In this document: positions 1 to 64,000 of the stretch, in pieces
Position numbering within the stretch: position 1 is the stretch's first letter
Layout: every line of letters begins with the position of its first letter
Source of the DNA: Escherichia coli
GTDB taxonomy: Bacteria; Pseudomonadota; Gammaproteobacteria; Enterobacterales; Enterobacteriaceae
Length of the DNA stretch: 64,000 nt
Strand: one strand, 5' to 3'
NCBI RefSeq assembly: GCF_003334765.1
Contig: NZ_QOWT01000014.1
Program-made: the position numbers and the translations under genes
The notes under the pieces: generated by a model
What the model was told of the DNA's origin: nothing
Databases searched by the model: none
Seen by the model: the letters and a program-made list of their open reading frames with translations, nothing else

Positions 1-68
1 CGTGTCAGTGGTGGCGCATTATAGGGAGTTATTCCGGCCTGACAAGAGGAAATTTAAAATAATTTTCT
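1..68 (-). promoter_or_regulatory. rrnB P1: rrnB P1 ribosomal RNA promoter (UP element, -35, -10, TSS) firing leftward out of the window
   Basis: Reverse complement of 1..70 reads TCAGAAAATTATTTTAAATTTCCTCTTGTCAGGCCGGAATAACTCCCTATAATGCGCCACCACTGACACG, matching the rrnB P1 sequence as I recall it: UP element 47..68, -35 TTGTCA 40..45, 16 bp spacer, -10 TATAAT 18..23, TSS near 9. Confidence 0.85.
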
Positions 69-90
69 GACCGCGCAACATTCAACCAAA

Positions 91-948
91 TCAGCCTAAA
101 ACTGCCAGTTTTTCGAGCGTTTCGAAGCCGTAACGCTGTAAAACGGGCAATAATTGTTCAGCTCCTGGCGTCATTGCCATACAAAAGGCAATATTCGCAT
201 CGGCAGATTTTGCATCCGGGGCTTCATGTTCTAACAACCAGGCCGTTCGGCGAGCAATCGCTGCGCCAGAATCCACCAGCCGGGTTCCCTCTGGCAGCAC
301 TTGTAACAGTTCTTCTTGTAGTAGAGGGAAATGGGTGCAACCCAATACAACGGTATCTGGCGGCTCTTTCATTCTTAACCACGGGCGTAGGATACGTTTT
401 AGTGCATCCAGAGAAACATCTTCGCCATGTAGCTTCGCTTCAGCCAACTCAACCATCTCTGCCGAGCCCAGCATTTCTATCTGGCATTCATTAGCGAAAC
501 GCGCGATCAGCTCATGAGTATAAGAACGTTTAATTGTTCCGCGGGTTGCCAGTAATCCGACAATGCCATTTGCCGTCAGACGTGCAGCAGGTTTAATCGC
601 CGGCACGACACCAACAACCGGGAAGTCGAACTTTTCGCGTAATGCAGGAAGTGAAACGGTACTGGCAGTGTTGCAAGCGACCACAGCCAGCGCAAGGGGA
701 TAACGTTCTTGCACCGCGGTGACAATTGCCACCACTCGCTCAACAATAAACGCTTCGCTTTTTTCGCCATACGGGAAAGCGACGTTATCGAAAGCATAAA
801 TGTAATGGAGATCCGGTAAGAGATGCCGGATCTCGTCATAGACCGACAACCCACCGACGCCGGAGTCAAACACCAGCACGGTGGGACGTGGTTCAGAAGG
901 TGTAGCTGCCAGACAAGGTGTATTCCCGTCCTGCAGTTTGGTAGCCAT
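91..948 (-). CDS. murI: glutamate racemase
   Basis: ORF 91..960 translation recognised as MurI ([40 protein letters not shown]...); start set to the MATKL Met, giving 285 aa. Confidence 0.93.
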
Positions 949-2737
949 AGACTGTCTCATAATCTTTGTCGAACAGGTTGGCTATTTTACCACGAACTGT
1001 CAGGTGAGAGGTGACCGGATACGCAACCGCAAGATCCCACAAGCTCACACCGCCCATTTTAACGGTTTGATAAGGATAAGATGAGTAATCCTTATCATAG
1101 CGAGTGCCTAAATACTGATAAGTAATACCCCAGTCGAAGTCATACAACTGCCAGTCGAGCTGGTATTTCACCTGCTGTTTAGCACGGCGTAACAACGGCG
1201 TGTCGGTAATCGCATTGCGCGCATCGACATAATCATAACTCACAGTATGCGTCAGTGGTCCGGTATCAAAATTGGCGGTCGCCTCGACGCCCTTAATCCG
1301 CGCTTTCCCTTCGTTGTAATATTTCAGGGTGTGATCATCATAATCGATCAAGTCACTGACATCGTTACGATATCCGGAAATACGCCAGTTCACCCCAGCG
1401 GTTAAGCCTTCAAACGCGCCTTCCCACTGTTTGCTTTTCTCCGGGTCCAGATTCGGATTTCCGTAGAAGCCATACAGTTGCCCCAGATTTGGTGCCTTAT
1501 AAGATGTCCCGTAGGAAGCAATGAAGCGATAACCTTCGATGAATTCCCAACCGGCGCTGGTTTGCCAGGTTCCATGACGACCAAACTGTGAGTTATCGTC
1601 ACTGCGTGCTGCGCCTTCAAAGGTAAAATCGCCGACTTGTTGCAGCCCGGTCAGATAGATGCCGGTATTACGTTGATCATATCCATCCTCAACATAACCT
1701 GTACCCGGCGTCGTAGTCTGTTTCTGCCAGTCGACACCCGCACCAATACTACCGTGACCAACGATGACATTGTTTGCCCACTGGACGGTGTATTGCTTCA
1801 TCTCATCGAGCGTCGCCGACGAATCATAACGACCATAATGGGGATCGTAGTTGTAATCTTTGCTATGGCTATAGCTGGTAATGAGTTGTGATTTAATCAG
1901 TTCGCCGTTATAGCGCAGCCCGGCGTCCCAACTTTGGCTATAGAGTTTACGGGTATCGAGCAACGGTGAACCGGGAGAATAATACGCGTCATAATTGGTA
2001 CGGTTATCATAGCCATAGCCGCGCACAAAGCCGCTCCAGGCATCAGTAAAGTTATGCTCCAGCGCGCCATAAAGCGTTTTACTTAAAAAACCATCGTTAT
2101 CTGTCTGCGCTTGCGTTCCGGTATTACCATAGGCAACAACATCATAACCATGAGTATGGGCATAATCGCCCAACAGCGTTACCCGTGTCTTATCCCCCAG
2201 TTGTTGCTGCGTAGAGACATCATAGTTCTGATAACTATTGCTTCCCCACCCTGCTGAAATTTCCGTTCCGGGTTCATCGCGCGTCGTGATGATATTCACC
2301 ACCCCGCCTATTGCATCGGAACCATAAACAGCGGAGCGCGGCCCACGGATATATTCAACACGCTGGACAAGCGCAATAGGGAACTGGCTAAGGTCGGCAG
2401 AACCACTCACCCCCGCCAGATTCAGGCGTACGCCATCAATTAACACCAACACATGACTGGCATTTGTACCGCGAATAAAAATAGATGAGAGCTGACCTGA
2501 ACCGCCGTTTTGGGTGATATCGACGCCCGGAAGACGGCGCAGCACATCATTGACCGAGGTCGACTGCCAGCGGTCGATATCCTGACGGGTCACAACGGTG
2601 GTTGGTGCAAGCACAGTGCTGCGCGGCTGTTCAAAACGGTTAGCAGTAACGACGAGAGTATCCGGGCTGGTATCCTGTGCCCAAGCGGAAAATGCCGTGA
2701 CGGAACACGCCGTCAGCAGCGAAGCTTTTTTAATCAT
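893..2737 (-). CDS. btuB: TonB-dependent vitamin B12 outer membrane transporter
   Basis: ORF translation recognised as BtuB; signal peptide [20 protein letters not shown], TonB box DTLVVTA, C-terminal Phe; start at MIKK gives 614 aa. The 3' end overlaps the murI start. Confidence 0.95.
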
Positions 2738-2977
2738 TGTAAAGCATCCACAATAGAAGAAGGATGCCGCAGGTTTCATCAATATTACGCGATGATGAGA
2801 ACCAGATGCGACGTTGGCCGGCAGGTCTTCGGGCTTGGAGGGGTATCTAAGATACTAAGAGATGATGACTTCCCACCGAATGGCAGTGTCCGCATAACGC
2901 AATCATCGCACCTTTCCTTACCGCTGCGCGTCAGCTCCAGATTCGCACTGGATTCCCTATTAACTCACAGGACCGGC
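2738..2977 (-). promoter_or_regulatory. cobalamin (adenosylcobalamin) riboswitch in the btuB 5' leader
   Basis: Minus-strand sequence from 2977 reads GCCGGTCCTGTGAGTTAATAGGGAATCCAGTGCGAATCTGGAGCTGACGCGCAGCGGTAAGGAAAGGTGCG... through to the btuB ATG, matching the ~240 nt btuB leader as I recall it. Confidence 0.85.
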
Positions 2978-3105
2978 AAGTGGATGCTACAGGTTGTAAC
3001 AAGTTACTGTCCAGACGTAGCTCACAAATAGGAATTCATCAAGATCTGGACATCTGATGAGCAATCCCTACAATCGCCGCGTACTTTAATTTTTCAGGAT
3101 ACATC

Positions 3106-4206
3106 ATGACCCCCGAACACCTTCCAACAGAACAGTATGAAGCGCAGTTAGCCGAAAAAGTGGTACGTTTGCAAAGTATGATGGCACCGTTTTCTGACCT
3201 GGTTCCGGAAGTGTTTCGCTCGCCGGTCAGTCATTACCGGATGCGCGCGGAGTTCCGCATCTGGCACGATGGCGATGACCTGTATCACATCATTTTCGAT
3301 CAACAAACCAAAAGCCGCATCCGCGTGGATAGCTTCCCCGCCGCCAGTGAACTTATCAACCAGTTGATGACGGCGATGATTGCGGGTGTGCGTAATAATC
3401 CCGTTCTGCGCCACAAGTTGTTCCAGATTGATTACCTCACTACGCTGAGTAATCAGGCGGTGGTTTCCCTGCTATACCATAAGAAGCTGGATGATGAGTG
3501 GCGTCAGGAAGCGGAGGCCCTGCGCGATGCACTGCGCGCGCAGAATCTGAATGTGCATCTGATTGGTCGGGCAACGAAAACCAAAATCGAGCTGGATCAG
3601 GATTACATCGATGAACGTCTGCCGGTCGCAGGGAAAGAGATGATCTACCGTCAGGTAGAAAACAGCTTTACCCAGCCGAACGCGGCGATGAATATTCAGA
3701 TGCTGGAATGGGCGCTGGACGTAACCAAAGGCTCAAAAGGCGATTTACTGGAGCTGTACTGCGGCAACGGTAACTTTTCATTAGCGCTGGCGCGTAATTT
3801 TGATCGGGTATTAGCCACCGAAATCGCTAAGCCGTCGGTTGCTGCTGCGCAATACAACATCGCAGCTAACCATATTGATAACGTACAAATTATTCGTATG
3901 GCGGCAGAAGAATTTACTCAGGCGATGAATGGTGTGCGCGAGTTTAACCGCCTGCAAGGGATCGACTTAAAGAGTTATCAGTGCGAAACCATTTTTGTCG
4001 ACCCACCGCGCAGCGGTCTGGACAGTGAAACCGAGAAAATGGTGCAGGCGTATCCGCGTATTTTGTACATCTCCTGTAACCCGGAAACGTTATGCAAGAA
4101 TCTGGAAACATTAAGCCAGACGCACAAGGTCGAACGTCTGGCTCTGTTTGATCAGTTCCCCTACACGCACCATATGGAGTGCGGCGTATTACTGACCGCG
4201 AAGTAA
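3106..4206 (+). CDS. trmA: tRNA (uracil54-C5)-methyltransferase
   Basis: 366 aa ORF recognised as TrmA; C-terminal SAM-dependent RNA methyltransferase motifs ([14 protein letters not shown]). Confidence 0.95.
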
Positions 4207-4245
4207 AACCCATGCCGGATGCGCCAGCATCCGGCATAATACCGA

Positions 4246-4605
4246 TTACTCAGCAACTTCCTGCTTACGGTTACGCATCTTCGCGCCAATCCAGAACACC
4301 ATAATGACGGAGAGTACTGCCGGGAAGAAGTTAGAGCCGATATCCGGATATTCCGCACGAACTACCGTGCTGTACAGCAGTACGCCGAGAATAAAACAGG
4401 CAGCTGCCAGACCCGGCAAGCCTACCGGCATAGTGCGATTAAGATAACGTTGATGCAGGCAGTAAACCGTCAGCACCAGGGAAATAATCGGGAATACAGA
4501 AAATGGCACAATGGAGCTAAACAGCGCTGCGAAAGTACCATTAATCGATAAGCCAGCAACTAACGCCAGCAGCAGCGTACCTCTATCTTGATTTGCTTGT
4601 TTCAT
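4246..4605 (-). CDS. yijD: small inner-membrane protein of unknown function (DUF1422 family)
   Basis: 119 aa hydrophobic ORF with about four predicted TM segments; its ATG overlaps the fabR stop (TAATG). Confidence 0.85.
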
Positions 4606-5252
4606 TACTCGTCCTTCACATTTCCCGGAATAATTGCGGTTTTCTCTTGTTCACGGCGATACCAGTAATAAGCCCCTTTCGAAATCATTCGCAGTTGCAG
4701 TACCAGTCGCTCTTCTAATTGCCGACGTTGTTCGACGCCGACGTCCAACGCCTCGGCACCCGCACTGAAGACAATTGTCACCATTGCTTCGGCTTGCGCT
4801 TCAGTAAACGCACGCGGCATATGGTTTTCGAGTTCCAGATAGTCCGCAAGTTCCGCAATGAAGTGCTGAATTTCACGCGCAACGGCGGCACGAAACGCAG
4901 CGGAGGTGCCGGAGCGTTCCCGCAATAATAACCGGAAGGCGTTAGGATTATTACCGATGAACTCCATAAATGTGGAGACCGAGGTGCGGATCACACTCCC
5001 GCCTTTGGCGATACGCTGACGCGCCTGGCGCATGAGTTGGCGTAGCATTAAACCGCTCTCATCAACCATGGTCAGACCCAGTTCGTCTACGTCGCGGAAA
5101 TGCCGATAAAAAGAGGTGGGAGCAATGCCCGCTTCACGCGCCACTTCACGCAAACTCAGGCTGGCGAAGCTGCGTTCAGCACTTAATTGGCTAAATGCGG
5201 CTTCCACCAGCGAACGGCGGGTTTTTTCTTTTTGTTGCGCTCTTACGCCCAT
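4605..5252 (-). CDS. fabR: TetR-family repressor of unsaturated fatty acid biosynthesis
   Basis: ORF 4605..5348 recognised as FabR with an N-terminal TetR HTH ([20 protein letters not shown]). Start uncertain: chosen at MGVRAQQ (215 aa); an upstream Met at 5309 would give 234 aa. Confidence 0.85.
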
Positions 5253-5585
5253 CACGATGTCTGAATCCTTGCCAAAAGTACTGCTGGCACTATACCAGAG
5301 AATGAACATACTGGATTGCTCCAGTATTGTGAATGAACGGTAACGCAATAAAACATATTTACTGCAATTCTTTGGCCGGTTCTTTTACGTACAGCGGAAA
5401 CCTGCCGCTTAAACGGAGAGTATCGTCGATAAAAATCCAATAAAACGTCAGGGCAAAAGTAAGAAACAGACAAAGCAAAGGCCGCTCAGGATATAGCCAG
5501 ATAAATGACGGGGATCAATTGGCTTACCCGCGATAAAATGTTACCATTCTGTTGCTTTTATGTATAAGAACAGGTAAGCCCTACC

Positions 5586-6986
5586 ATGCCACATTCCTAC
5601 GATTACGATGCCATAGTAATAGGTTCCGGCCCCGGCGGCGAAGGCGCTGCAATGGGCCTGGTTAAGCAAGGTGCGCGCGTCGCAGTTATCGAGCGTTATC
5701 AAAATGTTGGCGGCGGTTGCACCCACTGGGGCACCATCCCGTCGAAAGCTCTCCGTCACGCCGTCAGCCGCATTATAGAATTCAATCAAAACCCACTTTA
5801 CAGCGACCATTCCCGACTGCTCCGCTCTTCTTTTGCCGATATCCTTAACCATGCCGATAACGTGATTAATCAACAAACGCGCATGCGTCAGGGATTTTAC
5901 GAACGTAATCACTGTGAAATATTGCAGGGAAACGCTCGCTTTGTTGACGAGCATACGTTGGCGCTGGATTGCCCGGACGGCAGCGTTGAAACACTAACCG
6001 CTGAAAAATTTGTTATTGCCTGCGGCTCTCGTCCATATCATCCAACAGATGTTGATTTCACCCATCCACGCATTTACGACAGCGACTCAATTCTCAGCAT
6101 GCACCACGAACCGCGCCATGTACTTATCTATGGTGCTGGAGTGATCGGCTGTGAATATGCGTCGATCTTCCGCGGTATGGATGTAAAAGTGGATCTGATC
6201 AACACCCGCGATCGCCTGCTGGCATTTCTCGATCAAGAGATGTCAGATTCTCTCTCCTATCACTTCTGGAACAGTGGCGTAGTGATTCGTCACAACGAAG
6301 AGTACGAGAAGATCGAAGGCTGTGACGATGGTGTGATCATGCATCTGAAGTCGGGTAAAAAACTGAAAGCTGACTGCCTGCTCTATGCCAACGGTCGCAC
6401 CGGTAATACCGATTCGCTGGCGTTACAGAACATTGGGCTAGAAACTGACAGCCGCGGACAGCTGAAGGTCAACAGCATGTATCAGACCGCACAGCCACAC
6501 GTTTACGCGGTGGGCGACGTGATTGGTTATCCGAGCCTGGCGTCGGCGGCCTATGACCAGGGGCGCATTGCCGCGCAGGCGCTGGTAAAAGGCGAAGCCA
6601 CCGCACATCTGATTGAAGATATCCCTACCGGTATTTACACCATCCCGGAAATCAGCTCTGTGGGCAAAACCGAACAGCAGCTGACCGCAATGAAAGTGCC
6701 ATATGAAGTGGGCCGCGCCCAGTTTAAACATCTGGCACGCGCACAAATCGTCGGCATGAACGTGGGCACGCTGAAAATTTTGTTCCATCGGGAAACAAAA
6801 GAGATTCTGGGTATTCACTGCTTTGGCGAGCGCGCTGCCGAAATTATTCATATCGGTCAGGCGATTATGGAACAGAAAGGTGGCGGCAACACTATTGAGT
6901 ACTTCGTCAACACCACCTTTAACTACCCGACGATGGCGGAAGCCTATCGGGTAGCTGCGTTAAACGGTTTAAACCGCCTGTTTTAA
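5586..6986 (+). CDS. sthA: soluble pyridine nucleotide transhydrogenase
   Basis: 466 aa ORF with FAD-binding GSGPGG and the disulfide-oxidoreductase fold; recognised as SthA/UdhA. Confidence 0.95.
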
Positions 6987-7886
6987 AACTTTATCGAAAT
7001 GGCCATCCATTCTTGCGCGGATGGCCTCTGCCAGCTGCTCATAGCGGCTGCGCAGCGGTGAGCCAGGACGATAAACCAGGCCAATAGTGCGGCGTGGTTC
7101 CGGCTTAATGCACGGCAGATAAACAACCCCATCGCGTTTGCGCTCCGGCGGCACAGCCAGCGCTGGCAGTAAAGTGATCCCGCTACCTGCCGCCACCATG
7201 TTGCGCAGAGTTTCCAGGCTGGTCGCGCGGAAGTGTGTATCTTCATCCGCCCCGGCTTCAAAACAGAAACCCATTGCCTGATCGCGCAAACAGTGACCAT
7301 CTTCCAGCATCAGCAGTTTTTCCCCTGCCAGATCGGCCATCGGTACGCATTCGCGGTTCGCCCACGGGTGATCTTCATAGATAGCCAGCAACATTGGCTC
7401 ATCAAACAACGGCACTTCAATGAATGCTTCGCTCTCTTTCACCAGCGCGAGGATCACGCAATCGAGTTTGCCGCTGTCCAGTTGCGCCAGTAACTGGTGG
7501 GTCTGTGCTTCATGCAGATACATTTCCAGCTTTGGAAAGGTCTGGTGCAGCATAGGGATAATATGCGGTAGCAGGTACGGTCCAACTGTGGGAATCAAAC
7601 CAATGTGCAGCGGTCCGGACATCGTCTCGCCCTGCTGGCTTGCCATCTCTTTAAGGACTTTCACCTCACGCAGCACGGTACGCGCCTGATCCACCAGCAG
7701 CATTCCCGCCTGGGTGAACAACACTTTACGGCTGGTCCGCTCCAGCAACATCACGCCCAGCTCATCTTCCAGCTTACGAATTTGCCCGCTAAGCGTCGGC
7801 TGGCTAACGTGGCAGGAATCTGCCGCACGCCGAAAATGGCGGTGTTCAGCCAATGCCACCAGGTACTCAAGATCACGAATATTCAT
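6969..7886 (-). CDS. oxyR: LysR-family hydrogen peroxide-responsive regulator
   Basis: Recognised OxyR sequence ([40 protein letters not shown]...); start at MNIRD gives 305 aa. The 3' end overlaps the sthA 3' end by 18 bp. Confidence 0.95.
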
Positions 7887-7980
7887 TATCCATCCTCCAT
7901 CGCCACGATAGTTCATGGCGATAGGTAGAATAGCAATGAACGATTATCCCTATCAAGCATTCTGACTGATAATTGCTCAC
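7887..7980. promoter_or_regulatory. divergent oxyR / oxyS promoter region containing the OxyR operator
   Basis: Position between the oxyR start and the oxyS 5' end; AT-rich with ATAG-containing repeats. Exact OxyR contacts not resolved by eye. Confidence 0.6.
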
Positions 7981-7981
7981 A

Positions 7982-8098
7982 GAAACGGAGCGGCACCTCT
8001 TTTAACCCTTGAAGTCACTGCCCGTTTCGAGAGTTTCTCAACTCGAATAACTAAAGCCAACGTGAACTTTTGCGGATCTCCAGGATCCGCTTTTTTTT
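7982..8098 (+). ncRNA. oxyS: OxyS small regulatory RNA with intrinsic terminator
   Basis: Sequence GAAACGGAGCGGCACCTCTTTTAACCCTTGAAGTCACTGCCCGTTTCGAGAGTTTCTCAACTCGAATAACTAAAGCCAACGTGAACTTTTGCGGATCTCCAGGATCCGC followed by T8 matches OxyS as I recall it; divergent from oxyR. Confidence 0.9.
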
Positions 8099-8152
8099 GC
8101 CATAAAAAAGCCCGGCGATAAGCCAGGCTCAAATTTATACATATAAATGTTC

Positions 8153-9526
8153 TTACCCTAACCGAGCCTGCGCAAAAGCAATCGCCTGCGCCACCTGCTG
8201 CGGTGAGACGCCGCCTTTTGCCGCACGCTTGTCGAGGCACGATTGCAGCGACAGAATCGGATAGACATCTTCGTCAATCACCTGACTGAATTTCTGCAAC
8301 TCACTGAGCGGCAGATCTTCCAGCGGTTTGCCCTGACGAATGGCTTCCACCACCGCTTCACCAACAATATGGTGCGCCTCGCGGAACGGTACGCCTTTCG
8401 CCACCAGATAATCCGCCAGTTCGGTGGCGTTGGCGTAACCCTGCTGAGCCGCTTCCTGGCAACGTGGACGTTTCACCTGAATGCCGTCCAGCACCAGCGC
8501 CGCCATATGCAGGCAGTCCAGCCAGGTATCGAGCGCGTCGAACAGACCTTCTTTGTCTTCCTGCATATCTTTGTTGTAAGCCAGCGGCAAACCTTTCAGC
8601 GTCATCATCATGCCGGTTAACGCCCCCTGCACCCGGCCGCATTTACCGCGAATCAGCTCCAGCGCATCCGGGTTTTTCTTCTGCGGCATTAATGATGAAC
8701 CGGAAGTCACGCGGTCAGAAAGCTCCACAAACCCCGCTTCGCCGGTGTTAAAGAAAATCAGATCTTCAGCAAAACGCGACAGATGCACCATGCCGATAGC
8801 GGCAGCAGAAAGCAGTTCCAACACATGGTCACGGTCAGAAACGCTGTCGAGACTGTTACGGGTCGCCGAAGCAAAGCCCAGCCAGCCTGCTAACTGTTCA
8901 CGGTCGATTTCATAGGCCGTTCCCGCCAGCGCGCCACAGCCTAGCGGGCTGACATCCAGACGCTTAAGCGCATCCTGCAAACGGCTTTCATCACGCGCCA
9001 GCATCTCAACATAGGCCAGGCACCAGTGCGCGAACGTCACCGGCTGGGCGCGTTGCAGGTGAGTGTAACCTGGCATTACCGCGTCCTGATTGTTTTGTGC
9101 GGTTTCCACCAGCGCCGATTGCAGCTGCCGGTTAGCCGTCAGTAACTCGCTAACGGTATCTTTGCACCACAGTTTCAGGTCAGTCGCTACCTGATCATTA
9201 CGGCTACGCCCGGTATGCAGCTTTTTGCCTAACTGGCCCACTTTGTCGATCAGTTTGCCTTCCACCCAGCTATGGATATCTTCGGCGTCGCTTTCAAGGA
9301 TTTGTTGTGGCCTGGCGCGAACATCTTCCAGCAACACGTTCAGCGCCTCTTCCAGTTGCGCCTGCTCTTCTGCGGTTAACACGCCTACCGTGACCAGGGC
9401 TTTGGACCAGGCCACAGAGCCAACAATATCCTGCTCCGCCAGACGGTAATCAAAGCGCAGTGAGTCGTTGAATTGTTTGAACCGTTGATCTGCTGCCTGG
9501 GTAAAACGCCCGCCCCAAAGTGCCAT
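8153..9526 (-). CDS. argH: argininosuccinate lyase
   Basis: 457 aa ORF recognised as ArgH ([34 protein letters not shown]...). Confidence 0.95.
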
Positions 9527-9586
9527 AACTCTGTTTCCTTATTTTGAAATTCAATGCCGGAAAGCTGCGCCTCCGGCCAACAAAAC

Positions 9587-10363
9587 TTAAGCTAAAATCC
9601 GCGTACCCATCGGCATACCGTTAAACAGTGCCGGAAGCTGCTCCGCATGACGCCAGGAGGCGATATCTACCGGACGGCCCAGCGTGCGGGCCGCATCCAG
9701 CGCCGCGTTCACTTTCACTATCATGCCGTCAGTAATAATGCCCTGCTCAATCAGTTGTTCTGCTTTCGCGGCGGTCATTTCGGCAATGCGTTGCCCTTTG
9801 CCGTCGAGAATGCCGCTGACGTCGGAGAGCAAAATCAGATCCGCGCCCAGCGTTGCCGCCAGCGCCGTTGCCGCCTGGTCGGCATTGACGTTCATCAGTT
9901 GCCCTTCGTCTGTTACGCCAATGGAGCTGACCACCGGCAGATAACCGTTCTCCAGCAAGGAGTTGATAAGCTTAGGCGAACCTGGCTGCGCCAGTCCAAC
10001 ATGACCTAACTCTTCATCAAGCTGGGTCACTTTGACGCTGTCGCCGTCACCGAGAAACAAACCTACGGCCGCAATCTGATGTTTCTTCGCCCATGCCAAC
10101 AGGGTTTTATTTGCCGTTCCCGCCAGTGCTCCGGTGATAATGTCTATCTGATCAGCAGGCGTCACCCGCAGGCCGTTTTTCTTTTTCACCGGCAGATTCA
10201 GCCCTTTCATCAGCTCATCCACCACGCAACCGCCGCCGTGCACAATCACCAGCGGACGCTGATGTGACTCACGATAATTCACCAGTGCGCTAAACAGACG
10301 TTCCAGCGCCTCTTCACTATCCAGCAGTACGCCGCCCAGTTTGATAATTAATGGATTCATCAT
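9587..10363 (-). CDS. argB: N-acetylglutamate kinase
   Basis: Recognised ArgB; start set at [11 protein letters not shown] (258 aa) rather than the upstream in-frame Met of the ORF track. Confidence 0.93.
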
Positions 10364-10370
10364 TGCACCC

Positions 10371-11375
10371 TTAAATAAGAGACTGCGTTTCCGCATAGCC
10401 GAAACGAATATTGGCGCACTGTACCGCTTGTGCCGCCGCGCCTTTCAGTAAGTTGTCTTCGGTCGCCACAATAATCAGATGCTCGCCCTGAACGGCAAAC
10501 CCGATATCGCAAAATGGCAGCCCAACGACATTTTTCAGCGCCGGAACGCCTTTGTCATACAGCCGCACCAGCGGTTTATGGGCATACGCCTGCTGTAACA
10601 CTTGCGCGACTTGCGCCTGGGTCACACCCGATTTCAGGCGGCAGGTAATGGTTTCGAGAATGCCGCGCGGGAAATTGCCCAGATGTGGGGTGAAGATAAC
10701 GTCAGCACCGAGGTGTGTGGCGATCTCTGGTTGATGGCGATGAGTAAAGACGCCATACGGTTGCAGGCTAACTTCACAAAAGCTGTTTGAAATGGCCGCT
10801 TTACGCCCTGCACCGCTCACGCCGCTGGTGGCGTTGATCACCGGCCACTGATTGAGGTCAAGAAGATCGGCATCAATCAACGGTTTCAGCGCCAGCTGTG
10901 CCGCCGTCGGATAACAGCCCGGCACCGCAATCAAATTCGCTTCTTTTAATTTATTACCGCACCACTCCGCCAGACCGTAGGCTGCCTGTTCCAACAGTTC
11001 CGGGTATTGATGGGTAAAGCCGTAATATTTTTCATAGAAGGTGGCGTCGTTAACACGAAACGCGCCGGAAAGGTCGAACACCACGCAGCCCGCTTCAAGA
11101 AACTGCGGCGCTAAATCGTGGCTAACTTCATGGGCGGTGGCGAGAAACACTACGTCCACCCCTGGGCTAAACTCGCTGATATCCGACATCGGCTGCAACG
11201 GCAGATCAACGATGCCTTTTAGCTGCGGATGCAAATCGGAGATTAACTTTCCCGCATCATTGCTTTGCGCTGAAACAGTCAAAGCGGTTATGTTCATATG
11301 CGGATGGCGATTTACATAGGTCACTAGCTCTGCGCCAGCGTAGCCGCTGGCACCCACAATCAGCGTATTCAACAT
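10371..11375 (-). CDS. argC: N-acetyl-gamma-glutamyl-phosphate reductase
   Basis: 334 aa ORF recognised as ArgC, with the active-site Cys region (AVPGCYPTA). Confidence 0.95.
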
Positions 11376-11469
11376 CGGGGCTATTCACCTTCTTATGTCT
11401 GGTTGCCAGGTTAAACGTAAAACATTCACCTTACGGCTGGTGGGTTTTATTACGCTCAACGTTAGTGTA

Positions 11470-11510
11470 TTTTTATTCATAAATACTGCATGAATATTGA
11501 TACTATCATG
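11470..11510. promoter_or_regulatory. tandem ARG boxes (ArgR operator) in the divergent argE / argCBH control region
   Basis: TTTATTCATAAATACTGCATGAATATTGATAC contains two adjacent 18 bp palindrome-like boxes of the TGAATwwwwATTCA type. Confidence 0.75.
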
Positions 11511-11528
11511 ACCAGAGGTGTGTCAACA

Positions 11529-12680
11529 ATGAAAAACAAATTACCGCCATTTATCGAGATTTACCGCGCTCTGATTGCCACACCTTCAATAAGCGCCACG
11601 GAAGAGGCACTCGATCAAAGCAATGCAGATTTAATCACTCTGCTGGCGGACTGGTTTAAAGATTTGGGCTTCAATGTGGAAGTGCAGCCTGTTCCAGGAA
11701 CTCGCAACAAATTCAATATGCTGGCAAGTATCGGACAGGGGGCTGGCGGCTTGTTGCTGGCGGGGCATACCGATACGGTGCCATTTGATGACGGTCGCTG
11801 GACGCGCGATCCGTTTACACTGACGGAGCATGACGGCAAGCTTTACGGCTTAGGCACCGCCGACATGAAAGGCTTTTTTGCGTTTATCCTTGATGCGCTA
11901 CGCGATGTCGACGTCACGAAACTGAAAAAACCGCTCTACATTCTGGCGACTGCTGATGAAGAAACCAGTATGGCCGGAGCGCGTTATTTTGCCGAAACTA
12001 CCGCCCTGCGCCCGGATTGCGCCATCATTGGCGAACCGACGTCACTACAACCGGTACGCGCACATAAAGGTCATATCTCTAACGCCATCCGTATTCAGGG
12101 CCAGTCGGGGCACTCCAGCGATCCAGCACGCGGAGTTAACGCTATCGAACTAATGCACGACGCCATCGGGCATATTTTGCAATTGCGCGATAACCTGAAA
12201 GAACGTTATCACTACGAAGCGTTTACCGTGCCATACCCTACGCTCAACCTCGGGCATATTCACGGTGGCGACGCTTCTAACCGTATTTGCGCTTGCTGTG
12301 AGTTGCATATGGATATTCGTCCGCTGCCTGGCATGACACTCAATGAACTTAATGGTTTGCTCAACGATGCATTGGCTCCGGTGAGCGAACGCTGGCCGGG
12401 TCGTCTGACGGTCGACGAGCTGCATCCGCCGATCCCTGGCTATGAATGCCCACCGAATCATCAACTGGTTGAAGTGGTTGAGAAATTGCTCGGAGCAAAA
12501 ACCGAAGTGGTGAACTACTGTACCGAAGCGCCGTTTATTCAAACGTTATGCCCGACGCTGGTGTTGGGGCCTGGCTCAATTAATCAGGCTCATCAACCTG
12601 ATGAATATCTGGAAACACGGTTTATCAAGCCCACCCGCGAACTGATAACCCAGGTAATTCACCATTTTTGCTGGCATTAA
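11529..12680 (+). CDS. argE: acetylornithine deacetylase
   Basis: Recognised ArgE; start at [15 protein letters not shown] gives 383 aa. The ORF-track start at 11490 lies inside the ARG boxes. Confidence 0.93.
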
Positions 12681-12907
12681 AACGTAGGCCGGATAAGGCG
12701 CTCGCGCCGCATCCGGCGCTGTTGCCAAACTCCAGTGCCGCAATAATGTCGGATGCGATGCTTGCGCATCTTATCCGACCTACAGTGACTCAAACGATGC
12801 CCAACCGTAGGCCGGATAAGGCGCTCGCGCCGCATCCGGCACTGTTGCCAAACTCCAGTGCCGCAATAATGTCGGATGCGATACTTGCGCATCTTATCCG
12901 ACCTACA
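12681..12907. repeat. tandem duplication (about 123 bp unit, 2 copies) of a BIME made of two inverted REP palindromes
   Basis: Unit GTAGGCCGGATAAGGCGCTCGCGCCGCATCCGGC...GCCGCAATAATGTCGGATGCGATGCTTGCGCATCTTATCCGACCTACA occurs twice (from about 12684 and 12807), with only single-base differences visible. Confidence 0.9.
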
Positions 12908-13154
12908 CCTTTGGTGTTACTTGGGGCGATTTTTTAACATTTCCATAAGTTACGCTTATTTAAAGCGTCGTGAATTTAATGACGTAAATTCCTGCTATTT
13001 ATTCGTTTGCTGAAGCGATTTCGCAGCATTTGACGTCACCGCTTTTACGTGGCTTTATAAAAGACGACGAAAAGCAAAGCCCGAGCATATTCGCGCCAAT
13101 GCGACGTGAAGGATACAGGGCTATCAAACGATAAGATGGGGTGTCTGGGGTAAT

Positions 13155-15806
13155 ATGAACGAACAATATTCCGCATTGCGTAGTAATGTCAGTATGCTCG
13201 GCAAAGTGCTGGGAGAAACCATCAAGGATGCGTTGGGAGAACACATTCTTGAACGCGTAGAAACTATCCGTAAGTTGTCGAAATCTTCACGCGCTGGCAA
13301 TGATGCTAACCGCCAGGAGTTGCTCACCACCTTACAAAATTTGTCGAACGACGAGCTGCTGCCCGTTGCGCGTGCGTTTAGTCAGTTCCTGAACCTGGCC
13401 AACACCGCCGAGCAATACCACAGCATTTCGCCGAAAGGCGAAGCTGCCAGCAACCCGGAAGTGATCGCCCGCACCCTGCGTAAACTGAAAAACCAGCCGG
13501 AACTGAGCGAAGACACCATCAAAAAAGCAGTGGAATCGCTGTCGCTGGAACTGGTCCTCACGGCTCACCCAACCGAAATTACCCGTCGTACACTGATCCA
13601 CAAAATGGTGGAAGTGAACGCCTGTTTAAAACAGCTCGATAACAAAGATATCGCTGACTACGAACACAACCAGCTGATGCGTCGCCTGCGCCAGTTGATC
13701 GCCCAGTCATGGCATACCGATGAAATCCGTAAGCTGCGTCCAAGCCCGGTAGATGAAGCCAAATGGGGCTTTGCCGTAGTGGAAAACAGCCTGTGGCAAG
13801 GCGTACCAAATTACCTGCGCGAACTGAACGAACAACTGGAAGAGAACCTCGGCTACAAACTGCCCGTCGAATTTGTTCCGGTCCGTTTTACTTCGTGGAT
13901 GGGCGGCGACCGCGACGGCAACCCGAACGTCACTGCCGATATCACCCGCCACGTCCTGCTACTCAGCCGCTGGAAAGCCACCGATTTGTTCCTGAAAGAT
14001 ATTCAGGTGCTGGTTTCTGAACTGTCGATGGTTGAAGCGACCCCTGAACTGCTGGCGCTGGTTGGCGAAGAAGGTGCCGCAGAACCGTATCGCTATCTGA
14101 TGAAAAACCTGCGTTCTCGCCTGATGGCGACACAGGCATGGCTGGAAGCGCGCCTGAAAGGCGAAGAACTGCCAAAACCAGAAGGCCTGCTGACACAAAA
14201 CGAAGAACTGTGGGAACCGCTCTACGCTTGCTACCAGTCACTTCAGGCGTGTGGCATGGGTATTATCGCCAACGGCGATCTGCTCGACACCCTGCGCCGC
14301 GTGAAATGTTTCGGCGTACCGCTGGTCCGTATTGATATCCGTCAGGAGAGCACGCGTCATACCGAAGCGCTGGGCGAGCTGACCCGCTACCTCGGTATCG
14401 GCGACTACGAAAGCTGGTCAGAGGCCGACAAACAAGCGTTCCTGATCCGCGAACTGAACTCCAAACGTCCGCTTCTGCCGCGCAACTGGCAACCAAGCGC
14501 CGAAACGCGCGAAGTGCTCGATACCTGCCAGGTGATTGCCGAAGCACCGCAAGGCTCCATTGCCGCCTACGTGATCTCGATGGCGAAAACGCCGTCCGAC
14601 GTACTGGCTGTCCACCTGCTGCTGAAAGAAGCGGGTATCGGGTTTGCGATGCCGGTTGCTCCGCTGTTTGAAACCCTCGATGATCTGAACAACGCCAACG
14701 ATGTCATGACCCAGCTGCTCAATATTGACTGGTATCGTGGCCTGATTCAGGGCAAACAGATGGTGATGATTGGCTATTCCGACTCAGCAAAAGATGCGGG
14801 AGTGATGGCAGCTTCCTGGGCGCAATATCAGGCACAGGATGCATTAATCAAAACCTGCGAAAAAGCGGGTATTGAGCTGACGTTGTTCCACGGTCGCGGC
14901 GGTTCCATTGGTCGCGGCGGCGCACCTGCTCATGCGGCGCTGCTGTCACAACCGCCAGGAAGCCTGAAAGGCGGCCTGCGCGTAACCGAACAGGGCGAGA
15001 TGATCCGCTTTAAATATGGTCTGCCAGAAATCACCGTCAGCAGCCTGTCGCTTTATACCGGGGCGATTCTGGAAGCCAACCTGCTGCCACCGCCGGAGCC
15101 GAAAGAGAGCTGGCGTCGCATTATGGATGAACTGTCAGTCATCTCCTGCGATGTCTACCGCGGCTACGTACGTGAAAACAAAGATTTTGTGCCTTACTTC
15201 CGCTCCGCTACGCCGGAACAAGAACTGGGCAAACTGCCGTTGGGTTCACGTCCGGCGAAACGTCGCCCAACCGGCGGCGTCGAGTCACTACGCGCCATTC
15301 CGTGGATCTTCGCCTGGACGCAAAACCGTCTGATGCTCCCCGCCTGGCTGGGTGCAGGTACGGCGCTGCAAAAAGTGGTCGAAGACGGCAAACAGAGCGA
15401 GCTGGAGGCTATGTGCCGCGATTGGCCATTCTTCTCGACGCGTCTCGGCATGCTGGAGATGGTCTTCGCCAAAGCAGACCTGTGGCTGGCGGAATACTAT
15501 GACCAACGCCTGGTAGACAAAGCACTGTGGCCGTTAGGTAAAGAGTTACGCAACCTGCAAGAAGAAGACATCAAAGTGGTGCTGGCGATTGCCAACGATT
15601 CCCATCTGATGGCCGATCTGCCGTGGATTGCAGAGTCTATTCAGCTACGGAATATTTACACCGACCCGCTGAACGTATTGCAGGCCGAGTTGCTGCACCG
15701 CTCCCGCCAGGCAGAAAAAGAAGGCCAGGAACCGGATCCTCGCGTCGAACAAGCGTTAATGGTCACTATTGCCGGGATTGCGGCAGGTATGCGTAATACC
15801 GGCTAA
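13155..15806 (+). CDS. ppc: phosphoenolpyruvate carboxylase
   Basis: 883 aa ORF recognised as Ppc; conserved VLTAHPTE and C-terminal ...MRNTG. Confidence 0.97.
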
Positions 15807-15821
15807 TCTTCCTCTTCTGCA

Positions 15822-15850
15822 AACCCTCGTGCTTTTGCGCGAGGGTTTTC
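15822..15850 (+). terminator. intrinsic terminator downstream of ppc
   Basis: GC stem ACCCTCG...CGAGGGT followed by TTTTC. Confidence 0.7.
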
Positions 15851-15987
15851 TGAAATACTTCTGTTCTAACACCCTCGTTTTCAATATATTTCTGTCTGCA
15901 TTTTATTCAAATTCTGAATATACCTTCAGATATCCTTAAGGAATTGTCGTTACATTCGGCGATATTTTTTCAAGACAGGTTCTTACT

Positions 15988-17721
15988 ATGCATTCCACAG
16001 AAGTCCAGGCTAAACCTCTTTTTAGCTGGAAAGCCCTGGGTTGGGCACTGCTCTACTTTTGGTTTTTCTCTACTCTGCTACAGGCCATTATTTACATCAG
16101 TGGTTATAGTGGCACTAACGGCATTCGCGACTCGCTGTTATTCAGTTCGCTGTGGTTGATCCCGGTATTCCTCTTTCCGAAGCGGATTAAAATTATTGCC
16201 GCAGTAATCGGCGTGGTGCTATGGGCGGCCTCTCTGGCGGCGCTGTGCTACTACGTCATCTACGGTCAGGAGTTCTCGCAGAGCGTTCTGTTTGTGATGT
16301 TCGAAACCAACACCAACGAAGCCAGCGAGTATTTAAGCCAGTATTTCAGCCTGAAAATTGTGCTTATCGCGCTGGCCTATACGGCGGTGGCAGTTCTGCT
16401 GTGGACACGCCTGCGCCCGGTCTATATTCCAAAGCCGTGGCGTTATGTTGTCTCTTTTGCCCTGCTTTATGGCTTGATTCTGCATCCGATCGCCATGAAT
16501 ACGTTTATCAAAAACAAGCCGTTTGAGAAAACGTTGGATAACCTGGCCTCGCGTATGGAGCCTGCCGCACCGTGGCAATTCCTGACCGGCTATTATCAGT
16601 ATCGTCAGCAACTAAACTCGCTAACAAAGTTACTGAATGAAAATAATGCCTTGCCGCCACTGGCTAATTTCAAAGATGAATCGGGTAACGAACCGCGCAC
16701 TTTAGTGCTGGTGATTGGCGAGTCGACCCAGCGCGGACGCATGAGTCTGTACGGTTATCCGCGTGAAACCACGCCGGAGCTGGATGCGCTGCATAAAACC
16801 GATCCGAATCTGACCGTGTTTAATAACGTAGTTACGTCTCGTCCGTACACCATTGAAATCCTGCAACAGGCGCTGACCTTTGCCAATGAAAAGAACCCGG
16901 ATCTGTATCTGACGCAGCCGTCGCTGATGAACATGATGAAACAGGCGGGTTATAAAACCTTCTGGATCACCAACCAGCAGACGATGACCGCCCGCAATAC
17001 CATGCTGACGGTATTTTCGCGCCAGACCGACAAGCAGTACTACATGAACCAGCAACGTACGCAGAGTGCGCGTGAATACGACACCAACGTGCTGAAGCCG
17101 TTCCAGGAAGTGCTGAATGACCCTGCGCCGAAGAAACTGATCATTGTTCATCTGCTGGGTACGCATATCAAATACAAATACCGCTACCCGGAAAATCAGG
17201 GCAAGTTTGATGGCAATACCGATCATGTTCCGCCGGGATTAAACGCGGAAGAGCTGGAGTCATATAACGATTATGACAACGCTAACCTGTATAACGATCA
17301 TGTGGTTGCCAGCCTGATTAAAGACTTTAAAGCAGCAAACCCGAACGGTTTCCTGGTTTATTTCTCTGACCACGGTGAAGAGGTTTACGACACGCCGCCG
17401 CACAAAACTCAGGGGCGTAATGAGGACAACCCGACGCGTCATATGTACACCATTCCGTTCCTGCTGTGGACGTCAGAAAAATGGCAAGCGACTCATCCCC
17501 GTGATTTCTCGCAGGATGTTGATCGTAAATACAGCCTGGCGGAACTGATCCACACCTGGTCAGATTTGGCGGGCTTATCTTACGACGGTTACGATCCAAC
17601 CCGTTCAGTGGTGAATCCGCAGTTCAAAGAAACTACCCGCTGGATTGGTAACCCGTATAAGAAAAACGCACTGATCGATTACGACACACTGCCCTATGGC
17701 GATCAGGTGGGTAATCAGTAA
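15988..17721 (+). CDS. eptC: phosphoethanolamine transferase (LPS core modification)
   Basis: 577 aa ORF with N-terminal multi-TM region and C-terminal sulfatase-like domain; recognised as EptC/YijP/CptA. Confidence 0.9.
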   Translation: MHSTEVQAKPLFSWKALGWALLYFWFFSTLLQAIIYISGYSGTNGIRDSLLFSSLWLIPVFLFPKRIKIIAAVIGVVLWAASLAALCYYVIYGQEFSQSVLFVMFETNTNEASEYLSQYFSLKIVLIALAYTAVAVLLWTRLRPVYIPKPWRYVVSFALLYGLILHPIAMNTFIKNKPFEKTLDNLASRMEPAAPWQFLTGYYQYRQQLNSLTKLLNENNALPPLANFKDESGNEPRTLVLVIGESTQRGRMSLYGYPRETTPELDALHKTDPNLTVFNNVVTSRPYTIEILQQALTFANEKNPDLYLTQPSLMNMMKQAGYKTFWITNQQTMTARNTMLTVFSRQTDKQYYMNQQRTQSAREYDTNVLKPFQEVLNDPAPKKLIIVHLLGTHIKYKYRYPENQGKFDGNTDHVPPGLNAEELESYNDYDNANLYNDHVVASLIKDFKAANPNGFLVYFSDHGEEVYDTPPHKTQGRNEDNPTRHMYTIPFLLWTSEKWQATHPRDFSQDVDRKYSLAELIHTWSDLAGLSYDGYDPTRSVVNPQFKETTRWIGNPYKKNALIDYDTLPYGDQVGNQ

Positions 17722-17740
17722 TTATCAGCCAGGCGCTATT

Positions 17741-17825
17741 TGCCGGATGCGACGCTTGACGCGTCTTATCCGGCCTACAGATCGCGGCGGTAGGCTGGAT
17801 AAGGCGTTTACGCCACATCCGGCAA
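17741..17825. repeat. REP pair (BIME) downstream of eptC
   Basis: TGCCGGATGCGACGCTTGACGCGTCTTATCCGGCCTACA and inverted GTAGGCTGGATAAGGCGTTTACGCCACATCCGGCA. Confidence 0.85.
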
Positions 17826-17858
17826 TACAACTGCCGCAATGTTTACATCGAACTCCCC

Positions 17859-17888
17859 TCAGGCCACACTTTTCAGGTGGCCTTTTTT
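17859..17888 (+). terminator. intrinsic terminator between eptC and yijO
   Basis: AGGCCAC-ACTTTTCAG-GTGGCCT followed by TTTTTT. Confidence 0.7.
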
Positions 17889-17935
17889 AATAATGCCAGT
17901 TACTGTTTTCCCGTCTACATACCTAAGGGAATAAC

Positions 17936-18787
17936 ATGTATCACGACGTCAGCTATCTGCTCTCCCGCCTGATCAACGGCCCGCTGTCCCTGCGCCAGAT
18001 TTACTTTGCCAGCAGTAACGGCCCGGTGCCCGATCTTGCGTATCAGGTCGATTTTCCACGGCTGGAAATTGTGCTGGAAGGTGAGTTTGTTGATACCGGC
18101 GCTGGAGCAACGTTAGTTCCCGGCGATGTGCTGTACGTTCCTGCTGGTGGCTGGAATTTTCCACAATGGCAAGCCCCCGCTACTACCTTTAGCGTGCTGT
18201 TTGGCAAACAGCAACTCGGCTTCAGCGTCGTGCAATGGGATGGCAAACAATATCAAAATCTGGCGAAGCAACACGTCGCCCGACGCGGCCCACGCATAGG
18301 TTCTTTTCTGCTACAAACGCTCAATGAAATGCAAATGCAGCCGCAGGAGCAGCAAACGGCAAGGCTTATCGTCGCCAGCCTGCTTAGCCACTGCCGCGAT
18401 TTGCTTGGCAGCCAAATCCAGACCGCCTCACGCAGCCAGGCACTATTTGAAGCTATTCGCGATTATATCGACGAACGCTATGCCTCCGCGCTTACCCGCG
18501 AATCTGTTGCACAGGCGTTTTATATTTCGCCAAATTACCTCTCGCACCTGTTTCAAAAAACGGGGGCCATTGGTTTTAACGAATACCTGAATCACACGCG
18601 ACTGGAGCACGCTAAGACGTTATTGAAAGGCTATGACCTGAAGGTAAAAGAAGTGGCGCACGCCTGCGGCTTTGTCGACAGCAACTACTTCTGCCGTCTG
18701 TTTCGTAAAAACACCGAACGCTCGCCGTCGGAATATCGCCGGCAGTACCACAGCCAACTGACAGAAAAACCGACTACTCCAGAATAA
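17936..18787 (+). CDS. yijO: AraC-family transcriptional regulator of unknown target
   Basis: 283 aa ORF with a C-terminal AraC-type HTH (YISPNYLSHLFQK ... YFCRLFRK); position matches K-12 yijO. Confidence 0.85.
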   Translation: MYHDVSYLLSRLINGPLSLRQIYFASSNGPVPDLAYQVDFPRLEIVLEGEFVDTGAGATLVPGDVLYVPAGGWNFPQWQAPATTFSVLFGKQQLGFSVVQWDGKQYQNLAKQHVARRGPRIGSFLLQTLNEMQMQPQEQQTARLIVASLLSHCRDLLGSQIQTASRSQALFEAIRDYIDERYASALTRESVAQAFYISPNYLSHLFQKTGAIGFNEYLNHTRLEHAKTLLKGYDLKVKEVAHACGFVDSNYFCRLFRKNTERSPSEYRRQYHSQLTEKPTTPE

Positions 18788-19115
18788 GATGGGTTTGCTG
18801 CGGCGCAGAAAGCACTTTGCGCACCGCGCTCATTACCCGCTGCGGCTCACGCAGGAATGCGTAGATGCTGCATTGCACATAGCGGCAATGTTCAAATCGC
18901 TCGGCACCGGCAAGCTCGATATCCGTAATCAACAGAGCAACATCCGCCCGGCGGATATCCTCATCCGCTAAACGATTCTCCGTTCCCAGCGCGCCCTGAG
19001 TTTCAATGCTGACTCCCCACTTCTCTAACAGGCACAACTTTTCCAGCCGTTCCGCCGCCATATAAGTATGCGCCACGCCGCTTACGCAGGCGGTTACTGC
19101 CACCAGGTATGCCAT
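18774..19115 (-). CDS. frwD: PTS fructose-like EIIB component 2
   Basis: Start at MAYLVAVTACVSGVAHTYMAAE gives 113 aa; fructose-type IIB phospho-Cys motif (ACxSGVAHT). The 3' end overlaps the yijO 3' end by 14 bp. Confidence 0.88.
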   Translation of the reverse strand: MAYLVAVTACVSGVAHTYMAAERLEKLCLLEKWGVSIETQGALGTENRLADEDIRRADVALLITDIELAGAERFEHCRYVQCSIYAFLREPQRVMSAVRKVLSAPQQTHLILE

Positions 19116-19116
19116 T

Positions 19117-19995
19117 TTAACCTCCCACGGTAACCTGAAGTCCGGCCCGTTCTGCCATTTCGCGCATCGTTGCCACATCAGCTGACGACGGCGCAGGCAC
19201 CTCTTTCATCGACCATGTTTTCCCCAGCAGGCGGTATTTCGGTTCGCCGTACTGATGAAACGGTAACAGATGGATCTGCCTGATATTCAGCGGGATCAGT
19301 ACATCCAGCGCCTGCTGCATATTCTCCCGGCTGAGCGTGAAACCAGGGATCAGCGGTAAACGCGGGATCACGTTGACGCCCTCACTCACCAGCAAACGCA
19401 GATTCTCCAGCACGCGTGGCAGGTTCATCTTCACCACATCCCGCGCCTGAGTCGCGTCCATAATTTTTAAATCGAACAACACTTCATCGCACAATTTCGC
19501 CAGCGGTAATAGCTTGCTGGCTGGTGCGTCTCCGGCAGTTTCAATGGCGCATGACACACCCCACAGCCGCAGTCGCTGTAAAAAACGGGTAGCAAACTCC
19601 GCCTGCATTAACACTTCGCCGCCAGAAAGCGTGACGCCGCCGCCGGACGTGCGAAAGAAAATGTCATCTTTCATCACTTCCCGTTCCAGAGCGTCAAGGC
19701 TGATATCGCGACCAATCCGTTCAAACGCCCCGGAGGGGCATTCATCCGCATCACGCAAACATTTCGCACAGTGCAGACATTTCGCCTCTCTGCGTACCGT
19801 CTGGATTTTGCCGGAGATCGACTCCGGATTAGCACACCACGGGCAAAGATGCGGACAGCCTTTAAAAAAGACCACCGTACGAATGCCCTCGCCGTCATTC
19901 AGTGAATAACGCTGAATGTTGAAAATGCGCGCCACATCATCGCGGCGCGTTTCCACAACGTTACAGCTGATGCGCTGTCCGGCGGATGATGTCAT
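19117..19995 (-). CDS. pflC: glycyl-radical enzyme activating enzyme (radical SAM)
   Basis: Start at MTSSAGQ gives 292 aa; radical-SAM CPHLCPWC motif plus a second Cys cluster CLHCAKCLRDADECP. Confidence 0.9.
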   Translation of the reverse strand: MTSSAGQRISCNVVETRRDDVARIFNIQRYSLNDGEGIRTVVFFKGCPHLCPWCANPESISGKIQTVRREAKCLHCAKCLRDADECPSGAFERIGRDISLDALEREVMKDDIFFRTSGGGVTLSGGEVLMQAEFATRFLQRLRLWGVSCAIETAGDAPASKLLPLAKLCDEVLFDLKIMDATQARDVVKMNLPRVLENLRLLVSEGVNVIPRLPLIPGFTLSRENMQQALDVLIPLNIRQIHLLPFHQYGEPKYRLLGKTWSMKEVPAPSSADVATMREMAERAGLQVTVGG

Positions 19996-22258
19996 CCTGG
20001 ATCTCCTTCGACAGTTCGACAAAGAAGGCGCTGTATCCGGCAACGCGCACCACCAGCCCGGCATAATCTTGTGGGCGCTGTTGCGCTTCCCGCAACGTGT
20101 CGGCGTTCACCACGTTAAACTGAATATGTTGTAACTTAAGCTGGGTAAACGCCCGTAAGAAGTCGGCCAGTTTGCGTAATCCTGCTTCACCTTCCAGGGT
20201 CGCCGGAGTGAATTTCACGTTCAGCAACGTACCGTTAGACAGCAGCGTGTTATCGAGCTTACTGACTGACTTCAGTACCGCTGTTGGCCCTTGTGCGTCC
20301 TGGCCCAGCATGGGTGACAAGCCGCCGTCTGCCAGCTGTTCTCCGGCAAAACGACCGTCTGGCGTCGCGCCAACCACCGATCCCAACGGGACGTGAGCAG
20401 AAACGGTATACGATCCCGGCGTGAAGTAGCCGCCGCGCGGGTTCTGGTATTTTTCCACTTCTTTGCAGTAGTGGCGCAACAGTTCGGCGCTGATGTTATC
20501 CACCTCGTCGATATCGTTACCGTATTTCTCGAAGCGGTTAATTAAGCGAGCGCGGACTTTTTCGCCTTCTGGCGTTGCGAAGTTGGCTTTTAATACCGAC
20601 AGCAATTCGTCAAAACTTAAACGCTGTTGCTCAAAAACCATCCCTTTCAACGCATGGAGAGAATCGCTCAGGTTGGCGATACCGATCCCCTGTACGCCGG
20701 AGAAGTTATAACGCGCGCCGCCATCGGTAATATCGCGGCCTTTTTCCAGACAATCGCTGATAAACGATGAGAGCAGCGGTACAGGTGCCCAGTCGCGATG
20801 GCCGATATCACAAATATTGCTGCCCTCAACCATCAGGGTGATGTAGTGGCTGATCTTGGCGCGGATCTGCTCCAGTAAACCTTCATAAGTCAGCGCAGCA
20901 TTGCCTTCATTTTCATGCAGGCAGATTTCCATCACTTTCAGCAGATTAAACATCGCGATGTCATGCAAGCCGTAGGTTCTGCCGGGAATAGATAATTCCA
21001 CACAGCCCACTACGGAATAGTCGCGCGCATCTTCCAGCGAAACGCCACGGTTGAGGAACGCTGGCACCACCACTTCATCGTTAAATATTTGCGGAATACC
21101 GGTGCCGAAGCGAATGGTTTCGGCGGTTTTCATCAGGAACGGCGTGTCGATCAAGGCGTTAGTGCGCACGCCGAGGTTCGGTTGCGGTAATTGCACGCTT
21201 TGATAGGCGTCAAGGCAAAGGAACGAAAGCACGTTCACCGCGCTACGTCCGTTCTCGGTTAACCCGCCGAGCAGTGCGGTATAGCCGGTCGGGAAACCGG
21301 CGAAATAACGCGCGCTACTGGTGGAGCGCAACAGCACGATGTCGTTGCATTTCACCCATAAAGATTCGAGCAGTTCTTTCAGGAACGCCGCATCTTCGCC
21401 CTGGGTTAATGATGTCTGATAGAACGGCAACATATACTGGTCGAAGCGCCCCAACGATAGCGAACTGGCGTTGGATTCGTATTGCAGAATGATGTTCATG
21501 TACCAGAATAACTGGCACGCCTGCCAGAACGTCTGCGGCTTATGTTGCGCGTTATGGCGGGAGATCTCTGCAATAGTCAGCAGCTCTTCGCGACGCTGGG
21601 CATCTGTGCAGTTTGCCGCCATCGTTTCCGCCAGTTCGGCGTAACGCAAAATGTGTTTCTGCGAGGCTTCCAGCAGTAACAACGCGGCCTGATAAAAGTG
21701 ATTCTCCGGCTGTTGCTGACAATGTTGCTGCATCTGTGCCACCAGCTCACCCAGCCCGTGATTCAACAGGCGTGGGTAATCAATAATAATGTGCCCCTGG
21801 CCTTTATCCGTCTGGTTGATGCTGAAAATCTGCGTGTTGGTCGCGGCTTTTACTTCATCTGTCATCTGCCCGTTGATGAAATCTTTCATCGAACGTTTTT
21901 CCCAGTACGGGAACAACTCTTCACGGTAGATACGTTTATCTTCTTCGCTGATAGCAAAGCGGTCCTGCGGACGCGTCGGGAATTGATCCAGCTCTTTCAG
22001 CAGCCAGTAAGGGTCCATTTCCGGCGACATAATCCCGGCGCGCGGTTTTACGGTGCGGTTACCGGCAATCAGTTCTTCATCACGAATCGAAATTTCAACA
22101 TGTTCAAGGATATACGCTGTTGCTTTCGCCCGGCGCAATATCACCGGTTCGCCTTCGGTTTGCCGATGGCTGGCGGTATAAAGCAGCGCCCGCTCCAGCG
22201 AGATTTCACGGGTATTGGCAAACAGTGCAGTTTTGAGGCGAGAGATACGATTCGTCAT
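19961..22258 (-). CDS. pflD: glycyl radical enzyme (annotated formate acetyltransferase 2; true activity unassigned)
   Basis: 765 aa ORF with C-terminal glycyl radical motif RVAGYSA and active-site region VVGCVELSIPG. Confidence 0.9.
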   Translation of the reverse strand: MTNRISRLKTALFANTREISLERALLYTASHRQTEGEPVILRRAKATAYILEHVEISIRDEELIAGNRTVKPRAGIMSPEMDPYWLLKELDQFPTRPQDRFAISEEDKRIYREELFPYWEKRSMKDFINGQMTDEVKAATNTQIFSINQTDKGQGHIIIDYPRLLNHGLGELVAQMQQHCQQQPENHFYQAALLLLEASQKHILRYAELAETMAANCTDAQRREELLTIAEISRHNAQHKPQTFWQACQLFWYMNIILQYESNASSLSLGRFDQYMLPFYQTSLTQGEDAAFLKELLESLWVKCNDIVLLRSTSSARYFAGFPTGYTALLGGLTENGRSAVNVLSFLCLDAYQSVQLPQPNLGVRTNALIDTPFLMKTAETIRFGTGIPQIFNDEVVVPAFLNRGVSLEDARDYSVVGCVELSIPGRTYGLHDIAMFNLLKVMEICLHENEGNAALTYEGLLEQIRAKISHYITLMVEGSNICDIGHRDWAPVPLLSSFISDCLEKGRDITDGGARYNFSGVQGIGIANLSDSLHALKGMVFEQQRLSFDELLSVLKANFATPEGEKVRARLINRFEKYGNDIDEVDNISAELLRHYCKEVEKYQNPRGGYFTPGSYTVSAHVPLGSVVGATPDGRFAGEQLADGGLSPMLGQDAQGPTAVLKSVSKLDNTLLSNGTLLNVKFTPATLEGEAGLRKLADFLRAFTQLKLQHIQFNVVNADTLREAQQRPQDYAGLVVRVAGYSAFFVELSKEIQDDIIRRTAHQL

Positions 22259-22308
22259 GAGGAACTCCTGTGGGAAAGCGAACCCGCCCTTGCGAGCGGG
22301 AGAAGAAC

Positions 22309-22629
22309 TTAAGCGGTTTGCGCCAGGTGAGCTTCAATTTTGCTCATAATGGCGTCAGCACGTTTTACTGCATCGCTGATGTTGACGCGCACGATGGTCT
22401 TGCCAGCAAAACGCTCTTCAAACTTGATGCCGATATCTTTGGTCAGAATCACCATATCAGCGCTCGCCACATCTTCCGCAGTCAGTTCATTTTCCAGACC
22501 AATTGACCCCTGGGTTTCTACTTTCACTTCCCAGCCTTTCGCTTTCGCGGCACTTTCCAGCGCCTCTGCTGCCATATAGGTATGGGCAACACCTGAAGGA
22601 CATGCGGTTACTGCAATAATTTTCGTCAT
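22309..22629 (-). CDS. frwB: PTS fructose-like EIIB component 1
   Basis: 106 aa ORF with MTKIIAVTACPSGVAHTYMAAE (IIB-Fru-type phospho-Cys motif). Confidence 0.9.
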   Translation of the reverse strand: MTKIIAVTACPSGVAHTYMAAEALESAAKAKGWEVKVETQGSIGLENELTAEDVASADMVILTKDIGIKFEERFAGKTIVRVNISDAVKRADAIMSKIEAHLAQTA

Positions 22630-22643
22630 GGCTCGTTCCTCAA

Positions 22644-23723
22644 TTAATTAATTTCAAAATCCAAATCCAGGTCGTCTTCTTTTTCATCAGTCGAAGACCC
22701 ATTTTTACGCGCCAGACTTTTCAGCACGTTCACACAAACAGCCGTCACCACTGCTCCGACAGCCACTGCTGCGATATAACCCAGCTTGCCTTCAACCACC
22801 GGCAGCACAATCAGACCACCCCAGCCTGCATAGCACTGCGCACCGACCAGCGCCGCAGTTACTGCACCACAAACTGAACCGACCATGATGGAAGGAATGA
22901 CACGCAGCGGATCGGCAGCGGCGAAAGGAATCGCCCCTTCAGTAACGCCAACACAGCCCATCACCAGTGCCGCTTTGCCGGTTTCGCGCTCTTCTGCGGA
23001 GAAATTTTTACGACCAATCAGCGTCGCCAGCCCCATCCCCAGCGGCGGGATACAAATACCCACGGCAGCGATGGCCACCACGGTATAAACACCCTGAGCA
23101 ACGCAAATCAGCATGAAGGCATAGGCCACTTTGTTAACCGGACCGCCCATATCGAACGCCAGCATCAGACCCATGATCACCGCCAGCATAACAATGCTGC
23201 CCTGCTGCATCCCCTGAAGCCACTGAGTCAGGCTGTTGGTCAACGCCCCTACAGGCTCGCCCAAGCCCCACATCATGATGCCTGCGGTAATCAGTGTGCC
23301 GACGATAGGAATAATGAAGATAGGCATCACCGAGCGCAGAACTTTATGCACCGGAATTTTCTTCAGGTAATGCACCACGATGCCGCCGATAATCCCGGCG
23401 ATCAGTGCACCAAAGAAGCCCGCACCAAAGCTGTTACCAACCCAGGCACCGATAGCGCACGGAGCCAGCGCAGAACGCTCTGCAATGGAATAACCGATGT
23501 ACGCTGCGAGGAAAGGCACCATCAGCGTCAAGCCCGCAACGCCGATATCAAACAGTTTTTTCAGATTTGGATCGGCTACGGCATCCGGCACTGCGCCTTT
23601 GCCATACAACATGACGGAAACCGCCAGCAAAATACCGCCCGATACCACGAAGGGAATCATGTGTGAAACGCCCGTCATTAAATGCTGACGGGTATTTTTC
23701 AGGATCTGCACCAACTCATTCAT
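22644..23723 (-). CDS. frwC: PTS fructose-like EIIC permease
   Basis: 359 aa polytopic membrane ORF; EIIC-Fru family glycine-rich loops. Confidence 0.9.
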   Translation of the reverse strand: MNELVQILKNTRQHLMTGVSHMIPFVVSGGILLAVSVMLYGKGAVPDAVADPNLKKLFDIGVAGLTLMVPFLAAYIGYSIAERSALAPCAIGAWVGNSFGAGFFGALIAGIIGGIVVHYLKKIPVHKVLRSVMPIFIIPIVGTLITAGIMMWGLGEPVGALTNSLTQWLQGMQQGSIVMLAVIMGLMLAFDMGGPVNKVAYAFMLICVAQGVYTVVAIAAVGICIPPLGMGLATLIGRKNFSAEERETGKAALVMGCVGVTEGAIPFAAADPLRVIPSIMVGSVCGAVTAALVGAQCYAGWGGLIVLPVVEGKLGYIAAVAVGAVVTAVCVNVLKSLARKNGSSTDEKEDDLDLDFEIN

Positions 23724-24031
23724 AAGCTGCTCCCGGGCTTGCGAAAGCCCATGTCCATATTTTTGATGGAGGAAACAATAGGCAATCGCAGGCGGAGCAA
23801 ACAGTGGATAAAAAGGCCATTTACTGGACTTTTGTAATATCAGTACAAAAATGCGATCCGCCTCATAACTTGCGATAAACCGGAAGCATGCCGCAAAACA
23901 GCGTCTTGTGAGACGCGTCGCAAATTGACGGTTACATTACATTTGTCCAGCTTTTGGCAGATTTGTCACATGGCAGGCCGTTGCCGTGCGCTCTTATCCT
24001 GTAAACAGAAAACCGTACCGGGAGAGAGGCA

Positions 24032-26533
24032 ATGGCCCTGATTGTGGAATTTATTTGTGAGCTACCTAACGGCGTACATGCGCGTCCGGCAAGCCACGTT
24101 GAAACGCTGTGTAATACTTTTTCATCACAAATTGAGTGGCATAACCTGCGCACTGACCGCAAGGGCAACGCCAAAAGCGCCCTTGCGCTGATTGGCACCG
24201 ATACGCTGGCGGGCGATAACTGCCAGTTACTGATTTCCGGGGCCGACGAACAGGAAGCGCACCAGCGTTTAAGCCAATGGCTGCGCGATGAATTCCCCCA
24301 CTGCGATGCGCCGCTGGCGGAAGTTAAATCTGACGAACTGGAACCACTGCCGGTTTCACTGACCAATCTGAATCCGCAAATTATCCGCGCCCGCACCGTG
24401 TGCAGCGGTAGTGCAGGCGGCATTCTGACGCCGATCTCTTCTTTAGATCTCAATGCGCTGGGTAATCTTCCCGCAGCCAAAGGCGTTGACGCCGAGCAAT
24501 CCGCACTGGAAAACGGCCTGACGCTGGTACTGAAAAACATTGAGTTTCGTCTGCTGGATAGCGACGGTGCTACCAGCGCGATTCTGGAAGCTCACCGATC
24601 CCTGGCTGGCGATACTTCCCTGCGCGAACATTTACTGGCAGGCGTCAGCGCCGGATTAAGCTGCGCCGAAGCAATTGTTGCCAGCGCGAATCACTTTTGC
24701 GAAGAGTTTTCCCGTTCCAGCAGCAGCTACCTGCAAGAACGTGCCCTGGACGTACGCGACGTCTGCTTCCAGTTACTCCAGCAAATCTACGGTGAGCAAC
24801 GCTTCCCGGCACCGGGCAAACTGACGCAGCCCGCCATTTGTATGGCTGATGAACTGACCCCCAGCCAGTTCCTCGAACTGGATAAAAATCACCTCAAAGG
24901 ATTGTTGCTCAAAAGCGGCGGCACCACCTCACATACGGTGATCCTTGCCCGTTCGTTCAACATTCCAACGCTGGTTGGTGTGGATATTGATGCCCTTACT
25001 CCGTGGCAGCAACAAACGATTTATATCGACGGCAACGCCGGGGCGATTGTGGTTGAGCCAGGGGAAGCCGTAGCTCGTTATTATCAGCAAGAAGCCCGCG
25101 TACAGGACGCCCTGCGTGAGCAACAGCGTGTCTGGCTGACCCAACAAGCCCGTACCGCTGACGGTATCCGCATTGAAATTGCCGCTAACATCGCTCACTC
25201 CGTGGAAGCGCAGGCCGCATTCGGCAATGGTGCGGAAGGCGTTGGTTTGTTCCGCACTGAAATGCTCTATATGGATCGCACCAGCGCACCGGGCGAAAGC
25301 GAGTTGTACAACATTTTTTGTCAGGCGCTGGAATCCGCCAACGGACGCAGCATTATTGTGCGCACTATGGACATTGGCGGCGACAAACCCGTTGATTATC
25401 TGAACATTCCCGCAGAGGCAAACCCGTTCCTCGGTTATCGCGCCGTGCGTATTTATGAAGAGTACGCGTCGTTGTTTACCACGCAGCTACGGTCGATCCT
25501 CCGCGCCTCCGCTCACGGCAGCCTGAAAATCATGATCCCGATGATCTCCTCAATGGAAGAGATCTTATGGGTGAAAGAAAAACTGGCGGAAGCCAAACAG
25601 CAACTACGTAACGAACACATTCCGTTTGATGAGAAAATCCAGCTCGGCATCATGCTGGAAGTGCCGTCGGTGATGTTCATCATCGATCAATGCTGCGAAG
25701 AGATTGATTTCTTTAGTATTGGTAGTAATGACCTGACGCAGTATCTGCTGGCGGTGGATCGCGATAACGCTAAGGTTACTCGTCACTACAACAGCCTGAA
25801 TCCGGCATTCTTGCGGGCGCTCGATTACGCCGTGCAAGCGGTGCATCGCCAGGGCAAATGGATTGGTCTGTGCGGTGAGCTGGGAGCGAAAGGTTCCGTG
25901 CTGCCGTTGCTGGTCGGCTTAGGGCTGGATGAACTCAGCATGAGCGCACCATCAATTCCGGCGGCGAAAGCTCGGATGGCGCAACTTGATAGCCGTGAGT
26001 GCCGCAAGTTGCTCAACCAGGCAATGGCCTGCCGTACTTCGCTGGAAGTGGAACACCTGCTGGCGCAATTCCGCATGACCCAACAAGACGCACCGCTGGT
26101 CACCGCCGAGTGCATCACACTGGAAAGCGACTGGCGCAGCAAAGAAGAAGTGCTCAAAGGCATGACCGATAACCTGCTGCTGGCGGGCCGCTGCCGCTAT
26201 CCGCGTAAACTGGAAGCCGACTTGTGGGCGCGCGAGGCCGTTTTCTCTACCGGTCTGGGCTTTAGTTTTGCCATTCCACACAGCAAATCAGAACACATTG
26301 AGCAATCCACCATCAGCGTGGCGCGTCTGCAAGCGCCGGTGCGCTGGGGCGATGATGAAGCGCAATTCATCATTATGTTAACCCTGAACAAACACGCTGC
26401 GGGCGATCAGCATATGCGCATTTTCTCGCGCCTCGCTCGCCGCATCATGCACGAAGAATTCCGTAACGCGCTGGTTAACGCCGCCTCTGCCGACGCTATC
26501 GCCAGCCTGCTGCAACATGAACTGGAACTGTAA
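24032..26533 (+). CDS. ptsA: multiphosphoryl transfer protein: HPr-like, Enzyme I-like and EIIA(Fru)-like domains
   Basis: 833 aa ORF: N-terminal HPr-like His motif (NGVHARPA), central PEP-utilising His motif ([13 protein letters not shown]) and EI TIM-barrel motifs, C-terminal EIIA motif (AIPHSKSEH). Confidence 0.9.
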
Positions 26534-26544
26534 AAGGAAACATC

Positions 26545-27207
26545 ATGGAACTGTATCTGGACACCGCTAACGTCGCAGAAGTCGAACGTCTGGCACGCAT
26601 ATTCCCCATTGCCGGGGTGACAACTAACCCGAGCATTATCGCTGCCAGCAAGGAGTCCATATGGGAAGTGCTGCCGCGTCTGCAAAAAGCGATTGGTGAT
26701 GAGGGCATTCTGTTTGCTCAGACCATGAGCCGCGACGCGCAGGGGATGGTGGAAGAAGCGAAGCGCCTGCGCGACGCTATTCCGGGTATTGTGGTGAAAA
26801 TCCCGGTGACTTCCGAAGGTCTGGCAGCAATTAAAATACTGAAAAAAGAGGGTATTACTACACTTGGCACTGCTGTATATAGCGCCGCACAAGGGTTATT
26901 AGCCGCACTGGCAGGGGCAAAATACGTTGCTCCGTATGTTAACCGCGTAGATGCCCAGGGCGGAGACGGCATTCGTACGGTTCAGGAGCTGCAAACGCTG
27001 TTAGAAATGCACGCGCCAGAAAGCATGGTGCTGGCAGCCAGCTTTAAAACGCCGCGTCAGGCGCTGGACTGTTTACTGGCAGGATGTGAATCCATCACCC
27101 TGCCCTTAGATGTAGCGCAACAAATGCTCAACACCCCTGCGGTAGAGTCAGCTATAGAGAAGTTCGAACACGACTGGAATGCCGCATTTGGCACTACTCA
27201 TCTCTAA
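26545..27207 (+). CDS. fsaB: fructose-6-phosphate aldolase 2 (transaldolase-like)
   Basis: 220 aa ORF recognised as FsaB/TalC ([32 protein letters not shown]...). Confidence 0.93.
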
Positions 27208-27217
27208 AGGAGCAATT

Positions 27218-28321
27218 ATGGACCGCATTATTCAATCACCGGGTAAATACATCCAGGGCGCTGATGTGATTAATCGTCTGGGCGAATACCTGAAGCCGCT
27301 GGCAGAACGCTGGTTAGTGGTGGGTGACAAATTTGTTTTAGGTTTTGCTCAATCCACTGTCGAGAAAAGCTTTAAAGATGCTGGACTGGTAGTAGAAATT
27401 GCGCCGTTTGGCGGTGAATGTTCGCAAAATGAGATCGACCGTCTGCGTGGCATCGCGGAGACTGCGCAGTGTGGCGCAATTCTCGGTATCGGTGGCGGAA
27501 AAACCCTCGATACTGCCAAAGCACTGGCACATTTCATGGGTGTTCCGGTAGCGATCGCACCGACTATCGCCTCTACCGATGCACCGTGCAGCGCATTGTC
27601 TGTTATCTACACCGATGAGGGTGAGTTTGACCGCTATCTGCTGTTGCCAAATAACCCGAATATGGTCATTGTCGACACCAAAATCGTCGCTGGCGCACCT
27701 GCACGTCTGTTAGCGGCGGGTATCGGCGATGCGCTGGCAACCTGGTTTGAAGCGCGTGCCTGCTCTCGTAGCGGCGCGACCACCATGGCGGGCGGCAAGT
27801 GCACCCAGGCTGCGCTGGCACTGGCTGAACTGTGCTACAACACCCTGCTGGAAGAAGGCGAAAAAGCGATGCTTGCTGCCGAACAGCATGTAGTGACTCC
27901 GGCGCTGGAGCGCGTGATTGAAGCGAACACCTATTTGAGCGGTGTTGGTTTTGAAAGTGGTGGTCTGGCTGCGGCGCACGCAGTGCATAACGGCCTGACC
28001 GCTATCCCGGACGCGCATCACTATTATCACGGTGAAAAAGTGGCATTCGGTACGCTGACGCAGCTGGTTCTGGAAAATGCGCCGGTGGAGGAAATCGAAA
28101 CCGTAGCTGCCCTTAGCCATGCGGTAGGTTTGCCAATAACTCTCGCTCAACTGGATATTAAAGAAGATGTCCCGGCGAAAATGCGAATTGTGGCAGAAGC
28201 GGCATGTGCAGAAGGTGAAACCATTCACAACATGCCTGGCGGCGCGACGCCAGATCAGGTTTACGCCGCTCTGCTGGTAGCCGACCAGTACGGTCAGCGT
28301 TTCCTGCAAGAGTGGGAATAA
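27218..28321 (+). CDS. gldA: glycerol dehydrogenase
   Basis: Start at [17 protein letters not shown] gives 367 aa; iron-containing alcohol dehydrogenase family. Confidence 0.93.
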
Positions 28322-28366
28322 CCTACTCCAAACTCCCGGCTTGTCCGGGAGTTTGAACGCAAAATT

Positions 28367-28466
28367 GCCTGATGCGCTACGCTTATCAGGCCTACGCAAT
28401 CTCTGCAATATATTGAATTTGCGTGCTTTTGTAGGCCGGATAAGGCGTTCACTCCGCATCCGGCAC
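28367..28466. repeat. RIP-type BIME: two inverted REP palindromes flanking a central AT-rich (IHF-site-like) core
   Basis: GCCTGATGCGCTACGCTTATCAGGCCTAC - GCAATCTCTGCAATATATTGAATTTGCGTGC - TTTTGTAGGCCGGATAAGGCGTTCACTCCGCATCCGGCA. Confidence 0.85.
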
Positions 28467-28595
28467 TCTGTGCCAGTAATCTGAAACTCCCACGTTGTTC
28501 AGGAATTTTTTATCCGCTTCTGGACATTTTCTCTACAGAACAATCGTTAGCCCGGAAGGTCGAATCTGTGACTCTTATTTTCACGGACGAACCAG

Positions 28596-29213
28596 ATGAA
28601 AGCTTCACTGGCGCTGCTCAGCCTGCTAACGGCATTTACCAGCCACTCCTTAAAATCTCCCGCCGTTCCACCAACCGTGGTACAAATCCAGGCCAATACC
28701 AACCTTGCCATCGCAGACGGTGCCAGACAGCAAATTGGCAGCACGCTATTTTACGATCCGGCGTATGTGCAGCTTACTTATCCTGGCGGTGATGTTCCGC
28801 AAGAACGCGGTGTATGTTCCGATGTGGTGATCCGCGCATTGCGCAGCCAGAAGGTCGATTTGCAGAAACTGGTTCACGAAGATATGGCGAAGAATTTTGC
28901 TGAGTACCCGCAAAAATGGAAGTTAAAGCGCCCGGACAGCAACATCGATCACCGTCGGGTGCCTAATCTGGAAACCTGGTTTAGCCGCCATGATAAAACA
29001 CGCCCCACCAGCAAGAACCCCAGTGACTATCAAGCGGGCGATATTGTCTCCTGGCGACTGGATAACGGGCTGGCACATATTGGGGTGGTTTCAGATGGCT
29101 TCGCCCGCGACGGTACGCCGCTGGTGATACATAACATTGGCGCAGGCGCGCAGGAAGAAGATGTGCTGTTTAACTGGCGGATGGTGGGGCATTATCGTTA
29201 TTTTGTTAAATAA
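28596..29213 (+). CDS. yijF: secreted protein of unknown function (DUF1287 family)
   Basis: 205 aa ORF with an N-terminal signal peptide (MKASLALLSLLTAFTSHS); position matches K-12 yijF. Confidence 0.85.
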   Translation: MKASLALLSLLTAFTSHSLKSPAVPPTVVQIQANTNLAIADGARQQIGSTLFYDPAYVQLTYPGGDVPQERGVCSDVVIRALRSQKVDLQKLVHEDMAKNFAEYPQKWKLKRPDSNIDHRRVPNLETWFSRHDKTRPTSKNPSDYQAGDIVSWRLDNGLAHIGVVSDGFARDGTPLVIHNIGAGAQEEDVLFNWRMVGHYRYFVK

Positions 29214-29239
29214 GAGATCGCCCCACATGAAGAAAAAAT

Positions 29240-30145
29240 TCAGATCCTTTTTACACTGACGGCTTCTTTTTTCTTACGGCTCACCAGCGCCAGTGCCAGC
29301 ACAATCAGCACAATACCGCTACCTTCAACGGCCCCCGGATTCTCGCCGAGCAGCCACCAGGAAAAGAGTACGCCGCAAACGGGAACGGCCAGTGTGCTTA
29401 AGCTGGCAATACTGGCAGGCAAGTTTTTCAATACAAACAACCATAAGCTCCACGCCAGTGCCGTCGCCAGAATCGCACTGTAGGCCAGCGCCCAGAACAC
29501 GGTGGGCTGCCAGTCAATTTCACGTTGCGGCACCAGTAAAGCGACCACACTCATCACCAGCGCCGCATACAGCATCTGCCAGGATGTTAACGACAATAAA
29601 TCCACGCGCGGATGACGGGCATACAGACGTTTAGCAACAATCGCGCTCGCCCCCCAACTGACGCCGGAGAGGATTGCCAGCATGGCACTTTTCATCGAAG
29701 AGAAATCGAGTTGCCACGGCTGCAACACCAAAAATAAGCCGAAAGCGGCAATCAGAATCGCGAAATATTGCCCACGTCGCAGGCGTTCACCGAGAAACAA
29801 CGCGGCGAAAATCACCACCCAGAACGGCATGGTATAGCTCAGGATCGCCACCTTCCCCGCACCTCCGCTGACCAACGCCCACTGCGCCAGACCAACCATC
29901 CCGCAGGTTTGTAACAGGGCAATGGCTAAGGTGTATTTAAACGGTGTCGGGCGCATTCCGCGACCACGTAATAAAAGGACGATGAATAAAACGAGAGCGC
30001 CGAAAATGCAGCGTAAGGCGGTAAAGTCGAAGGCACCGATGTAACTGGTGACTTGCTTCATGAAAATCCAGCTATAACTCCAGATAAGTGTGAGCACAAC
30101 CAGGCCACTGATTGCCAGTGGGTTGCTCTTTCCTGCGGCAGACAT
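29240..30145 (-). CDS. yijE: EamA/DMT-family inner-membrane transporter
   Basis: Start at [17 protein letters not shown] gives 301 aa; ten-TM duplicated EamA architecture. Confidence 0.85.
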
Positions 30146-30237
30146 GAGAGATCCAGTGTGTAGTTTTCGTTCGCCCACTATACGCTGGTAAAGAACGTTC
30201 AGCGACTGCCAGCAAGCAGCCGCTGAACGGGGTCAGA

Positions 30238-32472
<2,235 letters not shown>

Positions 32473-32746
32473 TTATAATTGAATTAATCCACGGATGCGA
32501 TAGTTGAGATCTTACATATTGTTGGTTAAAGAGATGTAGATCAAATTGATCTTAATTAAGCTTTTTTGATTATGTCCGAATTCGGACAAATGCTTTATAA
32601 AAAAGGGTTTTAGCTTCATATCCTTCAAGTAATGAGGGAGAAAACAAGGCTGATAACCTTATTTTCCCGCCCTCATTTCGAGGCAGCATTTTGTGCTCTG
32701 TTTAAAATTTGTGATCACTGTGTGATTTTCACAAAAGCCACACTAT

Positions 32747-33640
<894 letters not shown>

Positions 33641-33985
33641 TTACCTCATCAATCGCTTGTAGTTATATGTTGTGTTGTGCACATCTATCCGTTTAGACGT
33701 CCAGATGTAAAGATGAAGGAAAAGCCGAAGGGCGTCAACCGAAAAATGACCAATGATGGTGAGGAAAAATCAGGGAAGATGAAAAAACTTCAGGATGGTA
33801 AGAAAAAGAAAATCCGGTATGCAAAGCAAACCGGACTGCAAATATAAACTAACCATGTACTTATTGCTTCTTGCCGGATTCGTCGTAAACGCTTAATCCG
33901 GCCTAATCCTATGATAATTCAATATATTTCATTAGAAACCATAAACCCGAAAACATGAGTACCGGGCATTATTAAATTTCTGAAA

Positions 33986-36418
33986 TTACAACAACTGTGC
34001 CAGTCGGTTGATATCCGACTGAATCGCCCCGGCGGTGACGTCGCGCCCAGCGCCAGGTCCGCGGATCACCAGAGGGTTATCGCGATACCAGCGGCTTTCG
34101 ATGGCAAAGACGTTATCGCACGGCAGCAGTGATGCCAACGGATGATCTTCACGCACCGCTTCCACGCCTACACGCGCTTTACCGTTGGCATCGAAACGCG
34201 CCACGTAGCGCAGCACCAGCCCCATTTCGCGGGCCGCTTCCAGCCGTTGCACCATCTGCTCGTTCAGTTCATCGCCATTTTCAAAGAAATGGTCGATGCT
34301 GCCGCCTTCGCAATGAGCAGGCACCAGCGATTCCACACGTACCTGATCCGGTTCGATGTTGTAACCTGCTTCACGCGCCAGAATCACCAGCTTGCGCATC
34401 ACGTCTTTGCCAGAGAGATCGTCACGCGGGTCAGGTTCGGTTAAGCCCTGCTGCCACGCCTGATCCACCAGCTCGGTAAACGGCACGCTACCGTCGAATT
34501 GCAGGAACAGCCAGGAGAGCGTGCCGGAGAAGATCCCGCTGATCGACAAAATAGTATCGCCGCTGTCGATCAGATCGCGCACGGTGTGGTTGATCGGCAA
34601 GCCCGCACCGACGGTGGCATTGTACAGCCAGTGACGCCCGGTTTTTTCGAAGGCGTCGTGGATCTGGCGATATTTATTGCTGTCGCTGGCTCCCGCCAGT
34701 TTGTTGGCGCTGATAACGTGGAAACCGTGGCTGGCGAAATCAAGATACTGATCAGCAAGCTGCTGGCTGGCGGTAACGTCCAGCACCACTAAATCATCAT
34801 ACGGATGGGCGCGCATCCACAGGAACAACGACTCTTCATCCTGCTCAACCGCTTCATCGTTGAAGAAGGCTAACGCGCGGCTGGCGTCCAGCCCGTCATA
34901 GCTCAACAGGCTGCGGCGGCTGTCCACCACACCTGCCAGCACAAACTCAAAGCCGGTACGTGCCGAAAGCGTGCTCTGCTCACGGGCGAACAGTTCCAGC
35001 CAACGGGAACCGATATTGCCCTTACCGAACAATACCAGGCCGATGCGTTTTTCTGCGCGGAAGACGGACTGATGCAGCCCCTGAATCAGGCTTTCGGTCG
35101 GGCCGGTGCGCAGTACTGCCACCAGGCTGATGCCGTCATCGGACTGCCAGGTAAATTCGACCGGCTGGCCTTTCAGTTGCTGCCAGAAGCGGTGGCAATG
35201 CAGCGGGTTACGGGTGACGCCTGCACCGACCATCGCCACCAGCGCCAGCCCCTGACGCAGGCGCAGTTCGCCAGGTAATCCCGCTTCGTCGAGGATTTTC
35301 AGCGCACTGTCGGCCACTTCTGAGGTGTAGCAAAATTGCAGCAACTGGCGATCGTTATGTACGCCAACCGCCAGCGGGCGTACCTGCGCGCGTTTCAGGA
35401 TTTGGTCGATCTCTTTATGCGCCAGTTTGAAATCCTGACTGGCGGGCACCTGAAACTCAATCAAACAGACATCATCGTGGCTGGTGACAATACGCGCACC
35501 AGTACCGGAGGCCAGCACGCGTTCAATGCGCGTGGAACCTTGATCCGGCGTGTAGCTACAGCGCAGTTGCAGGTCGATTTCGCTGCCAGAAACCGGCTGT
35601 AAAGTACGGGCGTGAAGAACGGGAGCCGCCAGGCGCGCCAGTTCGCTGGCCTCATCCAGACGCAGCAACGGCAGCAGGCAGGCATCTTTCACTTTACGCG
35701 GGTCGGCACTGTATACCCCGGCGACGTCGCTCCAGATGGTTACGCGAGAAACACCCGCCAGCGCACCGATTTGTGTCGCGGAATAGTCGGAACCGTTACG
35801 CCCCAGCAGCACCGTTTCACCGGCGTTGTTGCGGCTGATAAATCCGGTCACCACCAGACGTTTGCCCGGATGTTGCACCAGCAGCTGTTGCAGCAACGGG
35901 TAAGAAAGCCCTTCATCAACCTGCGGTTGTGCGGCGCGTTCAGCGCGTAAAAACTCGCGGGCATCAAGCCAGGCCGCTGGCAGCCCTTGTTGATTAAGTA
36001 CCGCAGACATCAGACGTGCCGACCATACTTCCCCGTGGCCCACCACTTCCGCATACACTGCGTCGTTAATACCGCTGTCGAGCAGCGCCGCCAGGCGCTC
36101 AAGGTCGCTGACAAAAGCGCTAATGAGGCTATCGGCTTCTTCAGCGGGTAGCAGACCGCTAATCAGATCGCACTGATAGCGACGCAGCGTTTGTTGAACC
36201 TGATGCGCAGAGAGACGATCGGTCTGGCTTAGTTTCAACCAGTTAATCAACTGGTTAGTGGTGCTACCGGCGGCGGAAACCACCATCATATCGTCAGGCT
36301 GAGAGTACTCCGCCATAATGCCCGCGACACGCAAATAACACTTCACATCAGCCAGACTACTGCCACCAAATTTATGCAGCTGACGACCTTTCGCCCCTGC
36401 CTGCGCAATCACACTCAT
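33986..36418 (-). CDS. metL: bifunctional aspartokinase II / homoserine dehydrogenase II
   Basis: 810 aa ORF recognised as MetL; aspartokinase N-domain (KFGGSSLAD) and homoserine dehydrogenase C-domain. Confidence 0.95.
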   Translation of the reverse strand: MSVIAQAGAKGRQLHKFGGSSLADVKCYLRVAGIMAEYSQPDDMMVVSAAGSTTNQLINWLKLSQTDRLSAHQVQQTLRRYQCDLISGLLPAEEADSLISAFVSDLERLAALLDSGINDAVYAEVVGHGEVWSARLMSAVLNQQGLPAAWLDAREFLRAERAAQPQVDEGLSYPLLQQLLVQHPGKRLVVTGFISRNNAGETVLLGRNGSDYSATQIGALAGVSRVTIWSDVAGVYSADPRKVKDACLLPLLRLDEASELARLAAPVLHARTLQPVSGSEIDLQLRCSYTPDQGSTRIERVLASGTGARIVTSHDDVCLIEFQVPASQDFKLAHKEIDQILKRAQVRPLAVGVHNDRQLLQFCYTSEVADSALKILDEAGLPGELRLRQGLALVAMVGAGVTRNPLHCHRFWQQLKGQPVEFTWQSDDGISLVAVLRTGPTESLIQGLHQSVFRAEKRIGLVLFGKGNIGSRWLELFAREQSTLSARTGFEFVLAGVVDSRRSLLSYDGLDASRALAFFNDEAVEQDEESLFLWMRAHPYDDLVVLDVTASQQLADQYLDFASHGFHVISANKLAGASDSNKYRQIHDAFEKTGRHWLYNATVGAGLPINHTVRDLIDSGDTILSISGIFSGTLSWLFLQFDGSVPFTELVDQAWQQGLTEPDPRDDLSGKDVMRKLVILAREAGYNIEPDQVRVESLVPAHCEGGSIDHFFENGDELNEQMVQRLEAAREMGLVLRYVARFDANGKARVGVEAVREDHPLASLLPCDNVFAIESRWYRDNPLVIRGPGAGRDVTAGAIQSDINRLAQLL

Positions 36419-36420
36419 TT

Positions 36421-51780: not shown

Positions 51781-52527
51781 ATGGCTGATTGGGTAACAGG
51801 CAAAGTCACTAAAGTGCAGAACTGGACCGACGCCCTGTTTAGTCTCACCGTTCACGCCCCCGTGCTTCCGTTTACCGCCGGGCAATTTACCAAGCTTGGC
51901 CTTGAAATCGACGGCGAACGCGTCCAGCGCGCCTACTCCTATGTAAACTCGCCCGATAATCCCGATCTGGAGTTTTACCTGGTCACCGTCCCCGATGGCA
52001 AATTAAGCCCACGACTGGCGGCACTGAAACCAGGCGATGAAGTGCAGGTGGTTAGCGAAGCGGCAGGATTCTTTGTGCTCGATGAAGTGCCGCACTGCGA
52101 AACGCTATGGATGCTGGCAACCGGTACAGCGATTGGCCCTTATTTATCGATTCTGCAACTAGGTAAAGATTTAGATCGCTTCAAAAATCTGGTCCTGGTG
52201 CACGCCGCACGTTATGCCGCCGACTTAAGCTATTTGCCACTGATGCAGGAACTGGAAAAACGCTACGAAGGAAAACTGCGCATTCAGACGGTGGTCAGTC
52301 GGGAAACGGCAGCGGGGTCGCTCACCGGACGGATACCGGCATTAATTGAAAGTGGGGAACTGGAAAGCACGATTGGCCTGCCGATGAATAAAGAAACCAG
52401 CCATGTGATGCTGTGCGGCAATCCACAGATGGTGCGCGATACACAACAGTTGCTGAAAGAGACCCGGCAGATGACGAAACATTTACGTCGCCGACCGGGC
52501 CATATGACAGCGGAGCATTACTGGTAA
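51781..52527 (+). CDS. fpr: ferredoxin/flavodoxin-NADP+ reductase
   Basis: 248 aa ORF with FAD-binding RAYSY and NADP-binding motifs and C-terminal ...AEHYW. Confidence 0.95.
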   Translation: MADWVTGKVTKVQNWTDALFSLTVHAPVLPFTAGQFTKLGLEIDGERVQRAYSYVNSPDNPDLEFYLVTVPDGKLSPRLAALKPGDEVQVVSEAAGFFVLDEVPHCETLWMLATGTAIGPYLSILQLGKDLDRFKNLVLVHAARYAADLSYLPLMQELEKRYEGKLRIQTVVSRETAAGSLTGRIPALIESGELESTIGLPMNKETSHVMLCGNPQMVRDTQQLLKETRQMTKHLRRRPGHMTAEHYW

Positions 52528-52531
52528 GCGG

Positions 52532-52960
52532 TTACTTATCGATAAACGGCACGATGAGCAAATCCGCACTCATCTTATTGATCATCCCGCGATATGCCGG
52601 CATCAAACGGTTGATAAATGAGTGATGATGACCACAGACAAGGAGGTCGCACTGCTCTTTTTGCATAATTTCCAGCAGTGTTTCCGGCATTTCTCCGCGT
52701 TCAATACGCAGTTTTGTCTTCGGCCATTGAATATTTTTCGTCAGTTTATACAGCTTGTTATCCGACTTATTCTTCAACAATTGAAGAATATCTTCTGTTG
52801 CAGGGAAGTAGATACCCGGATACAACTCGCTTAAGCCATCATCAATATGAATTAACGTCAGGTGAGCGTCATTATGTCTGGCGAGCTCCAGGGCTTTATT
52901 CACCAGTAAGGCATCTTCTTCATTCCCGGAAATTGCCACGCCAATGTGTTTATAAGCCAT
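52532..52960 (-). CDS. uspD: universal stress protein D
   Basis: 142 aa ORF recognised as UspD/YiiT ([41 protein letters not shown]...). Confidence 0.92.
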
Positions 52961-52986
52961 GTTTAACTCCTTCTAAAGCAACTCCA

Positions 52987-53286
52987 TCAAGCTAACGAAC
53001 GCAGTGATAACTCAAAAATAATCATCTCGGCCTGGCATGAGAAAGTGAAGGCCGCATCAAGCTCAACTTGCCCCTCCAGATCCTTAATCTTATAGGCCAC
53101 GCTGGCCCCTTCATCTGCAGAGGATGTAGCGGCGGCAAGCTCTTTCAGTTTGGTCATAAAAGACTCTGCTTCTTCGCGGGTGGCAAAAAAGCGCGAAAAC
53201 TTACTGGTACAGTTGTCGTTATCAATCACCGTACCGATATCAATCGCACATCCTTTAGTACTGCATTTATCTACGACATCTTTCAT
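52987..53286 (-). CDS. yiiS: small protein of unknown function (DUF406/UPF0381)
   Basis: 99 aa ORF; position and sequence match K-12 yiiS. Confidence 0.85.
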
Positions 53287-53497
53287 AGGGCACCTCTGTA
53301 TATTCGCCTCTCTGTCGATTACGACTTAAGAATAATGCGCCGTTAAGGGAAGAACAAACAAGTAATGATCTTATGGATTACCATTTTTTTTGATATTGCT
53401 TAAGGTGAAGAGTTCAGAAGGATTTTCCGGGTATTGTCATTTGCATCGTGGAAATAACAATCCCGGAAAAAAATAGCAGTAAGAGATATATTAAAGG

Positions 53498-53938
53498 TTA
53501 ATTACTTGATTTATTGTCGGCTTTATACTTCACATCCTGAGTATCTTTACCATATTTATTTTCGCCTTGTGTGCCAACAAACGCACCAAGATCGATAAGC
53601 ATCATCACCAGAATCAACGTCGGGACAAAACGCCCCACCGCCCATTGCCAGACACCCGGTAAAATCGCCCAGTTACCCGCCAGCAGCATCCACGCCACAA
53701 TCATCAGAAATGCCCATGCGCCGGAACGCCCGCGATCATGCAAGCGCTTAACAGTTACTGCCGCTGTTGGCCAGAGCAAGCACACAAGGCAAAACGCCGC
53801 GGTCTGAATATCGAGTAGATTCTTACCCGCCAGTGAGAAAAGCACCAGCATGCCTGCGAACCACAGGCCTATCCAAATCCAGAAATCACGGCGTCCAATA
53901 CGCCCTTTAAATGAGAATAACCATTGCTGTATGGTCAT
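53498..53938 (-). CDS. yiiR: inner-membrane protein of unknown function (DUF805)
   Basis: 146 aa ORF with three to four hydrophobic segments; matches K-12 yiiR. Confidence 0.85.
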   Translation of the reverse strand: MTIQQWLFSFKGRIGRRDFWIWIGLWFAGMLVLFSLAGKNLLDIQTAAFCLVCLLWPTAAVTVKRLHDRGRSGAWAFLMIVAWMLLAGNWAILPGVWQWAVGRFVPTLILVMMLIDLGAFVGTQGENKYGKDTQDVKYKADNKSSN

Positions 53939-54038
53939 GTAAGTTCCTTGATGGTTGTCTTTTCCAGGATTCTACCCTTTTGACAAGGGCGACAGATATC
54001 GTTTTAATCGGAGCCAGTCATAACAAAAGGTACTGTCA

Positions 54039-54638
54039 ATGAAGCCAGGGTGTACGCTGTTTTTTCTCTTATGTTCTGCATTAACCGTTACAACAGCGGC
54101 GCATGCACAAACACCAGATACGGCAACGACCGCGCCTTATCTGCTGGCTGGAGCCCCTACTTTCGATCTCTCCATCAGCCAGTTTCGAGAAGACTTTAAC
54201 AGCCAGAATCCCAGCCTGCCACTGAACGAATTTCGTGCCATCGACAGCAGTCCCGACAAAGCCAATCTCACTCGTGCTGCAAGTAAAATTAATGAGAACT
54301 TGTATGCTTCTACAGCGCTGGAGCGCGGTACCTTAAAAATCAAAAGCATTCAAATGACCTGGCTACCCATCCAGGGGCCAGAGCAAAAAGCCGCGAAAGC
54401 GAAAGCTCAGGAATACATGGCAGCGGTGATCCGCACACTCACCCCATTAATGACCAAAACACAAAGCCAGAAAAAACTGCAGTCGCTACTAACGGCGGGG
54501 AAAAACAAACGTTATTACACCGAGACAGAAGGTGCACTGCGTTATGTTGTCGCGGACAACGGCGAAAAGGGGCTGACCTTCGCTGTTGAACCGATTAAGC
54601 TGGCGCTATCTGAATCGCTTGAAGGTTTGAATAAATGA
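54039..54638 (+). CDS. yiiQ: secreted protein of unknown function (DUF1454)
   Basis: 199 aa ORF with signal peptide (MKPGCTLFFLLCSALTVTTAAHA); matches K-12 yiiQ. Confidence 0.85.
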   Translation: MKPGCTLFFLLCSALTVTTAAHAQTPDTATTAPYLLAGAPTFDLSISQFREDFNSQNPSLPLNEFRAIDSSPDKANLTRAASKINENLYASTALERGTLKIKSIQMTWLPIQGPEQKAAKAKAQEYMAAVIRTLTPLMTKTQSQKKLQSLLTAGKNKRYYTETEGALRYVVADNGEKGLTFAVEPIKLALSESLEGLNK

Positions 54639-54745
54639 CAAAAAGCAAAGCCTTTGTGCCGATGAATCTCTATACTGTTTCACAGACCTGCTGCCCTGCG
54701 GGGCGGCCATCTTCCTTTATTCGCTTATAAGCGTGGAGAATTAAA

Positions 54746-55513
54746 ATGCGACATCCTTTAGTGATGGGTAACTGGAAACTGAACGGCAGCCGCCACATGG
54801 TTCACGAGCTGGTTTCTAACCTGCGTAAAGAGCTGGCAGGTGTTGCTGGCTGTGCGGTTGCAATCGCACCACCGGAAATGTATATCGATATGGCGAAGCG
54901 CGAAGCTGAAGGCAGCCACATCATGCTGGGTGCGCAAAACGTGGACCTGAACCTGTCCGGCGCATTCACCGGTGAAACCTCTGCTGCTATGCTGAAAGAC
55001 ATCGGCGCACAGTACATCATCATCGGTCACTCTGAACGTCGTACTTACCACAAAGAATCTGACGAACTGATCGCGAAAAAATTCGCGGTGCTGAAAGAGC
55101 AGGGCCTGACTCCGGTTCTGTGCATCGGTGAAACCGAAGCTGAAAATGAAGCGGGCAAAACTGAAGAAGTTTGCGCACGTCAGATCGACGCGGTACTGAA
55201 AACTCAGGGTGCTGCGGCATTCGAAGGTGCGGTTATCGCTTACGAACCTGTATGGGCAATCGGTACTGGCAAATCTGCAACTCCGGCTCAGGCACAGGCT
55301 GTTCACAAATTCATCCGTGACCACATCGCTAAAGTTGACGCTAACATCGCTGAACAAGTGATCATTCAGTACGGCGGCTCTGTAAACGCGTCTAACGCTG
55401 CAGAACTGTTTGCTCAGCCGGATATCGACGGCGCGCTGGTTGGTGGTGCTTCTCTGAAAGCTGACGCCTTCGCAGTAATCGTTAAAGCTGCAGAAGCGGC
55501 TAAACAGGCTTAA
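54746..55513 (+). CDS. tpiA: triosephosphate isomerase
   Basis: 255 aa ORF with the TIM active-site region ([18 protein letters not shown]). Confidence 0.97.
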
Positions 55514-55567
55514 GTCTGACAGGTGCCGGATTTCATATCCGGCACTTACTTTCCTTAACTCTTCGCC

Positions 55568-56323
55568 TTAACGCAAAATCTCACACTGATGATCCTGAAT
55601 TTCCTCGGCTGAAGCACGGTTAAGCGTCAGTAGATTTCGTTGTGTCGCCAGCAATACAAATGAGTTATCACTCTGCCGTACCATCGCCAGCCCGTAGCGT
55701 CCCATATGTTCCCGCGCCTCAGGTACTTCTTCTGCCAGCATCATAAATGGGCTGCGTTGTACCAGTTCGCTTTCCGTTACCCGACGCGCCAGGTATTCAT
55801 GCCCGCGCAAACCACCTGGCAGTGGCAACCAGCGGCTGCTGATGTTCGCCAGATTGTTATCCAGCTGTTTGCGCACATCAGGACGAATACAAGAGATATG
55901 AATATGAAAATGGTTTTGCGTACGCCCGGTGCGGGAGTTGATCGCCAAAGAAACCGCGCGATCGGGAACCGGCTGGCCGTATTTTTTGCTCATAAAATCA
56001 CGCGCCTGCCAAGCCAACCAAAAGAAGTTCGGCGTTGAAGGATCGGTCAACAAAGGACTTTCAGTACCGTTAATACGATACGTTGGCATCAACAGATATT
56101 GCAGTGGGCCATTAAGATCTTTTAAAACCACGTATCCGGCATTGGGTTTGACTTCCGCACATGGCGAAGGATTTTGATTTTGCTGCTGATTGGGCAAACA
56201 TTCCTCAAGGACAATCTTACGTAATGTATCCGACTCTTCACCGGTTAATTTCCAGTAACCAATACCGGCAGCCACAACGGCGATAACTATCATCACCAAA
56301 AAAAGAAGACCCGCTTTTTTCAT
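55568..56323 (-). CDS. cdh: CDP-diacylglycerol pyrophosphatase
   Basis: Start at [24 protein letters not shown] gives 251 aa with a single N-terminal TM anchor; the ORF-track extension to 56515 is spurious. Confidence 0.9.
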
Positions 56324-56375
56324 CTTTTTTTCCCTGTACCTCAAAGAGATGCAAGGGTAACGCAAAATCGTGACA

Positions 56376-56408
56376 AATAAAAAACCCGGTCGCGAGAAAC
56401 CACCGGGT
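56376..56408 (-). terminator. intrinsic terminator downstream of sbp
   Basis: Minus strand reads AAACCCGGTGGTTTCTCGCGACCGGGTTTTTTATT: hairpin plus T-tract. Confidence 0.75.
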
Positions 56409-56429
56409 TTGATAATTATCCTGGGGAAA

Positions 56430-57419
56430 TCAGCGTTTGCTGATCTGATCGAACGTACCGCCGTTAGCAAAATGCTCTTTTTGCGCTTTCGTCCAGCCGC
56501 CGAACTCTTCATCAATGGTGAATAACTTCAGCTTTGGAAACGCATTTTCGTACTTTTTCGCCACCTCAGCGTCGCGCGGACGGTAGTAGTTTTTCGCGGC
56601 AATTTCCTGACCTTCTGGCGAGTAGAGATATTTCAGGTAGGCTTCCGCCACCTCTTTAGTACCTTTTTTCTCGACCACTTTATCGACCACCGACACGGTT
56701 GGCTCTGCGAGGATAGACTCACTCGGCGTGACGATTTCGAATTTATCTTTCCCCAGTTCATTCGCTGCCAGCAGAGCTTCGTTTTCCCAGGCAATCAGTA
56801 CATCGCCAATTCCGCGCTCGACAAAAGTGTTAGTGGAGCCACGCGCGCCAGAATCCAGAACTTCGACGTTTTTATACAGTGCCCGAACAAAATCCTGTGC
56901 TTTTGCCTGATCGTTGTTGTTGTGATGCAGCGCGTAGCCCCAGGCTGCCAGGTAGTTCCAGCGCGCGCCACCAGAGCTTTTCGGATTAGGCGTGATCACC
57001 GAAACACCCGGTTTAATCAGATCGTTCCAGTCATGGATCTGCTTCGGATTTCCCTTACGTACCAGGAAAACAATGGTGGAAGTGTACGGTGCGGAGTTAT
57101 CCGGCAGACGTTTGATCCACTCTTTATCAATCCGCCCGCGTTCCGCAATTGCGTCCACGTCATAGGCCAGAGCCAGCGTGACAACATCAGCTTCAATACC
57201 GTTGATTACCGACGTCGCTTGTTTACCTGAGCCACCGTGTGACTGACGAATCACCACGTTATCACCAGTTTGCTGTTTCCAGTGGGCGCTGAATGCCTTG
57301 TTGTACTGTTCGTACAATTCGCGCGTTGGATCATATGAAACGTTAAGAAGCTGAATATCCTTTGCCATAACGCTGGTTGCCGCCAGCAAAAATGTTAACC
57401 CTACGCCCCACTTGTTCAT
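56430..57419 (-). CDS. sbp: periplasmic sulfate-binding protein
   Basis: 329 aa ORF with signal peptide ([19 protein letters not shown]); recognised as Sbp. Confidence 0.95.
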
Positions 57420-57583
57420 CGCCCGACTCTCTTATGTTGTGTTGTGATGAGCAAAGCGTGCCAGAAGGTTAACCAAACATTAAAGAATAAAAAAAGATTG
57501 GCTATAACTTGCGGGTATATGTTGAGGGATTAAAAAGGCGGAAGAAATCCGCCTCATATTGCTGACAAAGTGCGCTTTGTCCA

Positions 57584-57683
57584 TGCCGGATGCGGCGCGA
57601 ACGCCTTATCCGGCCTACAAAAGTTTGCAAATTCAATAAATTGCAGAATTCATGTAGGCCTGATAAGCGAAGCGCATCAGGCA
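57584..57683. repeat. RIP-type BIME (third copy in window, opposite orientation)
   Basis: TGCCGGATGCGGCGCGAACGCCTTATCCGGCCTACAA - AAGTTTGCAAATTCAATAAATTGCAGAATTCATG - TAGGCCTGATAAGCGAAGCGCATCAGGCA. Confidence 0.85.
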
Positions 57684-57738
57684 TTTTTGCTTCTGTCATC
57701 GGTTTCAGGGTAAAGGAATCTGCCTTTTTCCGAAATCA

Positions 57739-58701
57739 TTAATACAGTTTTTTCGCGCAGTCCAGCCAGTCACCTTTGAACGGACGCTTCATGTTTTCGA
57801 TAGCGTCGATGATGTCGTGGTGAACCAGCTGTTCGTTCTGGATACCTACACAACGACCGCCGTAACCTGCCAGCAGCAGATCGATAGCGTAAGCGCCCAT
57901 ACGGGAAGCCAGAATACGGTCGTAAGGCACCGGAGAACCACCGCGCTGGATGTGGCCCAGCACAGTTGCGCGGGTTTCACGACCGGTTTCTTTCTCGATG
58001 AAATGCGCCAGTTCGTCAACATCACACATATGTTCGGTAATCGCCACGATCGCGTGTTTTTTACCTTTCGCGATACCCGCTTTGATTTCGTTTACCAGGT
58101 CTTCACGGCTGAATTCAACTTCCGGAACCACAACGAATTCACAGCCACCGGCAATGGCCGCAGCCAACGTCAGATCTCCACAATAACGGCCCATCACTTC
58201 CACCACGGAAATACGCTGGTGAGAAGAAGAGGTGTCACGCAGACGGTCGATCGCTTCTACAACGGTGCTCAGCGCAGTGAAGAAACCGATAGTGTAGTCA
58301 GTGCCTTTGATGTCGTTGTCGATAGTGCCCGGCAGACCGATGCACGGGAAGCCCATTTCGGTCAGACGCATTGCACCCATGTAGGAACCGTCACCGCCGA
58401 TAACCACCAGCGCGTCGATACCACGTTTTTTCAGGTTTTCGATAGCCACGGCGCGGATGTTCTCGTCGCGGAATTCCGGGAAACGCGCAGAACCGAGGAA
58501 CGTACCGCCACGGTTGATCATGTCAGACACGCTGTAACGGTCTAGCTGTACCATACGGTCTTCATACAGACCCAGATAGCCGTCATAAATACCCATTACT
58601 TCCAGACCTTCTGTCAGCGCAGAACGAACAACCCCGCGAATTGCGGCGTTCATGCCTGGCGCATCACCGCCGCTTGTCAACACACCGATTTTCTTAATCA
58701 T
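57739..58701 (-). CDS. pfkA: ATP-dependent 6-phosphofructokinase I
   Basis: Start at [23 protein letters not shown] gives 320 aa; the ORF-track 5' extension is spurious. Confidence 0.95.
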
Positions 58702-58881
58702 GACTACCTCTGAACTTTGGAATGCAAAATGAAATCTGTTGCCGGAAGTCTTCTTGCACATCGAAGTGATCCAACGAATGTGCAAATAGTATAACAATCA
58801 CTTCCTGCTGAATTGATTCAGGTCAGGCCAAATGGCGGTATTTTATACACAAAATGCGGGTCTGGCTCTCTTTTATACTGA

Positions 58882-59784
58882 TTATGAAAGCATAGACCGT
58901 TTACCCTCCCTGGGTACGACGGAACAGGGGTCCTGATGGATAATTACATCCGATCCCGGAAAACGCCGTAAAATAGCCTGCTCTACCTGATCCGCCACCA
59001 TATGTGCCTGAACCAAAGGCAGAGAGTCTTCCATTTCCAAATGAATCTGAATAAAGCGGGTCGGCCCTGACTGCCGCGTGCGAAGATCGTGAGCGCCGCT
59101 AACACCCGGCCAGGAAGTCACGATATCAATAATTTCTTGCCGTTCCTCATCAGGCAATGCGCGATCCAGTAATGACTGTACCGCCTCATATCCCATGCGT
59201 AACGCGCTATATAAAATATAGATGCCGATTCCCAATGCAAACAGAGCATCGGCGCGATGCCAGCCGTACCAGGACAACCCCAGCGCCAGCAGAATTGCGC
59301 CGTTCATCATAACATCAGACTGGTAATGTAGCATATCAGCCCGCACCGCCTGGCTTTGCGTCCGCCGCACCACCCAACGCTGAAACGAGACAAGGATAAT
59401 CGTACAAATTAGCGCCACAATTGTCACGATAACCCCGACGCCTGGATCTGTCATCGGTGTTGGAGATATCAGATGTTGAATACCCGTCAAAAACAGGAAT
59501 AGTGCCGAACCGGAGATAAACATACTTTGCGCCAGCGCCGCGAGGGACTCAGCTTTACCGTGACCAAACGAGTGATTATCGTCGGCAGGTTGCAGGGAAT
59601 ATCGCACCACCAATAAATTCGTCAACGACGCGCCGATATCCACCAGCGAATCCACCAGCGCGGCGAGAATACTCACCGACCCGGTATACCACCATGCAAA
59701 AATTTTAATCAGCAATAGCAGCGAAGCCATCGCCGTCGCAGCAATCGCCGCCCGACTGACCAGCCGTCCATAAGATTGATTCAT
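58882..59784 (-). CDS. fieF: cation diffusion facilitator (Zn/Fe/Cd efflux)
   Basis: Start at [38 protein letters not shown] gives 300 aa; CDF-family six-TM domain plus cytoplasmic domain. Confidence 0.93.
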
Positions 59785-59865
59785 AAATACTCCCGCTATC
59801 AACTGACGCTAGTATAACGGAAGCAAATCATCTGCAATGCATTAAGCAGCAGGCAAATTGAGGAT

Positions 59866-59892
59866 AAAAAAAACCCCCACAGCATGTGGGGG
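59866..59892 (-). terminator. intrinsic terminator downstream of cpxP
   Basis: Minus strand reads CCCCCACATGCTGTGGGGG followed by TTTTTTTT. Confidence 0.8.
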
Positions 59893-59932
59893 AAGACAGG
59901 GATGGTGTCTATGGCAAGGAAAACAGGGTTTA

Positions 59933-60433
59933 CTACTGGGAACGTGAGTTGCTACTACTCAATAGCTTCAACGATGAACTTTTTTGCCATTGCGTCACGT
60001 CACGCAACTGCTCCATTCGTTGTTGATGTTTCTCGTTTAAAACCGCTTGCTGCTCCGGCGTTAACAGGCGATACATTTGGTTGCGGACTTTTGCCATCTC
60101 AACCTGACGAGCAATTTGCTCATTCGCCATTTTTTCTGCCTGTGCGCGCACAGCGTTTTCATCAAAATTTTCTGCGGTGACAAGGCGATGCATTGTCTCC
60201 AGTTCGCTAACATTAACAGGAGGCTGTTCGTGCCGGGCCTGTTGCATAAGATCTCGCATCTGCTGACGCTGATGTTCGGTTAAACTTATGCCGTCGAACA
60301 TATGGCTCTGCGTACTGCGCTGCGTAAGTTCTTCACCCGGATGCCAGTTATCGCCTGAACCGACTTCAGCAGCGTGGCTTAATGAACTGACTGCCAGCGT
60401 TGAGGCCATGACGGCAGCGGTAACTATGCGCAT
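59933..60433 (-). CDS. cpxP: periplasmic Cpx pathway inhibitor/adaptor
   Basis: Start at [21 protein letters not shown] gives 166 aa; two LTxxQ motifs ([16 protein letters not shown]). Confidence 0.93.
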
Positions 60434-60512
60434 CATTTGCTCCCAAAATCTTTCTGTCGCGATTCAACGATAGAGAGTTTACGATTCAGGCTGCAAACAT
60501 GCGTCAGGGGGT

Positions 60513-60527
60513 GTAAAACAACGTAAA
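60513..60527. promoter_or_regulatory. CpxR-P binding box (GTAAA-N5-GTAAA) in the cpxP / cpxRA divergent region
   Basis: GTAAAACAACGTAAA is an exact match to the direct-repeat consensus, between the divergent cpxP and cpxR starts. Confidence 0.8.
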
Positions 60528-60582
60528 GTCATGGATTAGCGACGTCTGATGACGTAATTTCTGCCTCGGAGGTATTTAAACA

Positions 60583-61281
60583 ATGAATAAAATCCTGTTA
60601 GTTGATGATGACCGAGAGCTGACTTCCCTATTAAAGGAGCTGCTCGAGATGGAAGGCTTCAACGTGATTGTTGCCCACGATGGGGAACAGGCGCTTGATC
60701 TTCTGGACGACAGCATTGATTTACTTTTGCTTGACGTAATGATGCCGAAGAAAAATGGTATCGACACATTAAAAGCACTTCGCCAGACACACCAGACGCC
60801 TGTCATTATGTTGACGGCGCGCGGCAGTGAACTTGATCGCGTTCTCGGCCTTGAGCTGGGCGCAGATGACTATCTCCCGAAACCGTTTAATGATCGTGAG
60901 CTGGTGGCACGTATTCGCGCGATCCTGCGCCGTTCGCACTGGAGCGAGCAACAGCAAAACAACGACAACGGTTCACCGACACTGGAAGTTGATGCCTTAG
61001 TGCTGAATCCAGGCCGTCAGGAAGCCAGCTTCGACGGGCAAACGCTGGAGTTAACCGGTACTGAGTTTACCCTGCTCTATTTGCTGGCACAGCATCTGGG
61101 TCAGGTGGTTTCCCGTGAACATTTAAGCCAGGAAGTGTTGGGCAAACGCCTGACGCCTTTCGACCGCGCTATTGATATGCACATTTCCAACCTGCGTCGT
61201 AAACTGCCGGATCGTAAAGATGGTCACCCGTGGTTTAAAACCTTGCGTGGTCGCGGCTATCTGATGGTTTCTGCTTCATGA
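60583..61281 (+). CDS. cpxR: OmpR-family envelope stress response regulator
   Basis: 232 aa ORF with receiver Asp (LLLLDVMMP) and winged-helix output domain. Confidence 0.97.
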   Translation: MNKILLVDDDRELTSLLKELLEMEGFNVIVAHDGEQALDLLDDSIDLLLLDVMMPKKNGIDTLKALRQTHQTPVIMLTARGSELDRVLGLELGADDYLPKPFNDRELVARIRAILRRSHWSEQQQNNDNGSPTLEVDALVLNPGRQEASFDGQTLELTGTEFTLLYLLAQHLGQVVSREHLSQEVLGKRLTPFDRAIDMHISNLRRKLPDRKDGHPWFKTLRGRGYLMVSAS

Positions 61282-62651
61282 TAGGCAGCTTAACCGCGCG
61301 CATCTTCGCCATCTTCTGGCTGACGCTGGCGCTGGTGTTGATGTTGGTTTTGATGTTACCCAAGCTCGATTCACGCCAGATGACCGAGCTTCTGGATAGC
61401 GAACAGCGTCAGGGGCTGATGATTGAGCAGCATGTCGAAGCGGAGCTGGCGAACGATCCGCCCAACGATTTAATGTGGTGGCGGCGTCTGTTCCGGGCGA
61501 TTGATAAGTGGGCACCGCCAGGACAGCGTTTGTTATTGGTGACCACCGAAGGCCGCGTGATCGGCGCTGAACGCAGCGAAATGCAGATCATTCGTAACTT
61601 TATTGGTCAGGCCGATAACGCCGATCATCCGCAGAAGAAAAAGTATGGCCGCGTGGAACTGGTCGGTCCGTTCTCCGTGCGTGATGGCGAAGATAATTAC
61701 CAACTTTATCTGATTCGTCCGGCCAGCAGTTCTCAATCCGATTTCATTAACTTACTGTTTGACCGCCCGCTATTACTGCTGATTGTCACCATGTTGGTCA
61801 GTACGCCGCTGCTGTTGTGGTTGGCCTGGAGTCTGGCAAAACCGGCGCGTAAGCTGAAAAACGCTGCCGATGAAGTTGCCCAGGGAAACTTACGCCAGCA
61901 CCCGGAACTGGAAGCGGGGCCACAGGAATTCCTTGCCGCAGGTGCCAGTTTTAACCAGATGGTCACCGCGCTGGAGCGCATGATGACCTCTCAGCAGCGT
62001 CTGCTTTCTGATATCTCTCACGAGCTGCGCACCCCGCTGACGCGTCTGCAACTGGGTACGGCGTTACTGCGCCGTCGTAGCGGTGAAAGCAAGGAACTGG
62101 AGCGTATTGAAACCGAAGCGCAACGTCTGGACAGCATGATCAACGATCTGTTGGTGATGTCACGTAATCAGCAAAAAAACGCGCTGGTTAGCGAAACCAT
62201 CAAAGCCAACCAGTTGTGGAGTGAAGTGCTGGATAACGCGGCGTTCGAAGCCGAGCAAATGGGCAAGTCGTTGACAGTTAACTTCCCGCCTGGGCCGTGG
62301 CCGCTGTACGGCAATCCGAACGCCCTGGAAAGTGCGCTGGAAAACATTGTTCGTAATGCTCTGCGTTATTCCCATACGAAGATTGAAGTGGGCTTTGCGG
62401 TAGATAAAGACGGTATCACCATTACGGTGGACGACGATGGTCCTGGCGTTAGCCCGGAAGATCGCGAACAGATTTTCCGTCCGTTCTATCGTACCGATGA
62501 AGCACGCGATCGTGAATCTGGCGGTACAGGTTTGGGGCTGGCGATTGTTGAAACCGCCATTCAGCAGCATCGTGGCTGGGTGAAGGCAGAAGACAGCCCG
62601 CTGGGCGGTTTACGGCTGGTGATTTGGTTGCCGCTGTATAAGCGGAGTTAA
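61278..62651 (+). CDS. cpxA: envelope stress sensor histidine kinase
   Basis: 457 aa ORF with two TM segments, HAMP, H-box (SHELRTPLTRL) and G-boxes; ATGA overlap with the cpxR stop. Confidence 0.97.
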   Translation: MIGSLTARIFAIFWLTLALVLMLVLMLPKLDSRQMTELLDSEQRQGLMIEQHVEAELANDPPNDLMWWRRLFRAIDKWAPPGQRLLLVTTEGRVIGAERSEMQIIRNFIGQADNADHPQKKKYGRVELVGPFSVRDGEDNYQLYLIRPASSSQSDFINLLFDRPLLLLIVTMLVSTPLLLWLAWSLAKPARKLKNAADEVAQGNLRQHPELEAGPQEFLAAGASFNQMVTALERMMTSQQRLLSDISHELRTPLTRLQLGTALLRRRSGESKELERIETEAQRLDSMINDLLVMSRNQQKNALVSETIKANQLWSEVLDNAAFEAEQMGKSLTVNFPPGPWPLYGNPNALESALENIVRNALRYSHTKIEVGFAVDKDGITITVDDDGPGVSPEDREQIFRPFYRTDEARDRESGGTGLGLAIVETAIQQHRGWVKAEDSPLGGLRLVIWLPLYKRS

Positions 62652-62662
62652 ACTTCGCATTT

Positions 62663-62747
62663 GCAGGCAGGATAAGGCGTTTACGCCGCATCCGGCATTT
62701 GAGCAGGATGCCTGATGCGACGCTGATAGCGTCTTATCAGGCCTACA
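62663..62747. repeat. REP pair (BIME) downstream of cpxA
   Basis: GCAGGCAGGATAAGGCGTTTACGCCGCATCCGGCA and inverted GCCTGATGCGACGCTGATAGCGTCTTATCAGGCCTACA. Confidence 0.85.
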
Positions 62748-62756
62748 CTCCGGGGG

Positions 62757-63431
62757 TTATTTTCCCCACAACCGGCGGGAAAAATCTTCGATCTTGCCGC
62801 TCAGTCGGCGCTTTTGCATCGTCCGCGTCCAGCTTTTCGATAACCCGGCAGCGGAGAGTAAACGGTGATATTGATCGTCATCAAACGGCATATGCCATGC
62901 GATGGCGGCAGCCTCCTGCACGGTCACATCGCTGACACGGGAAACCAACTCCAGCGGCGCGTCCGCAGACACTTTCCCTGGCGCTATCACGCTATACAAC
63001 CACCCCACCTTACCTGTGTTTTGCATCAACTGCGCTATATCGCTGATATCAAAATGGTAATTGAGTTTATAGCAAGGCGAGCGCGGCTGGCTGACCTGAA
63101 TTAATGCCTCTCCCCAGCGGAAAATATCGCCCATATAAACATTACTTTCCGTCAGGCCGTCGGTTGAGAGGTTTTCACCAAACGCAGGCGCAACAAACAA
63201 CTCCGCCTGTTCCGGAAATTCCCGCGCCCAGTAGAGATAATGCTCACGAGGATAATGACACAGCGCTCTGTCTGGCCCGCCGTGAACCTTTTTCTCCGCC
63301 TGCTCGTCACCTTCCAGCCCCAGCTCCGTCAGCATCAACTCACCATCAACCTGGATTTTAGCAATTGCGCTGGGTTTGCCTTCGGGATAAGCCTGAATCT
63401 TGCCTGTGTATACATCAACCGGATATCGCAT
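62757..63431 (-). CDS. yiiM: MOSC-domain protein (molybdenum-cofactor-dependent N-hydroxylated base detoxification)
   Basis: Start at MRYPVDVYTGKIQAYPEGKPSAIAK gives 224 aa; matches K-12 YiiM. Confidence 0.88.
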   Translation of the reverse strand: MRYPVDVYTGKIQAYPEGKPSAIAKIQVDGELMLTELGLEGDEQAEKKVHGGPDRALCHYPREHYLYWAREFPEQAELFVAPAFGENLSTDGLTESNVYMGDIFRWGEALIQVSQPRSPCYKLNYHFDISDIAQLMQNTGKVGWLYSVIAPGKVSADAPLELVSRVSDVTVQEAAAIAWHMPFDDDQYHRLLSAAGLSKSWTRTMQKRRLSGKIEDFSRRLWGK

Positions 63432-63579
63432 CTGTTCCCTCTCCACGAGAAATTTCCCCATTAGACCATATTTATTTTATGTCAGGCGTGCTGTTTTCGC
63501 GGTAAGTATCCAGGCAGGAACTCAATAGCAAACCGGACGAACGTTAGTTCATCCGGCTGTGGGGATTAAGGAAGCAGGT

Positions 63580-64000
63580 TTATTTCACCGTACCTAAAAT
63601 TTCGATTTTCGCTGCTCTGGCTTTGACTTTACGTGACCAGATAGAGGTAAGAATTGGCACCAGAATCGAAGTCACAATGACCGCCGTCGCTACCAGCGAA
63701 GTTGCTGCCGGAGCCATCGGTTTAAACGCAGGCACCATTTCTGCAATCAGCACAGGTGTCGCTACCGCGGCCCCTGCGGAACTGGAAGCGGCAATTCCGG
63801 CAGTGCCATCGCCACCGCCAATCAATTTATCGGCGATAATCAACGGAATACCGGTCACGATAATTACTGCCACACCCAACAGGATCCCCAGCAAACCAGT
63901 CTGGGCAATCACAGTCAAATCAATGGTATTGCCCAGCGCGAAGGCAAAGAATGGAATCAGCGTTTGCACCGCTTTGCTGAAAAATTCTCGCAATTCAGGG
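63580..64000 (-). CDS. kdgT: 2-keto-3-deoxygluconate permease, C-terminal part (5' end lies beyond the window)
   Basis: Hydrophobic ORF still open at the window edge; C-terminal sequence ...[28 protein letters not shown] and position beside yiiM match KdgT. Confidence 0.8.

Follow-up and report, generated by a model that had tools for sequence, protein, structure and literature searches.

The start of a 64-kb Escherichia coli window matches the rrnB P1 promoter immediately downstream of murI

The window, by which we mean the whole stretch of E. coli DNA analysed here (64,000 nucleotides), opens in a short non-coding gap next to murI, which encodes glutamate racemase. The only long open reading frame that reaches the window start is 289 amino acids long (91..960, minus strand) and is murI; its annotated start is at 948, so the gene is placed at 91..948 on the minus strand, based on the reading frame and on the annotation in K-12 and seven other genomes. 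At its other end, murI overlaps the end of btuB (open reading frame 893..2782) by 56 nt in a different frame (893..948), and K-12 is annotated likewise. The murI stop codon, TGA, lies at 93..91. All six frames of positions 1..93 contain stop codons and no coding sequence is annotated between murI and rrsB, in agreement with the initial annotation, in which a promoter had been given as the reason why no open reading frame covers positions 1..90.

Reading the window start on the minus strand (...TCAGAAAATTATTTTAAATTTCCTCTTGTCAGGCCGGAATAACTCCCTATAATGCGCCACCACTGACACG) reveals the elements of a sigma-70 promoter, all of which are given here in window coordinates on the minus strand. A consensus scan identified a -10 hexamer, TATAAT, at 18..23 and a -35 hexamer, TTGTCA, at 40..45, with a suboptimal 16-bp spacer between them (24..39). 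The two hexamers with this spacer score 11 of 12 against the consensus and are the best of the three promoter-like sites that the scan found in window positions 1..1200, and a search of the 64-kb window for the 33-nt core gives a single hit, even when three mismatches are allowed. Directly downstream of the -10 hexamer lies a G+C-rich discriminator (GCGCCACC, 10..17, -8..-1), and in K-12 each of the seven rrn P1 promoters has GCGCC after this hexamer. The start of transcription, for which we relied on the established rrnB P1 numbering, is taken to be the A at position 9, which is 9 nt downstream of the -10 hexamer, so that window position 9 is +1 and window position 1 is +9. The initially transcribed region (CUGACACG, +9..+2) occupies 1..8 and matches K-12 exactly, and the window stops at +9, with the remaining leader, the P2 promoter and the 16S rRNA gene beyond its edge. 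Upstream of the -35 hexamer, an A+T-rich UP element (CAGAAAATTATTTTAAATTTC, -40..-60) at 49..69 has the same letters as in rrnB, rrnA and rrnC P1 of K-12; the limits of -60 to -40 are those published (bioRxiv 10.1101/2020.02.05.936344). The first 70 nt had been described as the reverse complement of the rrnB P1 core and UP element, which is accurate to within one base.

Fis sites were scored with a crude and uncalibrated rule of our own (G1, C15, Y4, R12 and an A/T centre), which was taken from the commonly cited degenerate consensus. By this rule, the three top-scoring G-N13-C cores within 400 nt upstream, taken here as putative Fis cores, are centred exactly at -71, -102 and -143, and these are the published Fis centres of rrnB P1 (PMC2885671). 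The placement of +1 at window position 9 is cross-checked by this result, because the published centres then land exactly on the three best cores. The core of site I (GGTTGAATGTTGCGC, 73..87, minus strand, centre -71) is wholly inside the gap between murI and the UP element, while the cores of site II (GCTCGAAAAACTGGC, 104..118, minus strand, centre -102) and site III (GAACAATTATTGCCC, 145..159, minus strand, centre -143) lie over the murI codons L-E-K-L-A and E-Q-L-L-P, respectively, and are embedded in the final 22 codons of the gene; all three assignments rest on the scan together with the published centres (PMC2885671). In promoter numbering, the murI stop codon is at -84..-82, and a gap of 21 bp (window 70..90) separates it from the UP element, whose upstream edge is at -60; this is close to the roughly 20 bp suggested initially. 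The accompanying expectation that the Fis sites overlap the coding end of murI was correct for sites II and III but not for site I (87..73). The overlap of the two distal Fis sites with murI has already been stated in the literature. A similar arrangement has been described for the tyrT promoter, where one of three Fis sites is inside the co-directional purU reading frame (bioRxiv 10.1101/2024.03.27.586983). Compared by published description only, tyrT is likewise a stable-RNA promoter with an upstream activating sequence that overlaps a coding 3′ end; in contrast, it is a separate locus and drives a tRNA operon.

To the left of the window, the K-12 genome contains the rRNA operon. The reverse complement of window positions 1..90 is present as an exact 90-mer in NC_000913.3 (4166286..4166375), directly after the murI stop and 283 nt short of rrsB, which puts the start of rrsB, the 16S gene, 284 nt to the left of window position 1 (position 7500 in our K-12 record, L001). 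This record shows the arrangement of the rrnB operon (btuB, murI, 16S, tRNA-Glu, 23S, 5S and murB), and Rfam reports a full-length bacterial SSU rRNA at 7784..9325 with 1577 bits as well as a tRNA. The P2 promoter (TTGACT, 16-nt spacer, TATTAT) is found at 7575..7602 of the same record, which is 75-102 nt left of window position 1. In seven of seven divergent E. coli genomes (98.2-99.6% identity), murI is followed by the 16S gene after 370-377 nt, and P2, the leader and then 16S-tRNA-Glu-23S-5S are downstream of P1 in every genome examined. Thus, the initial annotation, which had placed an rRNA operon immediately to the left of the window and expected its 16S gene no farther than about 400 bp away, is borne out in K-12 and in the seven divergent E. 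coli genomes. The operon is inferred here from all related genomes, the window itself ending before the 16S gene.

The window start was aligned with the upstream region of each of the seven 16S genes in K-12. Window positions 1..77 are 100% identical in the P1 promoters of rrnA, rrnB and rrnC, and positions 1..46 are also identical in rrnG P1, while rrnH, rrnD and rrnE differ considerably and share 40-46 of 70 positions with the window start. A second perfect 77-nt match elsewhere in one genome (H45) agrees with such sharing among rrn copies. Nothing within positions 1..70 is unique to rrnB; because 1..77 is common to three operons, 1..70 indicates only a P1 of the rrnA/B/C type, and only positions 78..90 and the context discriminate. 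This identity is also what speaks for an origin from another operon, namely rrnA or rrnC, but such an origin is very improbable. Over the 13 positions of 78..90 there are 6 mismatches to rrnC and 9 to rrnA, the upstream neighbour here is murI while hemG precedes rrnA and yieP precedes rrnC in K-12, and the window is colinear over its whole 64 kb with the rrnB flank that carries btuB and murI. The rrnA and rrnC promoters are 100% identical to the present one from +9 to -68, a stretch that takes in core, UP element and the half of Fis site I nearest the promoter; upstream of -68 they diverge, and they are without Fis-type cores at -102 and -143. An origin from rrnA or rrnC was rejected on the basis of 78..90, the murI context and the 64-kb colinearity with K-12.

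The assignment to rrnB is made because of positions 78..90, the adjoining murI and the colinearity of the whole 64-kb window with NC_000913.3 (4102253..4166375). The remaining context is also that of rrnB: murI is upstream, tRNA-Glu is in the 16S-23S spacer and murB follows the 5S gene in K-12, and NC_000913.3 names the 16S gene rrsB. Alignment of positions 1..90 with the rrn P1 promoters, which had been proposed as a check, gave an exact match of 90 of 90 to K-12 rrnB and of 1..77 to rrnA and rrnC. The earlier call of rrnB from the first 70 nt was therefore right about the type of promoter, but the operon cannot be read from those letters, which are identical in rrnA and rrnC; similarly, the placement of the window on the chromosome holds through murI and the colinearity but not through the 70 nt alone. 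For sequence scans, the lesson is that the flanking gene must decide the identity of the rrn operon, since 1..77 is common to three operons.

Another explanation is that the rRNA operon is missing after the promoter in the source genome, for instance through a rearrangement or a deletion, or because the assembly was joined at this edge. Direct reading ends with the window at +9, and the window is identical to no genome in the collection. However, the 16S gene is found 370-377 nt past murI in all nine related genomes examined, and the reverse complement of window positions 1..1000, which includes murI, the end of btuB and the promoter, has a match in 5426 of 5426 complete E. coli genomes, each with the junction of murI and the promoter; loss of the operon is thus highly unlikely. 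That the site is a chance sigma-70-like sequence without function can be dismissed: although in shuffled sequences the consensus scan gives a promoter-like site roughly every 1200 nt, the present site matches an experimentally characterised promoter at 90 of 90 positions, none of 100 shuffles contains its 33-nt core, E. coli strains show hardly any variation in the region, and conservation of the core extends to Dickeya.

Hence, the sequence features of an E. coli-type rrn P1 promoter are present, namely the hexamers and spacer, the discriminator, the UP element, the Fis-type cores and, in related genomes, the operon downstream. Taken together, these results identify window positions 1..69 (minus strand), with very little doubt, as rrnB P1 with its core and UP element complete and with the window edge at +9. 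This is the main sigma-70 promoter of the rrnB rRNA operon in E. coli and is regulated by growth rate. The K-12 rrnB P1 promoter (UP element and Fis sites I-III, upstream of rrsB-gltT-rrlB-rrfB) is identical over 1..90 and beyond, with the same murI flank and the same element positions. The feature is a textbook promoter, among the most thoroughly studied in bacteria, and it has already been fully described. The value of finding it is that of a landmark only, which anchors the window at 4166375 of NC_000913.3 and directs it leftward on the K-12 map; it raises no new question.

Based on what is known of rrnB P1, the C-terminal domains of the RNA polymerase alpha subunits would bind the UP element and raise promoter activity, and Fis dimers at -71, -102 and -143 would add activation. 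Fis site I would give the largest contribution. The short spacer and the G+C-rich discriminator would lead to a short-lived open complex, which in turn may make the promoter sensitive to the concentration of the initiating NTP, to ppGpp/DksA and to supercoiling, and H-NS would act as a repressor of P1. In published work, the UP element stimulates the promoter more than 30-fold (bioRxiv 10.1101/2020.02.05.936344), P1 and P2 are regulated by Fis, H-NS, the initiating NTP and ppGpp (PMC5179076), and the growth-rate dependence is set by the initiating NTP, ppGpp and supercoiling.

The gene upstream may also contribute transcripts to this region. From the murI stop to P1, sequence scans found neither a terminator-like site nor a stable structure, and the RNA fold of window positions 140..1 was no more stable than that of shuffled sequences (z = +1.2). 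Since murI is co-directional with rrnB and no terminator separates the two, murI transcripts are predicted to run into P1.

We next consider variation at the locus in an alignment of nine E. coli sequences (the window, K-12 and seven divergent strains). The only variable site in positions 1..93 is at -59 and comes from an O157:H7 strain, and the three Fis cores contain none, while there are 12 variable sites in the 167 nt of murI at 94..260. The absence of variable sites from the 30 coding nt of Fis sites II and III is suggestive only and not significant at the local rate (P ~0.11). The leader between P1 and the 16S gene (7501..7783 in the K-12 record, and the same region in records L009-L015) is by far the most variable part, with 51 variable columns compared to one in the P1 region. 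Its changes are grouped in blocks, a pattern that resembles exchange between rrn operons rather than point mutation, as judged from the aligned sequences.

Outside E. coli, species-representative genomes were scanned for the exact 33-nt P1 core, which yielded eight loci. In four of the eight, murI immediately precedes the promoter; the sample is small, and it is biased because an exact core match was required, so that the fraction says nothing on how widespread the adjacency is or where it is missing. The four murI-linked loci are those of Escherichia sp. MOD1-EC7003, E. coli SCPM-O-B-8794, Intestinirhabdus alba and Dickeya oryzae, and the MurI proteins of the last two are 88% and 71% identical, respectively. 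Of the seven K-12 P1 promoters, six have a Fis-type core exactly at -71, as do Intestinirhabdus (GCATAAATATTATGC) and three of the four Dickeya P1 promoters. Escherichia and Intestinirhabdus retain the -102 core, which Dickeya lacks, and the -143 core is retained in Escherichia only. In Dickeya oryzae ZYY5 (L021, ~14223..14316), the murI stop codon (-75..-73) is inside the -71 Fis-type core (GAGTGAATATTGAGC), so that the promoter-proximal activator site overlaps the coding end there. The core was also detected in a Clostridia assembly, that of Terrisporobacter mayombei DSM 6539, where the low-coverage contig NODE_136 (L023, 504 nt, coverage 0.66) is identical to the E. coli murI 3′ end and rrnB P1; this contig is almost certainly an E. 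coli contamination of the assembly.

It is conceivable, but unlikely, that the ancient juxtaposition of murI and rrn P1 in Escherichia, Intestinirhabdus and Dickeya is functionally maintained and not merely tolerated. The data behind this reading are the conserved adjacency, the position of the -71 core and the invariance of the Fis cores in E. coli, the last of which is not significant (P ~0.1). If the adjacency were maintained, the role of unterminated murI transcription into P1 and of the Fis array would be to insulate or tune the activity of the rRNA promoter, and the last murI codons would be under a dual constraint as Fis sites, with the stop codon itself within the -71 site in Dickeya.

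Compared with MG1655, the first difference in the window is a SNP in murI at position 534 (codon 139), which changes MurI by V139I. About 11 SNPs relative to MG1655 were found over the 64 kb (534, 3444, 4005, 12806, 14435, 21086, 21104, 26050, 34004, 44976 and 54097). Over window positions 1..1000, the best match among the 5426 complete E. coli genomes is 99.9%, and none is identical. These comparisons indicate that the source strain is a close relative of K-12 and not MG1655. At 12683..12907, in the ppc-argE intergenic region, a 123-nt tandem repeat is present in 1.8 copies with 98% matches and is rich in REP-like GCCGGATAAGGCGC motifs; the one extra 123-nt unit at this position is the sole length difference from MG1655 in the 64 kb.

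Rfam matches at the gathering score were also obtained elsewhere in the window. A cobalamin riboswitch lies ahead of btuB (2803..2992, minus strand), and OxyS is at 7982..8091 (plus strand). Further matches are the leader of L31 (rpmE) at 39247..39299 (minus strand), the ClpQY (hslVU) promoter element at 43911..43968 (plus strand), naRNA4 at 62666..62743 (plus strand) and two copies of ES036 at 38226..38267 (minus strand) and 57620..57661 (plus strand). All of these matches are located where K-12 would have them.

Follow-up and report, generated by a model that had tools for sequence, protein, structure and literature searches.

The conserved 56-bp btuB–murI overlap of Enterobacterales and its possible place within two interleaved transcription units

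Introduction

Translationally coupled genes in bacterial operons commonly share a short overlap of 1-4 nt, such as ATGA or TGATG. The btuB–murI junction of Escherichia coli resembles these junctions in that the two genes lie on the same strand and out of frame, with the downstream start inside the upstream ORF, but it differs in that the murI start lies 56 nt before the btuB stop, a distance too great for termination–reinitiation coupling, and in that transcript data point to separate transcripts. Internal promoters in upstream coding sequences are also well described, as for the ftsZ promoters within ddlB-ftsQ-ftsA of the E. coli dcw cluster. As at ftsZ, a promoter in the preceding ORF would drive an essential gene independently of the upstream promoter, whereas at murI the promoter, the leader, the ribosome-binding site and the first 18 codons would all lie inside btuB, and the btuB transcript appears to end within murI. 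The locus further resembles cases of overprinting or N-terminal extension, since the BtuB frame is old and constrained while the MurI tail is lineage-specific, variable and predicted to be disordered, and outgroups do not have the extension; unlike in overprinting proper, only the dispensable tail of an ancient enzyme is overprinted and no new protein is made. Finally, the stem-loop found here near the btuB transcript end is similar to intrinsic terminators and 3′-protective hairpins in being stable, G+C-rich, placed just before a mapped 3′ end and marked by compensatory changes, but it is intracoding and carries no canonical U-tract, and transcription from the murI promoter has to pass it.

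The 56-bp overlap itself is already known, since it is annotated in E. coli K-12, and the literature records that it prevents a clean btuB knockout and that btuB is absent from the Keio collection. Here, we analysed the junction in a window of 64,000 nucleotides of E. coli DNA (contig NZ_QOWT01000014.1, assembly GCF_003334765.1). What the present analysis adds is the breadth of conservation, the asymmetry of the constraint and the transcript architecture that surrounds the overlap.

Results

Geometry of the overlap and identity of the two proteins

The overlap is formed by the following features of the window:
893..2737, minus strand: btuB coding sequence, 614 aa, TonB-dependent cobalamin outer-membrane transporter (RefSeq, Pfam, PDB).
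91..948, minus strand: murI coding sequence, 285 aa, glutamate racemase (RefSeq, Pfam, PDB).
893..948, minus strand: btuB/murI overlap, 56 nt read in two frames, matching the RefSeq geometry.

The murI gene is read in the +1 frame relative to btuB, whose TGA stop codon occupies 895-893 on the minus strand. Read as btuB, the region 893-948 opens with two nucleotides from a Tyr codon, which are followed by 17 sense codons and the stop codon. It spans BtuB residues 597-614 with their stop codon and, in the other frame, MurI residues 1-18 and two nucleotides of codon 19. The initial annotation, which had the last 18 btuB codons read in another frame as the first codons of murI, was essentially right, and 893-948 is confirmed as the shared region. 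The same geometry is given in the RefSeq annotation of strain DL21 and in that of K-12 MG1655 (NC_000913.3; btuB 4163639-4165483, b3966; murI 4165428-4166285, b3967), where the overlap is likewise 56 bp. The overlap of MG1655 is identical to that of the window, and the junction matches K-12-type genomes at 100%.

Both proteins were assigned by domain and structure matches. BtuB carries the Pfam domains PF07715 (Plug) and PF00593 (TonB_dep_Rec_b-barrel) expected of a cobalamin transporter, and the structures in PDB (1NQE and others) span residues 21-614, including the C-terminus encoded in the overlap. MurI matches PF01177 (Asp_Glu_race) over residues 34-234 (E=6.5e-22), as a glutamate racemase should, and aligns with PDB 2JFN, a 285-residue chain starting with MATKLQ, at E=1e-188 with one conservative difference (I/V). 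In the structural model of the MurI N-terminus, the pLDDT is below 50 at residues 1-14 and residues 1-20 have no secondary structure; in outgroups without btuB upstream (Shewanella decolorationis and Zooshikella), MurI has 3-5 residues ahead of its FDSGVGG core. The 18-19 MurI residues encoded in the overlap are probably a variable and, judging from the model, disordered N-terminal tail ahead of the racemase fold.

Conservation and constraint in the two reading frames

The exact 56-nt geometry and the murI ATG were kept in 80/80 Enterobacteriaceae species. Outside this family, the identical geometry was seen in Proteus, Serratia, Xenorhabdus and Providencia, four genera that represent two more families; in all four the gene order is trmA (minus strand), btuB, murI. 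The initial annotation had named conservation as a check on the overlap, and the outcome speaks in its favour. Over the range sampled, namely Enterobacterales, the same-strand, out-of-frame overlap is conserved order-wide, and it is of ancient origin; it would have arisen when the murI initiation region came to sit within the btuB 3′ end. An out-of-frame ATG that stays open into the downstream ORF is, by chance alone, not improbable; it is the conservation that marks the present one as real. All sequences from a first homologue search were above 85% identity. Among the representatives at 46-56% identity that were examined, one was a named insect secondary endosymbiont (P0125) and the remainder lay on AT-rich contigs without btuB, which are uninformative about the origin of the overlap.

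At the nucleotide level, the two flanks had diversities of 0.33 and 0.21, and the overlap one of 0.04 (pi). Among the 1145 windows of 56 nt in 1.2 kb, the overlap was the most conserved (rank 1-2). Third-position diversity fell from ~0.5 outside to 0.03-0.05 inside the overlap in both frames. With the reservation that kinship among the species inflates every count of invariant sites in this study, 7/18 btuB third positions in the overlap were invariant and 17/18 were at least 95% identical, compared with 3/167 invariant far upstream, and 13/17 murI third positions were invariant in the overlap versus 3/153. Of the substitution types seen, 16 were synonymous only in BtuB and 4 only in MurI, with 37 of each possible, and across five genera the BtuB C-terminus was 83% identical and the MurI N-terminus 51%. 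Hence, the expectation that both proteins are constrained was borne out by the collapse of third-position diversity in both frames, with the qualification that the constraint is asymmetric (16 vs 4) and that BtuB, with its last beta-strand, which ends in the C-terminal ...SYTF, is the dominant coding constraint. Published transposon insertions inside the overlap are tolerated, with a 10-fold orientation bias, so the first ~18 MurI residues are dispensable, and the constraint in the murI frame may therefore act partly on the nucleotides rather than on the protein.

Conservation of the murI start codon and its upstream GAG

Three features bear on the start of murI:
946..948, minus strand: murI start ATG, inside the BtuB Tyr-Gly codons (T-ATG-G), present in 80/80 species and the four other genera.
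956..958, minus strand: conserved GAG (a BtuB Glu codon) 8-10 nt upstream of the ATG, a candidate weak Shine-Dalgarno-like element.
958..960, minus strand: in-frame ATG further upstream, which opens the longest ORF (289 aa; 68-nt overlap) but is not the conserved start.

The ATG at 948 was present in 85/85 sequences. The Tyr codon that supplies its first two letters was TAT in 84/84 loci, while the pooled Tyr codons of btuB were 57% TAT and 43% TAC. The GAG was invariant in 84/84 loci although 58% of the pooled btuB Glu codons are GAA. Among the degenerate codon columns in which the BtuB residue is invariant, only 5/71 also had an invariant codon; 4 of these 5 fell within the last 21 codons, and these four include the TAT that forms the murI ATG and the GAG. 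The start codon is conserved beyond what BtuB requires, as is expected of a genuine translated overlap. These patterns point to the ATG at 948 as the murI start in vivo, and the sequence context suggests the GAG as a putative ribosome-binding element. The upstream ATG (958..960) was present in 1/80 species, and within E. coli its site read TAT, which makes the ATG, in 4701 genomes and TAC in 711. Two published resources searched for the protein or gene gave no entry: the TRAINSPOTTER N-terminomics data for murI or P22634, and the TetRP supplements for murI or b3967.

A candidate murI promoter inside btuB

Upstream of the start codon, two further features were placed:
984..992, minus strand: candidate murI promoter, an extended -10 element TGgTAAAAT across the BtuB codons Arg-Gly-Lys-Ile, proposed from conservation and a nearby 5′ end.
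976, minus strand: 5′ triphosphate end of a murI-only transcript, K-12 4165400 (SMRT-Cappable-seq, PMC6131387).

The element lies 36-44 nt upstream of the murI ATG. Its T, G, T, A, A, A and T (TGnTAnAAT) showed no variation across 85/85 sequences, not even at the third positions of the CGT and GGT/GCT codons, and the key positions of the extended -10 consensus (TG, T-12, A-11, T-7) were matched in all 85; 992-984 thereby carries the TGn and the hexamer with A as its second and T as its sixth base that define a sigma-70 extended -10 sequence. In the 48 nt before the ATG, 9/16 btuB third positions were invariant, compared with 3/167 far upstream (p=4e-9). A simple promoter scan, which requires a -35 hexamer, did not report the element. 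Another promoter candidate, TTATCA-16-TATGAT at window 1121-1094, was rejected on its assigned last-codon Asp column, which reads GAT in 45 cases and GAC in 37.

A published long-read dataset lists a murI-only primary transcript with 121 reads in rich medium, starting 28 nt upstream of the ATG inside btuB (PMC6131387 Supplementary Data 1). In this single dataset, the 5′ end at 4165400 follows the -10 hexamer after 7 intervening nucleotides, within the 5-9 nt spacing of sigma-70 extended -10 promoters. The nucleotide reported at 4165400 is C rather than a purine, and the position is possibly off by 1-2 nt. The Cappable-seq 2016 supplements had no entry near this site, and the tables searched give no published 5′ end between the btuB start and 4165400. 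Taken with the conservation, the spacing argues that TGgTAAAAT is the promoter for this 5′ end. The murI gene is probably transcribed from a promoter of its own within btuB instead of depending on the btuB message. Since the murI-only transcript lacks a btuB-frame start codon, no btuB ribosomes cross the murI start on it. The fold of the 28-nt leader together with the start region gave z=-0.6, that is, no significant structure, and occlusion of the murI start by RNA structure was therefore dropped from consideration. Expression of murI would thus begin at an extended -10 written in btuB synonymous positions, which would start the transcript ~28 nt ahead of the start codon; a leader that is short and unstructured, together with the weak GAG Shine-Dalgarno, would then lead to translation from the ATG at 948, and productive murI mRNA would be mostly distinct from btuB mRNA.

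The btuB transcript and a conserved hairpin within murI

The btuB transcript is delimited by the following features:
2984..3013, minus strand: btuB promoter-like site TGGACA-18-TAGCAT (promoter scan).
2803..2992, minus strand: cobalamin riboswitch of the btuB leader (Rfam RF00174, 87 bits, E=2e-21; RefSeq-annotated).
808..834, minus strand: 9-bp hairpin GAGAUCCGG / CCGGAUCUC with a 9-nt loop, murI codons 39-47, a candidate btuB 3′-end or terminator element.
804, minus strand: 3′ end of the btuB-promoter transcript, K-12 4165572 (PMC6131387 Supplementary Data 1, M9 medium).

The published btuB transcript start, K-12 4163398 or window 2978 (PMC6131387), lies 6 nt downstream of the promoter-like site, which was found independently of it, and comes from the same dataset as the murI 5′ end. 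A cobalamin riboswitch in the 5′ leader is as expected for a btuB gene. The transcripts from this promoter (4163398-4165572) were published with 21 reads at the start, 10 at the 3′ end and 0 passing through (PMC6131387); these btuB reads are low in number, and a single dataset underlies the murI start as well as the btuB 3′ end, the two having been recorded in different media. The Term-seq tables of PMC7815308 contain 3′ ends in the btuB leader and early ORF only, and none at 4165572.

The 3′ end at 4165572 is 144 nt into murI and 4 nt past the hairpin. The stem has 6/9 G-C pairs, and the 66-nt region around it has an MFE of -18.7 kcal/mol with a fold z=-3.0. At least 8/9 pairs could form in 83/85 species; the hairpin cells were paired in 93.6% of cases versus 21-57% in slid controls, and compensatory changes at 2 pairs (13 cells) were matched by 0/500 shuffles. 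The compensatory changes even accept amino-acid substitutions. In Proteus the hairpin is degraded, with 6/9 pairs left, and in Providencia, with 3/9, it is lost. The segment 834-808 has the G+C-rich hairpin of an intrinsic terminator, yet the stem is followed by CAUUACAUUUAUGCUUUC instead of a U run, the terminator scan did not flag it, and an Rfam scan found no known RNA family in the overlap or the hairpin. The position and conservation of the stem suggest that the 3′ end is due to the hairpin, which would either terminate transcription or shield the RNA from exonucleases, so that transcripts from the riboswitch-controlled btuB promoter would end at this conserved structure inside murI (834-808).

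Discussion

It is very probable that the overlap is genuine and translated from the ATG at window 948, because both this codon and the exact 56-nt geometry are conserved. Were the annotated start an artefact, with murI truly beginning at a GTG past the btuB stop (codon 24 or 26; window 879-877 and 873-871), the two genes would share no translated sequence. Such a start might be read from the tolerance of transposon insertions within the overlap, from the predicted disorder of MurI residues 1-20 and their position outside the Pfam domain, and from the outgroup proteins that begin just ahead of the FDSGVGG core. We consider it highly improbable, since these GTGs are start-capable in only 59/80 species as against an ATG in 85/85, neither TAT nor the upstream GAG varies although BtuB would allow synonymous codons at both, murI-frame third positions in the overlap are invariant at 13/17, the published transcript start leaves a 28-nt leader before the ATG, and inspection of the sequence revealed no Shine-Dalgarno-like motif upstream of the GTGs; the 10-fold orientation bias of the insertions is also what would be expected if the transposon supplies expression signals. 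A longer overlap of 68 nt, with murI starting at the upstream ATG (960-958) as a protein of 289 aa (MRQSMATK...), deserves almost no credence. This ATG opens the longest ORF in the window and falls within the mapped leader at a distance of 16 nt from its 5′ terminus, but it is missing in 79/80 species and, as TAC, in 711/5412 E. coli genomes; RefSeq uses the 285-aa start, and, again from sequence inspection, no Shine-Dalgarno-like sequence precedes the upstream codon.

How murI is transcribed is less firmly settled than where it starts. In a classical operon, murI would be made mainly from a bicistronic btuB–murI mRNA, by de novo initiation while btuB ribosomes cross the ATG, and the initial annotation had similarly placed murI initiation on the mRNA being translated for btuB. 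That statement holds in so far as the btuB-promoter transcript (4163398-4165572) includes the murI start at 4165428, but it is not supported as the main route, with 0 of the 21 btuB-promoter reads going beyond the 3′ end inside murI and 121 reads for a murI-only primary transcript. Translational coupling is likewise not indicated: the btuB stop is 53-55 nt downstream of the murI start, and none of the 21 reads runs through murI. Other authors treat btuB–murI as one operon (PMC10802341), and two 'transcriptional contexts' listed for murI in rich medium suggest that a longer transcript may exist (PMC6131387 Supplementary Data 4). Nevertheless, an operon would tie an essential gene to a B12-repressed and often inactivated receptor whose 5′ deletions, nonsense alleles and replaced alleles are viable, and it does not explain why synonymous sites 36-48 nt upstream of the ATG are under such strong constraint, so we regard it as unlikely. 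This constraint could instead mark an mRNA element, with TGgTAAAAT and its flanks acting as an A-rich ribosome standby site or enhancer on a longer transcript and the 4165400 end being minor or artefactual. The region is A-rich and unstructured, the transcript start comes from one dataset and its reported 5′ base is a pyrimidine, all of which would suit such an element; against it, the extended -10 consensus fits at all key positions in 85/85 sequences, the spacing to the 5′ end is in the normal range, and Cappable-seq enriches triphosphate ends, of which 121 reads begin at 4165400. We judge the mRNA element quite doubtful.

A separate murI transcript, together with btuB transcripts that end in murI, leads to the reading of two interleaved transcription units. 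We lean, with some reserve, towards btuB and murI being such units, with control elements in each other's coding sequence, conserved in much of Enterobacterales and insulating murI; the murI promoter, leader, ribosome-binding site and first 18 codons may, in this arrangement, be encoded within the last two beta-strands of BtuB, using synonymous and non-synonymous positions. The package as a whole, namely the conserved overlap, the murI promoter of its own, the btuB 3′ end at the hairpin, and interleaved units with insulation, is in our assessment fairly likely. From interleaving it follows that the essential murI would be shielded from riboswitch repression by B12 and from disruption of btuB, which suggests insulation of murI as the rationale. 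Several data on btuB alleles are consistent with this independence of murI: a published deletion of the first ~1000 bp of btuB is viable, the transposon insertions within the overlap are tolerated, a strain with an internal btuB stop keeps an intact murI, and in one E. coli isolate the BtuB protein is just 57% identical, with K-12-type sequence resuming ~60 nt before the murI ATG. The persistence of the overlap appears to be due to the location of expression signals and not to a new protein function.

In practical terms, the overlap explains why murI comes up as a false hit in BtuB-dependent phage screens, and it constrains recoding and genome refactoring at the btuB–murI locus. The present analysis also corrects the common assumption of a btuB–murI operon. 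About 190 nt serve two reading frames and also accommodate a promoter, the ribosome-binding region and an RNA hairpin, and this sharing leaves a measurable signature at synonymous sites. If murI indeed has its own promoter and btuB transcripts end within murI, control by the B12 riboswitch need not affect the supply of D-glutamate, nor need btuB nonsense and insertion mutations or horizontal allele replacement touch it. An essential cell-wall gene would then be insulated from the frequent loss and replacement of a phage and colicin receptor gene.

The 56-nt overlap and the murI start are conserved

The genes concerned lie as follows.

893-2737, minus strand: btuB CDS, 614 aa, within a long ORF (893-2782), ending ...GSYTF with TGA at 895-893
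91-948, minus strand: murI CDS, 285 aa
893-948, minus strand: btuB/murI overlap, 56 nt, murI in frame +1 relative to btuB
2803-2992, minus strand: cobalamin riboswitch in the btuB leader

The protein identities were confirmed for MurI by Pfam Asp_Glu_race and a full-length match to PDB 2JFN, and for BtuB by the Pfam Plug and TonB-dependent barrel domains and a match to PDB 1NQE over residues 21-614. In gene orientation the junction reads ...GAT TAT GAG ACA GTC T/ATG/GC TAC CAA ... ACC TTC TGA, so that the murI ATG spans a Tyr-Gly codon pair of BtuB. The overlap at 893-948 given in the initial annotation is exact, and the same geometry is annotated by RefSeq in a K-12-like strain and in MG1655 (btuB 4163639-4165483, murI 4165428-4166285; window position = 948 - (K-12 position - 4165428)). 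As such it is already known from the standard K-12 annotation and from discussion in the literature.

An open frame behind an out-of-frame upstream ATG can well arise by chance, and comparative data were therefore used. A genome scan returned 80 Enterobacteriaceae species, and all 80 had an ATG at the homologous position with the btuB stop 53-55 nt downstream; 79 were found directly, and the last, locus L065, carried only a homopolymer frameshift further upstream in btuB. The 56-nt overlap and the order trmA(-), btuB, murI recurred in Proteus (MurI 66% identical), Serratia, Xenorhabdus and Providencia. The overlap therefore dates back to the common ancestor of Enterobacteriaceae, Yersiniaceae and Morganellaceae or earlier. 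The overlap was the most conserved 56-nt window of the 1.2 kb examined (rank 1-2 of 1145 windows), with a nucleotide diversity of 0.04 vs. 0.33 in btuB-only and 0.21 in murI-only sequence, and third-position diversity in both frames fell from ~0.5 to 0.03-0.05 inside it. Among 71 BtuB columns with an invariant degenerate amino acid, five used a single codon across all species, and four of these five were within the last 21 codons, including the TAT from which the murI ATG takes its 'AT' and the GAG located 8-10 nt before that ATG. The rival starts were not conserved: the GTGs at murI codons 24 and 26, past the btuB stop, were start-capable in only 59/80 species, and the in-frame ATG further upstream (window 960), where the longest ORF (289 aa) begins, occurred in 1/80 and is a synonymous btuB polymorphism within E. 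coli (TAT in 4701 and TAC in 711 complete genomes). Collectively, the conserved geometry, the codon choice and the unconserved rival starts strongly support the annotated murI start on comparative grounds.

BtuB is the dominant frame

The initial annotation held that the overlap constrains both proteins. This is correct, but the comparisons indicate that the constraint is asymmetric and that BtuB is the dominant frame. Across five genera, the 18 residues encoded by the overlap were 83% identical in BtuB vs. 51% in MurI, and 16 observed substitution types were synonymous in BtuB only vs. 4 in MurI only, with 37 of each possible. The overlap encodes the C-terminal strand of BtuB, the last residue of which is Phe; a Phe-ended C-terminal strand is a recognition signature in outer-membrane protein assembly. 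On the MurI side, residues 1-19 stand ahead of the racemase fold. The AlphaFold2 model (mean pLDDT 92) has pLDDT < 50 for residues 1-14 and secondary structure only from residue 21, and the Pfam domain begins at residue 34. Where btuB is not upstream, as in Shewanella decolorationis and Zooshikella, MurI has only 3-5 residues ahead of the FDSGVGG core, and in relatives without btuB on AT-rich contigs, apparently from reduced genomes, the MurI N-termini are unrelated. In a TraDIS study, insertions inside the overlap were tolerated with a 10-fold orientation bias, which argues that MurI can do without its tail, provided that expression signals are available. The murI-frame constraint may thus be in part at the nucleotide level.

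In the S. decolorationis locus L089 (CP031775.3, 1762-3819), trmA and murI are divergent neighbours, btuB is missing from the interval, and the MurI N-terminal extension is absent. An insertion of btuB at this position in an ancestor of the Enterobacterales may account for the difference, or else a loss of the gene in Shewanella.

A candidate murI promoter within btuB

The 48 nt that precede the murI ATG were as well conserved as the overlap, though they code for btuB only: 9/16 btuB third positions were invariant there vs. 3/167 further upstream (Fisher p=4e-9). At the centre of this zone is a consensus match to an extended -10 element, and a mapped transcript 5' end lies downstream of it.

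992-984, minus strand: candidate murI promoter, extended -10 TGgTAAAAT
976 (K-12 4165400), minus strand: murI transcript 5' end, 28 nt before the ATG and separated from the -10 hexamer by 7 intervening nt

The T, G, T, A, A, A and T of this element were invariant in 85/85 sequences, including third positions of Arg CGT and Gly/Ala GGT/GCT codons that are free to vary elsewhere in btuB. In the rich-medium SMRT-Cappable-seq data of Yan et al. (2018; Supplementary Data 1, PMC6131387), a transcript at 4165400-4166543 carries b3967 (murI) only, with 121 reads at its 5' end. The 28-nt leader showed no significant structure (z=-0.6).

The fifth invariant BtuB codon, a TAT (Tyr) in a conserved CaTATCC (window 1019-1021, minus strand; codon 42 from the C-terminus), may owe its invariance to chance; at ~71-73 nt before the murI ATG it is, on direct reading, too distant upstream to be the -35 of the proposed promoter. 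At the other end of murI, 46 nt downstream of its stop, a near-consensus sigma-70 promoter (TTGTCA-16-TATAAT, 11/12; window 18-45, minus strand) is presumably rrnB P1 and its UP element. RefSeq places a 16S rRNA gene next, and the published murI transcript passes it to end at K-12 4166543, past the window start. A weak, truncated Rfam match to the Yersinia sRNA Ysr197 (window 1-92, minus strand; 39 bits vs. a gathering score of 167, E=3e-7) is probably due to sequence conservation near the rrn promoter and not to an sRNA.

A published btuB transcript end next to a conserved hairpin inside murI

In M9 medium, the same dataset (PMC6131387) lists a transcript at 4163398-4165572 carrying b3966 (btuB) only, with 21 reads at its start, 10 at its end and 0 passing through. 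Its 5' end corresponds to window 2978, 6 nt downstream of an independently found promoter-like site. The 5' end also agrees with the btuB leader of ~240 nt, which lends some trust to the 5' ends of the dataset. Separately, published Term-seq data (PMC7815308) place 3' ends at K-12 4163564 and 4163679 (window ~2812 and ~2697, minus strand). The first falls in the riboswitch leader and the second 40 nt past the start of the btuB ORF, which points to transcripts that stop prematurely at the riboswitch and early in the coding sequence.

The btuB transcript 3' end, K-12 4165572 or window 804, lies 4 nt past a hairpin.

834-808, minus strand: perfect 9-bp hairpin GAGAUCCGG-N9-CCGGAUCUC, murI codons 39-47

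The local fold at this site had z=-3.0, and at least 8/9 stem pairs were kept in 83/85 species; the stem was degraded in Proteus and lost in Providencia. In total, 93.6% of cells were paired vs. 21-57% with the partners slid. Compensatory double changes occurred at two pairs (A-U to G-C and C-G to U-A; 13 cells), a level matched by 0/500 shuffles. One compensation combined a synonymous Ile change with Asp-to-Asn, and the other Ile-to-Val with a synonymous Asp change; since amino-acid replacements were accepted, the RNA structure itself appears to be under selection. The hairpin has no U-tract, the terminator scan gave no flag at the site, and the independent Term-seq table (PMC7815308) has no 3' end there. 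It may act as a transcription terminator or shield a trimmed 3' end. Transcripts from the murI promoter may get past the hairpin because translating ribosomes melt it.

A proposed interleaving of the btuB and murI transcription units

The evidence best supports a mechanism in which the transcription units of btuB and murI interleave: the promoter and leader of murI, its weak GAG Shine-Dalgarno element and its first 18 codons would all lie within btuB, and the btuB transcript would end within murI. This reading has genetic support. Strains that lack the first ~1000 bp of btuB are viable. In the laboratory strain E. coli DL21 (locus L001, 1064-2908 = window 893-2737), btuB is annotated as a pseudogene with an internal stop and the overlapping murI is intact, consistent with murI expression independent of btuB translation. 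About 373 of 5426 complete E. coli genomes match <80% of window 600-1300. In the one example examined, E. coli AHB2 (locus L100, NZ_OZ547090.1, 830-2668 = window ~1010-2737), BtuB is 57% identical to the K-12 protein, nucleotide identity returns to 97-100% from ~60 nt ahead of the murI ATG, and the 56-bp overlap persists. This suggests that the btuB allele was replaced, the junction falling shortly before the proposed murI promoter. The initial annotation implied that murI translation initiates on btuB-translating mRNA; given the proposed interleaved units and the deletion, nonsense and replacement cases, this would be at most a minor route, and the read counts for the murI-only and btuB transcripts speak against it as the main one.

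In the accessible literature we found no explicit description of the order-wide conservation or the BtuB-dominant asymmetry, and no explicit account of the extended -10 element or the covarying intragenic hairpin, though older murI promoter mapping may exist. These four points are put forward as hypotheses resting partly on one public dataset. Interleaved units would explain how the essential murI can overlap, and lie directly downstream of, the B12-repressed and often inactivated btuB.

Follow-up and report, generated by a model that had tools for sequence, protein, structure and literature searches.

The btuB leader in an Escherichia coli contig is the classical AdoCbl riboswitch

The 240-nt leader that precedes btuB in the analysed window, the whole 64,000-nt stretch of Escherichia coli DNA, is the classical E. 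coli btuB AdoCbl (coenzyme B12) riboswitch, an element that is already known and that shows no departure from published biology. The first-pass annotation, which was made from the sequence, had placed such a leader at 2738-2977; these coordinates proved exact, and the strand, which had not been given, is the minus strand. Its description as the classical AdoCbl-responsive btuB leader is borne out by a match to the Rfam family RF00174, by identity with the K-12 leader, by the BtuB-encoding gene downstream, by the PGAP annotation of the same stretch and by structure-preserving variation among orthologues. The element almost certainly acts in the btuB mRNA leader as a translational OFF switch with subsequent Rho termination. 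The btuB riboswitch was among the first riboswitches described and is still a model for translational riboswitches. Its confirmation here validates the first-stage annotation and brings no new biology, and its practical value is that of a positive control for the scan.

Locus and identity of the leader

The region 2300..3300 of the window sits between two divergent genes, btuB on the minus strand and trmA on the plus strand from 3106. The product of the former is BtuB, with a match to the NCBIfam equivalog NF007926 of 1112 bits against a cutoff of 836, and TrmA matches TIGR02143 at 621 bits. The btuB ATG at 2737 (MIKKASLL...) is the same as the RefSeq start. The main features of the locus, in window coordinates, are as follows.

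893..2737, minus strand: btuB coding sequence, 614 aa, the regulated gene (NCBIfam and RefSeq annotation).
2738..2977, minus strand: btuB 5' leader, 240 nt, with the putative +1 at G2977 and the last base before the ATG at 2738.
3013..2984, minus strand: promoter-like site for btuB, with -35 TGGACA at 3013..3008, an 18-nt spacer and -10 TAGCAT at 2989..2984.
2510..3031, plus strand: 173-aa open reading frame (ORF) with a TTG start, antisense to btuB codons 1-76, to the leader with its riboswitch and to the promoter.

The promoter-like site for btuB, judged by a consensus scan only, has 9 of 12 consensus matches, and G2977 lies 7 nt downstream of it. From this arrangement we infer that the btuB transcript starts at about G2977; the footprint numbering in PMC3050690 implies a +1 one base downstream, at 2976. 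The trmA-btuB intergenic region is 368 bp long and carries two back-to-back promoter-like sites, both with TGGACA as the first hexamer. The second site, on the plus strand (TGGACA-16-TACAAT, 3047-3074, 10 of 12 matches), would serve trmA. At its other end, btuB overlaps the start of the annotated murI (glutamate racemase) by 56 nt (window 893-948, minus strand), and the murI start in the mechanical ORF list lies further upstream, at 960.

The leader is base-for-base identical to positions 4163399..4163638 of E. coli K-12 MG1655, and the 801-nt stretch around it (window 2376..3176, reverse strand) is 100% identical to K-12 MG1655 4163200..4164000 (NC_000913.3). A 551-nt query that includes the leader (window 2600..3150) was matched in every complete E. 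coli genome searched (5426/5426); at least 80% of its length was covered in 5418 of the 5426, and 4586 genomes matched at 99% identity or above. A PGAP feature named cobalamin riboswitch lies directly upstream of btuB at the equivalent of window 2802..2992. PGAP-annotated E. coli genomes have such a feature; in the K-12 MG1655 RefSeq record, none is listed between trmA and btuB.

Coverage of window 2600..3150 fell below 80% in 8 of the 5426 complete genomes. In E. coli STEC1587 (NZ_CP129259.1), an IS3-family element in the trmA-btuB intergenic region splits the aptamer at about leader +64. It occupies 1774-2936 of the retrieved stretch, with the break at window ~2914, and PGAP annotates no riboswitch in this genome. 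BtuB is a colicin and phage receptor, and the STEC1587 insertion may therefore be a natural btuB expression variant.

Aptamer, expression platform and conservation of the helices

The whole window was scanned against Rfam 15 with cmscan. This covariance-model scan, which the first-pass annotation had named as the check on its proposal, was strongly positive for the cobalamin family: RF00174 (Cobalamin) matches 2992..2803 on the minus strand with 87.0 bits (gathering score 31.5) and an E value of 4.2e-20, and model positions 1-189 of 189 are aligned. The 15 nt of the match beyond 2977 correspond to the unpaired or weakly paired 5' flank of the model, and most of the pairs that cmscan draws there are non-standard, so that these 15 nt are not considered part of the RNA. 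A degenerate pattern of the aptamer core occurs once in the window and in none of 100 shuffles. The parts of the leader, all on the minus strand, are listed below; leader position p equals 2978 minus the window coordinate.

~2977..2817, minus strand: cobalamin aptamer, leader ~1-161 (RF00174 and PGAP feature).
2977..2972 and 2822..2817, minus strand: helix P1, leader 1-6 and 156-161, which closes the aptamer (Rfam alignment).
2931..2927, minus strand: loop L5, ACGCG, leader 47-51, the loop of P5 in the Rfam alignment and the aptamer-side partner of the kissing loop.
2835..2820, minus strand: B12-box core AGCCCGAAGACCUGCC, leader 143-158, which matches the conserved 3' portion of the RF00174 consensus.
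2816..2738, minus strand: expression platform, the remainder of the leader after the aptamer.
2812..2807, minus strand: candidate anti-anti-SD (SD, Shine-Dalgarno) GUCGCA, leader 166-171, complementary to UGCGGC at leader 207-212 (2771..2766).
2803..2772, minus strand: P13 hairpin, leader 175-206, predicted by RNAfold and independently by RNAalifold.
Leader 180-185 and 197-202, minus strand: upper stem of P13.
2791..2787, minus strand: P13 loop CGCGU, leader 187-191, which pairs with L5 ACGCG (47-51).
2767..2744, minus strand: P14, the SD-sequestering hairpin, formed by GCAUCC at leader 211-216 (2767..2762) and GGAUGC at leader 229-234 (2749..2744).
2749..2747, minus strand: Shine-Dalgarno GGA, leader 229-231, inside the 3' strand of P14.
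2737..2735, minus strand: btuB AUG, leader 241-243.

The core motifs AGGGAA, GUG..AA, GCCACUG-like and AGCCnGAAGACCUGCC are all present in the Rfam alignment, with GACACUG in the E. coli leader where the motif is GCCACUG. Their positions are nearly all invariant in 13 orthologous leaders, in which AGCCCGAAGACCUGCC is also mostly invariant. The end of the aptamer is 80 nt from the btuB ATG, which follows it in cis and on the same strand. P14 is predicted by both RNAfold and RNAalifold, with -9.3 kcal/mol for the isolated hairpin, and the L5/L13 kissing loop has been described for btuB RNA (PMC5359240). By minimum free energy, the leader is no more stable than shuffles (z 0.22), and the evidence for structure is accordingly the covariance model and the comparative data, not folding energy.

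Besides the cobalamin riboswitch, which the first-pass annotation had taken as the main structured RNA element of the window, several other Rfam matches lie above the gathering score, so that the riboswitch is not the sole structured RNA element here. These are the OxyS sRNA (7982-8091, plus strand, 139.5 bits) and, in the order given, naRNA4, the ClpQY promoter element, the L31 ribosomal-protein leader and two copies of ES036 (62666-62743, plus; 43911-43968, plus; 39247-39299, minus; 57620-57661, plus; 38226-38267, minus).

Orthologues were retrieved by a DNA-pattern scan with one genome per species, which yielded a sample of at least 120 matching stretches. The pattern fixes part of the aptamer core, and the sample is thus biased, the invariance of those columns being partly by construction. 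In 31 of the 120 stretches listed, the match is followed on the same strand by a homologue of TonB-dependent receptors; 20 of those 31, and E. coli as well, represent btuB orthologues from Gammaproteobacteria, their start codons falling 150-250 nt beyond the pattern. Fifteen loci from Enterobacterales, Vibrio, Aliivibrio and Aeromonas were scanned with Rfam, and in all 15 a full-length RF00174 match, scoring 80-110 bits, closely precedes the btuB homologue.

Thirteen Enterobacterales leaders were aligned with MAFFT, as related sequences rather than guided by structure. Several blocks do not vary in this alignment: the aptamer core, the ACGUCGCA that directly follows P1, and the UCGCG of the P13 loop, as well as UGCGGCAUCC and GGAUGC. 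RNAalifold, given no prior information, recovered P4, P5, the B12-core hairpin, P13 and P14. It also paired GGG (21-23) with CCC (145-147), which was replaced by the Rfam pairing of A20-G22 with C153-U155; both sets are invariant, and the data cannot discriminate between them.

Base pairs were then counted on a specified structure that is partly derived from E. coli, consisting of the Rfam core helices, P13 and P14, with L5/L13 as a pseudoknot. The helices of the peripheral extension (leader ~54-149), which include several non-standard pairs in the Rfam alignment of E. coli, were omitted from the count. Standard pairs fill 94.6% of the cells across the 13 leaders, compared with 32-48% when the partners are slid by 1-3 columns, and 11 pairs have changes on both sides compared with 4-6 when slid; none of 500 shuffles reached 11. 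Compensatory changes are found in five of the six P13 pairs, as well as in P1, P4 and the B12-core hairpins, with two compensated pairs each in P4 and the B12 core. All six pairs of P14 are invariant in the 13 species, and the L5/L13 kissing loop is paired in 98.5% of cells with four of its five pairs never varying. With so little variation, P14 and the kissing loop draw their support from conservation and not from covariation.

Regulation of btuB and rival readings

The dependence of btuB expression on AdoCbl, on the pseudoknot and P14, and on Rho is known from published experiments on the same sequence, in which AdoCbl binding was shown to prevent the initiation of translation. Direct AdoCbl binding with a ligand-dependent structural change has been published for the identical sequence (PMC11162775, PMC5359240, PMC12870672). 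AdoCbl represses a BtuB81-LacZ translational fusion by 97% and lowers btuB mRNA levels; destabilising the pseudoknot (EP1) abolishes AdoCbl regulation, and destabilising P14 abolishes (EP3) or reduces (EP2) AdoCbl repression (PMC11162775). Coding sequence is also needed: 18 nt are enough for control at the level of translation, and a transcriptional fusion is controlled only with 210 nt. Bicyclomycin or rho R66S relieves the control of the transcriptional fusion, and together these results place a Rho-dependent terminator in CDS +81..+210 (PMC11162775). The corresponding features of the coding sequence in the window are the following.

2657..2528, minus strand: Rho-termination region, btuB CDS +81..+210 (PMC11162775).
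2672..2644, minus strand: pairing region of the sRNAs OmrA and OmrB, btuB CDS +66..+79 and +83..+94 (coordinates from PMC11162775).

The Rho-termination region contains 33.1% C and 25.4% G versus 23.7% C and 26.6% G in the whole btuB CDS, a composition mildly consistent with a rut site. An earlier ChIP-qPCR experiment, from which AdoCbl was absent, scored Rho termination at btuB as 0.9, that is, none (PMC5499598). Published work also adds regulators beyond the riboswitch, namely the sRNAs OmrA and OmrB and the protein GadX.

In the mechanism that these data and the sequence point to, the leader is transcribed from the minus strand with a probable start near 2977, and its first ~161 nt fold into a class-I cobalamin aptamer with a peripheral extension and a B12 box, in which P1 closes a four-way junction. 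On AdoCbl binding, L5 (ACGCG) kisses the P13 loop (CGCGU), and this docking favours P14, whose GCAUCC/GGAUGC stem buries the GGA Shine-Dalgarno sequence 10 nt upstream of the AUG. With the SD sequestered, 30S subunits are unable to initiate and BtuB synthesis falls; the untranslated mRNA then undergoes Rho-dependent termination within CDS +81..+210, so that the mRNA level is also lowered. In the ligand-free state, an upstream anti-anti-SD would hold the anti-SD strand and leave the SD free.

For the ON state, PMC11162775 refers to an anti-SD/anti-anti-SD helix, there given without coordinates. The equilibrium ensemble without ligand keeps the SD paired, with a probability of being unpaired of at most 0.22 for the platform alone and at most 0.01 for the full leader, so that simple equilibrium folding does not explain the ON state. 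Of the duplexes that the anti-SD region can form with leader sequence upstream of it, GUCGCA/UGCGGC is the strongest, at -9.4 kcal/mol; this helix would have P13 inside it and extend into the base of P14, and RNAalifold gives a 4-bp version of it that coexists with P14. Both strands are invariant in the 13 Enterobacterales leaders and hence display no covariation. GUCGCA (166-171) is thus a candidate for the ON-state anti-anti-SD, as judged from complementarity and conservation.

Cobalamin riboswitches in other phyla, for example in many Firmicutes, commonly use intrinsic terminators, and the btuB leader might likewise be read as a transcription attenuator in which AdoCbl forms an intrinsic terminator and translational control is secondary, a reading in keeping with the lowering of btuB mRNA by AdoCbl (PMC11162775). 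However, a search for a stem followed by a U-tract found no intrinsic-terminator-like site in 2600..3200 on either strand, and P14 is followed by CUUUACAAUG and not by a U run, which fits translational rather than attenuator control. A six-codon btuB transcriptional fusion is also unregulated whereas the translational fusion is regulated (PMC5499598), and the mRNA effect requires both CDS +81..+210 and Rho (PMC11162775). Existing reports also point away from AdoCbl-dependent termination within the leader when Rho is absent, and attenuation in the leader is very unlikely. The idea that the element is a degenerate or inactive relic, with btuB in this strain regulated only by GadX and OmrA/OmrB, draws on the GadX footprints within the leader DNA (PMC3050690), on the riboswitch-independent repression of btuB by OmrA/OmrB, which together with Hfq pair at btuB CDS +66..+94 (PMC11162775), and on the IS3 insertion that interrupts the aptamer of at least one E. 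coli genome. Set against these are a leader identical to the functional K-12 leader, an RF00174 score far above the threshold over the full model and the integrity of all functional helices, and the probability that the element is a relic is therefore close to nil.

The frames that overlap the leader bear on a further reading, in which the plus-strand ORF 2510..3031 encodes a genuine protein and what looks like a leader is its coding sequence. An uninterrupted, TTG-initiated frame of 173 codons does exist, as the first-pass annotation had described while calling it spurious, but it has no NCBIfam match at E values up to 0.01 and is absent from both the PGAP and the K-12 RefSeq annotation. Moreover, it is antisense to the first 76 btuB codons, the riboswitch and the btuB promoter; conservation in the region tracks the RNA helices of the opposite strand; and the stop-free antisense stretch runs for 176 codons in E. 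coli and is cut to 81-92 in two species of Citrobacter, where BtuB is 85% identical. A gene here is thus highly improbable, and the ORF is flagged as a six-frame artefact.

On the minus strand, the btuB frame is open upstream to an in-frame TTG at 2782, which lies 15 codons before the ATG and within the 3' strand of P13 (629 aa in the mechanical ORF list versus 614 aa). This TTG is unsupported as the btuB start, the RefSeq start and the signal-peptide-like N-terminus both favouring the ATG at 2737. A 36-aa ORF wholly inside the leader and a 23-aa ORF that starts upstream of +1 were considered as leader peptides, and no support was found for either. The earlier statement that the leader holds no ORF is therefore only approximately true: frames do overlap it, and none of them has support. 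The preferred reading remains a translational AdoCbl riboswitch followed by Rho termination.

Comparison with known systems

The AdoCbl riboswitches of T. tengcongensis and S. thermophilum, which have been crystallised, belong to the same aptamer fold family as the btuB element: they too have a four-way junction and join L5 to L13 in a kissing loop (PMC5359240). In Vibrio, Aliivibrio and Aeromonas, genes for BtuB homologues of 33-43% identity are preceded by leaders whose RF00174 aptamers are full-length (80-110 bits) and share L5 ACGCG with E. coli. In contrast to the E. coli leader, these leaders lack the GCAUCC/GGAUGC P14, and a CGCG lies a few nucleotides upstream of an AGGA Shine-Dalgarno sequence. 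This CGCG could be the L13 partner of the kissing loop, and the arrangement, as judged by inspecting the sequences, suggests a platform in which the SD would be occluded directly by the kissing loop, a simpler design than the relay hairpin of E. coli.

The btuB leaders of other Enterobacterales (Citrobacter, Pseudescherichia, Superficieibacter, Enterobacter, Pantoea, Budvicia and Zophobihabitans) match RF00174 at 87-98 bits in the same position relative to btuB. They have the same platform, made up of P13, the CGCG of the kissing loop and the GCAUCC-GGAUGC P14, and the same invariant ACGUCGCA and UGCGGCAUCC. They differ from E. coli in the peripheral extension, which is variable in both length and sequence from leader ~64 to ~140, and in the sequence of the P13 stem, which differs through compensatory changes. 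A speculative and rather doubtful reading is that the Enterobacterales platform is a derived relay design, in which a separate, invariant P14 has been interposed, perhaps with GUCGCA as the ligand-free anti-anti-SD that docking of the kissing loop would draw off. If this were true, the comparative data would pin down the exact ON-state helix, and the evolutionary gain of a relay hairpin would add a new, if modest, point on a thoroughly studied riboswitch, one that may already be implicit in published secondary-structure figures.

The closest known system is the K-12 btuB AdoCbl riboswitch itself (RF00174, class Cbl-I), to which the whole leader and its flanks are identical here. The two share the gene context, with trmA divergent from btuB-murI, and helices P1-P14, the L5/L13 kissing loop and the SD hairpin are the same as those in PMC11162775 and PMC5359240. 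No difference between the K-12 riboswitch and the element of the window is detectable, and the two are the same element.

Follow-up and report, generated by a model that had tools for sequence, protein, structure and literature searches.

Since the 1990s, the divergent oxyR-oxyS locus has served as a model case of redox-switched transcription and of Hfq-dependent small RNAs, and synthetic biology employs the oxyS promoter as a standard H2O2-inducible part. The promoter is used as an H2O2/OxyR-inducible reporter (PMC11053109), and the RNA itself is induced by 0.2 mM H2O2, as observed on Northern blots (PMC7815308). OxyS binds Hfq and base-pairs with the fhlA and rpoS mRNAs; NMR combined with SAXS resolved it into four stem-loops and confirmed pairing of stem-loops 1 and 3 (SL1, SL3) with fhlA (PMC10578473). 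In addition, compensatory mutation of the chromosomal oxyS gene confirmed the sponge RNA IspZ (PMC7815308). Regarding transcription, the passages of PMC5002191 that summarise Toledano et al. 1994 state that OxyR represses its own gene in both redox states and that oxidized OxyR activates oxyS. According to the same passages, oxidized OxyR is bound to four adjacent major grooves and the contact pattern of the reduced form is shifted; binding with redox-shifted contacts is credited there to Toledano et al. 1994 and Tartaglia et al. 1992.

Divergent pairs of a regulator and its target with similar control regions are known from other loci. In ilvY-ilvC and cynR-cynT, assigned to 'group two' in PMC5002191, the regulator likewise diverges from its target across three inverted repeats, namely a high-affinity distal site, an activation site by the target -35 and an overlapping third repeat over the -35, and autorepression takes place regardless of inducer (PMC5002191). 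The oxyR-oxyS unit differs from both in that its target is a non-coding RNA and that the regulator is switched by a disulfide of its own instead of by a small-molecule ligand. The gcvA-gcvB pair likewise consists of genes for a LysR-type activator and a trans-acting, Hfq-dependent sRNA that diverge from a shared intergenic operator (PMC5002191), but has two inverted repeats instead of three, responds to glycine and specifies an RNA unrelated to OxyS. In Yersiniaceae, Hafniaceae, Pectobacteriaceae and Vibrionales, a peroxidase gene diverges from oxyR at the very position of oxyS, again with OxyR sites in the spacer and with H2O2 induction (PMC8825220). These loci encode a protein, whereas the Enterobacteriaceae, to which OxyS is restricted (PMC8825220), keep a 3′ remnant of about 110 nt alone, fused directly to the OxyR-dependent promoter. 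Krieger et al. 2022 (PMC8825220) proposed as the origin of OxyS the 3′ end of the peroxiredoxin-glutaredoxin mRNA that other Enterobacterales and Vibrionales encode at this position under OxyR control.

Identity of the oxyR-oxyS locus and structure of OxyS

The window analysed here is a 64-kb stretch of Escherichia coli DNA, to which all positions refer unless stated otherwise. Its segment 6376..9376 corresponds to the reverse complement of MG1655 4157000..4160000 with base-for-base identity over 3001 bp, and coordinates convert as window = 4166376 - MG1655 position. In the curated MG1655 record, oxyS (b4458, ncRNA) occupies 4158278..4158394, that is 7982..8098 of the window, and the oxyR (b3961) coding sequence starts at 4158490, that is 7886. 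The range 7887..8098 exactly comprises the spacer and the 117-nt oxyS of the K-12 annotation. Compared with E. coli K-12 OxyS (RF00035, b4458) and oxyR (b3961), the sequence, position, orientation, spacer, operator and terminator were identical, and no difference was found. A 601-bp query around oxyR-oxyS found a match in each of the complete E. coli genomes (5426/5426), in many of them at 100% identity. The locus is almost certainly the oxyR-oxyS divergent unit of E. coli K-12 with one shared, redox-switched operator, and no observation spoke against this. It is already known in full detail and holds nothing new, and the main mechanism has been tested experimentally on this exact, K-12-identical sequence; the finding changes nothing in current understanding. 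Sequence identity, element positions, motif significance, cross-species conservation and RNA covariation were computed in this work, while redox-dependent footprints, mapped ends, peroxide induction and targets were taken from the literature.

The oxyR coding sequence (6969..7886, minus strand) is an open reading frame for a LysR-type peroxide sensor of 305 aa and is annotated in identical E. coli records. The protein starts from the codon at 7886..7884 with MNIRDLEYL and matched the OxyR equivalog NCBIfam NF008361 over residues 1-305 of 305 with 632.9 bits (cut-off 329). Both redox cysteines were present in the translation, in the contexts DGHC(199)LRD and MGFC(208)FEA. The start of the P1 transcript is given in the supplement of PMC7967276 as MG1655 4158457, corresponding to 7919, which yields a 5′ UTR at 7887..7919 (minus strand) with the Shine-Dalgarno sequence GGAGGATGG (complement of 7891..7899); mean column identity of this UTR to the window base was 90% in 78 species. 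An extended reading frame of 315 aa (ATG at 7914..7916, 10 codons upstream) was rejected as a mechanical ORF without support; the curated start at 7886 is preceded by a strong Shine-Dalgarno sequence. An 87-aa frame running antisense through oxyS (7977..8240, minus strand) was likewise regarded as a mechanical ORF without support.

The OxyS small RNA (7982..8098, plus strand) lies in the oxyR-argH intergenic region, divergent from oxyR, between the oxyR start at 7886 and the argH stop at 8153 (both minus strand). It measures 110 nt in the classical form, which ends at 8091, and 117 nt with the U-tract, as in the K-12 annotation. Rfam family OxyS (RF00035) matched 7982..8091 on the plus strand over its full length (model 1-110 of 110) with 139.5 bits (E = 4.6e-29; gathering score 75). 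Folding of the single sequence gave three stem-loops with a minimum free energy of -32.9 kcal/mol (z = -2.84 vs dinucleotide shuffles). SL1, the long 5′ stem at 7982..8028 (plus strand; Rfam structure), folded with -15.3 kcal/mol and carries in its loop CCCUUGAAG (nt 22-30), the reported pairing site for the fhlA coding sequence (PMC10578473). A second, short stem-loop, SL2 (GAGU/ACUC, 8031..8044, plus strand), was present in both the Rfam model structure and the MFE fold. It is followed by an A/U-rich linker at 8045..8071 (plus strand), which represents the Hfq-binding region and was in part assigned as SL4 by NMR (PMC10578473). The terminator scan placed an intrinsic terminator at 8072..8098 (plus strand), composed of a hairpin at 8072..8090, which at the same time provides the pairing loop for the fhlA RBS, and a U8 tract at 8091..8098. 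The hairpin, GCGGATCTCCAGGATCCGC, is GC-rich with 8 bp and -11.2 kcal/mol, and exactly eight T follow.

An earlier note, drawn up from the bare letters, had placed the OxyS start about 95 bp from the oxyR start codon on the opposite strand, and the gap 7887..7981 indeed measures 95 bp. Its figure of 94 bp for the spacer was off by one, 95 bp being also the gap in the K-12 annotation (4158394 to 4158490). The strong hairpin plus T8 that it had read at the end of the RNA was borne out by the terminator scan, and the covariance-model scan that it had proposed returned the full-length RF00035 match. A transcript with these ends under oxidative stress, on whose existence the note had staked its reading, had already been tested for in the literature and was found. 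RNA ends, spacer and shared-operator logic had thus been placed to within one base, and the practical value of the locus is that of a positive control for reading sequence without tools. PGAP-annotated RefSeq records of E. coli carry no oxyS feature between oxyR and argH, which is found in the curated MG1655 record only; routine annotation alone would show an 'empty' intergenic region of 266 bp at oxyS.

Shared operator and promoters

To locate OxyR sites, we scored every position of the 64 kb against the OxyR consensus ATAGnTnnnAnCTAT-n7-ATAGnTnnnAnCTAT, used in the form ATAGnTnnnAnCTATn7ATAGnTnnnAnCTAT (37 bp, 20 specified positions). The best match in the window, 16/20, was located inside the spacer at 7908..7944. 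Markov simulations and a binomial calculation put the chance expectation for such a score at 0.01-0.025 per 64 kb, and for the spacer by itself at about 2e-5. A strict search of the same consensus with <=3 mismatches gave no match, because the operator site has 4 mismatches. The complete OxyR operator (7908..7953) comprises three inverted repeats, IR1 ATAGTTCATGGCGAT at 7908..7922, IR2 ATAGCAATGAACGAT at 7930..7944 and IR3 AACGATTATCCCTAT at 7939..7953. IR1 and IR2 together constitute the 37-bp four-element site for oxidized OxyR, and IR3 represents an overlapping third half-site. Phylogenetic footprinting had previously defined three 15-bp ATAG-n7-CTAT repeats centred at -66, -44 and -35 relative to oxyS +1 (PMC5002191), and the centres of IR1, IR2 and IR3 agreed with these values to within one base, with +1 taken as 7981 or 7982. 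This range reflects an uncertainty of 1 nt, different sources giving the oxyS +1 as 4158394 or 4158395. The four ATAG-type elements are arranged at helical-turn spacing, and the site abuts the oxyS -35 (7944..7949).

The oxyS promoter (7944..7973, plus strand) consists of a weak -35, TTATCC at 7944..7949 (3/6), an 18-nt spacer and the -10 GATAAT at 7968..7973 (5/6); these elements were read directly from the letters for a start at 7982. A generic sigma-70 scanner did not call this promoter, because its -35 (3/6) falls below the scanner threshold. Such a weak -35 is as would be expected for an activator-dependent promoter. On the opposite strand, the promoter scan detected oxyR P1 (7927..7956, minus strand) with 9/12 matches plus TG, made up of the -35 TTGATA at 7956..7951, an 18-nt spacer and the extended -10 TGc-TATTCT at 7935..7927, which ends 7 nt upstream of the published start at 7919. 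The two promoters are interlaced, with starts 63 bp apart and each -35 lying within the spacer of the other. Both the P1 -10 (7932..7927) and the P1 start are found within the OxyR site 7908..7944, so that the promoter of the regulator overlaps the operator, while the site ends at the oxyS -35. A further minus-strand candidate of the sigma-70 scanner, TTATCA at 7972..7967 with GATAAT at 7948..7943, was not adopted, since it had no support from a mapped start.

The earlier note had reasoned that the spacer must hold the operator and both promoters. This proved right for the operator, the oxyS promoter and oxyR P1; 'must' is too strong, since a second oxyR start (P2) inside oxyS is reported in the text and supplement of PMC7967276 that deal with it. 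The inference that the arrangement allows autorepression of oxyR and peroxide induction of oxyS was well founded, as the geometry of operator and promoters fits the published mechanism (PMC5002191).

In the published mechanism, which almost certainly holds for this locus, H2O2 is sensed by OxyR, a LysR-type tetramer, via formation of the Cys199-Cys208 disulfide, and OxyR binds within the 95-bp spacer to a single operator (7908..7953). Whether oxidized or reduced, it sits over the -10 hexamer and transcription start of P1 (7935..7919) and thereby represses its own gene, oxyR. Oxidized OxyR occupies the four successive ATAG-type elements (7908..7944) beside the weak oxyS -35 and recruits RNA polymerase, and OxyS of about 110 nt is then made from 7982 and terminated at the hairpin 8072..8090 with its U8 tract. 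The contacts of reduced OxyR are displaced in the direction of 7939..7953, where they lie over the oxyS -35, and oxyS is not activated. Once formed, OxyS acts in trans on fhlA, rpoS and other mRNAs, with Hfq as its partner.

Conservation and covariation across species

Orthologs were collected by a DNA-pattern scan of species-representative genomes with a conserved string from the linker, AACTAAAGCCAACGTGAAC, which is therefore invariant by construction in the ortholog set. The string was found in 81 stretches, all of them from Enterobacteriaceae or metagenome-assembled genomes of that kind. Wherever the flank was long enough (77/77 loci), a divergent oxyR start codon was located 146-180 nt upstream of the anchor, and argH was convergent downstream of OxyS in 73 loci. 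The spacing within the control region was rigid: the oxyR ATG and the last base of the oxyS -10 lay 87 bp apart in 78/78 species with zero indels, and the whole oxyR-oxyS spacer measured 94 or 95 bp across the 78-row alignment. For the 37-bp site, the mean column identity to the window base was 0.93, while IR3 and both -35 hexamers reached 1.0 (78 species). In the same set, the ATAAT of the oxyS -10 and the oxyS -35 were invariant, the T-run of OxyS was 99% conserved, and the orthologous operators scored 15-17/20 against the OxyR consensus. Within the RNA, SL1 and SL2 showed mean identities of 0.66 and 0.53. With the operator at 0.93-1.0 as compared to these values, the control region is, judging by the alignment, under tighter constraint than the RNA that it drives.

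When 73 orthologs were aligned by sequence alone (MAFFT and RNAalifold), the terminator was the one element to receive support, because the 5′ half of OxyS is too variable. We thus built a covariance model from 15 close relatives, using the Rfam pairs of SL1 and of the terminator, and this model matched 82/82 sources. SL2 was left out of the model, as the orthologs align ambiguously and inconsistently there; other genera form a GAGAG-UUU-CUCUC hairpin by means of 2-4 nt that are absent from E. coli. In the resulting alignment, 86.3% of cells were standard pairs, as compared to 30-49% after sliding the partners by 1-3 columns, a large margin even though the counts lean towards the model structure because the alignment was fitted to the covariance model. 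Double-sided changes were observed in 15 of the 20 pairs, including all 13 pairs of SL1 (78 distinct sequences), and none of 500 shuffles reached the covariation score of OxyS. Taken as a whole, the pattern indicates that the SL1 and terminator stem-loops are maintained by base pairing.

The terminator stem was kept in the 78 sequences, with a double change from C-G to U-A in Escherichia. The pair concerned, 8077/8085, is U-A in E. coli and its closest relatives; in total, 73 C-G, 4 U-A and 1 U-G were counted. In the alignment it stands out as a clean compensatory change within an otherwise invariant stem. In a group of 10 loci from Klebsiella and Raoultella, the linker and the terminator of OxyS were kept and the 5′ stem-loop was a different, shorter one (e.g., GAGGCAAAAGUCAGAAAAUCACGACAUUGCCUC). 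The 5′ domain of these RNAs has no CCCUUGAAG loop, through which E. coli OxyS pairs with the fhlA coding region, and SL1 may act on another set of targets in this clade.

Alternative readings and neighbouring elements

Besides its action in trans, OxyS or the transcription of oxyS might act in cis on oxyR, either through convergent transcription or through RNA-RNA pairing. We consider such coupling unlikely. It is suggested by the P2 start, which the text and supplement of PMC7967276 place at MG1655 4158351, that is 8025 on the minus strand; because this position lies inside oxyS, an oxyR leader from P2 would be antisense to OxyS. According to the same parts of that paper, P2 emerged from a re-analysis of published dRNA-seq sets, is the major start in stationary phase and in minimal medium, and lowers OxyS when in use. 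A possible weak promoter at the right distance from 8025 could be read from the sequence, with TTGGCT at 8060..8055, 17 nt and GAAACT at 8037..8032 (minus strand). However, its hexamers match at 7/12 positions and the promoter scanner did not call the pair; moreover, the candidate -35 lies within the Hfq linker, whose conservation already has an explanation. The sections of PMC7967276 that describe P2 contain no functional test of it, and they are inconsistent on the overlap between the P2 leader and OxyS, which is 41 bp in the text and 44 bp from the coordinates of the table. The cis reading depends on this one dRNA-seq re-analysis, and the classical model accounts for the known regulation without P2. 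It appears quite improbable that OxyS is not purely trans-acting and that an antisense overlap with about the first 44 nt of oxyS leads, mainly in stationary phase, to interference or to pairing between OxyS and the oxyR 5′ UTR. If true, it would add feedback between OxyS and its own activator OxyR.

The classical trans-acting OxyS is also to be weighed against the view that the sequence is a mere remnant of the peroxiredoxin-glutaredoxin gene and not a functional sRNA. Other Enterobacterales do carry this gene at the OxyS position (Krieger et al. 2022, PMC8825220), and OxyS aligns to its last ~65 coding nt, 3′ UTR and terminator (PMC8825220), yet the same paper argues that the remnant was turned into a functional sRNA. 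The linker and the terminator are nearly invariant and SL1 pairing was kept via compensatory changes in 78 species, which argues for selection on the OxyS RNA. Together with the published regulation of fhlA and rpoS and the compensatory-mutation tests on IspZ and OxyS (PMC10578473, PMC7815308), this refutes the remnant reading in practice, and we give it almost no credence. That the OxyS hairpin and T-run instead form the terminator region of the convergent argH, which ends 54 bp away on the opposite strand, with the Rfam and motif matches being coincidental, is hardly conceivable: a separate terminator for argH, with T-rich sequence behind it, lies on the minus strand at 8130..8108, the Rfam E-value for OxyS is 4.6e-29, and the reading is excluded by the strand asymmetry of the T-run (T8 on the plus strand alone, AAAAG on the minus-strand side) and by strains in which 3.1 kb are inserted between the two genes and hairpin and T8 stay with oxyS.

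The argH intrinsic terminator (8108..8130, minus strand) was identified as GAGCCTGGCTTATCGCCGGGCTT with -15.5 kcal/mol and a T-rich tail. It is separated by 10 bp from the T-run of OxyS, and both convergent terminators fit within 59 bp. In 1872 of the 5426 complete E. coli genomes, the match to the window breaks exactly at 8098, the last T of the OxyS tail. There, the 54 bp at 8099..8152 are replaced by ~3.1 kb with a gene for an MFS transporter and manD (D-mannonate dehydratase). Further parts of the insert are a REP-like element and an argH terminator other than that of the window, and the match starts again at the argH stop (8153); insert-bearing E. coli loci are L002 (insert at 8400..11500 of that locus) and L003. 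The same manD/MFS cassette was found in Escherichia whittamii and two further Escherichia species, and other inserts of 2.5-2.8 kb were present at the same spot in Citrobacter braakii and one C. amalonaticus. Across the species loci, argH follows 9-217 nt beyond the OxyS terminator in 69/73, and 4 contain inserts of 2.5-3.1 kb.

Elsewhere in the window, the second-best match to the OxyR consensus (15/20) was located at 33652..33688, 15-51 nt upstream of the metF start, where it overlaps the tandem MetJ-box repeats ACATCTGG ACGTCTAA ACGGATAG ATGTGCAC. With 0.12-0.24 such matches expected per window and the MetJ-box overlap, a new OxyR site at metF was rejected as probably a chance match. The window also contains katG (30238..32418, minus strand), the catalase-peroxidase gene and a classical OxyR target. 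The third-best match (14/20), at 32478..32514, is positioned 60-96 nt upstream of the katG ATG, as for an activator site, with a score that by itself is not above chance (0.9-1.9 expected per window). A cobalamin riboswitch (RF00174, 87 bits) was detected at 2803..2992 on the minus strand, upstream of btuB in matching annotated E. coli records. Further Rfam matches above threshold were naRNA4/CssrE at 62666..62743 (plus strand), ES036/CssrF at 57620..57661 (plus strand) and 38226..38267 (minus strand), the ClpQY (hslVU) promoter element at 43911..43968 (plus strand) and the L31 ribosomal-protein leader at 39247..39299 (minus strand).

Follow-up and report, generated by a model that had tools for sequence, protein, structure and literature searches.

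We describe a tandem array of two near-identical units between argE and ppc in Escherichia coli. The array lies in the window (the 64,000-nucleotide stretch of E. coli DNA that was analysed), and each of its units pairs two REPs in inverted orientation; the repeated element belongs to the atypical BIMEs and can be called a REP doublet or REPIN-like unit. The best explanation, which we consider very probable, is that of an old atypical-BIME array in the argE 3' UTR, which gains and loses whole units in register and which was inserted in the ancestral argE terminator. A variable BIME array at this locus is a correct but ordinary observation, as tandem BIME copies at one locus are already known to be well conserved and to vary in number among strains (Ton-Hoang 2012, PMC3333891). 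What is added here is modest: a census of the locus, marker evidence for in-register exchange, a difference between K-12 stocks and a terminator origin of the spacer between the units.

The first-pass annotation of the window had described two adjacent two-REP copies of 123 bp between argE and ppc, differing at only a couple of positions, and two programs agree that the repeat is real. Tandem Repeats Finder gives a period of 123 with 1.8 copies, 98% matches and no indels (score 436) at 12683-12907, and a repeat finder collects 12680-12784 and 12803-12907 in a single direct-repeat family at 123-bp spacing, the offset at which a self-comparison had been proposed as a check. The periodic stretch is 228 bp long, that is, less than 2 x 123. 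There are two mismatches in the 102 aligned bases of the 102-bp copies (G12718/A12841 and G12760/A12883), a match well past chance. Each unit consists of a y-type REP, a 29-nt linker and an inverted z2-type REP (iREP), followed by a 21-bp spacer (Table 1). The whole array is extragenic, with the stop codon of argE (12680) on one side and the start codon of ppc (13155) on the other: its first REP begins 3 nt past the stop codon, and 250 bp separate the end of the array from the ppc ATG.

Table 1. Features of the argE-ppc region in the window (positions are those of the window)
Feature	Position	Strand	Basis
argE (acetylornithine deacetylase) CDS; stop codon TAA at 12678-12680	11529..12680	+	ORF list; RefSeq annotation of the identical sequence in strain WG1, same coordinates
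Unit 1, y-type REP; GTAG foot at 12684-12687; imperfect palindrome with AA/GC mismatch	12684..12717	+	Sequence; folds alone at -21.1 kcal/mol; GTAG and stem mismatch are REP features of PMC3333891
Unit 1, linker; 29 nt, locus-specific, no IHF consensus; G12718 differs between the copies	12718..12746	+	Linker query; IHF scan
Unit 1, inverted z2-type REP (iREP); ends in CTAC at 12780-12783; G12760 differs between the copies	12747..12783	+	Sequence; folds alone at -19.4 kcal/mol, z -5.4
Foot-to-foot spacer GTGACTCAAACGATGCCCAAC, 21 bp; 3' half GATGCCCAAC at 12796-12805	12785..12805	+	Aligned to the 5' arm of the BIME-free Citrobacter hairpin; the hairpin covaries
Unit 2: y REP 12807-12840, linker 12841-12869, z2 iREP 12870-12906; 98% identity to unit 1 (A12841, A12883)	12806..12907	+	
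What is left of the ancestral intrinsic terminator of argE: mini-hairpin of the loop, ACACC-TTT-GGTGT 12905-12917, 3' arm TTGGGGCGA 12921-12929, T-tract 12930-12935	12905..12935	+	Alignment to orthologous sequences of Citrobacter and Intestinirhabdus; covariation test
ppc (phosphoenolpyruvate carboxylase) CDS; ATG at 13155	13155..15806	+	ORF list; RefSeq annotation of the identical sequence

REPs are imperfect palindromes of 30-40 nt whose stem contains a mismatch and has a conserved GTAG 5' of its foot (PMC3333891). The first palindrome of unit 1 reads GTAG followed by GCCGGAT-AA-GGCG...CGCC-GC-ATCCGGC, the second is an inverted copy that ends in CTAC, and both fold as stem-loops. When the whole 102-nt unit is folded as RNA, one long hairpin is predicted (-58.2 kcal/mol, z -7.8), formed by pairing of one REP with the other; the region 12670-12945 reaches -124 kcal/mol (z -7.8). 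Both units also match the full length of the Rfam family naRNA4 (RF02564, the Y/Z2 unit of REP325): 12687-12780 with 56.7 bits (E 3e-9) and 12810-12903 with 53.3 bits (E 2e-8), scores that fall just under the gathering threshold of the family (59.5 bits). The single hairpin and the full-length matches together identify the unit as a REP doublet, that is, a BIME.

Thousands of genomes carry the unit at this locus. Every one of the 5426 complete E. coli genomes gave a match to a 781-bp query covering the region; the spans of these matches fell into several discrete lengths, and the alleles were counted with junction-specific queries over the same 5426 genomes. The linker is present in 3606 genomes (6200 places); it matches only the argE-ppc locus, and the number of places per genome is the copy number. 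The spacer junction is present in 1334 genomes (2592 places, with a median of two and a maximum of six per genome). Two other types are a 301-bp allele whose unit is truncated (1530 genomes; EC958, for instance, has lost the y REP and a portion of the linker) and a 411-bp allele that carries another element (285 genomes). The three types account for 5421 out of 5426 genomes. By the linker and junction totals, one-unit genomes number about 2272 and those with at least two units 1334; most of the latter have three, as MG1655 does (a class swollen by the numerous laboratory derivatives of K-12 among the genomes). A single junction was seen in five out of 39 sampled multi-copy genomes (about 13%), so the two-unit state of the window is a minority allele, found in roughly 3% of genomes. 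The maximum of nine linker places, beside the maximum of six junctions, indicates that at least one genome apparently has 7-9 units, or a duplicated locus.

The first-pass annotation had also suggested that copy number may vary between strains, and a comparison of intergenic lengths across E. coli bears this out: the lengths are 351, 474, 597, 720 and 843 bp, corresponding to one to five units (351 + 123n, with n = 0-4). Among the fetched strains, SLK172 has one unit, the window two, MG1655 and ETEC4090 three, CT29 four and NCTC9104 five (a synthetic six-unit query surfaced NCTC9104 and two-copy K-12 derivatives). The 250 bp upstream of ppc, including a block conserved across genera, are the same in all alleles and are left untouched by the changes in copy number. 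In the 411-bp allele (e.g. CUVET19-1704, L005 502-680) the BIMEs are replaced by an element of ~120 bp with a boxC-like core (GGGGAGAGGGTTAGGGTGAGGGG) and short flanking inverted repeats. The same kind of boxC-like core follows argE at the same position in Enterobacter, Lelliottia and Pseudocitrobacter (L061-L074, about 3104-3200).

Two variable positions within the unit (36 and 78) and a variant junction (CCGACcGACA...AACtGTAGG) were used as markers of exchange among the units. The pattern of MG1655 is (G,G)(A,A, variant junction)(A,A) and that of the window is (G,G)(A,A), which equals the MG1655 allele minus one unit, with an exchange within the ~95 nt that are identical between units 2 and 3. 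The window allele is best read, from these markers, as a one-unit contraction of a three-copy allele of the K-12 type. Other alleles carry different combinations: the unit with the variant junction is duplicated in CT29; the third unit of NCTC9104 is a chimera (A36, G78), as expected if units 3 and 1 had exchanged unequally, crossing over at some point between position 36 and position 78; and the one-unit allele of SLK172 is a chimera as well (G36/A78). All changes in copy number are exact multiples of 123 bp. The marker SNPs thus bear the signature of in-register homologous exchange or replication slippage. Whole 123-bp units are gained and lost through in-register exchange between units, and the same process keeps the copies near-identical; the most likely mechanism is either unequal recombination of sister strands or slippage of replication, acting on repeats that are ~100 bp long, and the REP-associated transposase TnpA_REP might contribute.

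It is unlikely, in our judgement, that TnpA_REP (a RAYT, or tyrosine transposase) adds and removes the units in place of host exchange or slippage, by CC|T cleavage in the inverted REP and the linker, rejoining of strands and the rolling-circle-like amplification modelled by Ton-Hoang et al. Exactly this mechanism has been proposed for copy-number variation in BIME-2 and atypical BIMEs (PMC3333891). Both REPs carry the binding determinants, namely a GTAG foot and a mismatch in the stem; the CC|TAC cleavage motif is found in the z2 foot; and the model of Ton-Hoang et al. can accommodate a first duplication that, as is required here, took 21 bp of host sequence with it. The z2 iREP, however, lacks the type I site TGCC|TGAT and has TGTC|GGAT instead. 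In addition, the variant junction CCGAC destroys the C|T cleavage dinucleotide and has nevertheless been duplicated in CT29 and NCTC9104, which argues against dependence on that site; and crossover intervals that fall anywhere in the long identical stretches, with length changes in whole 123-bp steps, are what a homology-driven process predicts. The SNP patterns themselves seem to fit both homologous exchange and TnpA_REP-mediated recombination, without separating them. We favour in-register exchange between units by the host.

Turnover is fast relative to point mutation, as genomes that are ~100% identical to the window over 25 kb have one, two or three units, and early K-12 stocks differ from each other (two units in WG1, three in EMG2). 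Such differences might also arise if one unit of an array were lost in assembly, in which case the window would truly have three units, as MG1655 does. The array (225-369 bp) exceeds typical short-read length, the window is otherwise ~100% identical to genomes of the K-12 lineage, and assemblies of MC1061 disagree: CP195014.1 has two units, and CP169569.1 has two junctions, that is, three units. But the identical two-unit allele is found in at least 22 independent complete genomes with a contiguous 25-kb match, the single-junction genomes make up about an eighth of the multi-copy sample (the 13% given above), and the alleles of one, four and five units show consistent marker patterns that collapse would not give (e.g. 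the chimeric unit of NCTC9104). We therefore regard a collapsed third unit in the window as very unlikely and keep the reading of a genuine one-unit contraction. The disagreement between the MC1061 assemblies may be real stock-to-stock variation or repeat collapse, and part of the apparent copy-number variation may be of this kind.

The near-identity of the two copies had been attributed in the first-pass annotation to recent duplication or to ongoing homogenisation; homogenisation is indeed going on, while the recent duplication finds no place in the distribution of the array or in its alleles (including the window allele, as a contraction of the three-copy one). argE and ppc are adjacent in 78 out of 80 loci retrieved from Enterobacteriaceae species, usually with an intergenic region of 240-270 bp and no REPs. 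An array is found in E. whittamii, with five diverged units, and in E. albertii, with two units, the spacer and a 14-nt remnant of a third unit. Because the architecture is the same in these two species, the array predates E. coli and is at least as old as the genus Escherichia. The first unit of E. whittamii shares 97% identity with unit 1 of E. coli, but only 92% with its own neighbour, and the inner units of E. whittamii, with 93-98% identity among themselves, have lineage-specific variants in common. These identities indicate that the edge unit behaves as an ortholog, and that the inner units have been homogenised or re-amplified in each lineage. Besides, the 21-bp spacer is missing from one-copy alleles, and a simple duplication of the present one-copy allele could therefore not have given the two-copy state. 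The near-identity of the copies in the window is accordingly a product of ongoing turnover in an array that is itself old, rather than of a first duplication in recent time.

Loci that have no BIME show where the spacer came from. In Citrobacter, Intestinirhabdus and related genera, argE is directly followed by a 56-nt hairpin and a T-tract; the loop of the hairpin is conserved (TAACCCTTTAGTGGTAA) and its arms are variable. RNAalifold predicts eight pairs in this hairpin, five of them with compensatory changes. A count of the pairs finds 89.6% of cells paired, with a covariation score of 0.47 as compared to 0.26 for shuffles (none out of 500 reaches the observed score) and 0.07-0.14 when the partners are slid. 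The hairpin and T-tract are the ancestral intrinsic terminator of argE. E. coli keeps the mini-hairpin of the terminator loop, the 3' arm TTGGGGCGA and the T-tract, and the 3' half of the spacer, GATGCCCAAC, aligns to the 5' arm; this half of the spacer is the 5' arm of the ancestral hairpin, now displaced. By these alignments the terminator is split by the last BIME unit, with its 5' arm on one side and its loop on the other, and the 5' arm has become part of the repeat unit of the array. A BIME inserted at this point explains three features: the confinement of the spacer to this locus, its absence from one-unit alleles, and the presence, in a genome of a cryptic clade (L010), of a single unit followed by an intact-looking hairpin. 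The candidate role of the spacer as a dispersed BIME motif was rejected, as a sensitive search of E. coli genomes (E <= 10) found no spacer outside the argE-ppc locus.

Whether the split terminator helix still forms is doubtful, and the terminator may no longer work: the reconstructed E. coli terminator without the BIME folds weakly (z -1.1), and a pattern scan of 12500-13300 found no canonical terminator. The same scan found no promoter on the + strand in that interval. REPs of other types stand in place of the terminator hairpin in Salmonella enterica subsp. arizonae, Citrobacter youngae ATCC 29220 and Kluyvera (L020, L018, L059, L087 and L088; about 3104-3200). REPs seem to have landed repeatedly at the argE 3' end, and the replacement of the terminator by other REP types or by boxC-like hairpins in other genera fits the idea that REPs substitute for 3'-end hairpins. 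Two other kinds of insertion were observed in the intergenic region. Salmonella, several Citrobacter, Atlantibacter and one Enterobacter have an ERIC/IRU-like element (CCCAGGGAGCTTACATAAGTAAGTGACCTGGGTGGG) that Escherichia lacks; it is inserted downstream of the conserved ppc promoter block, ahead of the ppc ATG (L014-L016, L020, L031, L050 and L082). In Enterobacter sp. BIGb0383 the argE-ppc intergenic region is 1313 bp long (L023 3104-4416), with an AT-rich insert that contains an ORF.

Two ORFs run through the array, 12668..12937 on the + strand (89 aa) and its mirror 12677..12892 on the - strand (71 aa), and both encode internally repeated peptides. The first-pass annotation had called them spurious, and the census gives reason to agree. 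The 123-nt period equals 41 codons, so the stop-free frame grows by 41 aa with each unit: it has 89, 130 and 212 aa at two, three and five units, respectively. PGAP has named the longer frames as 'hypothetical protein' (WP_000880425.1, 130 aa, in ETEC4090, L004 489-881; and WP_077712539.1, 212 aa, in NCTC9104, L006 1189-1827). These protein names and the presence of open frames on both strands could be taken to mean that the array encodes a real small protein; likewise, the naRNA4 matches, and the antisense transcription start sites reading into the REPs that are figured for the ppc-argE region (PMC7967276), could point to a dedicated small RNA which, like naRNA4, organises the nucleoid. But the length of the ORF merely follows the copy number, its start codon on the + strand is a TTG within argE, and it is absent or cut in the 1530 and 285 genomes with the 301-bp and 411-bp alleles and reduced to one unit's worth in the one-unit genomes. 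As for the small RNA, the naRNA4 scores stay under the gathering threshold, and the nucleoid role proposed for naRNA4 itself was not reproduced in a 2026 preprint (bioRxiv 10.64898/2026.03.23.713779). We find it extremely unlikely that the array encodes either product, and its ORFs, which disappear or shorten in most genomes, are spurious by-products of the repeat.

What the array does at the RNA level can be suggested from published work on REPs. On the argE transcript it would be a 3'-end element, whose hairpins would stall 3'-to-5' exonucleases and attenuate read-through towards ppc. Protein output falls when a REP lies within 15 nt of the stop codon, according to the summary of Liang 2015 given in PMC7967276, and translation of ArgE may be lowered because the first REP is so close to the stop codon. 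In tandem gene pairs that contain a REP, expression is biased to the upstream gene (bioRxiv 10.64898/2026.03.23.713779). The copy number may slightly tune such effects, or it may be neutral. In a stronger version, the array would be a copy-number-tunable valve in the 3' UTR that took over the argE terminator, where each added unit (with its copy of the 5' arm of the terminator) changes argE mRNA stability, ArgE translation or read-through into ppc, as a contingency-like switch. If so, the rapid gain and loss of units, even among K-12 stocks, would couple arginine synthesis to anaplerotic flux. We think that such a switch is quite improbable, and that tuning of argE and ppc expression by copy number is unlikely in general.

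The main value of these results lies in annotation and method, as gene callers make copy-number-dependent 'hypothetical proteins' from the array; different assemblies of one strain may also conflict at this site. Beyond this, the locus provides a clean and well-sampled case of a BIME array whose turnover by unit exchange is faster than point mutation, and an example of a REP pair that was inserted in a host terminator, part of which then became the spacer of an array. The general picture of REPs and BIMEs is left unchanged.

Among known systems, REP325 (with its unit naRNA4) resembles the argE array in having tandem two-REP units in a 3' UTR between co-directional genes. It is a six-fold tandem Y/Z2 array between yjdM and yjdN, whereas the array of the window has two units only, and the match of the argE unit to naRNA4 spans 94 nt against the 77 nt of the model because the argE linker is longer. 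REP325 acts as a terminator as well as an mRNA stabiliser (bioRxiv 10.64898/2026.03.23.713779). REPINs (Bertels and Rainey, PMC3116915 and PMC3337134) share with the argE unit the two inverted REPs, the short spacer between them and the single long hairpin, and the features recognised by RAYTs are present in both. But REPINs are whole doublets mobilised by RAYTs and dispersed at many loci, whereas the linker of the argE doublet is confined to one locus throughout the 5426 genomes; its multiplication has therefore been local and tandem, not by transposition.

The closest relatives are the BIMEs of E. coli (Gilson, Bachellier and Hofnung; PMC3333891). BIME-1 combines a y and a z1 REP in single copy with an L linker that has an IHF site, whereas the second REP of the argE unit has the length of z2 (37 nt) and its linker has no IHF site (a pattern scan of the linker found no IHF consensus at one mismatch or fewer). 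The possibility that the linker is a BIME-1 L motif was ruled out on this ground and by its lack of relationship to the AT-rich L motifs of the BIME-1 in the window. Four other BIMEs are found in the window, and served only as comparators: 28367-28470, 38205-38300, 57585-57685 and 62665-62745, of which three are BIME-1-type pairs with an AT-rich L motif (TGCAAATTCAATAAATTGCA-like) and one (62665-62745) is a Y-S-Z2 pair of the BIME-2 type. From BIME-2 the argE array differs in its linker (29 nt, against the 11-nt S linker of the pair at 62665-62745) and in its foot-to-foot spacer, which is a locus-specific piece that comes from the host terminator and not one of the dispersed s, l or r motifs. 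With a linker that is too long, and with linker and spacer both confined to argE-ppc, the array is filed as an atypical BIME. It shares the remaining properties that BIME-2 and the atypical BIMEs show: alternating inverted y and z2 REPs in tandem, an extragenic position at the 3' end of a gene, and copies that are nearly identical within the locus and variable in number among strains, with one to five units directly seen and up to six junctions per genome.

Follow-up and report, generated by a model that had tools for sequence, protein, structure and literature searches.

What is an Escherichia coli locus doing in which a fructose-type phosphotransferase system (PTS) is split around a glycyl radical enzyme (GRE)? 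The question is raised by positions 18774-28321 of the window, the 64,000-nucleotide stretch of DNA analysed here, where frwD, pflC, pflD, frwB and frwC lie on the minus strand and ptsA, fsaB and gldA on the plus strand. A sequence-only reading had proposed anaerobic PTS uptake and phosphorylation of a sugar or polyol, a glycyl-radical step, then aldol cleavage or oxidation, acting on a substrate that it considered not firmly established. The pathway logic of that interpretation agrees with the pathway outlined in section 5.1 of a review (PMC12441222). Its other half, an unknown substrate in an uncharacterised pathway, has been overtaken, as the review attributes the pathway to Ma et al. 2024. 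Very probably, what the region encodes is the E. coli pathway branch for 1,5-anhydro-D-mannitol (AM) within the radical-mediated 'anhydro-sugar glycolysis' of those authors. The function of the cluster is real and already known, having been published in 2024, and is no longer an open puzzle.

All eight genes are intact, with no internal stops in their translations, and every product exceeds the curated NCBIfam cut-off of its own E. coli equivalog. The open reading frame (ORF) list and the RefSeq annotation of a strain with 99.99% identity bear out the gene set, order and span of the sequence-only reading to the base, as well as the divergent frwC/ptsA intergenic region that it had proposed as a promoter region (23724-24031, 308 bp). 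For frwD, pflC and gldA, the mechanical ORF list offers longer alternative starts. The window derives from a strain other than K-12, and the region is 99.99% identical to that in NZ_AP022105.1. A 12-kb query (18000-30000) matches many E. coli chromosomes at 100% identity, and at least 80% of it was found in 5393 of 5426 complete genomes. The K-12 locus frwCB-pflDC-frwD / ptsA-fsaB-gldA (b3945-b3953) is the same locus, matching the RefSeq annotation in order, orientation and coordinates; apart from the strain of origin, there is no difference of substance. The plus-strand operon likely ends at a hairpin read from the sequence 3' of gldA, AAACTCCCGG-CTTGT-CCGGGAGTTT (28330-28354, plus strand), and REP elements lie downstream of it. 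Another hairpin, picked up by the terminator scan in the frwB/pflD gap (22283-22300), is not claimed as an attenuator, because its folding energy is ordinary (z-score -0.79).

The GRE is encoded by pflD (19961-22258, minus strand), whose 765-residue product has been published as the lyase that opens the ring of 1,5-anhydromannitol-6-phosphate (AM-6-P). It carries the hallmarks of the GRE superfamily, an RVAGYS loop with Gly741 and a catalytic Cys419 in mid-sequence, and the PFL-like and Gly_radical domains (PF02901 and PF01228) are present in the precomputed Pfam assignments of its close homologues. PflD scores 1724.8 against a cut-off of 1109 for NF007437 and 1356 against 678 for TIGR01774. 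Its Cys419 and Glu421, which form a CxE motif, align by phmmer onto C433 and E435 of glycerol dehydratase (1R8W), and all 765 of its 765 residues are identical to those of PDB entry 8YJO ('Probable dehydratase PflD'). Judged by sequence, these features place PflD in the 1,2-eliminase/dehydratase class of GREs and mark it as the orthologue of the crystallised E. coli AM-6-P lyase. Ma et al. reportedly published both structures and growth phenotypes for the pathway in 2024. Section 5.1 of the review cited above summarises that work (JACS 146:26187) as showing that PflD cleaves PTS-made AM-6-P to 1-deoxyfructose-6-phosphate, which is metabolised further (PMC12441222). With substrate, product, crystal structures (8YJO) and growth phenotype published, the view that the substrate was not firmly established is out of date.

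The activase of PflD is a radical-SAM protein encoded by pflC (19117-19995, minus strand), which overlaps the 3' end of pflD by 35 nt. PflC exceeds the cut-offs of NF007483 (627 against 326) and TIGR02494 (262 against 174), and contains a CX3CX2C motif at C47, C51 and C54. Its auxiliary ferredoxin-like insert is shortened to one four-cysteine motif (C73/C76/C79/C86), and the protein shares 36% identity with YbiY, the alignment having a gap of about 27 residues.

Uptake is probably the province of the Frw system, and the claim that it forms a complete fructose-family PTS holds. The permease is FrwC (22644-23723, minus strand), a fructose-type EIIC of 359 residues (NF007787, 720 against 426). 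Two fructose-type EIIB proteins, both with Cys10, are encoded by frwB (22309-22629, minus strand; 106 residues; NF007783, 210 against 135; motif VTACPSGVAHTYMAAE) and by frwD (18774-19115, minus strand; 113 residues; NF007747, 224 against 153; motif VTACVSGVAHTYMAAE). The multiphosphoryl transfer protein HPr-EI-EIIA(Fru), of 833 residues, is the product of ptsA, also called frwA (24032-26533, plus strand), with H16, H301 and H750 in place; the HPr family model covers residues 10-83, TIGR01417 residues 181-677 and TIGR00848 residues 690-814. Thus EI, HPr, EIIA, EIIB and EIIC domains are all matched (TIGR01417, TIGR01003, TIGR00848, TIGR00829 and TIGR01427), with their phosphorylatable residues intact. 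The PGAP label 'ptsP' on the 833-residue gene is wrong, the gene being ptsA and not the ptsP of the nitrogen PTS. AM is fructopyranose without the anomeric hydroxyl, so that its C6 corresponds to C1 of fructose, the position phosphorylated by fructose-type PTSs; the chemistry therefore supports Frw as the importer of AM. From synteny, we infer the same role.

Synteny was compared in 80 loci, of which those counted were the 43 where the PflD homologue reached 55% identity or more and the flanks extended for 5 kb or more in both directions; 11 loci with more distant GREs and the same flanks served as a contrast set. These loci came from a scan of genome contigs, used instead of a homologue search whose best 120 matches, all from Enterobacteriaceae and at least 89% identical, were of no use for distant synteny, and of 50%-identity representatives, among which the PflD clade is one cluster. 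The next representatives, P0122 and P0124, were discarded for their short contig or unrelated GRE contexts. In the PflD clade, a fructose-type EIIC was found in 35 of the 43 loci, an FSA-type aldolase in 32, both in 28 and gldA in 13, as against no EIIC and two FSA genes among the 11 distant loci. These counts support an association of PflD-clade enzymes with a fructose-type PTS and an FSA aldolase that extends from Enterobacterales to Streptococcus and is not shared by the distant GREs. The loci with IIB/IIC beside the GRE range from Gammaproteobacteria to Firmicutes and Leptotrichia, and that of Streptococcus castoreus (L037) is a single co-linear cluster of a YbiW-like GRE, DeoR, IIA, IIB, IIC, a PflD-like GRE, activase, FSA and GldA. 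About one fifth of the PflD-clade loci, such as those of Pseudocitrobacter (L031) and Kluyvera (L044), have no adjacent PTS; therefore, another transporter can serve.

Downstream of ptsA, fsaB (26545-27207, plus strand) encodes fructose-6-phosphate aldolase 2, which scores 354.6 against a cut-off of 245.95 for TIGR00875, is 70% identical to FsaA and has K85 within VVKIPV. According to FSA structures, Lys85 is the catalytic Schiff-base residue. Ma et al. are said to have found that FsaB splits 1-deoxyfructose-6-phosphate into glyceraldehyde-3-phosphate and hydroxyacetone, and reportedly assigned FsaB and GldA their roles in the pathway beyond the PflD step. The last gene, gldA (27218-28321, plus strand), encodes an NAD-dependent glycerol/1,2-propanediol dehydrogenase (NF047954, 752.6 against 700). 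In a study that treats ptsA-fsaB-gldA as a single operon, fsaB and gldA were induced anaerobically, and deletion of either slowed growth on dihydroxyacetone (DHA), with modest effects and no induction of the two genes by DHA (PMC6643234). Since FsaB and GldA also contribute to DHA metabolism, they are not dedicated to the AM pathway.

Other readings of the locus have to be weighed against this assignment. The name 'formate C-acetyltransferase' that PflD bears in RefSeq and NCBIfam, together with its PFL-like and Gly_radical domains, would suit a third pyruvate or 2-ketobutyrate formate-lyase, in a cluster producing formate and acetyl-CoA by fermentation of a fructose-like sugar. Such an enzyme would be expected to show the adjacent Cys-Cys of PFL, whereas PflD reads GCVE, a single Cys419 followed by Val and Glu and aligned to the glycerol dehydratase residues, and reaches only 121.9 of the 994.2 set as cut-off for TIGR01255. 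Active-site motif and family score thus rule this reading out, the depositors of 8YJO chose the name of a dehydratase, and AM-6-P is the substrate given in the review (PMC12441222); the probability of this reading is next to nil. Hardly more credible is a module devoted mainly to DHA and glycerol, in which FsaB would join DHA to glyceraldehyde-3-phosphate, GldA would interconvert glycerol and DHA, Frw would be a cryptic anaerobic fructose PTS and pflDC would be unrelated passengers. The common operon and the DHA growth defects speak for it, as does the description of PtsA as belonging to a putative PTS that would serve anaerobic fructose catabolism (PMC6643234). This very unlikely reading is contradicted by the modest size of those defects and the lack of induction by DHA, by the fact that GRE, fructose-type PTS and FSA stay linked across phyla, while gldA is often absent, and by S. 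castoreus, in which all the functions are co-linear on one strand. For FsaB and GldA, detoxifying DHA is more plausibly a secondary activity.

The identity of the importer leaves more room for doubt. AM might enter through a general hexose PTS such as ManXYZ or PtsG, with Frw/PtsA carrying another substrate or mainly regulating, a proposal that we regard as unlikely. The review names only 'a phosphotransferase system' (PMC12441222), the paralogous ybiW locus is without a PTS of its own, some PflD loci have none adjacent, and two EIIB genes for one EIIC are unusual. Set against these points are the 35 of 43 PflD-clade loci that keep fructose-type IIB/IIC beside the GRE, and the structure of AM itself, which, as an analogue of fructopyranose, would in our view fit a permease of the fructose family.

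With Frw as the probable importer, the AM pathway very likely runs as follows. Phosphoenolpyruvate would phosphorylate the EI domain of PtsA (H301), from which the phosphoryl group would pass to HPr (H16), EIIA (H750) and Cys10 of FrwB and/or FrwD, while FrwC brings the substrate in as AM-6-P. Under anoxia, PflC would place the radical on Gly741 of PflD; the thiyl radical of Cys419 would then take the hydrogen from C2, with the help of Glu421, and the C1-O5 ether bond would be eliminated, opening the ring to give 1-deoxy-D-fructose-6-phosphate. Substrate and product of this step are published, and its mechanistic detail is suggested by analogy with the CxE active site of dehydratases. FsaB (Lys85) would cleave the product into glyceraldehyde-3-phosphate and hydroxyacetone, and GldA would use NADH to turn hydroxyacetone into 1,2-propanediol, balancing the NADH that arises from glyceraldehyde-3-phosphate. 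Both divergent operons would be activated by cAMP-CRP and the AraC-family protein YijO from a symmetric, araBAD-like promoter region.

The candidate regulator gene, yijO (17936-18787, plus strand), runs towards frwD, with a 14-nt overlap between the two genes; this pair has been listed as a convergent excludon (PMC12288877). Pfam matches to YijO (HTH_18/HTH_AraC) are confined to residues 179-270, the Pfam search giving none in the N-terminal domain, and the protein is still listed among transcription factors whose function is unknown (PMC9308461). Of the 43 PflD-clade loci with full flanks, 23 have a YijO homologue, among them all 22 that bear ptsA. In most of the gammaproteobacterial loci frwD stays beside yijO; in three of these, the two genes have been relocated together, away from pflC.

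Two composite sites stand in the frwC-ptsA spacer, both conserved in the footprinting of 16 Enterobacterales sequences. Site C, ACAAAAGTCCAG-N9-TTTTTATCCAC (23804-23835, minus strand), faces frwC and is predicted to bind an AraC-type activator, possibly YijO; site F, ACATTTGTCCAG-N9-ATTTGTCACA (23939-23970, plus strand), is its inverted counterpart and faces ptsA. The 64-kb window has only two occurrences of the motif TCCAG-N9/10-WTTTRTC, where 0 would be expected, and in other loci the motif is almost confined to ptsA-frwC spacers. Putative -10 hexamers can be read 24 nt past the sites, TATCCT for site F (23995-24000) and TATTGT for site C (23780 to 23775, minus strand). Between the composite sites, a consensus scan detected CRP site 1, TGCGATCCGCCTCATA (23852-23867), conserved in the alignment, and a predicted CRP-like site 2, TGTGAGACGCGTCGCA (23907-23922), with one mismatch to the consensus and a TGTGA-N6-TC.CA core kept across genera. 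Experimental support belongs to CRP site 1 alone among these regulatory sites: the same 16-mer is entered under ptsA/frwC in a CRP ChIP-seq table for ETEC H10407 (PMC4287617). Given this site and the reported anaerobic induction of fsaB and gldA (PMC6643234), the label 'cryptic' was too strong. A third CRP-like match (23955-23970) is treated as a by-product, because it overlaps half-site 2 of site F, and no claim is made for FNR, because a search of 23724-24031 gave no FNR box at up to two mismatches.

The two inverted composite sites and the two CRP sites suggest araBAD-like control by YijO and CRP. There is an even chance, in our estimation, that YijO is an activator responsive to AM or AM-6-P, which would bind 23804-23835 and 23939-23970 and, with cAMP-CRP at 23852-23867 and 23907-23922, turn on the two divergent operons in a geometry like that of araBAD/rhaBAD. 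More speculatively, the second EIIB, FrwD, might report PTS flux to YijO. This logic of regulator, inducer, composite sites and CRP is apparently undescribed in the searchable literature.

Food and blood are rich in 1,5-anhydro-hexitols, which have clinical relevance in diabetes monitoring and GSD-Ib neutropenia. The locus shows how a GRE can open the ring of a non-reducing anhydro-sugar, with ordinary aldolase chemistry completing the breakdown, so that gut bacteria are able to use these compounds. What remains of value is also a matter of names, with PflD still 'formate C-acetyltransferase' and PtsA 'ptsP' in public annotation.

A paralogous E. coli locus built on the same logic is ybiW-ybiY / fsaA, the 1,5-anhydroglucitol-6-phosphate branch, which shares the GRE, the activase and a divergent FSA aldolase. 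According to the review, YbiW (structures 8YJN and 8ID7) performs the same ring-opening on 1,5-anhydroglucitol-6-phosphate, and the two branches have 1-deoxyfructose-6-phosphate as their common product (PMC12441222). PflD and YbiW are 37% identical, and the substrate of the ybiW branch is the C2 epimer of that of the AM branch. The ybiW locus differs in having no PTS, gldA or AraC regulator, with the sugar phosphatase ybiV instead.

Among other GREs, the B12-independent glycerol dehydratase (1R8W; 654 bits against PflD) and further 1,2-eliminases (5I2A, CutC, HypD) have the same fold as PflD, the single Cys in CxE, a Glu general base, a C-terminal RVxG loop and a PflC/PflE-type radical-SAM activase. 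Their leaving group is water, an amine or sulfite, whereas that of PflD is the ring ether oxygen; therefore, a sugar ring is opened rather than a diol dehydrated. PflB and TdcE share with PflD the superfamily and the glycyl radical loop. PflD differs from them in lacking the Cys-Cys dyad, in scoring far below the PFL model cut-off and in catalysing C-O elimination instead of C-C cleavage.

Finally, the regulatory region resembles promoters of the araBAD/rhaBAD type, where an AraC-family activator binds at about -35 to -75 and CRP near -92. Here, each putative promoter has tandem half-sites, spaced by about 21 bp, directly against it, and the CRP sites are centred near -91.5 and -92.5 relative to the predicted transcription starts. 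Unlike in those systems, two such units stand back to back between divergent operons, with YijO as the presumptive activator and both starts predicted.

The genes frwD (18774-19115), pflC (19117-19995), pflD (19961-22258), frwB (22309-22629) and frwC (22644-23723) lie on the minus strand, and ptsA (24032-26533), fsaB (26545-27207) and gldA (27218-28321) on the plus strand, with a 308-bp divergent frwC/ptsA spacer (23724-24031) between them. The AraC-family gene yijO (17936-18787, plus strand) is convergent with frwD, with a 14-nt tail-to-tail overlap at 18774-18787. These coordinates come from the ORF list together with the RefSeq gene calls on an E. coli chromosome of 99.99% identity. Each locus product scores above the curated cut-off of its own E. 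coli NCBIfam equivalog, and a search for internal stops in the locus translations found none. The sequence-only reading had described a fructose-family PTS split into two divergent units, with pflDC embedded in one of them and fsaB and gldA following ptsA; since coordinates, spacer, family scores and stop-free translations agree, this layout is correct throughout. Many E. coli chromosomes are 100% identical to a 12-kb query spanning the locus, at least 80% of which is found in 5393 of 5426 complete genomes. The same reading regarded the locus as an uncharacterised pathway, a view that does not hold for this textbook E. coli locus; it is real and already known, because its function was published in 2024 (Ma et al., JACS 146:26187, doi 10.1021/jacs.4c07718). 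The points left of value are its regulator, what FrwD does as an additional EIIB, and database names that are out of date.

That published pathway is a good match to the earlier functional guess of anaerobic uptake and phosphorylation, a radical-mediated step, and then aldol cleavage or oxidation. As summarised in section 5.1 of a review (PMC12441222), 1,5-anhydroglucitol and 1,5-anhydromannitol (AM) are converted into their 6-phosphates via PTS, the former phosphate being cleaved by YbiW and the latter (AM-6-P) by PflD, in a strictly anaerobic glycyl-radical reaction with 1-deoxyfructose-6-phosphate as the common product. The substrate and product of PflD, its need for a glycyl radical and the PTS phosphorylation have all been shown or published. 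The 2024 abstract of Ma et al. is said to report that FsaA or FsaB splits 1-deoxyfructose-6-phosphate into glyceraldehyde-3-phosphate and hydroxyacetone, the latter reportedly being converted to 1,2-propanediol by GldA. In FsaB the Schiff-base residue Lys85 is present. Hydroxyacetone is a donor that fructose-6-phosphate aldolase (FSA) can use, and the family model of GldA is named bifunctional 1,2-propanediol/glycerol dehydrogenase; given this donor use and the GldA name, both steps fit the enzymology. Earlier, ptsA-fsaB-gldA had been seen as an anaerobically induced, dihydroxyacetone-linked operon of unclear role (PMC6643234).

In PflD, RVAGYS (G741) forms the glycyl radical loop, and the one catalytic cysteine is Cys419, within a GCVE motif. 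C433 and E435 of the B12-independent glycerol dehydratase 1R8W align with its C419 and E421, and the true pyruvate formate-lyase (PFL) model TIGR01255 gives it a score of 121.9 against a cut-off of 994.2. The motif, the alignment and the low score lead to the rejection of PflD as a formate C-acetyltransferase and identify it as an eliminase-type glycyl radical enzyme (GRE), despite its database name. The window protein is identical over 765 of 765 residues to PDB 8YJO ("Probable dehydratase PflD"); the PDB also holds structures of the paralogue YbiW (8YJN and 8ID7) and of homologues (8ID0 and 8ID1). Judging by the dehydratase-type CxE site, the Cys419 thiyl radical would take H-2 from AM-6-P and Glu421 would deprotonate the 2-OH; the C1-O5 bond would be eliminated, with hydrogen then given back to C1. 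Such chemistry would explain how one product arises from both C2 epimers.

In the activase PflC, C47, C51 and C54 make up the radical-SAM CX3CX2C motif. Its ferredoxin-like insert is about 27 residues shorter than in YbiY and other GRE activases, and its sole auxiliary four-Cys motif is C73, C76, C79 and C86, so PflC may bind fewer auxiliary Fe-S clusters. In public annotation, the PGAP and NCBIfam name for PflD is still "formate C-acetyltransferase" (NF007437), 120 of 120 close PflD homologues among the matches listed bear PFL-type names, and PtsA, an HPr-EI-EIIA fusion, is labelled "ptsP". The names of PflD and PtsA are outdated and trail the literature.

To follow the locus outside E. coli, one genome per species was scanned with a PflD alignment, yielding 80 loci whose identity to PflD ranges from 98% down to 39%. 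These were compared with nine E. coli proteins by tblastn, and the counts cover the loci that had 5 kb or more on both flanks. Among the 43 counted loci with a PflD homologue of at least 55% identity, a fructose-type EIIC is present in 35, an FSA in 32 and both in 28; the PtsA fusion occurs in 22, a YijO homologue in 23 and gldA in 13. The 11 counted loci of more distant GREs (below 55%) include two with FSA and none with EIIC, both together, the PtsA fusion, a YijO homologue or gldA. Linked loci occur in Enterobacterales, Orbaceae, Pasteurellaceae, Vibrionaceae, Clostridium, Enterococcus, Streptococcus, Sporolactobacillus and Leptotrichia. In a record labelled Edwardsiella tarda ATCC 23685, the order fsa-ptsA / frwCB-pflDC-frwD / yijO, without gldA, is set among unrelated genes, between uvrC-pgsA and ato, which suggests that all eight genes of the block, with yijO among them, are inherited together.

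The phosphorelay is complete and, from its conserved residues, looks functional. In PtsA, HPr, EI and EIIA(Fru) are fused, and H16 (GVHARP), H301 (TTSHTV) and H750 (AIPHSK) are all present; FrwC is a fructose-type EIIC, and FrwB and FrwD alike keep the phospho-cysteine Cys10 in the motif VTAC(P/V)SGVAHTYMAAE. Synteny at 35 of 43 loci, combined with the chemistry, points to Frw/PtsA as the PTS that would phosphorylate AM. Because mannitol is C2-symmetric, 1,5-anhydro-D-mannitol amounts to fructopyranose minus the anomeric OH; fructose-type PTSs phosphorylate fructose at C1, and AM-6-P would therefore be the product.

The second EIIB gene, frwD, is listed with yijO as an excludon (PMC12288877). 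Four loci of the survey (L021, L022, L024 and L025) show the two genes still paired at a new position: Zophobihabitans, Necropsobacter and Gilliamella have them on the opposite side of the cluster, and Vibrio variabilis has them relocated downstream of pflC. In a Photobacterium locus (L026) they are apart. That they stay neighbours across rearranged loci hints at a functional tie between FrwD and the regulator YijO.

When the ptsA-frwC spacers of 16 Enterobacterales sequences were aligned, sharply conserved blocks emerged, two of which are inverted copies of one composite site. Site F, ACATTTGTCCAG-N9-ATTTGTCACA (23939-23970, plus strand), faces ptsA, and site C, ACAAAAGTCCAG-N9-TTTTTATCCAC (23835->23804, minus strand), faces frwC. 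Each contains GTCCAG, at 23945-23950 in F and at 23824-23829 in C. They are the only matches to TCCAG-N9/10-WTTTRTC in the 64-kb window, where 0 are expected; across all fetched loci, the pattern is nearly restricted to ptsA-frwC spacers of yijO-bearing genomes, including V. variabilis. The half-sites lie about 21 bp apart, like those of AraC-family dimers, and a -10-like hexamer follows exactly 24 nt after each site (TATCCT, 23995-24000, after F; TATTGT, 23780->23775, after C). The composite sites flank a pair of conserved CRP-like sites, TGCGATCCGCCTCATA (23852-23867) and TGTGAGACGCGTCGCA (23907-23922). Transcription is predicted to start near 23768 on the minus strand and near 24007 on the plus strand, which puts the centres of the CRP-like sites about 91.5 and 92.5 bp upstream of these starts, the araBAD/rhaBAD geometry. 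The 16-mer of the first CRP-like site is listed for ptsA/frwC in a CRP ChIP-seq table of ETEC H10407 (PMC4287617). YijO is still listed among transcription factors whose function is unknown, and its N-terminal domain is described as divergent (PMC9308461); its Pfam matches are limited to the HTH region. Taken together, the composite sites, CRP sites, promoter geometry and YijO listing make joint control of both divergent operons by YijO and CRP a reasonable hypothesis. No FNR box was found in the promoter region, nor a description of the regulation of the locus in the searchable literature.

Elsewhere, the frwB-pflD spacer holds an intra-operon, GC-rich 7-bp hairpin (22283-22300, minus strand) with a GCAA loop and then a weak U tract; because its folding energy is ordinary (z = -0.79), it may serve in mRNA stability or partial termination, or have no role at all. 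The REP/BIME-type repeats downstream of gldA (28363-28465) and an 88%-similar copy at 38201-38302 (in the metJ-yiiX region, judging by reference-annotation position) are ordinary E. coli intergenic repeats. In the argE-ppc intergenic region (~12560-12910), a BLAST alignment shift of one 123-bp unit against the near-identical reference strain NZ_AP022105.1 indicates a different copy number of a ~123-bp tandem or REP-like repeat. Window positions 1-1493 are unaligned to that strain. There, a cobalamin riboswitch is followed by a truncated gene for a TonB-dependent receptor, which has an IS5-family fragment and a CTX-M-14 beta-lactamase inserted in it; this receptor gene is presumably btuB and is presumably uninterrupted in the window.

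The locus has a paralogous counterpart in E. coli, ybiW-ybiY/fsaA, and the functions of both are all united in one co-linear cluster of Streptococcus castoreus (L037, 3927-14919), comprising a YbiW-like GRE (52% to YbiW), a DeoR-type regulator, EIIA(Fru), EIIB, EIIC, a PflD-like GRE, an activase, FSA and GldA. As it has a single activase, this one may serve both GREs. YbiW-like and PflD-like GREs also occur together in two further loci (L046 and L050), and in another (L070) a YbiW-like GRE adjoins a homologue further removed from PflD (41% identity). The core logic of ybiW-ybiY/fsaA is like that of the pflDC locus, with identities of 37% between PflD and YbiW, 36% between PflC and YbiY, and 70% between FsaB and FsaA.

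Follow-up and report, generated by a model that had tools for sequence, protein, structure and literature searches.

The convergent yijO-frwD junction of Escherichia coli and YijO as a probable local AraC-type regulator of the divergent frwC and ptsA promoters

Regulators of the AraC/RhaS type act as local activators at the araBAD and rhaBAD promoters, where activation is co-dependent on CRP. Genes which converge from opposite strands can, on the other hand, form excludons of the convergent type, in which overlapping 3' transcripts lead to transcriptional interference and to processing by RNase III. A third type of control is provided by EIIB(Glc), which sequesters Mlc, and which can serve as a model for a partnership between the PTS protein FrwD and the regulator YijO.

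Overlapping genes have been surveyed in an E. coli reference genome, with 75 convergent pairs among 663 overlapping gene pairs (Huvet and Stumpf 2014, PMC4161906). Compilations of AraC-family factors give YijO as uncharacterised (PMC4797297, PMC9308461), and a published experiment linking it to any promoter or gene was not found in the literature (PMC4797297, PMC9308461, PMC8464067). Role and regulation of ptsA-fsaB-gldA, the genes transcribed away from the frw cluster, have likewise been called not completely clear (PMC6643234).

At the locus described here, yijO and frwD, the last gene of the presumed frw operon, overlap tail to tail by 14 bp. The overlap itself is already known from the standard annotation and from a published list of excludons and is, as one of approximately 75 convergent coding overlaps in E. 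coli, statistically not unusual. New with respect to the earlier literature are the age of the overlap and the constraint on its synonymous sites, besides the missing intrinsic terminators, the linkage of distant and paralogous modules and a candidate regulatory box.

An ancient and frozen junction

The window, the whole stretch of 64,000 nucleotides that was analysed (RefSeq assembly GCF_003334765.1, contig NZ_QOWT01000014.1), is E. coli K-12-type DNA with 100% identity to K-12 derivatives, and the RefSeq annotation of an identical K-12-type genome leaves the ends of yijO and frwD unchanged (Table 1). The 14 bp comprise the stop codon of frwD, residues 111-113 of FrwD and part of codon 110 and, on the other strand, residues 281-283 of YijO, part of codon 280 and the yijO stop codon. 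Thereby the TAA of yijO sits in frwD codons 110-111 and the frwD stop, read as CTA, in yijO codons 280-281, with the proteins ending in ...TEKPTTPE (YijO) and ...QQTHLILE (FrwD). As stop codons are unambiguous, the overlap is independent of the choice of start codons.

Table 1. Features at the yijO-frwD junction and in the adjacent frw/ptsA region, with positions in the window.
Feature	Position	Strand	Description
REP/BIME-type repeats	17705-17865		eptC-yijO spacer; match the REP-derived Rfam family naRNA4 below the gathering threshold (PMC2965389)
yijO CDS	17936-18787	+	283 aa, AraC/XylS-family regulator; stop TAA 18785-18787; ORF call, RefSeq-matched
Convergent overlap CTACTCCAGAATAA	18774-18787	both	14 bp common to the 3' ends of yijO and frwD
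frwD CDS	18774-19115	-	113 aa, FrwD-type PTS EIIB; ATG at 19115; stop TAG (CTA on +) 18774-18776
C-rich, G-poor tract	18908-19090	+	RNA 120-300 nt past the yijO stop; C 36-40%, G 15-19%, C/G 1.9-2.5
Rest of presumed operon reading into yijO	19117-23723	-	frwC-frwB-pflD-pflC, with frwD last
pflC	19117-19995	-	coordinates transferred from the annotation of an identical K-12-type genome
pflD	19961-22258	-	transferred likewise
frwB	22309-22629	-	transferred likewise
frwC	22644-23723	-	transferred likewise
Candidate YijO operator, frwC promoter	23804-23836	-	18-nt box ATTTACTGGACTTTTGTA (23819-23836, + strand) and proximal half-site
CRP-like site TGTGAGACGCGTCGCA	23907-23922		TGTGA-N6-TCGCA; conserved whether or not a species has frw
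Second candidate operator, facing ptsA	23940-23970	+	direct repeat ATTTGTCCAG / ATTTGTCACA, cores 20 nt apart
ptsA (frwA)	24032-26533	+	multiphosphoryl-transfer protein; divergent from frwC; heads ptsA-fsaB-gldA

Structure, domains and orthologues document that each of the two opposed reading frames is a genuine protein-coding gene. The C-terminal double helix-turn-helix of the AraC type is recognized in YijO at residues 192-270 (HTH_18, PF12833, E 4.5e-21) and the last 13 residues form a variable tail, while the N-terminal domain has no significant Pfam match besides a weak cupin-like one (JmjC_2, E 0.024) and is conserved as a small family of 159 representative clusters out of 1.84 billion. 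With one genome considered per species, YijO orthologues are found in 80 species. FrwD has a PTS_IIB domain, and all its 113 residues are visible in the crystal structure PDB 4TN5. The residues encoded by the overlap are located outside both Pfam domains and are variable in sequence.

The C-terminal tail of FrwD forms an extra beta-strand in the 4TN5 crystal, the reality of which has been left as a question by the authors of the structure (PMC4916401). FrwD-type EIIBs carry a tail of alternating hydrophobic residues (HLILE, AEITL, YHI, KLEL, TLDIL, VIDL) with or without an overlap with the regulator gene, as seen upon comparison of window positions 18774-18806 (FrwD residues ~103-113) with the loci L082, L085, L088, L093 and L096. 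Such a shared strand-like tail bears on whether strand beta-6 of 4TN5 is genuine.

A 74-nt probe of the junction matches 5,417 of the 5,426 complete E. coli genomes, 4,931 of these at 99% identity or more, and the junction thus is part of the core genome of E. coli. Strain T28R (NZ_CP142708.1) matches only the first 298 nt of a 1.5-kb probe, and the features at this position are an AraC-type regulator and an EIIC gene, which suggests a deletion fusing yijO to frwC. In strain C600, IS5 is located just upstream of yijO, and an IS5 insertion upstream of yijO has also been described for an osmotically evolved strain (PMC3588905).

Beyond E. coli, the overlap was surveyed in 80 Enterobacteriaceae loci, one genome for each species with YijO, and in one Edwardsiella locus. 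The frwD gene adjoins yijO in 52 of the 80 Enterobacteriaceae loci, and 45 of these 52 species share an overlap of exactly 14 bp, the other seven having overlaps of 0, 4, 8 (three species), 11 and 29 bp. Within the overlap, the third codon positions of frwD show entropies of 0.69, 0 and 0.68 versus a mean of ~1.3 outside, and those of yijO 0.35, 1.09, 0 and 0.43 versus ~1.3 in the upstream part of the gene, so that synonymous sites of both genes are approximately three times less variable in the overlap than outside. The yijO stop codon (TAA or TGA), for example, requires that FrwD codon 110 end in a pyrimidine, and loss of either stop codon adds tens of residues to the respective protein. The overlap is therefore an ancient tail-to-tail junction, frozen because each stop codon lies in the codons of the other gene and because its loss would extend the protein. 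Purifying selection alone would already hold the stop codons in place, so that the conserved 14 bp are no proof of a function of the overlap.

Transcript ends at the junction

There is no intergenic DNA between yijO and frwD, and a consensus scan as well as a scan for hairpins with U-tracts detected no credible intrinsic terminator within ~440 nt after the yijO stop. Approximately 60 nt after the frwD stop, a weak hairpin occurs together with the U-run UGUUUUUA, which was rejected as a terminator as the pairing is not conserved (RNAalifold consensus -0.6 kcal/mol over 52 species); conserved Lys-Asn codons of yijO, read antisense, account for the U-run. A bidirectional intrinsic terminator, a GC-rich hairpin flanked by A- and U-tracts, was not found at the gene ends. 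An Rfam search of positions 15800-24200 did not recover a family at the overlap, with the sub-threshold REP-like matches upstream of yijO as the only hits. The C-rich, G-poor tract downstream of the yijO stop (Table 1), with a base composition of the kind favoured by Rho, is a candidate Rho-utilisation region. A promoter-like site which spans the overlap (18758-18785) agrees in 9 of 12 positions and was disregarded, the region being poorer in such sites than shuffled sequence.

The first-pass annotation of this DNA had described the 14-bp convergent overlap of yijO and frwD, which proved exact as the stop codons read from the sequence and the RefSeq ends agree, and had noted that no room is left for a terminator, which the scans of both strands corroborate. 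Without such room, each transcript has to end within the other gene. A compilation from 58 RNA-seq data sets names frwD-yijO in its Table 1 as one of 165 convergent excludons of MG1655 and reports no functional test of the pair (PMC12288877). The list backs the suggestion, also made in the first-pass annotation, that the two transcripts could collide, in so far as the transcripts overlap. Any two genes with overlapping coding regions must yield such transcripts when expressed, and interference may be negligible with both genes weakly expressed in laboratory conditions.

YijO-family regulators and their candidate operators

The presumed operon that reads into yijO is densely packed. The co-directional genes pflD and pflC overlap by 35 bp (19961-19995) and pflC is separated from frwD by 1 bp; the tight packing from frwC to frwD is consistent with one operon. 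The operon is not universally present beside yijO, as 27 species keep yijO without frwCB-pflDC-frwD and ptsA, and in these fsaB follows approximately 200 bp on, on the same strand (loci extending past yijO without an adjoining frwD, one short contig excepted). These species, represented by loci L018, L027, L076-L081 and 19 others, include Salmonella arizonae and diarizonae, Klebsiella, Kosakonia and some Citrobacter. In Kluyvera and Pseudocitrobacter frwD-frwB-frwC are present and pflDC is absent. Citrobacter sp. R56 (L010, ~6862-7035) possesses an apparent decayed 3' remnant of frwD after yijO, followed by the box described below; the remnant indicates that the frw-less state arose by deletion in that lineage. 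Edwardsiella hoshinae (L042, 1-12843) encodes a YijO protein of 84% identity together with frwD-pflCD-frwBC-ptsA, with an overlap of 4 bp. Not ppc and eptC but treB, treR and an EamA-type gene adjoin this block, which suggests that it has moved as a unit that included the regulator.

A search with FrwD remained within the family, the best 120 matches all being Enterobacteriaceae orthologues, and the distant context was reached via the N-terminal domain of YijO instead. Nine distant full-length members of the YijO family were examined, eight of which are informative (for P0174 the contig is too short). GC contents of 35-46% and the levels of identity place these loci outside the Enterobacteriaceae orthologue set. 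Seven of the eight informative loci have Frw-type PTS or fsa genes as neighbours. Four of the homologues, with 30-46% identity, are met at their 3' end by a convergent gene for a FrwD-type EIIB at spacings of -11, -6, +7 and +107 bp, and the remainder of the operon differs, with pflDC in one, a GatZ-like and a transketolase gene in another and a PtsA-like gene alone in a third. Another homologue faces a convergent IIB/EIIA operon and a divergent EIIABC gene, and one is divergent from an fsa gene. In L096, the regulator gene is located within a PTS operon, with a FrwD-type IIB gene directly next to it, co-directional and with a 4-bp overlap. In Photobacterium (P0162), an EIIA gene 1.8 kb upstream is the only PTS neighbour.

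A paralogous arrangement is found in E. coli itself. The paralogue, YpdC, matches YijO over its full length (36% identity, E 2e-52), and ypdC is located tail to tail with fryA, which ends the fry PTS operon, at a distance of 2 bp (L097 7131-10486; NC_000913.3 2501130-2504485). ChIP-exo peaks have not been obtained for YpdC in a study in which YijO was outside the tested set (PMC8464067).

The spacer between frwC and ptsA (23724-24031) contains two candidate operators and, between them, a CRP-like site (Table 1). The 18-nt box of the first operator follows the consensus ATTTACTGGAyTTTTGTA; read on the sense strand of frwC, the cores GTCCAG (23824-23829) and ATCCAC (23804-23809) are 20 nt apart and located 23 nt before a -10-like TATTGT (23775-23780). 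With up to 3 mismatches, the box occurs once per locus in 62 of the 80 Enterobacteriaceae loci, with no other match in ~1 Mb, and in all 49 loci with a measurable distance the frwC ATG follows it after 83-96 bp. Among the distant loci, it is present without mismatch in L092, with 1 mismatch in L085, with 2 in L091 and with 4 in L082 and L093, and in each case a PTS or fsa gene starts 78-96 bp downstream of it; by chance, ~0.01 matches with 2 or fewer mismatches are estimated for the 217 kb of distant loci. A box-like match in the P0178 locus (L096), with 4 mismatches and inside a gene, is probably a chance match, and the 18-kb ypdC/fry locus contains no copy at 4 or fewer mismatches. Compared by eye, the box fits none of the consensuses of CRP, FNR, Cra, NagC/Mlc, ArcA or sigma-54. 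The only gene common to all loci that bear the box is the YijO-family regulator, but as the loci have been selected by that gene this is an association and no proof, and another PTS- or fsa-linked factor could bind the box.

On the opposite side, the ATTTGTCCAG / ATTTGTCACA repeat, with the cores GTCCAG (23945-23950) and GTCACA (23965-23970), is located 24 nt before a -10-like TATCCT (23995-24000) and hardly varies among 28 aligned species, frw-less ones included. The CRP-like site would be located near -92.5 of the predicted ptsA promoter; the -10 elements as well as all positions relative to transcription starts are predictions. In frw-less species the homologue of the E. coli frwC-ptsA spacer lies between yijO and fsaB; there the frwC-side box has decayed and the repeats on the ptsA/fsaB side are nearly invariant, a pattern that fits two promoters served by one factor.

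Taken together, YijO probably regulates the divergent frwC and ptsA promoters locally; the convergent position of its gene is unusual for a local regulator of the AraC type. The first-pass annotation had considered YijO as a possible local regulator of the frw/pflDC cluster. Local action gains real but indirect support from the linkage to the module in seven of eight distant loci, from ypdC/fryA and from the box at fixed distance upstream of frwC, but frw/pflDC cannot be the sole target as yijO survives in 27 species that lack frw, pflDC and ptsA. As it is kept there beside fsaB with the same control region, the likely target is the whole frwC/ptsA-fsaB-gldA control region. That YijO activates PfrwC and PptsA (or PfsaB) locally via the conserved boxes is what we moderately favour.

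The mechanism we propose is a module of a YijO-family AraC-type regulator and a Frw-type fructose-like PTS, joined tail to tail, in which each transcript would end inside the other gene, probably by Rho, and would leave complementary 3' ends. YijO would bind the direct-repeat boxes of the divergent control region and act as a CRP-assisted activator of frwCB-pflDC-frwD and ptsA-fsaB-gldA. Upon induction of frw, transcription that meets no terminator could continue antisense across yijO and constitute a built-in negative feedback on the regulator. As a whole, with a frozen junction of one module, Rho-type ends, CRP-assisted activation and a possible feedback, this explanation seems to us marginally more probable than its failure; feedback by read-through across yijO is, taken on its own, speculative and rather doubtful.

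The linkage can also be read as neutral compaction, in which stop codons drifted between unrelated neighbours and the overlap was kept since stop codon loss is harmful, with the target of YijO elsewhere or with none nearby. The frequency of convergent overlaps, 75 in a single E. coli reference genome, the variable nature of the overlapped residues outside both Pfam domains, the 27 species that keep yijO without frw and the lack of published experimental data on YijO in the literature searched all agree with such an origin. Drift between unrelated neighbours, however, does not readily account for the tail-to-tail pairing of YijO-type regulator and FrwD-type EIIB that recurs at 30-46% identity with a different remaining operon, nor for its recurrence in the paralogous ypdC/fry module, for a specific box that tracks the regulator family across distant loci or for the Edwardsiella block, which includes yijO in another genomic context. 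We consider neutral compaction unlikely, though a serious candidate.

Alternatively, adjacency might reflect a protein partnership, in analogy to EIIB(Glc) and Mlc, with FrwD reporting the phosphorylation state of the PTS to YijO by phosphotransfer or sequestration and the DNA overlap being incidental to tight linkage. FrwD is a second EIIB beside the transport EIIB FrwB, and the IIB beside the regulator is, according to a bit-score matrix, always FrwD-type with the inner IIBs being FrwB-type. Locus L082, a 9.7-kb contig that lacks an EIIC gene, even combines just the regulator, a FrwD-type IIB and a PtsA-like protein, and the strand-like FrwD-type tail, the extra beta-strand of the crystal (PMC4916401), is shared even where the genes do not overlap. 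Yet a Pfam search of YijO identified neither a PRD nor another known PTS-regulated domain, YijO is kept without FrwD or PtsA in the 27 species, and YpdC has no FrwD-type neighbour. Such a partnership, which is compatible with activation by YijO and can coexist with it, appears improbable to us. Equally improbable is a combined scheme in which the terminator-less junction would be a selected device of the YijO/YpdC family, with YijO activating frw, read-through silencing yijO to render induction self-limiting and FrwD feeding the PTS phosphorylation state to YijO. An annotation artefact, with one of the frames not a real gene or ending elsewhere, is practically ruled out by the stop codons read directly from the sequence, by the visibility of FrwD residues 1-113 in 4TN5 and by the retention of both tails and both stops in dozens of species, and no point in its support was found.

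YijO belongs to the E. coli transcription factors that still lack a known target, and neither a regulator nor an inducer has been assigned to the frw/pflDC and ptsA-fsaB-gldA clusters. Activation by YijO, if true, would give this y-gene regulator a role and provide a handle on the induction of a cryptic PTS and glycyl-radical-enzyme pathway. The outcome is a cheaply testable prediction, consisting of base-precise candidate operators at two divergent promoters and a feedback loop via shared 3' ends.

Comparison with known systems

With CRP-co-dependent activators of the AraC/RhaS type, YijO shares the C-terminal double helix-turn-helix and the location of its gene beside the putative targets. 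The candidate operators, pairs of direct repeats spaced by ~20 bp, would reach the -35 region of the predicted promoters, with a predicted CRP-like site near -92.5 at ptsA. In contrast to those systems, yijO is convergent with the end of the target operon, neither divergent nor upstream, and the N-terminal domain of YijO constitutes a small family of its own instead of belonging to the AraC_binding Pfam family.

A close parallel is the ypdC/fryBC-ypdFE-fryA module, in which the regulator gene likewise meets the end of a fructose-like PTS operon tail to tail. The partner in this module is fryA, encoding an EI-HPr-EIIA fusion, and not a FrwD-type EIIB gene.

Among convergent overlapping pairs, as explained by loss of stop codons or extension in models of the Fukuda/Rogozin type, yijO-frwD is an ordinary member, with two real genes on opposite strands and common 3' ends, a short overlap, tails outside of domains and a conservation above that of flanking synonymous sites. 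Nothing essential sets it apart; the depth of its conservation is notable, as at least 15 genera share the 14 bp and a comparable junction occurs in distant YijO homologues and in the paralogous module.

As in convergent excludons, a concept of Sesto et al., the genes converge with no terminator between them, and the pair is included in the ExcludonFinder table of such excludons (PMC12288877). Unlike in typical cases, the coding sequences overlap and not only the untranslated regions, and as one partner is probably the regulator of the operon of the other, the arrangement would amount to a feedback loop, in contrast to a switch between functions that are not related.

Follow-up and report, generated by a model that had tools for sequence, protein, structure and literature searches.

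The pflD gene of Escherichia coli bears the name of a pyruvate formate-lyase (PFL), and the question raised by its locus is whether the encoded glycyl radical enzyme (GRE) is suited to the chemistry that this name implies. Here we analysed a 64,000-nucleotide stretch of E. coli DNA (the window), in which an earlier note made from the sequence had read the active site of PflD as that of an eliminase. With high confidence we conclude that PflD is a glycyl-radical eliminase cleaving a C–O bond, and not a pyruvate formate-lyase. This identity had already been shown in a paper of 2024 and by crystallography, and the only correction to the earlier note is one of novelty, since structure 8yjo and the function had been published. 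The gene and the sites within it on which the argument turns are as follows.

19961..22258, minus strand: pflD, glycyl radical enzyme, 765 aa (open reading frame; identity to K-12; PDB 8yjo, 1741 bits; TIGR01774)
20996..21007, minus strand: Cys loop, codons of PflD G418-C419-V420-E421 (translation; aligned to PflB, glycerol dehydratase and propanediol dehydratase)
20033..20047, minus strand: Gly loop R738-V-A-G741-Y742 (motif search; G741 aligned with PflB G734)
21791..21793, minus strand: PflD His156, at the PflB Arg176 position (alignment)

The PflD of the window is 100% identical to that of K-12 MG1655 (0 differences over 765 aa), and nucleotide identity to K-12 across the pflD region is 99.96–99.99%. 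PDB entry 8yjo, named “Probable dehydratase PflD”, is PflD itself; the E. coli protein of that entry and of Ma et al. has an identical sequence in the same gene context, with no difference from the window. [quoted passage not shown] The reverse complement of 20996..21007, GGCTGTGTGGAA, encodes G-C-V-E at residues 418–421 within the context DYSVVGCVELSIPGR, exactly at the nucleotides given in the earlier note, which had numbered the residues about 417..421. PflD contains ten cysteines (180, 217, 248, 304, 348, 419, 446, 483, 503 and 598), no two of which are adjacent, and hence no Cys-Cys pair anywhere in the protein. From the sequence, G741 is predicted to be the residue on which the glycyl radical is stored and C419 to be the thiyl-radical cysteine, and E421 is the glutamate of the CXE motif characteristic of eliminases.

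The register of the Cys loop was examined by BLASTP, by a four-sequence MAFFT alignment and by a 138-sequence MAFFT alignment. In all three, PflD G418-C419-V420-E421 falls on PflB C418-C419-V-S (mature numbering), and the aligned loops are flanked by invariant D-Y and G anchors; the register is the same against TdcE. The K-12 pflB translation reads DYAIACCVSPMIVGK in this region, with the loop IACCVSPM, in agreement with the stretch ACCVSPM given in the earlier note. In PflB, it is Cys418 of the Cys418/Cys419 dyad that attacks pyruvate as a thiyl radical and afterwards bears the acetyl group (PMC9326890); the earlier note likewise has the first cysteine of that stretch carrying the acetyl group. 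In PflD this residue is Gly, and PflB Ser421 is replaced by Glu. The identification of GCVE as the active-site Cys loop would have failed had the segment aligned elsewhere or a dyad existed at another position in PflD; the three alignments place it on the loop, and the survey of cysteines found no such dyad.

The pyruvate pocket differs as well. PflB Arg176 and Arg435 hold the carboxylate of pyruvate (PMC10653868), and their positions are occupied by H156 and M436 in PflD, while TdcE retains both arginines. PflB and TdcE (PDB 1h16 and others) share with PflD the glycyl-radical fold, the RVxGY Gly loop and the radical-relay Cys419, but PflB has the C418-C419 dyad, R176/R435 and a Ser where the Glu of PflD stands, against G418, E421, H156 and M436 in PflD. 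PflD and PflB share 25% identity across an alignment of 543 residues, and against TIGR01255 (pyr_form_ly_1, the true PFL equivalog) PflD scores 121.9 bits, far below the cut-off of 994.2. The proposal that PflD is not a PFL, and that “formate acetyltransferase 2” is a misnomer, is therefore supported by the lack of equivalents of both arginines and by the TIGR01255 score.

The PflD loop belongs with those of the eliminases. Its G-C-x-E segment aligns with C433/E435 of glycerol dehydratase (GD) and C438/E440 of propanediol dehydratase (PD), and the CXE motif, present as C419-V420-E421, also aligns with that of a choline TMA-lyase (CutC) representative. GRE eliminases retain the CXE motif, in which the Glu is usually taken to act as catalytic base, and a partner His for this Glu has been described in trans-4-hydroxy-L-proline dehydratase (HypD) and GD (PMC7077986). 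The reading of a single Cys followed two residues on by Glu as the arrangement of glycyl-radical eliminases is in accord with these alignments and with the published motif. PflD has 2,313 relatives with E ≤ 1e-30. In 134 full-length relatives, each representing a cluster at 50% identity, the position of G418 is Gly in 127, that of C419 is Cys in 133 and that of E421 is Glu in 113; the complete G-C-x-E is found in 108 and C-C in none (0/134). G-C-x-E is a signature of the family, beyond what chance would give. A His occupies the position of PflD His156 in 109 of the 134 relatives, and in YbiW too. PflD scores 1356 bits against TIGR01774 (the PFL2-3 subfamily), above the cut-off of 678.2. When ten of the cluster representatives were compared with NCBIfam, an equivalog cut-off was passed by P0071 (CutC) only, and the others are uncharacterised PFL2-3 members. 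The nearest non-orthologous relative of PflD (P0002, 47% identity) lies on a 3.8 kb contig that carries just a GRE and an activase.

Similarity to proteins of known structure follows the same lines (GD 653 bits, PD 600, CutC 494, YbiW 480, PflB 117), with the bit score of PflD to GD about five times that to PflB. Among enzymes with both a solved structure and a characterised function, the nearest to PflD are B12-independent GD of Clostridium butyricum (PDB 1r8w) and PD (PDB 5i2a), whose loop IIGCVEP matches the VVGCVEL of PflD residue for residue. The chemical logic may also be shared, with abstraction of a hydrogen beside a hydroxyl, formation of a ketyl radical and expulsion of the neighbouring C–O group. 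GD and PD act on small unphosphorylated diols and expel hydroxide, so that they carry out a genuine dehydration with an aldehyde as product; in PflD, as judged from the substrate and product described in PMC12441222, the ring oxygen leaves, a methyl ketone is formed and no water is lost. YbiW of E. coli (PDB 8yjn, 8id7) has a GC(V/I)E Cys loop, the His at the PflB-R176 position and the Gly loop RVAGYSAFF, as does PflD, and has its own activase, ybiY. According to the account in PMC12441222 it gives the same product as PflD from the C2 epimer, 1,5-anhydroglucitol-6-phosphate, yet it is only 39% identical to PflD and stands further from it than does GD (480 versus 653 bits). CutC (P0071, loop MMGCVEP) and HypD (C434-V-E436, taken from PMC7077986) have CXE as in PflD, but cleave C–N, and C–OH with C–N oxidation, respectively; CutC has Asp at the position of His156. 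PflD falls below the equivalog cut-offs of both (CutC, 511 versus 1050 bits; HypD, 526 versus 1100).

A function for PflD has been published. As reported in PMC12441222, Ma et al. 2024 (JACS 146:26187) describe PflD as ring-opening 1,5-anhydromannitol-6-phosphate, made by the Frw phosphotransferase system (PTS), to 1-deoxyfructose-6-phosphate; the sugar or polyol phosphates that had been guessed as substrates match the function given in that account. Taking direct elimination in other GRE eliminases as a model, and considering how substrate and product are built, we propose the following mechanism. PflC and SAM would generate the radical on G741, which would be passed to C419 to give the thiyl; this would abstract the C2 hydrogen of the substrate, and transfer of the C2-OH proton to E421 would leave a ketyl radical. 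The C1–O5 ring bond would then break with a spin-centre shift, opening the ring, and the C1 radical would regain a hydrogen from C419 to yield the methyl ketone 1-deoxyfructose-6-phosphate. The net reaction would be an isomerisation, without loss of water. Since C2 of the substrate becomes the carbonyl, both epimers would give one product.

The genes surrounding pflD in the window are arranged as a module of order fsaB-ptsA / frwCB-pflDC-frwD / yijO.

17936..18787, plus strand: yijO, AraC-type regulator (convergent with frwD, 14 nt overlap)
18774..19115, minus strand: frwD, PTS EIIB-type component (K-12 annotation / NCBIfam)
19117..19995, minus strand: pflC, radical-SAM activating enzyme, 292 aa (TIGR02494; motifs)
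22309..22629, minus strand: frwB, PTS EIIB component
22644..23723, minus strand: frwC, PTS EIIC permease, fructose family
24032..26533, plus strand: ptsA (frwA), fused HPr-EI-EIIA phosphoryl-transfer protein (divergent from frwC)
26545..27207, plus strand: fsaB, fructose-6-phosphate aldolase 2
27218..28321, plus strand: gldA, L-1,2-propanediol/glycerol dehydrogenase (K-12 annotation mapped onto the window)

Immediately downstream of pflD, and overlapping its 3' end by 35 nt, pflC encodes a protein with CPHLCPWC (CX3CX2C) at residue 47 and a second cysteine cluster, CLHCAKC, at residue 73, which scores 262 bits against TIGR02494, above the cut-off of 174. An association with both a PTS and a fructose-6-phosphate (FSA) aldolase is apparent, as frwC, frwB, frwD and ptsA, together with fsaB-gldA, flank pflDC. 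The frw PTS, pflC, fsaB and gldA neighbours fit an anhydrohexitol pathway. FsaB is a candidate for cleaving the PflD product 1-deoxyfructose-6-phosphate, which would be expected to give glyceraldehyde-3-phosphate and hydroxyacetone, and GldA would be expected to reduce hydroxyacetone to 1,2-propanediol. YijO is a candidate regulator of the frw/pflDC module. At another locus (L008) the whole module lies in a different chromosomal neighbourhood, with a TAL_FSA gene adjoining it and an HTH_AraC gene at the position matching yijO. The paralogue fsaA adjoins ybiW-ybiY in a parallel arrangement, with no PTS genes beside ybiW in its gene context. In the divergent frwC/ptsA promoter region we observed a CRP-like site with one mismatch (23907..23922); the window contains two CRP-like matches against 1.8 expected by chance, and we therefore make no claim for CRP. 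A search of the frwC/ptsA spacer for FNR-like sites, allowing up to two mismatches, found none.

In sequence, PflD resembles the dehydratases of small diols more than it does YbiW, whose substrate is the C2 epimer of its own, and the gut is not known to contain 1,5-anhydromannitol in abundance. The frw/pflDC module might therefore serve a natural substrate that is different or broader, for example the phosphate of some other 1,5-anhydro or deoxy sugar brought in by the Frw PTS, although we consider this unlikely. Were such a reading true, the ability to open the ring would have evolved on two separate occasions among the eliminases.

It is very unlikely that the main physiological substrate is something else altogether, whether a small diol, as in GD and PD, or the phosphate of a different sugar or polyol supplied by a PTS. 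GD and PD (653 and 600 bits) are indeed nearer to PflD than its functional twin YbiW (480), the frw components are named simply “fructose-like”, and 1,5-anhydromannitol is termed a “non-physiological polyol” in the human context (PMC12441222). Yet the reported activity and growth phenotype concern anhydrohexitols, on the account given in that same source. The FSA aldolase, moreover, travels with the pflD module and also adjoins ybiW, and it suits a 1-deoxyketohexose-6-phosphate product rather than a C3 aldehyde. The position of pflD inside a PTS operon implies that its substrate should be phosphorylated, and no microcompartment or aldehyde dehydrogenase genes were found near pflD.

We give almost no credence to PflD being a genuine second PFL in which C419 alone, or another cysteine, transfers the acetyl group, as RefSeq/PGAP and NCBIfam naming and two papers would have it (PMC4072538, which repeats the assignment, and PMC9055928), because the acetyl-carrying Cys418 is Gly with no Cys-Cys pair to replace it, both pyruvate-binding arginines are substituted, the TIGR01255 score (122 versus 994) and the roughly fivefold greater bit score to GD point away from PFL, and the function described in PMC12441222 is a different one. 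PMC9055928 presents “formate acetyltransferase” specific activities for four E. coli paralogues including PflD, the PflD value being given in a figure only. We rejected these values as a refutation, as the text describes no anaerobic handling, activating enzyme or SAM, which makes the result uninterpretable for a glycyl radical enzyme.

With PflD recognized as a C–O-cleaving eliminase, the remaining issue is one of curation of names, the scientific point being settled. In copies from 2026, the K-12 RefSeq label of pflD, locus b3951, is “putative formate acetyltransferase 2”; the PGAP annotation of E. coli has the old PFL label in every record among the matches listed (5,426 matching genomes), and the NCBIfam equivalog NF007437 is still called “formate C-acetyltransferase”. 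Named PflD orthologues in Salmonella, Citrobacter, Enterobacter, Leclercia and Lelliottia carry the old label too. Experimental and modelling studies have been led astray by it into treating PflD and YbiW as additional PFLs (PMC9055928, PMC4072538), and metabolic models that assign pyruvate-to-formate flux to PflD are wrong on this point. On the published account as relayed in PMC12441222, PflD is instead the radical C–O lyase of an anaerobic pathway by which gut Enterobacteriaceae use 1,5-anhydrohexitols.

The reverse complement of 20996..21007 reads GGC TGT GTG GAA and encodes G418-C419-V420-E421 of PflD (context, DYSVVGCVELSIPGR), exactly where the earlier note had placed this motif. No two of the ten cysteines of PflD are adjacent, and its glycyl-radical motif is R738-V-A-G741-Y742. 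For comparison, PflB, TdcE and YbiW were translated from pflB, tdcE and ybiW of the K-12 record; the Cys loop of PflB, DYAIACCVSPMIVGK, contains the ACCVSPM stretch that the earlier note had given correctly. Pairwise BLASTP, a four-sequence MAFFT alignment and a 138-sequence MAFFT alignment gave one register, anchored by an invariant D-Y ahead of the loop and a G behind it. All three place PflD G418/C419/V420/E421 on C418/C419/V/S421 of PflB (mature numbering), identifying GCVE as the active-site Cys loop. In pyruvate formate-lyase (PFL) the radical passes from Gly734 to Cys419 to Cys418, whose thiyl radical begins pyruvate cleavage (PMC9326890); Cys418 is precisely the residue missing in PflD (G418).

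In the PFL–pyruvate structure, Arg176 and Arg435 hold the carboxylate (PMC10653868). At the aligned positions PflD has His156 and Met436, while its paralogue YbiW has His165 and Phe459. TdcE, a genuine 2-oxoacid formate-lyase, retains both Arg equivalents and the Cys-Cys dyad. The pyruvate site gives a second line of evidence, independent of the Cys loop.

A PDB sequence search with the PflD segment aligned VVGCVELSIPGRT with the loops of glycerol dehydratase (IIGCVEPQKPGKT, C433/E435) and propanediol dehydratase (IIGCVEPQVPGKT, C438/E440). P0071, a cluster representative above the NCBIfam CutC equivalog cut-off (1590 bits vs 1050), has MMGCVEP in the same columns. These likenesses bear out the suggestion that GCVE is the arrangement of glycyl-radical eliminases. 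A “CXE motif” is described as conserved among eliminases of the glycyl radical enzyme (GRE) family, its Glu being generally seen as the catalytic base making the ketyl radical and, in HypD, paired with a nearby His (PMC7077986). HMMER, run over the complete set of 1.84 billion cluster representatives, returned 2,313 PflD relatives at E ≤ 1e-30, and columns were counted in the 134 full-length proteins among the best 150 of these. Position 418 is G in 127/134, 419 is C in 133/134 and 421 is E in 113/134; His occupies PflD position 156 in 109, G-C-x-E is complete in 108, and none of the 134 has C-C at the loop columns. On these counts, G-C-x-E is a family signature and no accident.

The bit scores of PflD against solved structures were 653 for glycerol dehydratase, 600 for propanediol dehydratase, 526 for A. 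fulgidus PFL2, 494 for CutC, 480 for YbiW and 418 for HypD, but just 117 for PflB. It passes the TIGR01774 “formate C-acetyltransferase/glycerol dehydratase family” subfamily model (1356 bits, cut-off 678) and fails TIGR01255, the true PFL model (122 bits, cut-off 994). PflD thus lacks every PFL-defining feature tested and has every eliminase-class feature tested.

When ten diverse relatives were compared with NCBIfam, eight passed the generic PFL2-3 subfamily model alone and reached no equivalog cut-off; P0138 fell under even the PFL2-3 cut-off, and P0071 was CutC. It follows that GREs with a G-C-x-E loop and an uncharacterised function appear to make up most of the 50%-identity clusters near PflD. 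P0151, a 908-aa ENA protein (2020 bits, 96% identity to PflD), has a best local alignment spanning merely 69% of PflD and may be a duplication, fusion or assembly artefact.

The highest-scoring PDB entry, 8yjo (“Probable dehydratase PflD”), is the very same protein; YbiW has the entries 8yjn and 8id7. The passage of PMC12441222 citing Ma et al. 2024 states that a PTS phosphorylates 1,5-anhydroglucitol and 1,5-anhydromannitol, and that YbiW cleaves 1,5-AG6P and PflD 1,5-AM6P, both to 1-deoxyfructose-6-phosphate, in a glycyl-radical-dependent reaction; by this account, the substrates of the two enzymes are C2 epimers and their product is the same. The eliminase identity of PflD is already known, and this reading, as against PFL, is supported. 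PflD is nearer to the glycerol and propanediol dehydratases (653/600 bits) than to YbiW (480 bits; 39% identity), and the eliminase clade may have evolved ring opening on two separate occasions.

In 1,5-anhydrohexitol-6-P, C1 is a CH2 bonded to the ring oxygen and C2 bears a hydroxyl; in 1-deoxyfructose-6-P, C1 is a methyl and C2 a ketone. Substrate and product set the chemistry of PflD, and we infer the simplest route. G741• would generate C419-S•, which would abstract the C2 hydrogen; E421 would deprotonate the C2-OH to give a ketyl radical; C1–O5 cleavage would open the ring; and the C1 radical would regain hydrogen from C419. Both epimers would give one product because C2 turns into a carbonyl, and no water would be lost because the leaving group remains in the molecule, which would make “dehydratase” not strictly accurate either. 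So analysed, the reaction would be a ring-opening isomerisation. The proposed route matches direct elimination, the accepted mechanism of GRE eliminases (PMC7077986).

The surroundings of pflD fit the reported anhydrohexitol pathway.

Genes around pflD (coordinates, strand or orientation, product)
17936..18787, convergent with frwD: yijO, AraC-type regulator
18774..19115, minus: frwD, EIIB
19117..19995, minus: pflC, activase with the radical-SAM motif CPHLCPWC and a further Cys cluster
19961..22258, minus: pflD, 765 aa
22309..22629, minus: frwB, EIIB
22644..23723, minus: frwC, EIIC
24032..26533, divergent from frwC: ptsA, HPr-EI-EIIA fusion
26545..27207, divergent side, with ptsA: fsaB, fructose-6-P aldolase 2
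27218..28321, divergent side, with ptsA and fsaB: gldA, 1,2-propanediol/glycerol dehydrogenase

From this gene context, and reportedly in the 2024 work of Ma and colleagues, FsaB would split 1-deoxyfructose-6-P into glyceraldehyde-3-P and hydroxyacetone, and a GldA step would lead to 1,2-propanediol. The start of pflC lies 35 nt inside the pflD 3' end (19961..19995), an overlap suggesting that enzyme and activase are translationally coupled; frwD and yijO, which converge, share 14 nt at the 3' end of each gene (18774..18787). A CRP-like site at 23907..23922 (TGTGAGACGCGTCGCA, one mismatch to consensus) lies in the 308-bp frwC/ptsA divergent spacer and is not significant alone, the window total being 2 vs 1.8 expected by chance.

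In K-12, with ybiW at L003:5175-7607, the paralogous pair ybiW-ybiY adjoins the paralogous aldolase gene fsaA. An intact block, TAL_FSA–PtsA / EIIC–EIIB–GRE–activase–EIIB / AraC, with a GRE 91% identical to PflD, occupies L008:5033-14389; the assembly bears the label Edwardsiella tarda ATCC 23685. Different genes flank the block there, uvrC/pgsA-like at one end and ato-like at the other, and it lacks gldA. Both cases serve as natural replicates in favour of a functional link between GRE and aldolase, and the other chromosomal neighbourhood suggests that the module is transferred in one piece.

The window comes from the E. coli chromosome and is collinear with K-12 MG1655 4,166,375→4,102,253 (reverse strand). 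Identity is 99.94–99.99%, and the two sequences differ by 16 SNPs and a single length change of 123 bp; the PflD of the window matches K-12 PflD at every residue. The sole length difference in 64 kb falls in the ppc–argE intergenic region (12681..12907), where MG1655 is 123 bp longer; overlapping megablast pieces imply one tandem unit of ~123 bp fewer in the window, probably of REP/BIME type. A ~103-bp dispersed repeat, likely a REP-type element, has copies 88% identical to each other in the gldA/yijF (28363..28465) and yiiX/metJ (38201..38302) spacers.

Glycyl radical enzymes require anaerobic work, SAM and an activating enzyme. PMC9055928 treats YbiW, PflB, PflD and TdcE as “four formate acetyltransferases”, with specific activities from a pyruvate/CoA/FDH-coupled assay; its text mentions neither anaerobic work nor SAM nor an activating enzyme, and we reject this activity as proof of PFL function for PflD on that ground. 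PMC4072538 likewise counts ybiW and pflD as alternative PFLs, and the two papers measure the misnomer's spread. That “formate acetyltransferase 2” is a misnomer, as had been suspected, follows from the lack of a Cys-Cys dyad and of the pyruvate Arg pair, the failure against TIGR01255 and the different published function. K-12 RefSeq nevertheless labels PflD “putative formate acetyltransferase 2”; PGAP gives “formate C-acetyltransferase” among the matches listed, of 5,426 matching E. coli genomes; the NCBIfam equivalog NF007437 (June 2026 release) bears that name; and so do nearly all named orthologues in Salmonella, Citrobacter, Enterobacter, Leclercia and Lelliottia. The remaining issue is one of annotation, which is in need of correction.
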